Assembly (NCBI GenBank): GCA_964487175.1
Contig: CAZAQZ010000002.1
Span: 1-34,034 of the forward strand
Reading direction: 5' to 3'
DNA: 34,034 bases
DNA from: an uncultured Verrucomicrobiota bacterium
GTDB lineage: Bacteria > Verrucomicrobiota > Verrucomicrobiia > Palsa-1439
Shown here: positions 1-34,034 of the stretch, one piece after another
Position numbering within the stretch: the stretch's first letter is position 1
Layout of the letters: the number at the start of each line of letters is the position of its first letter
Notes under the pieces: generated by a model
What the model was told of the DNA's origin: nothing
Database searches by the model: none
Seen by the model: the letters and a program-made list of their open reading frames with translations, nothing else
Position numbers and translations under genes: made by a program

Positions 1-1728
1 GGACACTTCTTCCCGGCTGAATATCTTTCCCTGTCGAAGCGCCTGAATCTGACCCGACAATCCAAGCGAACTAGGATACCGGATTCCAGTCAACCGTTCA
101 AACCGCGCAGTCGCCGCCACCACCTCCGCCTGATCGCCTTCATAGCGGATGATATAGGCGGCGTCTGCCTTCAGTAGCGATGCTGACTTGATCAGAATGC
201 GCTGTAACAACGGCTCCAATTCGAGTCGTTGCGCGCCGCCACTGCTGATTTCCACCAGCGTATTCAACTTTTCATTCTCACGCAATTGCGTCTCATAGAG
301 GCGGGCGTTGGCGATGGCTATACCCAATTGATTGCCCATGGCTGTCACCATCTCCACCACGTCCGGCGCGAATTCCAACTCCCGCTTACTGACCAGGCCC
401 AGCGTGCCCAGGACTTCGCCCTTTGCCTTCACCGGTACCACAATCAATGGCTTGAATCCATGCTTGCGCGCGGCTGTCGCCGCCATGGGGGCTTCTGAGG
501 ATAGATCGCTGAAGATTTTTGCCTGACCGGACGCTGCCACCACTCCAGTAACTCCCTCACCCCAGGCAACCAACCGCAACTGATCCACAAGCTCTTCCGG
601 CAACCCGGTGTGCACGTACAGCCGCAGGTGCTTTTGATCCAGCTCCGCCAGATGAATCCCGCCTCCCTCCATGCCCGTGCTTTCCAGAGCAACCTCCAGC
701 GTGTTGCGAGCTATCTCTTCGATCTTCAGGGACGAATTTGCAACCGCTGCAAGAGTGGTCAGTGCAGCGAGCTGCCGGTTCCGCCGCAGCAATTGTTGCT
801 GGCGCTGACGCATTTGGGTCACCTCGCGCACGACGAATTGAAACTCTTCGGGTTTGTCACCGTCGCGGGAGAAAATACTCGCGTTGCACTGCAAATCAAT
901 CCATTGGCCGTCCTTGCGGCAAAACCGGTATTCCAAGCTGTGCACGGATTCACCTAGCACCAGCTTGGCAAAAGCATTGCGGACCGCCTCGATATCGTCC
1001 GGATGAACCCTGTCAAACGGGTCGATCGCCGCTAACTCCTCCGTCCCGTACCCAAAAATCCGCGGAAACGCCGGGTTGGAGAATCGCGGACGGCCATCTA
1101 AACCAGCTATGTAGATCGCGTCGTCCGAGTTCTCCACCAGGCTGCGATACTGCTCTTCGCTCGCCCGCAGGTCCGCTTCCAATTGGGCGTGGACCATGGC
1201 ATTGCCGATCTGATTGGCGATGACCTCAATGAGATCGATGTCCTCGCCCTCGAACTCCCGCACCTTGTACGTTCCCAGTGCGAGCAAACCGACGACGAAC
1301 CCTTGTGCGCGAATGGGACACATGATGGCGGATCGGAATCCTGCCCGTACCACATCGACGCGAAACATGTGAGGCGTCAGAGTGAAATCCTCGATGACCT
1401 TGGTATTGCCCTCCAGGACCGCATTGATGGTCACGTCGTCGCTCTTGCGAAGCGTGGTGACCTGACGCGCAAACGCCTCGGAGACTCCGCGCCAGGCGAA
1501 CAAACGGAGCACCTGATCGCTGTCCTGCCACATATAGACTGCTCCGGCGTCGATTTGTGTCACCGCCAGGATGGCGTGCAAGGCATTGTCAGCTATTTCC
1601 TTCAGATCGAGGGTGCGGTTGACCGCATCAGCGATGAAATTGATCGCCGTAAGCCGTACTTCGCGCAAAGGCTTGGCCGTAGCTGACGTGGAGTCGAACA
1701 GTTTCATTGGCGCCCTGTGACGACTCAT
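1..1728 (-). CDS. Multi-domain GAF-PAS-GAF-GAF sensory protein, N-terminal ~570 aa only; the C-terminal output domain lies beyond the left edge
   Basis: I read the + strand in triplets from position 1 and found no tta/cta/tca (minus-strand stops) until cta at 1732..1734. In-frame ATGs lie at 1707 (MKLFDSTSATAKPLREV...) and 1728 (MSRHRAP-MKLF...). It is absent from the ORF track because it has no stop inside the window. The translation shows GAF-like segments (…LDLKEIADNALHAILAVTQIDAGAVYMW…, …GVTGVVAASGQAKIFSDL…VVPVKAKGEVLGTLGLVS…) and a clear PAS segment (EEQYRSLVENSDDAIYIAGLDGRPRFSNPAFPRIFGYGTEEL…YRFCRKDGQWIDLQCNAS). The + strand ORFs here (229..498, 610..957, 738..1223, 1183..1686) look like antisense shadows. 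Confidence 0.8.
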   Translation of the reverse strand, partial: MSRHRAPMKLFDSTSATAKPLREVRLTAINFIADAVNRTLDLKEIADNALHAILAVTQIDAGAVYMWQDSDQVLRLFAWRGVSEAFARQVTTLRKSDDVTINAVLEGNTKVIEDFTLTPHMFRVDVVRAGFRSAIMCPIRAQGFVVGLLALGTYKVREFEGEDIDLIEVIANQIGNAMVHAQLEADLRASEEQYRSLVENSDDAIYIAGLDGRPRFSNPAFPRIFGYGTEELAAIDPFDRVHPDDIEAVRNAFAKLVLGESVHSLEYRFCRKDGQWIDLQCNASIFSRDGDKPEEFQFVVREVTQMRQRQQQLLRRNRQLAALTTLAAVANSSLKIEEIARNTLEVALESTGMEGGGIHLAELDQKHLRLYVHTGLPEELVDQLRLVAWGEGVTGVVAASGQAKIFSDLSSEAPMAATAARKHGFKPLIVVPVKAKGEVLGTLGLVSKRELEFAPDVVEMVTAMGNQLGIAIANARLYETQLRENEKLNTLVEISSGGAQRLELEPLLQRILIKSASLLKADAAYIIRYEGDQAEVVAATARFERLTGIRYPSSLGLSGQIQALRQGKIFSREEVS

Positions 1729-1787
1729 ACCCTAACAGAAAAGCCGTGATTTTTCAGCAAATTTCGCCAATACTCGCTTCAGAACTT

Positions 1788-2168
1788 ATGGACAAACCAG
1801 ATAAACTTGATGATATTTTTCGCCTTCAGGAAGCCCTTAACCAGCGCATCGGGGTTAACACCTCCGGAATGACAGATGAGGAGCGCCAGAAATGGGTGCT
1901 GAACTACTGCCGTGCGATGACCCAAGAGATCGCTGAATTGACCGATAGCGTCCCGTGGAAATGGTGGGCCAAGTATCAGAAGTTCGACAAACAGAACGCG
2001 CGCGTCGAGGTGATCGATCTATTGCACTTCTTGATCTCGATTGCCCAGGTATTGGAAATGACACCCGAGGACGTTTACGAAGCCTACACCAAGAAGCACA
2101 AAGTCAATCTTGACCGCCAGGCATCCGGGTACAGTACAAAAGACGAAGACGATAGCCGCCATATCTGA
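1788..2168 (+). CDS. Dimeric (all-alpha) dUTPase-like NTP pyrophosphohydrolase, 126 aa
   Basis: This is the only + strand gene. MDKPDKLDDIFRLQEALNQRIG…QEIAELTDSVPWKWWAKYQKFDKQNARVEVIDLLHFLISIA… matches my recollection of the dimeric dUTPase / MazG-like all-alpha family (E-x-x-E…D…WKWW). The ATG at 1788 is preferred over the TTG at 1707 used by the ORF track, because the TTG would overlap the divergent sensor gene start. Family assignment is by eye only. Confidence 0.65.
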   Translation: MDKPDKLDDIFRLQEALNQRIGVNTSGMTDEERQKWVLNYCRAMTQEIAELTDSVPWKWWAKYQKFDKQNARVEVIDLLHFLISIAQVLEMTPEDVYEAYTKKHKVNLDRQASGYSTKDEDDSRHI

Positions 2169-2190
2169 ACGGCTGGCTGGCCCGTTCCCC

Positions 2191-2232
2191 CCAAAAACGA
2201 GCACGGCCTCCTCAAGCTGAGGAAGCCGTGCT
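2191..2232 (-). terminator. Rho-independent terminator closing the ribosomal super-operon; hairpin shared with the convergent + gene
   Basis: The minus-strand RNA reads GCACGGCUUCCUCA-GCU-UGAGGAGGCCGUGC, a 14-bp stem with one G-U (+ strand 2201..2231). It is followed by UCGUUUUUGG (the a-run at 2193..2197 on +). It lies 22 nt downstream of the rplQ TAA. In the + direction the stem has a C/A mismatch and no U-tail. Confidence 0.8.
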
Positions 2233-2253
2233 GAATCCCACGAGCAGATGATG

Positions 2254-2745
2254 TTAAGCTACCGGGGCGGCTTCCGCCTTCTTCTCGACTGATTTCTTTT
2301 CAGTCGATTTCTTCTTTTGCGAAGGCTTCGCCTCCGTTGGCTTTGGCTCTTCACCTTGCTTGGCGGCCTGTGGCTCGGGTGCGGCTACCACAGTCCCCGT
2401 CCATTCCAGGATCACCATTTCTGCTGCATCACCGACGCGGGCGCCAATGCGAATGATTCGCGTATAACCGCCCTTACGATCATCGTGTTGCTTGCCAAGC
2501 TCTGCGAATAGTTTCTTTACAGTAGGGCCATGCCGCAGAAATGCGACCGCCTGCCGCCGATCATGCAAGGTGCCTCCCTTTGCGAGAGTGACCATACGGT
2601 CGGCCCATCGGCGAGCCTCCTTGGCTTTGGCCACGGTCGTGCGTATCCGGCTGTGCGTAATCAGGCTACAGACCATATTCGCCAGCGTCGCACGCCGATG
2701 CTGGGATTTCATTCCCAGCTTGGCTGTTCGTTTACGGTGTCGCAT
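2254..2745 (-). CDS. rplQ: 50S ribosomal protein bL17
   Basis: 163 aa. It has the canonical opening MRHRKRTAKLGMKSQHRRATLANM… and …GGYTRIIRIGARVGDAAEM. It follows rpoA, as in the alpha operon. It carries a ~46-aa Lys/Glu/Ala/Pro-rich C-terminal tail. Confidence 0.97.
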   Translation of the reverse strand: MRHRKRTAKLGMKSQHRRATLANMVCSLITHSRIRTTVAKAKEARRWADRMVTLAKGGTLHDRRQAVAFLRHGPTVKKLFAELGKQHDDRKGGYTRIIRIGARVGDAAEMVILEWTGTVVAAPEPQAAKQGEEPKPTEAKPSQKKKSTEKKSVEKKAEAAPVA

Positions 2746-2771
2746 AACAATTCCCTCTTAAAACCGCTGGA

Positions 2772-3809
2772 TTACTTCTCTTCCATTGCCAACGCCGGAA
2801 CTTCCACCGGCGCCGCAGGAGCCTCCAGCACACTTGCATCAAACTTCATCCCCAGCGTCAATCCCAATCCGGAGAGCTTTTCCTTGATTTCATTCAAGGA
2901 TTTCTTGCCAAAGTTACGGTACTTCAGCATCTCCTGCTCGGTCTTCATCGCCAGCTGGCCAACAGTGGTGATGTTCGCATTGTTCAGGCAATTCGCCGCT
3001 CGCACGCTTAATTCGATCTCATTGACACTCATGTTCAGAATCTTCTTGAGTTTGGCCTGTTCCACGCTGACCTTCTCCGCGGCTTCTTCAAACTCAATGA
3101 CCAGACCCTTGTCGTAATCACAGAAGGAATCAAGGTGGTGCCTCAAAATGTTGCTCGATTGCACCAAGGCGTCGTCGGGTGTGATGCGTCCATCCGTCCA
3201 AACCTCAACGATTAGCTTATCGTAATCCGTCCGCTGTCCGACGCGCGTGTTTTCGACCGTGTAGCGAACGCGCCGCACAGGCGAGAACAGCGAATCGATG
3301 GCGATCACTCCGATCGGCTGCTCCGGCTTCTTGTTCTGCTCGGCGGGACAGAATCCGCGACCGACTTTAATCTCAAGCTCGCCCTCGAGCCGCATCTTCT
3401 TGTCCAGAGTGCAGATGTGTTGGTCAGGGTTTAACACTTCAACGACTTGGTCGCTCTTGATGTCGGCAGCCGTCACCGGGCCTTCCTTGTTGGCGGAAAG
3501 GTACACGATGTGCGGTTCCCGACTGTGAGATTTTAGCAACACTCTCTTCAAGTTCAGGATGATGTCAGTCACGTCCTCCACGACGCCCTGAATCGATGTG
3601 AATTCGTGAGGTGCTCCTTCGATCTTGATCGAAGTAATTGCCGCGCCTTCCAGCGAGCTCAACAATACGCGGCGCAGTGAGTTTCCGACCGTGTGACCGT
3701 AGCCTGCTTCGAACGGCTCCGCGATGAACTTTGCGTACGTTGGAGTCGCGGTGGAATCCTCCCGGATCAACCGTTTCGGCATTTCAAAACGACCTAAACG
3801 AACTGGCAT
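2772..3809 (-). CDS. rpoA: DNA-directed RNA polymerase subunit alpha
   Basis: 345 aa. Motifs: …EPFEAGYGHTVGNSLRRVLLSSLEGAAITSIKIEG… and the C-terminal domain …ELSVRAANCLNNANITTVGQL…NFGKKSLNEIKEKL. AGGAGG lies 7 nt upstream of the ATG. Confidence 0.98.
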   Translation of the reverse strand: MPVRLGRFEMPKRLIREDSTATPTYAKFIAEPFEAGYGHTVGNSLRRVLLSSLEGAAITSIKIEGAPHEFTSIQGVVEDVTDIILNLKRVLLKSHSREPHIVYLSANKEGPVTAADIKSDQVVEVLNPDQHICTLDKKMRLEGELEIKVGRGFCPAEQNKKPEQPIGVIAIDSLFSPVRRVRYTVENTRVGQRTDYDKLIVEVWTDGRITPDDALVQSSNILRHHLDSFCDYDKGLVIEFEEAAEKVSVEQAKLKKILNMSVNEIELSVRAANCLNNANITTVGQLAMKTEQEMLKYRNFGKKSLNEIKEKLSGLGLTLGMKFDASVLEAPAAPVEVPALAMEEK

Positions 3810-3880
3810 GATGTACTTCCTCCTGTGAGTTGGGTTTCCCGCGGCCTAGAAACGCGGACCAACAACTCGTTTGACTTTGG

Positions 3881-4489
3881 TTATCTAGAATAAAACTCAA
3901 CGATCAACTGCATATTAACGATCGGCTGAATGTCTTCGTGCGTCGGCATTCTCGTAATCTGCGCCCGCATGCCGTCACGGTTGAAGCTGATCCAGTCCGG
4001 GACAGGACGGATCTGCGCTGATTCCAGGCTCTTGGCCACCAGTTGACGGGACGCAGCCGTGTCTCGAATCTCGATCAAGTCGCCCGGCTTGACGTTGAAC
4101 GACGCAATACCAACCTTACGACCATTCACCCGCACGTGTCCGTGATTGACGATCTGCCGAGCAAATGGGCGCGTGCTTGCAAAACCTATCCGAAACACTG
4201 TGTTGTCCAACCGCGTTTCGAGCAGTTGCAACAGTGTCTCACCCGTCACGCCGCGCTTCTTGCGTGCTTTTTCAAACATTCGGCGAAACTGTCGTTCCAG
4301 CAATCCGTATTGATAGCGCAGCTTCTGTTTCTCCGCCAAACCAATCCCGTAATCGCTGTGCTTGCGACGTGATTTCGGCCCATGAACACCGGGCGGATAG
4401 CTGCGCCGCTCCAAATACTTCGACGGCCCAAAGATTGGCTGGCCAAATCGCCGGCTGATGCGTACTCGTGGTCCTTTGTATCGTGCCAT
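3881..4489 (-). CDS. rpsD: 30S ribosomal protein uS4
   Basis: 202 aa. MARYKGPRVRISRRFG…YGIGLAEKQKLRYQYGLLERQFR… is typical of S4. Position between rpsK and rpoA. Confidence 0.98.
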   Translation of the reverse strand: MARYKGPRVRISRRFGQPIFGPSKYLERRSYPPGVHGPKSRRKHSDYGIGLAEKQKLRYQYGLLERQFRRMFEKARKKRGVTGETLLQLLETRLDNTVFRIGFASTRPFARQIVNHGHVRVNGRKVGIASFNVKPGDLIEIRDTAASRQLVAKSLESAQIRPVPDWISFNRDGMRAQITRMPTHEDIQPIVNMQLIVEFYSR

Positions 4490-4507
4490 ACTCTTAAAAT
4501 CTCCTGA

Positions 4508-5059
4508 CTAGACGCGGCGGCGCTTGGGTGGACGGCAACCATTATGTGGAATTGGCGTAACGTCCTTAATCACTGTGATCTCCAGGCCGATGGCCTGAAG
4601 CGCACGGATCGCCGCCTCACGGCCGCTTCCGGGCCCCTTTACCCAGACCTCGATCTCGCGCAGTCCGTGCGCCATACCCTGACGAGCTGCATCTTGGGCA
4701 ACCAATTGCGCCGCATAAGCAGTGCTCTTGCGCGACCCTTTGAAACCAACCCGGCCCGCACTGGACCAGCCGATCACCTTGCCACCATGGTCCGTTATTG
4801 AAACAACCGTATTATTGAACGTCGCCATGATGTGAGCGATGCCCTGTATGACATTCTTGCTGTGCTTGGCCTTAATGACCTTCTTAACAACCTCGCCTTC
4901 AGCAAGCGCCTCCGCGGCTGTCGTCGGCACGGTTGATGTTGCCGCGGCCGGGGTGGCCGGTGCAGCCGAATCAGCCTTTGGGGCTGGTGCGCCTGCGGCT
5001 TCTGTCCCTGCGACTGGCTTCGCCTTAGGTTCTTCCGATTTCTTAGCTTCCTTTGCCAT
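4508..5059 (-). CDS. rpsK: 30S ribosomal protein uS11 with ~53-aa Ala/Pro/Thr-rich N-terminal extension
   Basis: 183 aa. The core …[30 protein letters not shown]…[11 protein letters not shown]…[13 protein letters not shown] is canonical S11. GAGGGAG lies 5 nt upstream of the ATG at 5059. No in-frame ATG/GTG/TTG lies closer to the conserved core. Confidence 0.96.
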
Positions 5060-5075
5060 TGTGCTCCCTCAACTG

Positions 5076-5465
5076 TTAAACCTTCCCAGCCTTCGCATCT
5101 TTGCTCCGGATAACGCCAACGGTCTTGCGTGGCCCCTTGCGTGTGCGTGCATTCGTGCCCGTGCGTTGTCCACGCACTGGCAGCCCCTTTTTGTGCCGAA
5201 TGCCTTGGTAACAATTAATACTCATCTTGCGCTTCACGTTCTGCTGGACTTCGCGACGCAGGTCACCCTCAATTCTATAGCCCTGCAATGCGGTCGTCAG
5301 GTGCGAGAGCTGTTCATCGTTCAGGTCTTTGGTCCGCAAATTGGGGTCTACCTTCGCCTTCTCGCAAACCTCGACCGCTGTCGTCGGCCCGATGCCGTAA
5401 ATGTACCGCAATGAAATGCCAACTTTCTTCTGATCAGGTATTTCAACACCGATAATTCGTGCCAT
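5076..5465 (-). CDS. rpsM: 30S ribosomal protein uS13
   Basis: 129 aa. MARIIGVEIPDQKKVGISLRYIYGIGPTTA… is canonical S13. Confidence 0.98.
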   Translation of the reverse strand: MARIIGVEIPDQKKVGISLRYIYGIGPTTAVEVCEKAKVDPNLRTKDLNDEQLSHLTTALQGYRIEGDLRREVQQNVKRKMSINCYQGIRHKKGLPVRGQRTGTNARTRKGPRKTVGVIRSKDAKAGKV

Positions 5466-5475
5466 GGAATTACTC

Positions 5476-5589
5476 CTACCCTTGACGCTGTTTGTGGCGC
5501 GGGGTCGTACAAATGACGCGCACCACGCCTTTGCGCTTCACAACTCTGCAGCGCTCACACAATCGTTTGACTGACGGTTTCACTTTCAT
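5476..5589 (-). CDS. rpmJ: 50S ribosomal protein bL36 (Zn-binding form)
   Basis: Translated by hand because it is below the ORF-track cutoff: [37 protein letters not shown], 37 aa, ATG at 5589, TAG at 5476..5478. It has the C-x2-C…C-x4-H pattern and sits between infA and rpsM as expected. Confidence 0.95.
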
Positions 5590-5598
5590 GTTGTTTTC

Positions 5599-5817
5599 CT
5601 ACTTCTGCCGAAACGTAATTCGGCCCTTGCTCAAATCGTACGGTGACATTTCCACCATGACTTTGTCGCCCGGCATCAACCGGATAAAATGCAACCGCAT
5701 CTTTCCCGAAATATGGGCAAGAATCCGGTGCCTGTTCGGCAATTCTACACGAAACATCGTATTCGGCAACAATTCTACGACTGTGCCTTCGACTCGTATG
5801 GGCTCTTCCTTAGCCAC
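5599..5817 (-). CDS. infA: Translation initiation factor IF-1
   Basis: 72 aa. (M)[40 protein letters not shown]…[21 protein letters not shown] is canonical IF-1. The start codon is GTG (cac at 5815..5817). Confidence 0.97.
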
Positions 5818-6554
5818 GTTAAAATCTCTGGTTCTCCCTCCGTTACCAACACCGTGTGCTCGAAATGCGCACTAGGTGCGCCGTCAGCCGCGACCACCGT
5901 CCACCCGTCGCCGAGCATTTTCACGTCACTGGTCCCTGCGTTGATCATCGGCTCAATTGCCAGGGTCATTCCCGGCTTGAGCTTTGGCCCATCCCCGGGC
6001 CGGCCATAGTTCGGAATCTGTGGTTCCTCGTGCATTCTTCTGCCCACACCATGGCCAACAAATTCGCGGACAACTGAGAATCCCTCGCTTTCCACCGTGC
6101 TCTGTACCGCATGTGAAATATCGCCGACGCGGTTGCCAGTTCTCGCCTGAGCGATGCCGGCGTGCAAGGCCTTTTCCGTAACCCGCAGTAAATCCTGTGT
6201 CCGAGGTGCAACCACCCCGACTGCCACTGTCGTCGCATTGTCCCCGACAAACCCATCCAGTATCACGCCGATGTCCAGGCTGACAATGTCGCCATACTGT
6301 ACTCGCCGCTTGCCGGGAATCCCGTGTACAACTTCCTCGTTGACCGACACGCAAATATGACCTGGATATCCCTTGTACCCGAGAAACGGACTCTTGGCGC
6401 CACATTGCTTAATCAAATTGCCTGCTGCCTCGTTTAATTCAGCTGTCGTACGACCCGGTTGCACCAGGGCGGCAATTCCCGCCAGAACCTTCGCGGCGGC
6501 ACCGCAAGCGGCCCGCATCCGTTCGATCTCATTAGCTGACTTGATCGGAATCAC
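5775..6554 (-). CDS. map: Type I methionine aminopeptidase
   Basis: 259 aa. Motifs: …HGIPG…[10 protein letters not shown]…GFVGDNA…[15 protein letters not shown]…MTLAIEPM…[15 protein letters not shown]. The GTG start overlaps the adk stop (GTGA). The 3' end overlaps infA by 43 nt. Confidence 0.96.
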
Positions 6555-7234
6555 GGCTTCACCAAGTGCATGATTTGGGCAAACGCTTTCTCTTTCACAC
6601 CGCTGCCGTCAACTCGCCGCAATACACCCGATCGCTCGTAATACTGGATTACCCCCTGCGTTAATTCTTCGTATACATGCAGCCGCTCCCGCACAGTCGC
6701 CTCTGTATCATCGGCCCGCCGAACCAATTTTCCTCCGCACTTATCGCACACGCCCGGTTCTCTTGGCGGCATTCGTTTGACATGGTAGAGCGCACCACAT
6801 GCTTCGCAGCTCAGACGCCCCAGAACGCGCTCAATAATTTCCGACTCGCCGAGTTCCAGCAGAATCACCAAACTAATGGGCATGCCTCGATCCTTCAACA
6901 AGTGATCCAACGCCTCGGCCTGGGGTACAGTGCGAGGAAACCCATCGAAGATGAAGCCCCGGCTGCGCCCGTGATCGTCCAGCCACAAGCGAACTAGCTC
7001 GACTGCGAGCTCGTCGGGCACCAGCTGCCCTTTGTCAATGAACCGTTTGGCCGACTCTCCAATCAGCCCACCCCTTCGCATCGCTTCGCGAAACATCTGC
7101 CCTGTAGATACGTGGGGCACACCCAACACCGCACTCAATTCCATCGCCGCCGTGCCCTTACCGGAAGCCGGCGGTCCAAGCAAAACGATGCGAGGGCGAC
7201 TCACATCACCCCTCTCGTCGTGTGCTGTGCGCAT
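6551..7234 (-). CDS. adk: Adenylate kinase with Zn-ribbon lid
   Basis: 227 aa. P-loop IVLLGPPASGKGT; lid CEACG…CDKCG. An alternative start is the GTG at 7204 (VSRPRIVLLGPP…), preceded by GAGAGGGG, which would give a more typical N-terminus. Confidence 0.95.
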   Translation of the reverse strand: MRTAHDERGDVSRPRIVLLGPPASGKGTAAMELSAVLGVPHVSTGQMFREAMRRGGLIGESAKRFIDKGQLVPDELAVELVRLWLDDHGRSRGFIFDGFPRTVPQAEALDHLLKDRGMPISLVILLELGESEIIERVLGRLSCEACGALYHVKRMPPREPGVCDKCGGKLVRRADDTEATVRERLHVYEELTQGVIQYYERSGVLRRVDGSGVKEKAFAQIMHLVKP

Positions 7235-7252
7235 TTCCCGTCACAACTGCCG

Positions 7253-8605
7253 TCAACGACGTCCGCGCATCCTGCCCTTGCGCAGAAATCCGTCATAATG
7301 ACGCATGATCAAATGGGATTCCACTTGGCGCATTGTATCCAACATCACGCCCACGGTGATCAAGAGGCTTGTCCCGCCAAAGAAACTCGCCGTTAGATAC
7401 GGCAGACGAAACCGGTGCGAAAGAATGTAGGGAATCACCGCTATCACTGTCAGAAACACAGCACCCGCCAGTGTGATTCGCGTCATTGTATGATCGAGAA
7501 ACTCAGCGGTCGGTTTGCCCGGACGAATGCCAGGCACATAGCCTCCATACTTCTTCAAATCGTCTGCAATCTGCAATGGATTAAACTGGGTTGCCACCCC
7601 GAAGTAGGAAAAGAATAAAATCATCAAGCCGTACTGTGACAGATACAAAAACTCGCCCTCCGTCAACGCACGAGACATCTTCTGCAACGTCGGCAAGTGC
7701 GAGAAGGACAATAGCTTCTGCGGAAACAACAGGATGGCTTGCGCGAAGATGATCGGCATCACACCCGAGTAGTTCACCCGCAATGGCATAAAGGTCTGTC
7801 CACCGCCGCGCACCTTCCGACCGATAACCTGCTTGGCGTATTGCACCGGAATCTTGCGCTGCGCCTCGGTCACGGCAATGACGACCGCGGTTACTGTCAC
7901 AGCCATGACGAGCAGTAAAATCGCGTGGAGGATGTTAAACTGCGCCTCACCCGCCTGCCCGAAAAACAAGGCTGACGCCTGCGCAATCGCGCGCGGGAGC
8001 CGATCAACAATTCCAATCGTGATAATGATCGAAACTCCATTTCCAATCCCGCGCTCGGTAATCTGCTCACCCAGCCACATCAACAGGATGCTGCCGCTCG
8101 TAATGGTAAGGACTGTCAGAAGCTCAAACCCAAGGCCGGGATCCTTCACAAGGACGCCCGTGAAACCGGGGAACAATTTGTCCGGATGCTCAAATGCTTT
8201 TGCCAGAAAAAAACTCTGGATTATGCAGATCCCCACAGTCATGTATCGCCCATACTGGATGATCTTCGTGTATCCGGATTGGCCTTCTTGACGCAGTCGT
8301 TCCAACGACGGCATCACAGCTGTCAACAACTGCATAATGATGGTAGCGGTGATGTACGGCATGACACCAAGCGCAAACACGGCGCAGTTCTGAAGCCCAC
8401 CTCCCGTCAACAGCATGGCGAGGCCAACGAAGCTGCCACCGACCTGGCTCTGCACGCGGCCGATATAATCGGTCAACGATGTCGGATCAACCCCTGGACA
8501 GGGAATATTGGCGCCAAGTCGGGCCAAGGCAACAATCCCAAGAGTAAATAGAATCCGCGTCCGAAGTTCGGGAATCTTCCAGCAATTGACGAAGGCAGAG
8601 AACAT
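7253..8605 (-). CDS. secY: Preprotein translocase subunit SecY
   Basis: 450 aa, multi-pass hydrophobic protein. Motifs: …IPELRTRILFTLGIVALARLGANIP…, …GVMPYITATIIMQLL…. Position after rplO. Confidence 0.97.
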   Translation of the reverse strand: MFSAFVNCWKIPELRTRILFTLGIVALARLGANIPCPGVDPTSLTDYIGRVQSQVGGSFVGLAMLLTGGGLQNCAVFALGVMPYITATIIMQLLTAVMPSLERLRQEGQSGYTKIIQYGRYMTVGICIIQSFFLAKAFEHPDKLFPGFTGVLVKDPGLGFELLTVLTITSGSILLMWLGEQITERGIGNGVSIIITIGIVDRLPRAIAQASALFFGQAGEAQFNILHAILLLVMAVTVTAVVIAVTEAQRKIPVQYAKQVIGRKVRGGGQTFMPLRVNYSGVMPIIFAQAILLFPQKLLSFSHLPTLQKMSRALTEGEFLYLSQYGLMILFFSYFGVATQFNPLQIADDLKKYGGYVPGIRPGKPTAEFLDHTMTRITLAGAVFLTVIAVIPYILSHRFRLPYLTASFFGGTSLLITVGVMLDTMRQVESHLIMRHYDGFLRKGRMRGRR

Positions 8606-8623
8606 GGCTTCTATGTGGCTGGA

Positions 8624-9124
8624 CTACTTCTCCGTCGCCGGGGTTGTGGGTTCCTTGTGGTGGATGCCGGGCAGCGGAAGATCTTCACATTGCCCGCCCG
8701 CTTTCGTGATGTGTTCGCGTGCCGAAGCACTGAACTTCTGCGCTTTGACGGTCAGTTTCTTTTTCAGCTCCCCGCCCCCAAGAATCTTTACTCCATCAAG
8801 CAGCTTCTTGAGGATGCCCCGCTCAACAAGGGCCTCTGGTGTGACGGTTTCCCCGTCCTTAAAAGCATTGAGGGCTTCCACGTTCACCGTGGAGAATTCT
8901 GTGCGAAATGCACGATTATTGAAGCCTCGTTTGGGGATACGCCGCAGCAGGGGCATTTGGCCGCCTTCAAATCCCAGGCGGATGCTTCCGCCCGACCGCG
9001 CCGTCTGGCCTTTGCCGCCGCGACCACTGGTCTTACCGTGGCCTGAACTTTCGCCAATGCCCAACCGTTTTGTACGATGTTTAGCCCCAGGCCGGGGTTT
9101 TAGATTGTGTAACCGCATTGTCAT
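8624..9124 (-). CDS. rplO: 50S ribosomal protein uL15
   Basis: 166 aa. [40 protein letters not shown]… is canonical L15. The start may instead be the third codon (ATG at 9118). Confidence 0.96.
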
Positions 9125-9125
9125 G

Positions 9126-9716
9126 TCAATGTGCTCCCGCTGCGGCTGGTCGCGACATTCCTCGCACCCGGAAGATCTCAGCCTTAGGGCGTAATTTGGA
9201 CAGAGCGTCCATCGTTGCTTTCACAACATTCACGGCGTTGCTTGACCCGAGGGACTTGCTCAGTACGTCTCGTATTCCCGCCGCGTCGATAACCGACCGC
9301 ACCGTACCACCAGCGATCACTCCCGTGCCAGGAGAGGCAGGCCGAAGCAGCACGCGGCCGCCGCCGAATACGCCAATAATGTCATGCGGGATGGTATTCC
9401 CCTTCAAATTTACTGGAACCATCGACCTCTTGGCTCGCTCAGTGCCCTTGCGGATCGCGTCGGCCACCTCGTTGGCCTTGCCAAAACCGTAGCCAACCCG
9501 CCCACGCCGGTCGCCGACGACCACCAATGCGCTAAAGTGAAACCGCCGCCCACCTTTGACGACCTTGGCACTGCGGTTGACATATACAACCTTTTCAACC
9601 AGCTCACCTTCGTGCTCCAGCTCAAGGCCGAATTCTTCCACCGCAGCACCGGGTGAAGTTTCCTTGCCCTTCGGCGTTACCGGTTTCGCAATTTTCGGTT
9701 TTTTTTCCGGTGGCAT
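9126..9716 (-). CDS. rpsE: 30S ribosomal protein uS5 with short Lys/Pro-rich N-terminal extension
   Basis: 196 aa. The core is …[45 protein letters not shown]…. The stop lies 1 nt before the rplO start. Confidence 0.97.
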
Positions 9717-9718
9717 AA

Positions 9719-10075
9719 TTAAAATTTCAACCCCGCTTCACGTGCCGCGTCAGCCAGCGCTTTGACACGGCCGTGGTACTTGAACCCGCCGCGATCAAAC
9801 ACGACTTCCGCAATTTTCTTTTCCTTCGCTTTCTCGGCAGCCAAGGCCCCCACTTTTTTCGCTCCAGCCATATTGGATTTTGTGCCCTTTGCATCTGCCG
9901 CCGATGTGCTCACGGCTATCAATGTCTTGCCTTGCACGTCGTCAATCAACTGCACGTAGATGTGCTTGCCTGTAAAACACACACTCATCCGCGGGCGTTG
10001 TGCCGTGCCGCGAATCTTCTGTCGCAGCCGCATATGACGGCGTTCCCGGCGTTCAATTTTCGTGATGGGTCTCAT
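9719..10075 (-). CDS. rplR: 50S ribosomal protein uL18
   Basis: 118 aa. …[34 protein letters not shown]…[26 protein letters not shown] is canonical L18. Confidence 0.97.
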
Positions 10076-10082
10076 TGCTCGA

Positions 10083-10640
10083 TTACCCCGCAGTCGTTAC
10101 AGTCTTGCCGGCCTTGCGCCGCACTTGTTCACCCACATAGCGGATCCCCTTGCCCTTATATGGCTCCGGCGGATAGAAGCGCCGAATCCGCGCTGCGACC
10201 TCCCCGACCATCTGCTTGTCCGCTCCTTCGATGGTGATTTGCGGTTTTTTGTCCGCGGTGTCCACTACCGTCACCTTGATGTTCTTCGGAATCGGAAACA
10301 GCACGGGATGTGAATAGCCAAGCAGCAACTGTAAATTCGTCCCCTGCACGGCCGCCTTGAACCCGACTCCTTCAACCAGTAACTGCTTCGAATAGCCCTC
10401 GTTGACACCCTTGACCATGTTGGCCAGGAGGCTCCTCGTCAATCCCCATCGGGATTTCCCCACCCGATCGACTTGTGCAGTTGTTGCGATAATCTTGCCG
10501 TCCTTGACTTCCACCTTGATCGGCGACGGCACGACCCAGCCCAGCTTGCCCTTAGGTCCTTCGATCAAGACCGACTGGCCCTTGATTTCGACCTTCGTCT
10601 TAGCAGGTATTTCAACAGGTTGTTTTCCAATTCGGGACAT
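10083..10640 (-). CDS. rplF: 50S ribosomal protein uL6
   Basis: 185 aa. [33 protein letters not shown]…GYSHPV… is canonical L6. Confidence 0.97.
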
Positions 10641-10643
10641 AAC

Positions 10644-11042
10644 TCACCAAACGTAAGCCAAAATTTCACCACCCACGTTGGCCTTTTTGGCCTCGTGTCC
10701 CGTCATCACCCCTCGTGAAGTCGTAAGGATGGAAATCCCCATGCCGCCGAGAACGCGGGGGATGTCCTGGGAGGCGGAGTACCGACGCAGGCCTGGCTTG
10801 CTGATGCGTTTGATGCCAACAATGGCGCGGTCCTTCCCGATCGTCTTCAGTTGGACTTTCAACACCTGCCTGCCATTCTCCTGCTTTTCCGCGTAAAAAT
10901 CCGCCACGTAACCGTTTTGCTTCAGCACGCGTGCCACCTCCGCCTTCAGCCGCGAATATGGAATTTCGGTTTCCGCCTTGCTCGCGCGATTCGCGTTGCG
11001 AATCCGCGTCAACATGTCGGCAATGGGATCGGTGACGTTCAT
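10644..11042 (-). CDS. rpsH: 30S ribosomal protein uS8
   Basis: 132 aa. MNVTDPIADMLTRIRNANRA…GGEILAYVW is canonical S8. Confidence 0.98.
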   Translation of the reverse strand: MNVTDPIADMLTRIRNANRASKAETEIPYSRLKAEVARVLKQNGYVADFYAEKQENGRQVLKVQLKTIGKDRAIVGIKRISKPGLRRYSASQDIPRVLGGMGISILTTSRGVMTGHEAKKANVGGEILAYVW

Positions 11043-11045
11043 GAG

Positions 11046-11231
11046 TTACCAACTCGCTTTAGTAACGCCGGGGATCTTGCCCTGGCTTGCCAGTTCGCGG
11101 AAGCAGATGCGGCAGATCTGGAACCGGCGGACAAAACCGCGTCGCCGTCCGCAGACCTTGCAACGGTTGTACTTGCGCGACGAAAATTTCGCGGGCCGTG
11201 ACTGCTTCACCATTAAACAAAGTTTCGCCAT
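11046..11231 (-). CDS. rpsN: 30S ribosomal protein uS14, short type-Z Zn-binding form
   Basis: 61 aa. …[27 protein letters not shown]…W has two CxxC pairs. Position between rplE and rpsH. Confidence 0.97.
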
Positions 11232-11245
11232 AACTCCTTAATCCT

Positions 11246-11782
11246 TTAACTGCTGAACGGCATTCCCATCAGCTTGAGCAACTCCTTCGCCTCGGCGTCC
11301 GTATTGGCGCTGGTGACAATCGTCACGTCCATGCCCAAGTTATGCTTGATCTTGTCCAATTCCACTTCCGGAAAAATCGTCTGGTCGCGCACGCCCATCG
11401 TATAACTTCCCCGGCCATCGAACCCACGCGGTGAGACACCGCGAAAGTCGCGAATGCGGGGCAGTGCTGCATTGAAAAATCGCTCCAGAAATTCATACAT
11501 CCGCAACCCGCGCAACGTCACCTTCACTCCCACGGGCATGTCCTTGCGCACTTTGAAATTGGAAATGCTTTTCTTCGCTCGTGTCACCACGGGTTTCTGT
11601 CCTGTGATCGTCGCCAATTCCTGCTGAGCCTCGTTGATGACGTCCTTCTCGTGGTTGGAATTGATGCCCATGTTGAGCACGACCTTCTCCACCTTCGGCA
11701 CCTGCATGTGATTGGTGTAGCGGCCGCCCTTCATAAGCTGTTCCACCACCTGCTTTTTATATGTTTCGTAAAGCTGCGCCAT
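11246..11782 (-). CDS. rplE: 50S ribosomal protein uL5
   Basis: 178 aa. …[13 protein letters not shown]…[22 protein letters not shown]…[10 protein letters not shown] is canonical L5. Confidence 0.97.
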
Positions 11783-11786
11783 AACC

Positions 11787-12068
11787 TTAAATCTTCACTT
11801 CCGTCGGAACGCCACCCCGCTTCTTCCGGCGAGCGTCGTACTTGTCCTGCAACATCACCTTGGAGAGAGCGATCGCGCTTTCTTTGGTGACGATGCCGCC
11901 CTGTGGGTTCTGCTGGGTCTTGCGTAACGCCTTGTGGATCATGTTCACTCCCTCGACCAGCACCCGCTCCTTGTTCGGGAACGTGGCAAGCACTTTGCCG
12001 ACTTTGCCTTTTTCCTCGCCCCAGAGAACCACCACCATGTCATTTCTCTTTATGTGTAAATTCTTCAT
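11787..12068 (-). CDS. rplX: 50S ribosomal protein uL24
   Basis: 93 aa. [27 protein letters not shown] has the KOW motif. Position between rplN and rplE. Confidence 0.96.
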
Positions 12069-12071
12069 AAC

Positions 12072-12437
12072 TCACAGCACCTCGGGCGCAAGCGAAATAA
12101 TCTTCGTGAAATTCTTGTCGCGCAGCTCGCGAGCCACCGGACCAAAAATGCGTGTGCCCTTCGGATTGAGTTGCTGGTCGATGATCACCACCGCGTTATT
12201 GTCGAACCGAAGATACGAACCATCTGGACGACGCAACGGCGATCTTGTCCGCACTACGACGCAGGTCACCACTTCGCCCTTTTTCACCGTACCGTCCGGA
12301 GCCGCTTCCTTGATGTGCGCTTTGATTACGTCTCCAATGCGAGCGTACCGCTTCTGGTGGCCAAGAACACCGATCGCCCAAGCCACCCGGGCTCCCGTGT
12401 TGTCGGCTACGTCCAGATGTGTGCGAATCTGAATCAT
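12072..12437 (-). CDS. rplN: 50S ribosomal protein uL14
   Basis: 121 aa. [17 protein letters not shown]…[10 protein letters not shown]…[12 protein letters not shown] is canonical L14. ATGA overlap with the rpsQ stop. Confidence 0.98.
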
Positions 12438-12724
12438 ACTTCTGCTTTCTCAATCTGCTGCGCCTTCTCCAGCACTTGCGCCAGCGTCCACCGCTTTAAT
12501 CTGCTCAAGGGTCTGGACTCGACGATGCGCACTTTGTCTCCCACACCGGCTTCGCTCTTCTCATCATGCGCGTAAAACTTTTTGTACTTCGTCATGACCT
12601 TCTGATACCGCGGATGTCGGATACGCCGGGCAACCTCAACAACGATGGTCTTCTCCATCTTGTCGCTGACGACTTCTCCGACGAATTCCTTCCTGATCGC
12701 GCTGCTCTGTGCTTGTTCCGCCAT
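12434..12724 (-). CDS. rpsQ: 30S ribosomal protein uS17
   Basis: 96 aa. …[44 protein letters not shown]…[18 protein letters not shown] is canonical S17. Confidence 0.97.
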
Positions 12725-12743
12725 AATCCAGACCGTGTTTCCG

Positions 12744-12950
12744 CTACTTGTTCACTGCGCCTTTCAGTTGGCGCTGTCTTAATATCGTTTCCACCCGGGC
12801 AATGTCATGACGCACTTCACGCAAATGACTTGGCCGCTCCAGCCGTGCCGTCTGCTGCTGCAACCGCAGGTTGAATAACTCCTGCCGCAAGTCCCGCAAC
12901 TTGGCTTCGGCCTCGGCATCCGTCATTTCGAGTATTTCCTTCGGCTTCAT
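12744..12950 (-). CDS. rpmC: 50S ribosomal protein uL29
   Basis: 68 aa. …LRDLRQELFNLRLQQQTARLERPSHLREVRHDIARV is canonical L29. Position between rplP and rpsQ. Confidence 0.96.
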   Translation of the reverse strand: MKPKEILEMTDAEAEAKLRDLRQELFNLRLQQQTARLERPSHLREVRHDIARVETILRQRQLKGAVNK

Positions 12951-12952
12951 TG

Positions 12953-13363
12953 TCAGCGTCTCTTCAAAAATCTCGTTCTGACCGGCAGTTTCGAAGCAGC
13001 CAGACGGAGTGATTCTCGCGCCAAGACCTCCGTCACCCCGCCCATCTCAAACAGCACATTGCCAGGCCGCACCACGGCTACCCAAAACTCTGGGTTTCCC
13101 TTTCCTTTGCCCATGCGGGTCTCCGGTGGCCGCTTCGTCACAGGCTTGTCCGGAAAAATCCGAATCCATAGTTTGCCGCGGCGTTTCATATTCCGTGAGA
13201 GCGCGACGCGGCACGCTTCAATTTGCACGTTCGTCAACCATGCTCGCTCCAGCGTCTGCAGCCCATATTCGCCAAAGGCCACCGTAGCCCCGCGATACGC
13301 GATTCCCGTGCGGCTGCCGCGCTGCGCTTTGCGATGCTTTACTCTTGTCGGTATTAGTGGCAT
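12953..13363 (-). CDS. rplP: 50S ribosomal protein uL16
   Basis: 136 aa. [20 protein letters not shown]…[19 protein letters not shown] is canonical L16. Confidence 0.98.
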
Positions 13364-13388
13364 TCCAAATTCCTCTTGCTACCAGATA

Positions 13389-14072
13389 CTACGCTGGCGC
13401 CGGTGCTGTCGGCCCGACGGGTGTGGCCGCCACCGGTTGCTGCTTCAATTGGCGTTCGCCCTTGCAAATCCATACCTTCACACCAATCTTGCCGTATACG
13501 GTATGCGCTTCCGCAAAACCGTAATCAATATCGGCTCGTAACGTGTGCAACGGTATCTTGCCGGTGCGATATTTCTCCCGACGCGCCAACTCTGCGCCGC
13601 CCAACCGTCCGCCGCAAGCCACCTTGATGCCCTGTGCGCCAAAGTCCATCGTCGTCTGCACTGACTTCTTCATGGCCCGACGAAAGCTGATGCGCCGCTC
13701 CAATTGCAGCGCGATGTTCTCCGCCACCAACTGAGCGTCCAGTTCCGGCGTCTTGATCTCCACGATGTCGACGTAAATCTCCTTGCCGGTCAGGCGCCCG
13801 AGTTCTTCCTTTAATTTGTCAATTTCAGCGCCTTTGCGACCAATCACGATCCCGGGACGCGCCGTGTGTATCGTGATCCGCGCGCGATTCGCGTAGCGCT
13901 CAATCAACACCTTCGAAACGGCGGCGGATGCCAGGCGGGTCTTGACAATATCGCGAATCTTAATGTCTTCCAGCAGCAGCGGCGCATAGTCCTTCTTATC
14001 TGCATACCATTTCGACAACCAATCCTTGGTCACTGCAATGCGCATTCCTACTGGATTTACTTTTTGGCCCAT
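13389..14072 (-). CDS. rpsC: 30S ribosomal protein uS3
   Basis: 227 aa. [18 protein letters not shown]…[20 protein letters not shown]…[10 protein letters not shown] is canonical S3. Confidence 0.98.
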
Positions 14073-14075
14073 AAT

Positions 14076-14411
14076 TTATTGTCCGTCAGTCAGTATGATC
14101 TGAATGTGGCTAGTGCGCTTGATAATCGGCCCTGCACTGCCACGCGCCTTCGGTTGAAAGCGTTTCAGGCGCGGCCCTTCATTGGCCACCGCCTCCTTCA
14201 CGCGTAACGAGTCCGCAGCCAGCTTCGCATTGTTTGTCGCATTGGCGATTGCTGACTTCAGCGTCTTCTCCACCATACGCGCCGACTTGCGCGGAACAAA
14301 CCGCAGCACCTCAAGAGCCCGCGACGCGCTCAGACCCTGAATCATACGCGTCACTTCCCCGACTTTCGAGGGACTCATCCGTGAATATTTCGTTATCGCT
14401 TTAACGTCCAT
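14076..14411 (-). CDS. rplV: 50S ribosomal protein uL22
   Basis: I call the ATG at 14411 (MDVKAITKYSRMSPSKVGEVTRMIQGLSASRALEVLRF…, 111 aa) as the start. The ORF-track version (to 14534) adds 41 Trp/Arg/Cys-rich residues from a TTG that overlaps the upstream ORF in another frame. Confidence 0.95.
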   Translation of the reverse strand: MDVKAITKYSRMSPSKVGEVTRMIQGLSASRALEVLRFVPRKSARMVEKTLKSAIANATNNAKLAADSLRVKEAVANEGPRLKRFQPKARGSAGPIIKRTSHIQIILTDGQ

Positions 14412-14418
14412 AAATCGT

Positions 14419-15177
14419 TCAGCTTTTCGTCGCTCGCGCCACGTCTCCGGCCGCCGGCAAGAGATCCTTCTCCATTCTCTCCACCAGCCCTCCCGAGATC
14501 CGTCGGCGCACTTCAACAACTCGTAATTCCGCAATCACCTTCCCGCCGCGCACTACCGCAAACGGCATCCCAATCCGCACCCCCTGCAGTTCTCCCACAT
14601 CGAGCACTACCAGTTGCAGACGTGCATCAAAGTCCACCACTCTGGCTGATTGCAACGTCGATGTCGAGGGTTTTGTCCCCGCTGCCTGAGCCTGTTTTCC
14701 AGCCTCCATCGCAGCAAGTAAACCCTTGGTTCGATTCACCTCAACGGCTACATCGTGATTCGATTCCACCGCCGTCAGCAGCGCCTTCAACCGATCCACC
14801 ATGCGCAGTTGCTCGGCTTGTTCAAGGTACAGCGCGCGAACGCCTTCAAGCAATTGCCTCTGCCTCGCTCCGGAGTCGATGTCTGAAGGGTTCGCCCCCA
14901 GCGTTTGTGCCCGAAGCTGCGCCTCTGTCCAGCGTTGTCGAAACAGGTCGCTTTCAGTTCGCGCGATCGCCAGATTCTCCTGCAAGGTCCGGATCAGCGC
15001 ATCACGTTGCTCCAGTTGCCGCTTAAGATCCGCAACATTCACCCGCAGTTTTTCCACAGCTAATCGCAACTCATCAAGTTGCGTCTGCTGTGGATCATCT
15101 GCGTGCAGCAGCGAAACCAGTCCAAAGAACAATACAGCCAACAACCAAATTCCTGCTCGTGCTCGCCGTGCTGGCAC
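14419..15177 (-). CDS. Hypothetical exported coiled-coil protein (signal peptide, ~150-aa coiled coil, ~70-aa beta-rich C-terminal module) inserted between rpsS and rplV
   Basis: 252 codons open on the same strand as the operon. The GTG start (cac at 15175..15177) has GGAG (ctcc at 15184..15187) 6 nt upstream and lies 18 nt after the rpsS TAA. The TGA at 14419..14421 is 7 nt before the rplV ATG. The N-terminus RRARAG-IWLLAVLFFGLVSLL-HA/DD looks like a Sec signal or signal anchor. A heptad-like Q/R/E/L-rich stretch follows (LDELRLAVEKLRVNVADLKRQLEQRDALIRTLQENL…). The C-terminus is ARVVDFDARLQLVVLDVGELQGVRIGMPFAVVRGGKVIAELRVVEVRRRISGG. Codon style resembles the neighbours. I recognised no family. 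Confidence 0.8.
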   Translation of the reverse strand: MPARRARAGIWLLAVLFFGLVSLLHADDPQQTQLDELRLAVEKLRVNVADLKRQLEQRDALIRTLQENLAIARTESDLFRQRWTEAQLRAQTLGANPSDIDSGARQRQLLEGVRALYLEQAEQLRMVDRLKALLTAVESNHDVAVEVNRTKGLLAAMEAGKQAQAAGTKPSTSTLQSARVVDFDARLQLVVLDVGELQGVRIGMPFAVVRGGKVIAELRVVEVRRRISGGLVERMEKDLLPAAGDVARATKS

Positions 15178-15195
15178 GGTGTGCTCCGAACGCCT

Positions 15196-15471
15196 TTACT
15201 TCGCAGCCGCCTTCTCCGTATGGGCCCCGTGCGCCCTAAACGTGCGCGTCGGCGAAAACTCACCCAAACGATGTCCCACCATGTTCTCCGTTACGAACAC
15301 CGGTGTATGCTGTTTGCCGTTATGCACCAAAAACGTGTGTCCGACAAATTCAGGAATAATCATGGACCGTCGTGACCACGTCTTGATCGGCCTTTTCTCT
15401 GCCGGCATCTTCTGCACCTTGACGAACAAATGCTCGTCAACAAATGGACCCTTTTTCAGCGAACGTCCCAT
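15196..15471 (-). CDS. rpsS: 30S ribosomal protein uS19
   Basis: 91 aa. [16 protein letters not shown]…[27 protein letters not shown]…GHRLGEF is canonical S19. Confidence 0.98.
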
Positions 15472-16308
15472 CTATTTCTTCCTTCTTTCCAAAATGAATG
15501 CGTTCGAATACTTCTTCTTGCGACGTGTCTTGCCGCCCTTGGCCAGCTTACCCCACGGAGACACGGGGTGATGCCAGCCACCGCCGCCCTTACTCTTACC
15601 CTGACCACCACCCATCGGGTGGTCAACAGGATTGCGCGCCATGCCGCGCGTGATGGGACGAATCCCCAGCCAGCGACTGCGACCTGCCTTACCCAGCAAC
15701 ACGTTCATGTGGTCGGGATTTCCGACCTGACCGATTGTTGCATAGCAGTCCGCGTGAATCTTGCGGATTTCACCGGACGGCAGTTTCACCGTTGCATAAT
15801 CTCCCTCCACGCCCATTACTTGCGCGGCCATTGCGGCGCTCCGACACAACTGACCCCCGTGACCCTTGTGCAACTCAATGTTGTGAATGGGCAACCCCGA
15901 CATAATCTTTCGCAACGGCACCGCATTCCCAATGCTCAACTCGGCATCAGGCCCACTCATTATCTTTGCCCCAACTTCCAATCCCATCGGCGCCACAATG
16001 TAGCGCTTTTCACCGTCTTCATACCTGAGTAGCGCAATGCGCGCCGAGCGATTCGGATCATATTCAATCGCCTCTACGGACGCGGCAATTCCGATCTTGT
16101 CGCGTTTGAAATCAATGATGCGATACCGCTGCTTGTGTCCGCCACCAATCCCACGGGACGTAAGCCGCCCATGACAATTGCGTCCGCCTGTCTTGCGTTT
16201 AGCGACCGTCAGCTTCGCCTCGGGCTTGTGCTTCGTAATCTCCGAGTAATCGGGAAGCACAGTCCCCCGTAGGGACGGCGTCAACGGTCTGAATGATTTT
16301 AAACCCAT
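15472..16308 (-). CDS. rplB: 50S ribosomal protein uL2
   Basis: 278 aa. …[26 protein letters not shown]…[20 protein letters not shown]… is canonical L2. Confidence 0.98.
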
Positions 16309-16314
16309 GCTGAC

Positions 16315-16599
16315 CTACGAAATTTCGATTTTGTCGCCTTCTTTGAGCGTGACCAATGCCTTCTTCCATGCCGGCGTGCGGCCAAACTGCACAGTACGTT
16401 CCCGGCGCGCCTTGCCGCGTACGTGCATCGTGTTCACCCGAAGGACTTTTACTTTGAAAACCTTTTCCACCGCCTGCTTGATCTCGATCTTGTTTGCATG
16501 CCTGTCCACAACCACCTGGTATTGATTGGCCTTTTCGCCCAGGCTTGTCCCCTTCTCCGTGACGCGAACAGTCTTAATGATCTGGTACTGGTCCTTCAT
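16315..16599 (-). CDS. rplW: 50S ribosomal protein uL23
   Basis: 94 aa. …IIKTVRVTEKGTSL…QYQVVVDRHANKIEIKQAVEKVFKVKVLRVNT is canonical L23. ATGA overlap with the rplD stop. Confidence 0.97.
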   Translation of the reverse strand: MKDQYQIIKTVRVTEKGTSLGEKANQYQVVVDRHANKIEIKQAVEKVFKVKVLRVNTMHVRGKARRERTVQFGRTPAWKKALVTLKEGDKIEIS

Positions 16600-17228
16600 A
16601 CCTTGCCTGACCGTGCCTGCAGCTTTTCAAGCGCCGCCCTGGTCACCACGATCTTGTCAAATCGCAACAACTCGTAAGCGTTCACAGAATCAGCCCGTTC
16701 GAGTTGAACATCAGGCACGTTCCGTGATGCCAACTTCAGATTATCATCAACCTGATCGGCAACGATCAAGGTTGTTTTCGCCGCCGGCGCAAGCTTGCTC
16801 AGAACGCCCGCAAACTCCTTCGTCTTATGACTGCCAAGTTTCAATTCGTCCACGACGACGACATCACCCGCTGCCAAGCGTTCGCTCAACGCCTTCCGAA
16901 ATGCCAGCGACTTCACTTTCCTGGGCACATTGATCGAGTGGTCGCGCGGATGCGGGCCAAACACAACACCACCGCCACGCCACAACGGCGAGGCGAACGA
17001 GCCCGCCCGCGCACGGCCTGTTCCCTTCTGCTTCCACGGCTTCTTGCCAGAGCCATGCACTTCACTGATCTGCTTCACTTTCGACGTGCCAAGGCGTTGA
17101 TTCGCCATATAAGCCGTCACGGTGTCGTGAACCGCCTGAGTGCCCTTGCCGTCTCTAATCAGTAACTCATCGGCGAATTCGATTTCGCCTTTGGACGCTC
17201 CTGAAATATCGATTACAGAAAGTTTCAT
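16596..17228 (-). CDS. rplD: 50S ribosomal protein uL4
   Basis: 210 aa. …SGKKPWKQKGTGRARAGSFASPLWRGGGVVFGP… is canonical L4. Confidence 0.97.
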   Translation of the reverse strand: MKLSVIDISGASKGEIEFADELLIRDGKGTQAVHDTVTAYMANQRLGTSKVKQISEVHGSGKKPWKQKGTGRARAGSFASPLWRGGGVVFGPHPRDHSINVPRKVKSLAFRKALSERLAAGDVVVVDELKLGSHKTKEFAGVLSKLAPAAKTTLIVADQVDDNLKLASRNVPDVQLERADSVNAYELLRFDKIVVTRAALEKLQARSGKV

Positions 17229-17879
17229 TTAGGCTGCCTTGGCTGCCGGCTTGGTTTTCTTCTTCGCGTGGCGAACAACTACCAGACCGCCGCGCGGACC
17301 CGGAACAGCACCTTCTATGAACAACAAATTCTCCACCTCACGCACTTGCACAACCCTTAGGTTCTGCGTCGTAATGCACGTATGCCCCATGTGACCGGGC
17401 ATCCGCATGTTCTTGAATACGCGACCTGGAAACAGACGCTGTCCGATGGCGCCACCCCGGCGGTGCCATCCCTTCGCCCCGTGCGTCATGTCGCCACCCG
17501 CGAACTTATGCCGACGCACAACGCCTTGAAAACCCTTGCCCTTGCTCGTGGCAATCACGTCCACAAACTGGCCCGCTTGAAATTCCTTTACCGTGATCTT
17601 GTCGCCGACGTTAAACGCGACGTCGCCATCCGTGCGCCACTCCCGGATGAACCGTGCGGGAGCCGCGTTGGCCTTCTTGCAATGGCCTGTCAGCGGCTTG
17701 GTGGCGTGCTTTGGTTTACGTTCGCCCAAGCCGAGCTGCAATGCATGATAGCCATCCGGCTTCGGTGCCTTCTTTTGTAGCACGGTGCAGGGCCCGACCT
17801 CGATAACGGTAACCCCGGCAAGATCACCTTTCGCATCGAATAATTGCGTCATTCCAAGTTTTTTTCCCAACAGTTCCAT
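17229..17879 (-). CDS. rplC: 50S ribosomal protein uL3
   Basis: 216 aa. MELLGKKLGMTQLFD…SKGKGFQGVVRRHKFAGG…THG… is canonical L3. Confidence 0.98.
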   Translation of the reverse strand: MELLGKKLGMTQLFDAKGDLAGVTVIEVGPCTVLQKKAPKPDGYHALQLGLGERKPKHATKPLTGHCKKANAAPARFIREWRTDGDVAFNVGDKITVKEFQAGQFVDVIATSKGKGFQGVVRRHKFAGGDMTHGAKGWHRRGGAIGQRLFPGRVFKNMRMPGHMGHTCITTQNLRVVQVREVENLLFIEGAVPGPRGGLVVVRHAKKKTKPAAKAA

Positions 17880-17881
17880 AA

Positions 17882-18186
17882 CTAAATCTTAATGGTGATG
17901 TCCACACCCGCAGGCAGATTCAACTTCTTCAATTCATCCACAGTTTTGGCCGTGGGGTCAATAATATCAAGCAGCCGCTTATGGGTGCGCATCTCAAACT
18001 GCTCCATCGACTTCTTATCCGCATGCGGCGAACGGTTGACTGTGTGACGCCAGATATCGGTCGGCAACGGAATCGGGCCGGCAACCTTTGCGCCTGTCCG
18101 CTTGGCCGTTTCGACAATCTCGTGAGCCGACTGATCGAGCAGCCAGTGATCGTAGCCTTTGAGGCGAATTCTGATCCGCTGGTTGT

Positions 18187-18190
<4 letters not shown>
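17882..18190 (-). CDS. rpsJ: 30S ribosomal protein uS10
   Basis: 102 aa. [44 protein letters not shown]…[24 protein letters not shown] is canonical S10. The ATG overlaps the fusA TGA (ATGA). Confidence 0.98.
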
Positions 18191-20349
<2,159 letters not shown>

Positions 20350-20422
20350 GTTCCGTTCTTAAACTTTAAGTTGTGACGAAAGATATCCCGTTTGCTGTTT
20401 TCTTCGTGATTGCACGCCAGAA

Positions 20423-20893
20423 CTACCAGCGATAGTGGGCAAACGCGCGATTGGCTTGCGCCATTTTGTGCATATCCTCGCGCTTCTTCACCGCCGCCCC
20501 CGTATTGTTCGACGCATCCACGATCTCGGAGGCCAGAGCCTGCATCATGGCCGTTCCCTTGCGAGCTTTGGCGTAGTCGATCATCCACCGTAGCGCCAAC
20601 GCCTCCTGTCTGTCTGAGGACACCTCGATAGGTACTTGGTAATTGGCGCCACCTACGCGGCGTGACTTCACTTCCAATCGCGGCTTCACGTTTTCCATTG
20701 CCGCCTGCAATACTTCAAGCGGGTTCTTGTCCTTCAGTTTCTCGCTGATGAGATCAAAAGCACCATAAACGACGCCCTCGGCAACAGATTACTTGCCGTC
20801 GCGCATTACTGTATTGACCATCCGCGTGACCAGCGCGCTGTTATATCGCGGATCGGTCGCACGAACTCGTTTCTCTGATCGTCGTCTTCGCAT
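20423..20893 (-). pseudogene. rpsG: 30S ribosomal protein uS7 reading frame interrupted by an in-frame TAA at codon 35 (20789..20791)
   Basis: Hand translation from the ATG at 20893 gives [115 protein letters not shown]…[23 protein letters not shown]. Both halves are in the same frame (20893-20710=183, 20893-20791=102). The stop replaces the second Lys of the conserved DGKKS motif. The ORF track shows only the 95-aa distal fragment (20423..20710). This could be a sequencing error rather than a true pseudogene. Confidence 0.85.
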
Positions 20894-20906
20894 AACTTCA
20901 AATCGC

Positions 20907-21305
20907 CTAGGCAGCCGCCTTTGGTGCAGCTGCTTCCTTCGGTCGTTTCACTCCGTACTTGCTCCGGCTGCGCCGCCGTTTTTCGACGCCCATCGCATCC
21001 AGCGTGCCGCGCACAATATGATAGCGCACACCCGGCAGGTCCTTCACACGACCGCCGCGCACGAGCACGATCGAGTGTTCCTGCAGATTATGGCCCTCGT
21101 CGGGAATGTACGCGATGACTTCCACACCGTTTGTCAGCCGCACCTTGGCGACCTTGCGCAATGCCGAATTCGGTTTCTTCGGGGTGCGTGTCATCACTTG
21201 CAGACACACTCCGCGTCGCTGTGGGCAATTGCCCAGTGCAGGCGCCTTCGATTTCGCCTTCAGCTGAGACCGCCCTTTTCGTACTAACTGATTAATTGTT
21301 GGCAT
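20907..21305 (-). CDS. rpsL: 30S ribosomal protein uS12
   Basis: 132 aa. [12 protein letters not shown]…[34 protein letters not shown]…[19 protein letters not shown] is canonical S12, with a short Ala/Pro/Lys C-terminal tail. Confidence 0.98.
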
Positions 21306-21343
21306 TCTAAAAACACCTTTACACCTTTACGCAAAGAGCGCGA

Positions 21344-21372
21344 AAAATATCACACGCCCGCGCGCTACGCAA
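21344..21372 (-). promoter_or_regulatory. Candidate sigma70-type promoter for rpsL-rpsG-fusA in the rpoC-rpsL spacer
   Basis: The minus strand reads TTGCGT (21367..21372), a 17-nt spacer, then TGA-TATTTT (extended -10; the hexamer is 21344..21349). About 30 nt downstream are two SD-like copies of AAAGGTGT before the rpsL ATG. This is pattern matching by eye only. Confidence 0.3.
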
Positions 21373-21401
21373 GCCCTATTCAACACCGTCTTTCCTACAA
21401 A

Positions 21402-24400
21402 TTAGCCTGTTGCCTCGGCTGTCTCTTCGGCGGGCTTTTCCTCTTTGATTTCCAATGGTTCTGGTTGTTCGACGGGTTCTCCCAGCGGAATCAATTTCAC
21501 ATTTCGGTGCTTGTAATAGCCCGTGCCTGCCGGAATCAAATGTCCCATAATGACGTTTTCTTTAAAGCCACGCAAGTAGTCCACGCGCCCCAGCGTGGCG
21601 GCTTCCGTCAAAATGCGCGTTGTATCCTGGAAGGATGCGGCGCTGATGAATGATTCCGTTCCCAGGGATGCCTTTGTGATCCCGAGCAATACCGGCTGCG
21701 CCTCGGCAGGTTTGCCGCCCGCCTCGGTTACACGACGGTTCTCCTCTTCGAAGGTGATCTTGTCGACTTGATCATCCCACAAGAACCGTGTATCACCCGG
21801 ATCCACCACGCGCACCTTGCGCAGCATCTGCCGCACGATGATTTCGATGTGCTTGTCGTTGATCTCGACACCTTGCAGCCGATACACTTCCTGGACCTCG
21901 TTGACCAAATACTCTTGCAAGTCCTGCGGTCCGCAAACCTCCAACACCTCATGCGGCACTACCGGACCTTCCGTCAGCTGCTGCCCCTTCTTCACACCAT
22001 CGCCACGAAAGACAATGATGTGCTTGTTGTGCGGAATCAAATGCTCTTCCTCGGCGCCGGTCTTCGGATCCTTTACAAGTATCCGGCGTTTACCGCGACC
22101 CGTCCCTGCAAAATCGACGATCCCGTCGATCTTCGCAATCTCCGCTGCATCCTTTGGCCGCCGAGCCTCAAACAACTCGGCTACACGCGGAAGACCGCCA
22201 GTGATGTCCTTCGTGCGGAAGACCTTTCGCGGCGTCTTCGCCAGCAACGCGCCAGCCTGAATCTTGTCGGATTCGTCAACTACCACATGCGCGCCCGCCG
22301 GAATTGCGTAGAATGCCAGCATCTCACCCGCCTCATTGACGACGTTAATTTGTGGATGCAGATCTTCCTTATGTTCGATGATGACCGTGCCCATCAGGCC
22401 AGTCGCTTCATCGAGTTCCTTACGCATCGTGATACCCTCAATGATGTCATGGAACTTGACGATACCCGCCATTTCCGAGAGAACCGGCACGTTATATGGG
22501 TCCCACTGCACAAACGTGTCTCCCTTTTTGACCGGACCGCCATCCGCCGCACTGATCTCGGCGCCGACGACCACCGAGTAGCGCTCCAATTCGCGGCCTT
22601 CCCCGTTGTAAATGGCTACCTGGCCGTTCTTGTTCAAAACGATCCAATTGCCCTCAATGCGACGTACGGCACGAACTTCATGATAGCGAAGAATTCCATC
22701 GTTCTTGGCTTTGATCTGCGGCTGCTTGAACACCTGGCTGGCCGTTCCACCGATATGGAACGTACGCATAGTAAGCTGGGTGCCGGGCTCGCCAATTGAC
22801 TGGGCCGCTATGATCCCGATTGCCTGGCCGATCTTGACCATCTGACTCGTCGCCAGATTGCGCCCATAGCAGAACGCGCACACGCCACGCCGCGATTCGC
22901 ATGTCAGCACCGATCGAATCTTGACCTTCTCAATCCCTAGTCGTGTGACTGCTTCAGCAGCCGCTTCGTCCACTTCGCTGTTGGCCTTGATAATCTTCTT
23001 CTTGGTCATCGGGTCTGTGATGTCTTCAGCGGCAATGCGCCCAATAATGCGCTCGCTTAGCCGCACCACCTCGTCCTCGCCTTCGTAAATTGGCTTGACC
23101 ACGATGCCATTAACTGTGCCGCAGTCCTCTTCCTGCACGATCACATCCTGCGCTACATCCACGAGCTTGCGCGTCAGATAACCTGAATCGGCGGTCTTCA
23201 ATGCCGTATCGGCAAGGCCCTTACGAGCGCCGTGCGTCGAAATGAAGTACTCCAACACACTCAGGCCTTCTCGAAAGTTTGACAGGATCGGCCGCTCAAT
23301 GATTTCGCCCGATGGCTTTGCCATCAATCCGCGCATGCCCGCCAGCTGACGAATCTGCTGGCGCGAACCACGGGCCTTGCTATCGACCATGATGAAGACC
23401 GGATTCAACTCGGGCCGGCCTCCATTGTGTTCCATCGTGGCGTACATCAGGTTGGAAATCTTGTCTGTGGCGTGAGTCCAAATGTCGATGATCTTGTTGT
23501 ATCGCTCGCCGTCCGTAATGATACCGCGGCGATACTGTTTCTCGACCTCCGCGACGTCCTTGAGAGCCTCGCCAATGACTTGCTGCTTTTCCTTCGGGAC
23601 GATCATGTCCTCAATCCCGATCGAGATGCCCGCCTTGGTCGCGCTGTCAAAACCAAGCGCCTTCAGCTTGTCCAGCACTTCCACCGTGCGTCCGTGGCCG
23701 ACCGTGCGGTAGCACTGCCAGATGATGTCGCCAAGTTTGGTTTTATCCACGGCTTTGTTGTAGAAACCCAATTCCACAGGCCAAATCTCGTTGAAAAGAA
23801 CCCGACCAACGGTTGTCTCGATGACCTTCGATACCGGATCGCCGTATACGGTTTGACGACCGTAATCGGGGTTTTTCAACCGGATCCTCTCATGGATCGT
23901 CACGTCGTCTTCATCGCGCGTGAAGAAGACTTCCTGGGCGTCCGAAAACAGCTTCATCGGCTTCGGTTCGACTCCACGCTCCGGCCTGCCTCCGTGCGTT
24001 AAGTAATACATGCCCAACGCAATGTCCTGGGTTGGCGTGGTAATTGGCTTGCCGCTTGAGGGCGAGAAAATGTTGTTCGTCGCCAGCATGAGCATGCGTG
24101 CTTCCAATTGTGCCTCCACCGACAACGGAACGTGTACAGCCATTTGATCGCCGTCGAAGTCAGCGTTATAGGCGGTGCAAACCAACGGGTGAATGCGAAT
24201 CGCATCCCCTTCAATCAGCAACGGTTCAAACGCCTGGATCGACAACCGGTGCAGTGTCGGCGCGCGGTTGAGCAACACAGGATGACCTTTGCTGACCTCT
24301 TCGAGAATGTCCCAGACCTCGGGTGATTGGCGCTCGATCATCTTCTTGGCCGAGCGAATCGTGTGGACAAGACCCATCTCGCGCAACTTCCGAATGATAA

Positions 24401-25583
24401 ACGGCTCGAACAACACGAGCGCCATTTTCTTGGGCAAGCCACATTGATTCAGCTTGAGCTCCGGCCCAATGACGATGACCGAACGTCCCGAGTAATCCAC
24501 GCGTTTGCCGAGCAGGTTCTGGCGGAACCGGCCCTGCTTGCCCTTGAGCATGTCCGCCAGTGATTTCAACGCGCGGCCGCCTGCTCCTGTAACGGGACGC
24601 CCATGGCGACCATTATCGAGCAATGCATCCACGGCCTCCTGCAGCATGCGCTTCTCGTTGCGGATGATGACTTCCGGCGTCTTCAATTGAAGCAGGTTCT
24701 TCAACCGGTTGTTGCGGTTGATCACACGGCGATACAAATCATTCAGATCGCTCGTCGCAAATCGTCCACCTTCCAGCGGCACCAATGGCCGCAGGTCCGG
24801 GGGGATGACAGGAAGCACTTCCAGCACCATCCACTCAGGACGCATCTTCGATGCGAGGAATCCCTTCACGAGCTTGAGACGCTTAGCGATCTTCTTACGG
24901 ATCTGCTTGCTCTTGGTCGAATCGAGTTGATGATCGAGATCGTGCGCCAGCTTGCGCATATCAATCTTGGTCAGCAACTCCTTCACTGCCTCGGCGCCCA
25001 TTTTTGCGAAGAAACCGTCACCGTATTGCTCCCGCGCCTCACGAAATTCCATTTCCGTCAGAAGTTGCTTCGGCTTGAGCGGCGTCTTGCCTTCGTCGAT
25101 GACGATGTAATCCTCATAATACAATACGCGTTCCAAATCGCGCGCGGTCATGTCCAGCATCAACCCCATCCGCGACGGCATCGCCTTGAAAAACCAAATG
25201 TGACTTACCGGCACCGCCAGTTCGATGTGCCCCATGCGTTCACGGCGCACGCGAGCCAGGGTAACTTCCACGCCGCACCGGTCGCAAATCACCCCGCGAT
25301 GCTTGATGCGCTTGTATTTTCCGCAATTGCACTCCCAATCCCGCACGGGGCCGAAAATGCGTTCGCAGAAGAGACCACCCTTTTCCGGTTTGAACGTGCG
25401 GTAGTTGATCGTCTCGGGATTCTTGACCTCCCCGTGTGACCAACTCCGAACCGTCTCCGGTGACGCGACACCAATGCTGACTTGATCGAACGCCTCGGTC
25501 TTCTCCAGCCCCAGCGCAGCGCGGGCTGCGGCGGTCGCGGCAGCAGCAGATGGAATGGCAGGTGCGGTTTTTGTAGTGGTCAT
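21402..25583 (-). CDS. rpoC: DNA-directed RNA polymerase subunit beta'
   Basis: 1393 aa. Zn-finger region [23 protein letters not shown]; catalytic motif [17 protein letters not shown]; and …[17 protein letters not shown]…. It starts 3 nt after the rpoB stop. Confidence 0.99.
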
Positions 25584-25586
25584 AAA

Positions 25587-28500
25587 TTACTTTTCGCCTC
25601 CGTTCTTCCCGACCCGGACATCGAGACAGAGACTCTGCATTTCTTTCATCAAGACGTTGAACGATTCAGGAGTTCCCGCTTCGAGTGTGTTATCCCCCTT
25701 CACAATCGACTCGTAGATCCGTGTACGACCCTGCACGTCATCGCTTTTGACTGTGAGCAATTCCTGCAATGCATAGGCGCAACCGTACGCCTCCATCGCC
25801 CAGACTTCCATTTCTCCGAACCGTTGGCCGCCGTACTGTGCCTTGCCTCCCAGCGGTTGCTGTGTCACGAGCGAGTAGGGTCCGACGGCGCGCGCGTGAA
25901 TCTTGTCCGCGACAAGGTGGCCCAGCTTCATCAGATAGATGTAGCCCACTACGACTTCCTGATCGAATCGCGAGCCGTTTCGTCCATCATAGAGCGCGGT
26001 CTTGCCATGCAGGGTGACCCAATCGAATCCCTCCAACTTCTTGGCCTGGTTCATCATGGTCTTGATTTCGTCCTCAGTGACACCATCAAATACCGGCGAC
26101 GCCACGTTGAACCCGAGTGCCTTTGCCGCAACGCCCAAATGCGTCTCCAAGACCTGGCCGACGTTCATACGACTCGGCACACCAAGCGGATTCAGCACGA
26201 TATCCACCGGCGTTCCATCCGGAAGAAACGGCATGTCCTGCTCCGGCACGATCTTTGCAATGACACCCTTATTCCCGTGACGGCCAGCCATTTTATCGCC
26301 AACGCTTAGTTTGCGCTTGCTGGCGATGTACACTTTCACCTGCTTGATGATGCCGGGGTCGACGTCTTCGCCACTCTCGATCCGGTCCATCTGCCGGTCC
26401 CGCTCCATGTCAAGTTCGCTGAACCGGTGCTCGAACTCGCCGATGATCTCCCGAATCTTGATACGGATTGGCGATGGATCGATCTCGATGTGGTCATACA
26501 CCGCCGCGAGCTTGCGCAGCAGTGTCTTGGTGATCTTCCGATTGGCGGGAATAATGATCTCGCCCGTCTCCGCGTTGACCACGTCCAGCGGAATCTTCTC
26601 ACCCAGCAGGATATTGCTAAGTTTTTCGGTCAGCTCTTCACGTAGTTCCGTCGATTTCGACTTGTAATCGTCCTCGATGTGCTTTTTCTGGCGGCGCAAC
26701 TCCGTCGGGGTGAGCTTTGGCCGCGTCGGCTCCTTGCGCGACGAAACCTTAACATCCATCACGATGCCGTACGTGCCGCTGGGCACGCGTAATGAGGTGT
26801 CCTTAACGTCGGCCGCCTTCTCGCCGAAGATCGCGCGCAGCAGTCGCTCTTCCGGTGCGAGTTCGGTTTCGCCTTTCGGCGTGATTTTACCGACCAAAAT
26901 ATCGCCTGGTTTCACCTCCGCGCCGACGCGAATCACGCCGTCGTGGCCAAGGTTCTTCAATGCCTCTTCGCCGACATTGGGAATGTCGCGTGTGATTTCC
27001 TCGGGACCTAGCTTCGTATCACGGGCGCCGACTTCGAATTCATCGATATGTATCGAGGTATACACATCTTCTTTGACAAGACGCTCATTGACGAGGATTG
27101 CGTCCTCAAAGTTGTATCCGTTCCACGGCATGAACGCGACCAGCACATTTCTACCGAGGGCCAATTCCCCATTCTGGCAGCAAGGACCGTCCGCAAGGAC
27201 TTGCCCTTTCTTCACCTTGTCGCCGCCCTTCACAATCGGCTTCTGATTAAAACAGGTGCCTGCGTTTGAGCGCATAAACTTGCGCAACTCATACACCCAA
27301 ATGTGCGCCTCCGGGTCGGTGGCAATCTTGCGTTTACCTTCCGGCATTTCGCCATTCTTTGTCACAATGATGCGGTCGCCTGTGACCGACGCAACCGTGC
27401 CCGCTTCGTCTGCAATCACGCACACCTTGGAATCACGTGCGACGCGGTCTTCCAAACCCGTTCCCACGAACGGCGCTTCGCTCTCAAGCAACGGAACTGC
27501 CTGACGTTGCATGTTCGAGCCCATCAGAGCGCGGTTGGCGTCGTCGTGCTCCAGAAACGGAATCAATCCGGCCGCAACCGACACAAGCTGTTTCGGCGAC
27601 ACGTCCATATAATGGACGCGGTCGGGCTCGACTTCGATAAAGTCGCTCTTGTACCGGCACGAAACCTTCGGAACTTCAAAATGACCTCGACTGTCTACAG
27701 GAGCGTTGGCCTGGGCGACGACGTAGTTCTCTTCCTGATCGGCCGTCAAATAATCCACTTGGTCGCTGACGCGGCCGTTGGTCACTTTGCGGTATGGCGT
27801 CTCGATAAATCCAAATTCATTCACACGGGCGTAAATGCTCATCGCACTGATCAAGCCGATGTTCGGTCCTTCCGGCGTCTCGATCGGGCAAATACGTCCG
27901 TAATGCGATGGATGAACGTCGCGGACCTCAAATCCCGCGCGCTCGCGCGACAAACCACCAGGCCCAAGGGCCGACAAGCGACGCTTGTGTGTCAACTCGC
28001 TCAGTGGATTCGTTTGATCCATGAACTGGCTAAGCTGGCTGCGGCCGAAGAAATCACGAATCACGGCCGATAACGCCTTGGGATTGACCAGCGCCTGCGG
28101 CGTCATCGTGTCGGTACTGACGTCAAACAACGTCATGCGCTCCTTGACAACCCGCTCGGTGCGGGCCAGACCAATACGGCACTGGTTCGCAAGCAGTTCG
28201 CCCACAGTGCGTAAACGGCGGCTGCCAAGATGGTCGATGTCGTCAATAGACCCTTCGCCCTTGCGCAGATTGACCAAATACTTCAATGCCTCGATCAGGT
28301 CTTCCTTCTCCAAAACGCGGCTGTCGAGTTCGACGTTACGGTTCAGTTTTTGATTGAGCTTATAGCGACCAACGCGACCGAGGTCGTACCGGCGCGGATC
28401 AAAGAACAGCCGTTTGATCAGCGCGTTGGCGTTGGCGACCGTCGGCGGATCACCCGGCCGCAAGCGGCGGTAGATTTCCTTCAGCGCCTCTTCAGTGTCC

Positions 28501-29378
28501 TTGCACGGGTCCTTTTTTAAGCTGCGGATAATCGTGCCATCATCCACCGACGTGTCGACGACCTTGACCTTGTCGACATCCATGTCCATGAGTTGCCGGC
28601 AAATGGCTTTCGTCAAAGGCTCGAAGGCGCGCGCCACGACGACCTGTTTCTCCTTGTCCATTACGTCGGCGATAAGCACTTTCTCCGTGCTCTCGTCTTG
28701 TGACGCGAACTCCTTCAGCTTCACGTCCTCAATCTGATAAAACAGCTTGAGGATTTCCTCATCCGTGCCATATCCGAGCGCACGCAAGAAAGTCGATACT
28801 AAGAATTTTCGGCGACGATGACGCCGGTCCAAGTACACATTCAATAGGTCGCTGTTGTCGAACTGACACTCCAGCCACGTGCCACGGTCGGGAATGATCC
28901 GGAAACCGAACAGAAGCTTGCCACTGGTGTGGACCGTCTGCTCGAAACAAATGCCTGGAGAACGATGCAATTGGCTTACGATGACGCGTTCAGCACCATT
29001 GATTACCAAGCTGCCCGAAGGCGTCATGAGCGGGATTTCGCCCATGTACACCTTTTCTTCCTTCGTGCCATTGGTATCTTTGAGACGGAAGGTCACATGC
29101 AGCGGCGCGCTGTACGTAATGCCTTCGCGCAGGCAATCCAGCCAGGTGAGTTTCGATTCACCGACGCTGTACTCCGTGAAATCCAGCGTGGCTTGTCCGT
29201 CGTAACTCTCGATCGGAAAGACCTCCTTAAACACCGCCTGCAAGCCGATGTTCTTCCGCCGGCTCGGCTGGTTCGCCTGGAGGAACTCCTCATACGACTG
29301 AATCTGCGCCTCAATCAACGGAGGCGGTTCGATTACATCGCCCAACTTGCCGAAATATTTTCGTTCAAGCATCGCCAC
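25587..29378 (-). CDS. rpoB: DNA-directed RNA polymerase subunit beta
   Basis: 1263 aa. Motifs: …[68 protein letters not shown]… and …[13 protein letters not shown]…. The start is GTG at 29378 (or ATG at 29372). Confidence 0.99.
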
Positions 29379-29451
29379 TTCCCGGGCACCAGGCCCTTGC
29401 CCCCGGCCACATCCACCGGGGTATTTAACCGATTCGTTTTCTGCGTTCGCG

Positions 29452-29832
29452 TTACTTCAATTCGACTTTGGCGCCAGCCGCTTCGAGCTTCTTCTTGATC
29501 TCTTCGGCTTCTTCCTTCGTCGCACCTTCCTTCACGGTTTTCGGAGCGCCTTCGACGAGGTCTTTGGCTTCCTTCAAACCTAGGCTGGTCACCACGCGCA
29601 CTTCCTTGATCACGCCGATCTTGTTCGCGCCGACTTCCTTCAAAATCACATCAAAGGTGGTCTTCGCTTCCGCAGCGGGTGCTGCTGCTCCGCCTGCGGG
29701 TGCCGCCGCCGCTGCGACAGGAGCCGCAGCGCTGACGCCCCACTTCTCTTCCAGTTTCTTCGAGAGTTGAGCGGCTTCAATCACCGTCAACCCGCTTAAC
29801 TGCTCCACAATGTTGTCCAAGTCCACTGCCAT
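29452..29832 (-). CDS. rplL: 50S ribosomal protein bL12 (L7/L12)
   Basis: 126 aa. …[26 protein letters not shown], an Ala/Pro hinge, then …[33 protein letters not shown]…AAGAKVELK is canonical. Confidence 0.98.
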
Positions 29833-29934
29833 GTTCGTCTACCTTTCTATCGGTGTCGTCGCGATTCGAAGCCTCGAATCAATTAAGCGCCGCCGCCGCG
29901 GCCCCGACGAGGTACCCTTTGTTTCTTTCGATCC

Positions 29935-30474
29935 CTATGCCGCGGCAGGTTGCGCCGCGCCTTGCTTGTCCGCGTATGCCTTGATAACACGCGCGATCTG
30001 ACTCGCGGGGGCGCCGAGCACCACCGCCATCCGAGTAGCCGGTGTTTGCAGCAGGCCGATCAACTGCGACCGCAAGGCGTCCAGCGACGGCAGATCCGCC
30101 ACCGCCGACACGTCTTCAGCCTTAAGCAGTTGCTTACCCATGACGCCTAGCTTGACCTTCGGTTTCTGAAACTCCTTGGTGAACTGTTTGAGGATCTTAG
30201 CCGTAGCGCTGATGTCAGATTGCTTCGTGCCGATCACGATGGCCGTCATGCCGGACAACCCGTCATCAAACTCTCCCAAGCCAGCCGTTTTTGCCGCATG
30301 TCGGAGCATCGTGTTCTTCACGACGTGGCACTCGGCGTGCGCGCTGCGTAACTTCTTCCGTAAATCGGCGAATTGGGTAACGGTCATTCCCATGTAGTCG
30401 GTCATCAATACAAACGGCGATCCCCCAACCTGTTTGCTCAATTCCTCGGCGATCAATTTCTTTTCTGGTCTCAT
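29935..30474 (-). CDS. rplJ: 50S ribosomal protein uL10
   Basis: 179 aa. …GSPFVLMTDYMGMTVTQFADLRKKLRSAHAECHVVKNTMLRHA… is typical L10. Position between rplA and rplL. Confidence 0.96.
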   Translation of the reverse strand: MRPEKKLIAEELSKQVGGSPFVLMTDYMGMTVTQFADLRKKLRSAHAECHVVKNTMLRHAAKTAGLGEFDDGLSGMTAIVIGTKQSDISATAKILKQFTKEFQKPKVKLGVMGKQLLKAEDVSAVADLPSLDALRSQLIGLLQTPATRMAVVLGAPASQIARVIKAYADKQGAAQPAAA

Positions 30475-30487
30475 GACGTCCTGTCTC

Positions 30488-31192
30488 TCAGCTCATGCTG
30501 GGCGTAAATTCGTGCGTATCCACCCGCAATCCCGGACTCATCGTGCTGGCCAGCGTGCAACTCTGGATGAAATGCCCCTTTGAAGTCGTCGGCTTTGCAT
30601 GCATCACCGCAACGATCACGGCCTTGGCGTTTTCCTCAATCGCCTTCGTCTCGAATGACAGTTTGCCAAACGCGACGTGCAGGTTCCCCGCTTTGTCCAT
30701 CTTGAATTCAACACGACCCGCCTTTACTTCCTTCACGGCCTTGGCCGTGTCATCGGCGACGGTTCCAGTTTTCGGGTTCGGCATCAGCCCCTTCGGCCCC
30801 AATACCTTACCCAGCTTGCGGACTTCCTGCATAGCTTCGGGTGTGGCGACGGCTACATCGAAATCCGTCCACCCTTCCTGACATTTCTTGACCAGATCTT
30901 CGAACCCAACAAAGTCCGCGCCCGCGTCCTTGGCCGCCTGTGCAGCTGCGCCCTTGGCGAATACAGCGACACGCACTTTCTTGCCACTGCCGTGAGGCAA
31001 CGCCACCGTGCCGCGCACCATCTGGTCGCTCTGTTTGGGATCAACTCCCAGCTTAAACGCAAGTTCCACGCTCTCGTCAAATTTCGTCTTAGGCATCTTC
31101 TTCAGAGTCTCGACTGCTTCGCCAATACGATACTGCTTCTTCGGCTCAACCAGCTTGACTGCCTCTTTATATCGTTTTCCGTGCGTCGCCAT
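30488..31192 (-). CDS. rplA: 50S ribosomal protein uL1
   Basis: I call the ATG at 31192 (MATHGKRYKEAVKLVEPKKQYRIGEAVETLKKMPKTKFDESVELAFKLGVDPKQSDQMVRGTVALPHG…, 234 aa) as the start. The ORF-track start at 31276 adds 28 non-L1-like residues and overlaps rplK. Confidence 0.95.
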   Translation of the reverse strand: MATHGKRYKEAVKLVEPKKQYRIGEAVETLKKMPKTKFDESVELAFKLGVDPKQSDQMVRGTVALPHGSGKKVRVAVFAKGAAAQAAKDAGADFVGFEDLVKKCQEGWTDFDVAVATPEAMQEVRKLGKVLGPKGLMPNPKTGTVADDTAKAVKEVKAGRVEFKMDKAGNLHVAFGKLSFETKAIEENAKAVIVAVMHAKPTTSKGHFIQSCTLASTMSPGLRVDTHEFTPSMS

Positions 31193-31259
31193 TCCGTCCC
31201 TGATCCTTTTCTGCGGTGCCAACGGCCGATATCTGTTCGGCCTCCCGCAATTTTTCCCG

Positions 31260-31688
31260 CTAGTCCACCACGTCAATGCCCATGCTGCGTGCTGTACCCG
31301 CGATGACGCGGCAGGCCGCGTCTTCGCTCTTGGAATTCAAATCCGCCATCTTGGTCTTCGCGATTTCCAACACCTGCTTGCGAGTCACCTTGCCGACTTT
31401 ATTGCGGTTCGGTTCGCCACTGGCGGTCGCAATCCCCGCTGCCTTCTTCAACAGCGCACTGGCCGGCGGCGATTTCGTGATGAATGTAAAGGTCTTGTCC
31501 TTATATACGGTGATCACCACGGGAATGATCGTTCCCGCCTGCTTTTGCGTAGCCGCATTAAACTGTTTGCAGAACTCCATGATGTTGACGCCCTGCTGCC
31601 CGAGCGCCGGACCAACAGGAGGGGCTGGATTCGCCTGCCCTGCCGGGATCTGCAATTTGATCATGCCAGTGATTGGTTTGCCAGCCAT
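31260..31688 (-). CDS. rplK: 50S ribosomal protein uL11
   Basis: 142 aa. …[36 protein letters not shown]… is canonical L11. Confidence 0.98.
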
Positions 31689-31707
31689 ATGCCCTCAATA
31701 TTATTGG

Positions 31708-32286
31708 TTACGCGCGCTCGACCTGCCAGTACTCCAACTCGACCGGCGTCGATCGCCCAAAGATTGAAACCGAAATCTTAAGCTTCCCTCTGGCAGGATC
31801 GACTTCCTCGATCACGCCCGTAAAATTCTGAAATGGCCCGTCTGTCACTTTTACCGTTTCGCCCGTCTCAAATGCCACCTTCGGGGCTACCTTTTCCTGC
31901 CGCTCCTCGATTTGCGCCAGGATACTGTTTACCTCGTCGGGCTTCAGCGGCACCGGTCGTTCACCGCCAATGAATCCGATGATGCCCGGCGTGTCGCGAA
32001 CGAAATACCACGAACGTTCCACAAGCTGGTTCTTTTCATCGAGCAACTTCATGTGCGCCAGAATGTATCCCGGATAGAACTTCCGGGTGCTCGTTGTCTT
32101 CTTCCCTTTTTTAACCTCGGCGACTTTTTCAGTCGGGATCAGCACTTCCTTGATCAAGTCGCTCATCTCCTCCACCTTGAGGCGGCGCTCGATACTGTCC
32201 TTTACCTTTTGTTCCTGGCCGGAAAGCGTATGGATCACGAACCACTGGAATTCAGATTTGGTTTCTTGGTCTACCATCGCCCGCAT
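31708..32286 (-). CDS. nusG: Transcription termination/antitermination factor NusG
   Basis: 192 aa. …WFVIHTLSGQEQKVKDSIERRL…FPGYILAHM… and a C-terminal KOW motif (FETGETVKVTDGPFQNFTGVIEEVD). Position after secE. The start may be the ATG three codons downstream. Confidence 0.96.
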   Translation of the reverse strand: MRAMVDQETKSEFQWFVIHTLSGQEQKVKDSIERRLKVEEMSDLIKEVLIPTEKVAEVKKGKKTTSTRKFYPGYILAHMKLLDEKNQLVERSWYFVRDTPGIIGFIGGERPVPLKPDEVNSILAQIEERQEKVAPKVAFETGETVKVTDGPFQNFTGVIEEVDPARGKLKISVSIFGRSTPVELEYWQVERA

Positions 32287-32289
32287 CCT

Positions 32290-32490
32290 TTAAGTGGATC
32301 TCGTCAGGAGTCCGACGATTTTTACGAACACCAGGTCCGCAAACGCAACGAACAAACCCAATGCCAGAACCGTGACAATCACCACGATCGTCGAGTCAAT
32401 CAATTCCCGACGGGTTGGCCATGCCGACTTCTTCAGTTCGACAACGACCTCCATCAGAAACCCCTTCGTTTTGACAACTGGATTATCCAT
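32290..32490 (-). CDS. secE: Preprotein translocase subunit SecE
   Basis: 66 aa. …ELKKSAWPTRRELIDSTIVVIVTVLALGLFVAFADLVF has a single C-terminal TM segment. Position between tRNA-Trp and nusG. Confidence 0.93.
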   Translation of the reverse strand: MDNPVVKTKGFLMEVVVELKKSAWPTRRELIDSTIVVIVTVLALGLFVAFADLVFVKIVGLLTRST

Positions 32491-32514
32491 CGCGTTTAGT
32501 TCCGCCCTCTAAGC

Positions 32515-32590
32515 TGGCACGCCAGGAGGGACTTGAACCCCCAACCTACGGTTTTGGAGACCGTCGCTCTGCCAATTGAGCTACTGGCGT
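32515..32590 (-). tRNA. trnW: tRNA-Trp (anticodon CCA), CCA end encoded
   Basis: Folded by hand as 76 nt: acceptor ACGCCAG/CTGGCGT, D-arm GCTC…GAGC with G18G19, anticodon stem ACGGT/ACCGT, loop CT-CCA-AA, T-arm GGGGG-TTCAAGT-CCCTC, discriminator G73, 3' CCA. It sits in the classic position upstream of secE-nusG. Confidence 0.95.
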
Positions 32591-32632
32591 ATCCGCCCTG
32601 CGGCCTCGTCCGCGCCGAACCTCCGTTCCCGC

Positions 32633-32788
32633 TCACTTGGTTTCGCGGTGCGAGACGTGTTTCCCGCACTTCGGGCAGAACTTGCGCAACTCCAGCCGCT
32701 CGGAACCTTGCGCCCGCTTGTTCCGTGTCGACGTGTAATTGCGGTTCTTGCACTCCGTGCAGGCCAGTGTGATCAATTCTCTGGGCAT
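32633..32788 (-). CDS. rpmG: 50S ribosomal protein bL33 (Zn-binding form)
   Basis: Translated by hand because it is below the ORF-track cutoff: [51 protein letters not shown], 51 aa, ATG at 32788, TGA at 32633..32635. It has two CxxC pairs. Confidence 0.94.
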
Positions 32789-32814
32789 GTGACGTCAGCT
32801 CCGAATTCCCGTCG

Positions 32815-34005
<1,191 letters not shown>

Positions 34006-34034
34006 GCTCTCCTCCTGTCTGCCTCTCTAGATTA

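Follow-up and report, generated by a model that had tools for sequence, protein, structure and literature searches.

The gene order of the S10 operon is among the most conserved in bacteria, and its rpsS-rplV junction is normally uninterrupted. The ribosomal superoperon carries nonribosomal passengers, namely, secY, adk, map, and infA in the spc and alpha segments and secE and nusG upstream of rplK. We examined a window (the whole stretch of DNA analyzed, 34,034 nucleotides from an uncultured Verrucomicrobiota bacterium) in which secY, adk, map, nusG, and other usual passenger genes are in their expected places and the rpsS-rplV junction holds a 252-codon open reading frame (ORF). Like adk and map, this ORF appears to be a nonribosomal gene within a ribosomal operon, with codon adaptation at the low end, and it shares with secY and secE a connection to the cell envelope or to export. 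Unlike these passengers, it sits inside the S10 block, occurs in one phylum-level lineage, and is predicted to encode an exported protein rather than a universal housekeeping enzyme.

At the protein level, the C-terminal 75 residues of the ORF product are modeled as the same small β-barrel as the FlgT_C domain and the CI/CII domains of TsaP. FlgT, of the Vibrio flagellar H-ring, and TsaP, which is associated with the type IV pilus secretin, are Sec-exported periplasmic proteins in which this domain builds ring-like assemblies; the FlgT-like domains of TsaP are described in bioRxiv 10.1101/2020.05.29.123786. The same six-stranded topology is found in the crown barrels of F1/V1-ATPase alpha and beta subunits and of FliI/EscN, where the barrel mediates lateral ring contacts. 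Unlike FlgT and TsaP, the ORF product has a long coiled coil ahead of its barrel.

RESULTS

A 252-codon ORF separates rpsS from rplV

The junction has the following features, each given with the basis on which it was assigned.

15196..15471, minus strand: rpsS (ribosomal protein S19), 91 amino acids, stop codon TAA (ORF list and translation).
15178..15195, minus strand: 18-nt spacer between rpsS and the ORF, AGGCGTTCGGAGCACACC (direct sequence reading).
14419..15177, minus strand: 252-codon ORF, GTG start, TGA stop at 14419..14421 (homologs, alignment, and dN/dS).
15100..15177, minus strand: codons 1 to 26 of the ORF, predicted Sec signal peptide with n-region RRAR, h-region IWLLAVLFFGLVSLL, and c-region L-H-A before DD (heuristic).
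14683..15093, minus strand: codons 29 to 165, predicted three-helix coiled-coil region (AlphaFold2, heptads, and alignment).
14647..14682, minus strand: codons 166 to 177, low-complexity linker (pLDDT and alignments).
14431..14646, minus strand: codons 178 to 249, predicted six-stranded β-barrel of the FlgT-C/F1-crown/MreC fold type (model and Foldseek).
14412..14418, minus strand: 7-nt spacer between the ORF and rplV, ACGATTT (direct sequence reading).
14076..14411, minus strand: rplV (ribosomal protein L22), 111 amino acids, ATG at 14409..14411 (ORF list and tblastn of relatives).

A Shine-Dalgarno-like GGAG at 15184..15187 lies 6 nt ahead of the GTG start at 15175..15177. The coordinates, the GGAG-N6-GTG start, and the 18-nt and 7-nt spacers reported in the initial annotation all hold, on the minus strand. 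The syntenic upstream gene in relatives matches Pfam Ribosomal_S19. The GC content and GC3 of the ORF are like those of the neighboring genes, which speaks against foreign DNA, and an Rfam scan of the whole window returned tRNA-Trp only, with no RNA element in the spacer.

The ORF is a conserved gene of a large, unnamed family

The ORF product has 165 close homologs at 44 to 70% identity, and an exhaustive hidden Markov model (HMM) search returned 1653 representative clusters (50% identity level) at an E value of ≤1e-3, 479 of them at ≤1e-10. The matches are uncultured metagenome-assembled genomes or metagenome contigs labeled Verrucomicrobia, Verrucomicrobiae, or Verrucomicrobiia bacterium. 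In the close alignment, 17 columns are invariant and about 50 near-invariant, dN/dS for the closest pairs is 0.17 to 0.34, indicating purifying selection, and the third codon position is about twice as variable as the second (entropy, 1.28 versus 0.64 bits). Family length is 240 to 280 amino acids throughout, and frame, length, and motifs are kept down to about 25% identity. Lack of frame conservation among relatives had been named in advance as a ground for rejecting the ORF; it was looked for, and the frame is kept across homologs. The ORF is a real gene under purifying selection and a member of a large unnamed Verrucomicrobiota family.

The initial annotation could not assign a family by eye, and curated profile collections do not claim this one: no Pfam or NCBIfam model scored above threshold for the window protein or 50 family members, which gave coiled-coil noise and subthreshold MreC matches. 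A sequence search of the PDB with the full-length profile yielded nothing meaningful. The proposal that the product is nonribosomal stands, as it resembles no ribosomal or ribosome assembly family and evolves faster than its neighbors, being 44 to 65% identical across loci at which S19 is 78 to 94% and L22 71 to 95% identical by tblastn. Phage or defense cargo was ruled out because PHROGs and PADLOC gave coiled-coil noise only. Long frames overlapping rpsS in some metagenome loci resemble S19 fusions and are out-of-frame stop-to-stop read-through; on translation, the true ORF starts in these loci come after the rpsS stop. In the literature, we found no description of the gene or of an insert at the rpsS-rplV junction. 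An identity with the published "PVC signature protein" was considered and rejected, as that protein is described as small and different, with nothing at the S19/L22 junction mentioned.

The rpsS-ORF-rplV order is fixed across related genomes

The order is rpsS-ORF-rplV at every one of the 38 close loci, 34 of which come from GTDB species-representative genomes, and distant members, at about 25 to 35% identity, occupy the same slot. A hand-made DNA motif pattern collected a further set of 120 metagenome loci; 116 carry the family ORF, and the order is unbroken wherever the flanking sequence suffices to judge it. At the approximately 155 related loci taken together, rplV is directly downstream of the family gene wherever the flanks are readable. 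rpsS is directly upstream with a single exception: in one genome the operon is split, and the family gene, which stays with rplV, has glycoside hydrolase genes on its other flank.

The ORF had been described as inserted between rpsS and rplV. It does separate the two genes, and with the slot occupied in all of the approximately 155 loci, down to about 25 to 30% protein identity, the insertion is neither local nor recent but ancient, and it is fixed in much of Verrucomicrobiota. Because a conserved gene lies between those for S19 and L22 in every relative examined, an envelope protein appears to be a permanent part of an operon that is among the most invariant in bacteria.

Transcription and translation signals

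No promoter or terminator was detected on the minus strand in either spacer, and at 18 and 7 nt, there is no room for one. Shared strand, short gaps, and an order conserved across lineages are the features expected of an S10 operon transcription unit, and they agree with the earlier view that the ORF is embedded in that operon. Gaps among all 19 operon genes range from −4 to 25 nt. In the wider family, the median gap is 16 nt to rpsS and about 21 nt to rplV; in close loci, the gap to rplV is 8 to 21 nt except at L002 (−10 nt) and L036 (129 nt), the latter carrying a truncated ORF.

Translation of rplV had been proposed to be coupled to termination of the ORF. This proposal drew on the absence of a Shine-Dalgarno sequence before rplV. 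An A/T-rich ATTT(T) ahead of the rplV ATG is conserved in the close clade. As a distinctive sign of coupling the argument fails, because most genes of the operon have no recognizable Shine-Dalgarno sequence. It is the ORF, with its GGAG and GTG start, that is the odd one out in the operon. This arrangement (GGGAG plus GTG) is kept, with few exceptions, at the 38 close loci and is not conserved in the wider family, where 75 of 88 loci start with ATG and 9 of 88 have Shine-Dalgarno-like motifs. The codon adaptation index of the ORF is 0.626, similar to those of adk and map, versus 0.65 to 0.77 for most ribosomal proteins.

The N terminus resembles a cleavable Sec signal peptide

The initial annotation proposed a signal peptide or anchor. 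The sequence elements behind that proposal are present in the window protein: RRAR, an uncharged h-region of 15 to 17 residues, and L-H-A before DD. To judge the N terminus across the family, a home-made n/h/c heuristic was applied to 108 members, the hallmarks of a Sec/signal peptidase I (SPase I) substrate being a basic n-region, an h-region of 7 to 15 residues, small residues at −3 and −1, and the absence of a lipobox. K or R occurs in the n-region of 98 of the 108 members, the median h-region is 15 residues, a (−3, −1) site is present in all 108, and a lipobox is found in 2; by this heuristic, the family has the tripartite pattern of a Sec/SPase I signal peptide.

In distant members, the signal peptide is short and classical, with AXA at its end and a conserved [RS]SL[ST]D motif after it, and the wider family shows no conservation of the h-region sequence. 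In the clade of the window protein this sequence is well conserved, with an invariant Phe-Phe, which is unusual for a cleaved signal peptide, so that the helix could be retained as a membrane anchor. The AXA signal peptides of the wider family favor cleavage to a periplasmic protein rather than retention of a membrane anchor. The signal peptide half of the earlier proposal is thus the better supported, and the anchor half is less favored.

A coiled coil and a variable linker are predicted to precede a single β-barrel

AlphaFold2 predicts helices at residues 29 to 92, 100 to 138, and 143 to 165, and in helix 1, hydrophobic residues occupy 78% of heptad a/d positions versus 22% elsewhere, in agreement with the long heptad-like helix noticed at first reading. 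The heptad coiled-coil region spans about 135 residues. With a pTM of 0.35, the full-length model does not reliably place the helices relative to one another. Conserved motifs of this region in the close alignment are LAIARTESxLFxxxW, QLRAQTLG, and QRQLxExxRxLY, and the distant alignment has a counterpart, SLAxAxxEAExFRR...LExRLLxAV. The low-complexity linker that had been noted is there: residues 162 to 172 are disordered (pLDDT of <50), and linker length is variable and conservation poor in both the close and distant alignments.

The β-rich C-terminal module of about 70 residues, also recognized in the initial annotation, is confidently predicted as a single β-barrel at residues 178 to 249 (pLDDT of 97 and pTM of 0.87 when modeled alone). 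In a Foldseek search with the full-length model, the best 50 matches were saturated by ATP synthase chains; when the barrel was remodeled by itself, FlgT and MreC emerged. The two top PDB matches of the barrel are FlgT, 8z5n_0 (E value of 5.6e-4; TMq of 0.70) and 3w1e (E value of 1.8e-3; TMq of 0.72), and by Foldseek, the domain model has the fold of FlgT_C (PF16538). At the sequence level, Pfam FlgT_C gave subthreshold matches (E value of ≤1) in 22 of 40 barrels, the best at 1.2e-4, with none for the barrel of the window protein itself; a precomputed PF16538 match exists for three family proteins (P0134, P0318, and P0323), and the family profile matches the FlgT-like domain of TsaP at an E value of 2.8e-4. 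FlgT_C HMM scores of most family members are below family level, and unlike FlgT and TsaP, the family has no FlgT N or M domain and no LysM domain by Pfam or NCBIfam and no flagellar or pilus genes nearby. Most matches in a protein search with only the barrel were fragmentary gene calls; one match, on a 3.2-Mb contig, lies in a frameshift-ridden assembly.

Nearly all crown barrels of F1, V1, and FliI that were matched superpose at a TMq of about 0.64 to 0.71 and a root mean square deviation of 2.4 to 3.7 Å over 71 to 81 columns, with F1 alpha N-terminal barrels at a TMq of about 0.68. These crown-barrel proteins are cytoplasmic ATPases, whereas the ORF product has no nucleotide-binding domain, is 8 to 21% identical to them, and has a predicted export signal. 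A likeness to membrane fusion proteins (HlyD/MexC) was rejected as a short generic hairpin motif (domain E value of 0.029) in a misfitting domain order. A fold can thus be assigned to the module on the basis of the model, as FlgT-C-like and of the barrel type also found in the F1-ATPase crown and MreC. Being generic and present also in cytoplasmic ATPases, this fold cannot specify a partner.

Other identities for the product

Could the product be a divergent, shortened MreC, the membrane-anchored elongasome component that positions or activates PBP2 and RodA, relocated from mreBCD to the S10 operon? The two share the order of an N-terminal hydrophobic helix, a coiled coil, and a periplasmic β-barrel, and members repeatedly show a weak resemblance, in sequence and in fold, to the first MreC barrel. 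NCBIfam MreC models match 23 of 50 members below threshold (best E value, 3.4e-6), as well as several distant members; Pfam MreC matches 6 of 40 isolated barrels (best E value, 4.7e-4); Foldseek retrieves 6zm0, 6zlv, and 7eft at 24 to 27% identity over 58 to 61 columns and 2j5u at 16% over 68 columns; and a few members carry the JGI label "MreC." Yet the scores, where shown, are about 12 to 17 bits against cutoffs of 92.75 (TIGR00219) to 380, the best MreC model for the window protein reaches an E value of 0.085 and 11.9 bits against a cutoff of 243, and Pfam MreC has no match on the full-length proteins of 50 members. MreC has two barrels, and the ORF product has a single one of about 75 residues with nothing after it; FlgT_C matches 22 of the 40 barrels, compared with 6 for MreC; and FlgT and F1 barrels superpose better, at a TMq of 0.68 to 0.72 versus 0.49 to 0.54 for 2j5u, 6zm0, 6zlv, and 7eft. 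The N terminus, with its median 15-residue h-region, looks more like a cleavable signal peptide than a transmembrane anchor, the invariant Phe-Phe of the close clade notwithstanding, and mreB or mreD adjoins none of the approximately 155 loci. Unlike MreC, the family has three helices bearing family-specific motifs and is always within the S10 operon. By threshold, by number of barrels, and by mreB/mreD association, the family does not qualify as MreC (PF04085/TIGR00219/PRK13922), and we consider a relocated MreC unlikely.

Less likely again is a bitopic inner membrane coiled-coil protein of the FtsB/DivIC/slr1601 type, held by an uncleaved signal anchor and acting in division or membrane organization. 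The invariant Phe-Phe and well-conserved h-region of the close clade would suit such a protein, as would a weak NCBIfam match of residues 11 to 57 to slr1601_fam, a putative cell division protein (E value of 0.0013), and Pfam DivIC matches in 5 of 50 members (best E value, 0.012). These slr1601 and DivIC matches span only the transmembrane helix and generic coiled coil, far below cutoffs, and both the classical AXA signal peptides of the wider family, with their unconserved h-region sequence, and a median h-region that is short for a membrane span speak against an anchor.

A cytoplasmic ribosome-associated or ribosome assembly factor would explain the strict, ancient linkage to rplV, kept even where the S10 operon is broken, and could use a barrel that also occurs in the cytoplasmic F1, V1, and FliI crowns. 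We regard this as very improbable. All 108 members analyzed have a basic n-region, a hydrophobic h-region, or both, which by the positive-inside rule places the rest of the chain outside the cytoplasm. The lower identity of the ORF than of S19 and L22 at the same loci and its lack of similarity to any ribosomal or assembly family also argue against such a factor.

Finally, that the ORF is no gene, being a chance frame in an expanded regulatory spacer or a mobile element remnant, draws on the absence of a curated family match and nothing more and is already refuted by the conservation and selection data, with the well-modeled barrel, the lack of an Rfam family in the region, and the neighbor-like base composition pointing the same way.

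DISCUSSION

The reading that we favor, and consider reasonably probable, is that the ORF is a functional gene for an uncharacterized exported protein and has a fixed place in the S10 operon across much of Verrucomicrobiota, transcribed with the S10 polycistron, trimmed in translation, exported by Sec, and acting as a periplasmic oligomeric scaffold. Transcription within the polycistron would make the mRNA level of the ORF follow ribosomal protein synthesis. Yield would then be trimmed in translation, in the clade of the window protein by the conserved GTG with its own GGAG and by codon adaptation below that of the neighbors, and in other clades by an ATG 3 to 6 nt past the rpsS stop without a Shine-Dalgarno sequence. 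Sec would export the precursor, and cleavage after L-H-A (residue 26) would leave a mature periplasmic product of about 25 kDa with a pI of 9, which would oligomerize through its coiled coil. The C-terminal barrel may dock on an envelope partner or assemble laterally with it, a proposal made because barrels of this type build rings or lateral contacts in FlgT, TsaP, the F1 crown, and MreC.

Together, these steps suggest that the product is most likely an abundant structural or scaffolding component of the envelope, a periplasmic oligomeric scaffold whose supply is tied to growth rate and which could serve wall synthesis, outer membrane tethering, or a trans-envelope machine. The evidence is consistent with the growth-rate-coupled envelope or division factor suggested in the initial annotation. 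As all neighbors are ribosomal genes, the genomic context gives no clue to the process served.

A bolder version of the scaffold reading is possible but doubtful: the product would be a hitherto undescribed, lineage-defining envelope scaffold of Verrucomicrobiota, its synthesis locked by selection to ribosome production, and the position upstream of rplV would itself be functional, setting stoichiometry to ribosomes, because it is kept even where the S10 operon is broken. If this were true, translational capacity and envelope growth would be genetically hard-wired to each other, and the protein would fill a role that Lpp, MreC, and similar abundant tethers or scaffolds play elsewhere.

A nonribosomal, putatively exported protein fixed between rpsS and rplV in a major, mostly uncultured phylum-level lineage is unexpected. 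A family of more than 1600 representative clusters that has no curated name gains a domain architecture and a likely compartment, and the rpsS-ORF-rplV junction could serve as a simple synteny marker for the lineage in metagenomes. The family also provides a concrete, testable case in which the dosage of an envelope component may be coupled to ribosome synthesis. The organization of the verrucomicrobial envelope has long been debated; should the protein prove abundant, as membership in this operon suggests, it may represent a major unrecognized structural element of that envelope.

Conservation of a gene between rpsS and rplV

The supercluster tuf / tRNA-Trp / nusG / rpoBC / rpsL-rpsG-fusA / S10 / spc / alpha lies whole on the minus strand of the window, and its rpsS-rplV junction is occupied as follows:

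15196..15471, minus strand, rpsS, upstream neighbor of the ORF
14419..15177, minus strand, the ORF, a single open frame filling the rpsS-rplV gap
14076..14411, minus strand, rplV, downstream neighbor of the ORF

The spacer between the rpsS stop and the GTG of the ORF reads AGGCGTTCGGAGCACACC, and that between its TGA and the rplV ATG reads ACGATTT (14412..14418). Rereading the sequence confirmed all of the coordinates and signals that the initial annotation had assigned to this junction.

That the ORF is a genuine gene, as had been proposed, is borne out by its conservation in relatives. A word-indexed search returned 165 homologs of the window protein at 44 to 70% identity, which are unnamed or "hypothetical" apart from a few labeled MreC by JGI. 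When 1.8 billion cluster representatives were searched exhaustively with a profile, the family grew to 1653 clusters at E ≤ 1e-3 (479 at E ≤ 1e-10), mostly full-length proteins of 240 to 300 aa. In an alignment of 50 sequences, 17 columns are invariant and about 50 near-invariant, distributed over both the helical part and the C-terminal module. When 32 loci were aligned by codon, dN/dS was 0.17 to 0.34 for the closest pairs, and entropy was twice as high at third codon positions as at second positions. The base composition of the ORF is the same as that of neighboring genes, and its codon adaptation (0.626) lies at the low end, comparable to adk and map.

The junction itself is equally stable. 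In 34 of 34 GTDB species-representative genomes found, rpsS lies directly upstream and rplV directly downstream of the family gene, and the first four metagenome loci examined have the same order. Distant members, with ∼25 to 35% identity to the window protein, occupy the identical slot. Scanning metagenomes with the back-translated distant-branch motif GMPF-N13-VVDVR yielded 120 loci, 116 of which encode a family member; among those with enough flank there were no exceptions to the order. Here rplV was absent only where ≤175 nt of contig remained downstream, and rpsS only where ≤42 nt remained upstream. Because S19 and L22 at these loci are 62 to 83% and 47 to 70% identical to those of the window, respectively, the arrangement spans deep branches. 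Every labeled match is assigned to Verrucomicrobia/-iae/-iia. The family gene is thus conserved, under selection, and fixed in its operon position.

One genome, GCA_031411295.1 (JANOAV010000001.1, 3171..4830), has a split S10 operon in which an intact family gene heads rplV-rpsC-rplP-rpmC-rpsQ. Upstream lie GH114 and GH76 glycoside-hydrolase genes and then a 330-nt spacer, and L22 is 171 aa long. Since linkage to rplV is kept after that to rpsS is lost, the tighter linkage is with rplV.

Three further cases are irregular. In CAWEWF010000014.1 (3001..3760) the family ORF is shortened to 212 aa with a 129-nt gap to rplV, the sole truncation among the 38 loci closest to the window (L001 to L038); it may be a pseudogene or result from a sequencing error or frameshift. 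The MAG DATKNW01 (SMAG_U14747) holds two differing rpsS-ORF-rplV loci (L010 and L033; ORFs with 53% and 47% identity to that of the window), which suggests a mixed bin rather than duplication. On a 3.2-Mb contig (ERZ25039485 contig_5803), S10 operon genes are split into many short gene calls, two of them pieces of the family gene of 50 to 51 aa, a fragmentation typical of uncorrected long-read frameshifts.

Expression signals

No promoter-like or terminator-like site was found on the coding strand in either spacer flanking the ORF, and neither spacer matched Rfam; the ORF would therefore be cotranscribed with the S10 operon genes. The initial annotation had also proposed that rplV translation is coupled to the ORF. 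The 7-nt gap lacking a Shine-Dalgarno sequence stands, but not by itself as a sign of special dependence: across the 19 genes of the operon, a recognizable Shine-Dalgarno sequence is missing from most, and intergenic gaps run from -4 to 25 nt, so such a gap before rplV is ordinary.

The ORF has the sole GTG start in the operon and is one of few genes there with a clear GGAG. GTG with GGGAG ∼7 nt upstream is conserved in virtually all 38 close loci, and the A/T-rich ATTT(T) abutting the rplV ATG (window 14412..14418) in almost all of them, the remainder of that spacer being variable. In the wider family the start is ATG at 75 of 88 loci, an SD-like motif occurs at 9 of 88, and the gap from the rpsS stop is often 3 to 6 nt. 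Each lineage thus seems to set the translational yield of the gene in its own way.

Architecture of the family protein

AlphaFold2 with the family alignment predicted helices at residues 29 to 92, 100 to 138, and 143 to 165, with a disordered linker joining the helical part to a barrel (178 to 249; whole model, mean pLDDT, 79; pTM, 0.35). Modeled by itself, the barrel reached a pLDDT of 97 and a pTM of 0.87.

Foldseek matches of the barrel model in the PDB (E value; TMq)
FlgT, Vibrio LPHT ring (8z5n_0): 5.6e-4; 0.70
FlgT, crystal structure (3w1e): 1.8e-3; 0.72
F1/V1 ATPase N-terminal crown barrels: 2.7e-3 to 2.1e-2; about 0.64 to 0.71
MreC (2j5u, 6zm0, 6zlv, 7eft): 5.4e-3 to 2.0e-2; 0.49 to 0.54

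Against Pfam, 22 of 40 isolated barrels matched FlgT_C and 6 of 40 MreC, none at family level, and among PDB entries a barrel profile matched TsaP at its FlgT-like domain. The C-terminal beta module noted initially is therefore modeled as an FlgT-C-like barrel. FlgT-type domains form periplasmic rings around the secretin (TsaP) or the flagellar basal body (FlgT) (bioRxiv 10.1101/2020.05.29.123786). It is unlikely that the family protein is a shortened MreC, which fails on thresholds, barrel number, predicted anchor type, and genomic context.

The heptad pattern is clean in helix 1. Motifs are conserved near the helix 1/helix 2 turn (LAIARTESxLF...QLRAQTLG, then QRQLxE), with the distant-branch counterpart SLAxAxxEAExFRR...ALG...LExRLLxAV. 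This conservation points to a helical region that would make specific contacts rather than serve as a mere spacer.

The N termini of 108 family members were analyzed by a heuristic for n-, h-, and c-regions. The uncharged h-region has a median of 15 residues and is closed by a small-residue (-3,-1) site in all 108; 98 carry K/R in the n-region and 2 a lipobox. Distant members have textbook signal peptides (...LQAQ/SNRSLTD, ...AAVAQ/Q), and [RS]-S-[LF]-[ST]-D is conserved at the predicted mature N terminus of that branch (L044 to L163, alignment A2), as in QGDRSLTDSE and GGSSFSDSDIE. In the window protein, cleavage would follow L-H-A26 and leave a mature chain of 226 residues with a pI of 9 and no cysteine. 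One caveat to this predicted signal peptide is that Phe17-Phe18 in the h-region (codons 17 to 20, window 15118..15129) is invariant in 50 of 50 aligned close homologs, and Leu16 nearly so; h-regions are normally constrained in hydrophobicity alone. This Phe-Phe pair and weak slr1601/DivIC matches are the two points in favor of an uncleaved bitopic division-type protein, which we regard as slightly less probable than a shortened MreC. A cytoplasmic ribosome-associated factor is very improbable, being contradicted by the predicted N-terminal export signal, and the ORF as a non-gene, refuted, has next to no probability left.

Other features of the window

In rpsG (S7; minus strand, about 20420..20893) an in-frame TAA stands at 20789..20791 (...RDGK*SVAEG...). 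Five near-identical contigs (96.5% nucleotide identity for L165, the one compared) have GGCAAAAAATCT (G-K-K-S) in place of the GGCAAGTAATCT of the window. The TAA most likely stems from a mistake in sequencing or assembling an A6 run rather than from recoding or a pseudogene. The rpsN gene (11046..11231, minus strand) encodes a short, 61-aa S14 with two CxxC pairs, the zinc-ribbon type. EF-G (18187..20349, minus strand; 720 aa) has a Q/P/K-rich N-terminal extension of ∼20 residues before the G domain, and the EF-G proteins of relatives are of similar length (711 to 734 aa). At the contig end beyond rplQ, overlapping plus-strand ORFs (738..1223 and 1183..1686), neither with a Pfam match, lie with a dUTPase_2-family gene (1707..2168) just downstream.

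Proposed role

As judged from sequence and models, the family product joins a coiled coil and an FlgT-C-like barrel to an N-terminal export signal. It would be translated from the S10 polycistron and exported by Sec; the coiled coil would drive oligomerization, and the barrel would dock on, or polymerize with, an envelope partner. Its mode of action may resemble that of MreC, a periplasmic coiled-coil-plus-barrel scaffold, or of the ring builders FlgT and TsaP. In genomic setting it is like secY, adk, map, infA, and secE, nonribosomal passengers of ribosomal operons. Tests of membership placed it outside all of these families. In the literature covered, which is incomplete but includes PVC-signature papers, we found neither this gene nor any interruption of the rpsS-rplV junction described, and an earlier mention is possible.

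We favor as reasonably probable an S10-made, Sec-exported, coiled-coil-oligomeric structural or scaffolding component of the envelope; the final step is the least certain part of this proposal. Placement in the S10 operon would keep its supply proportional to ribosome synthesis, which would suit an abundant component of this kind. What surprises here, rather than any demonstrated new mechanism, is how strict and deep the synteny is within a near-universal operon and how large the unnamed family is.
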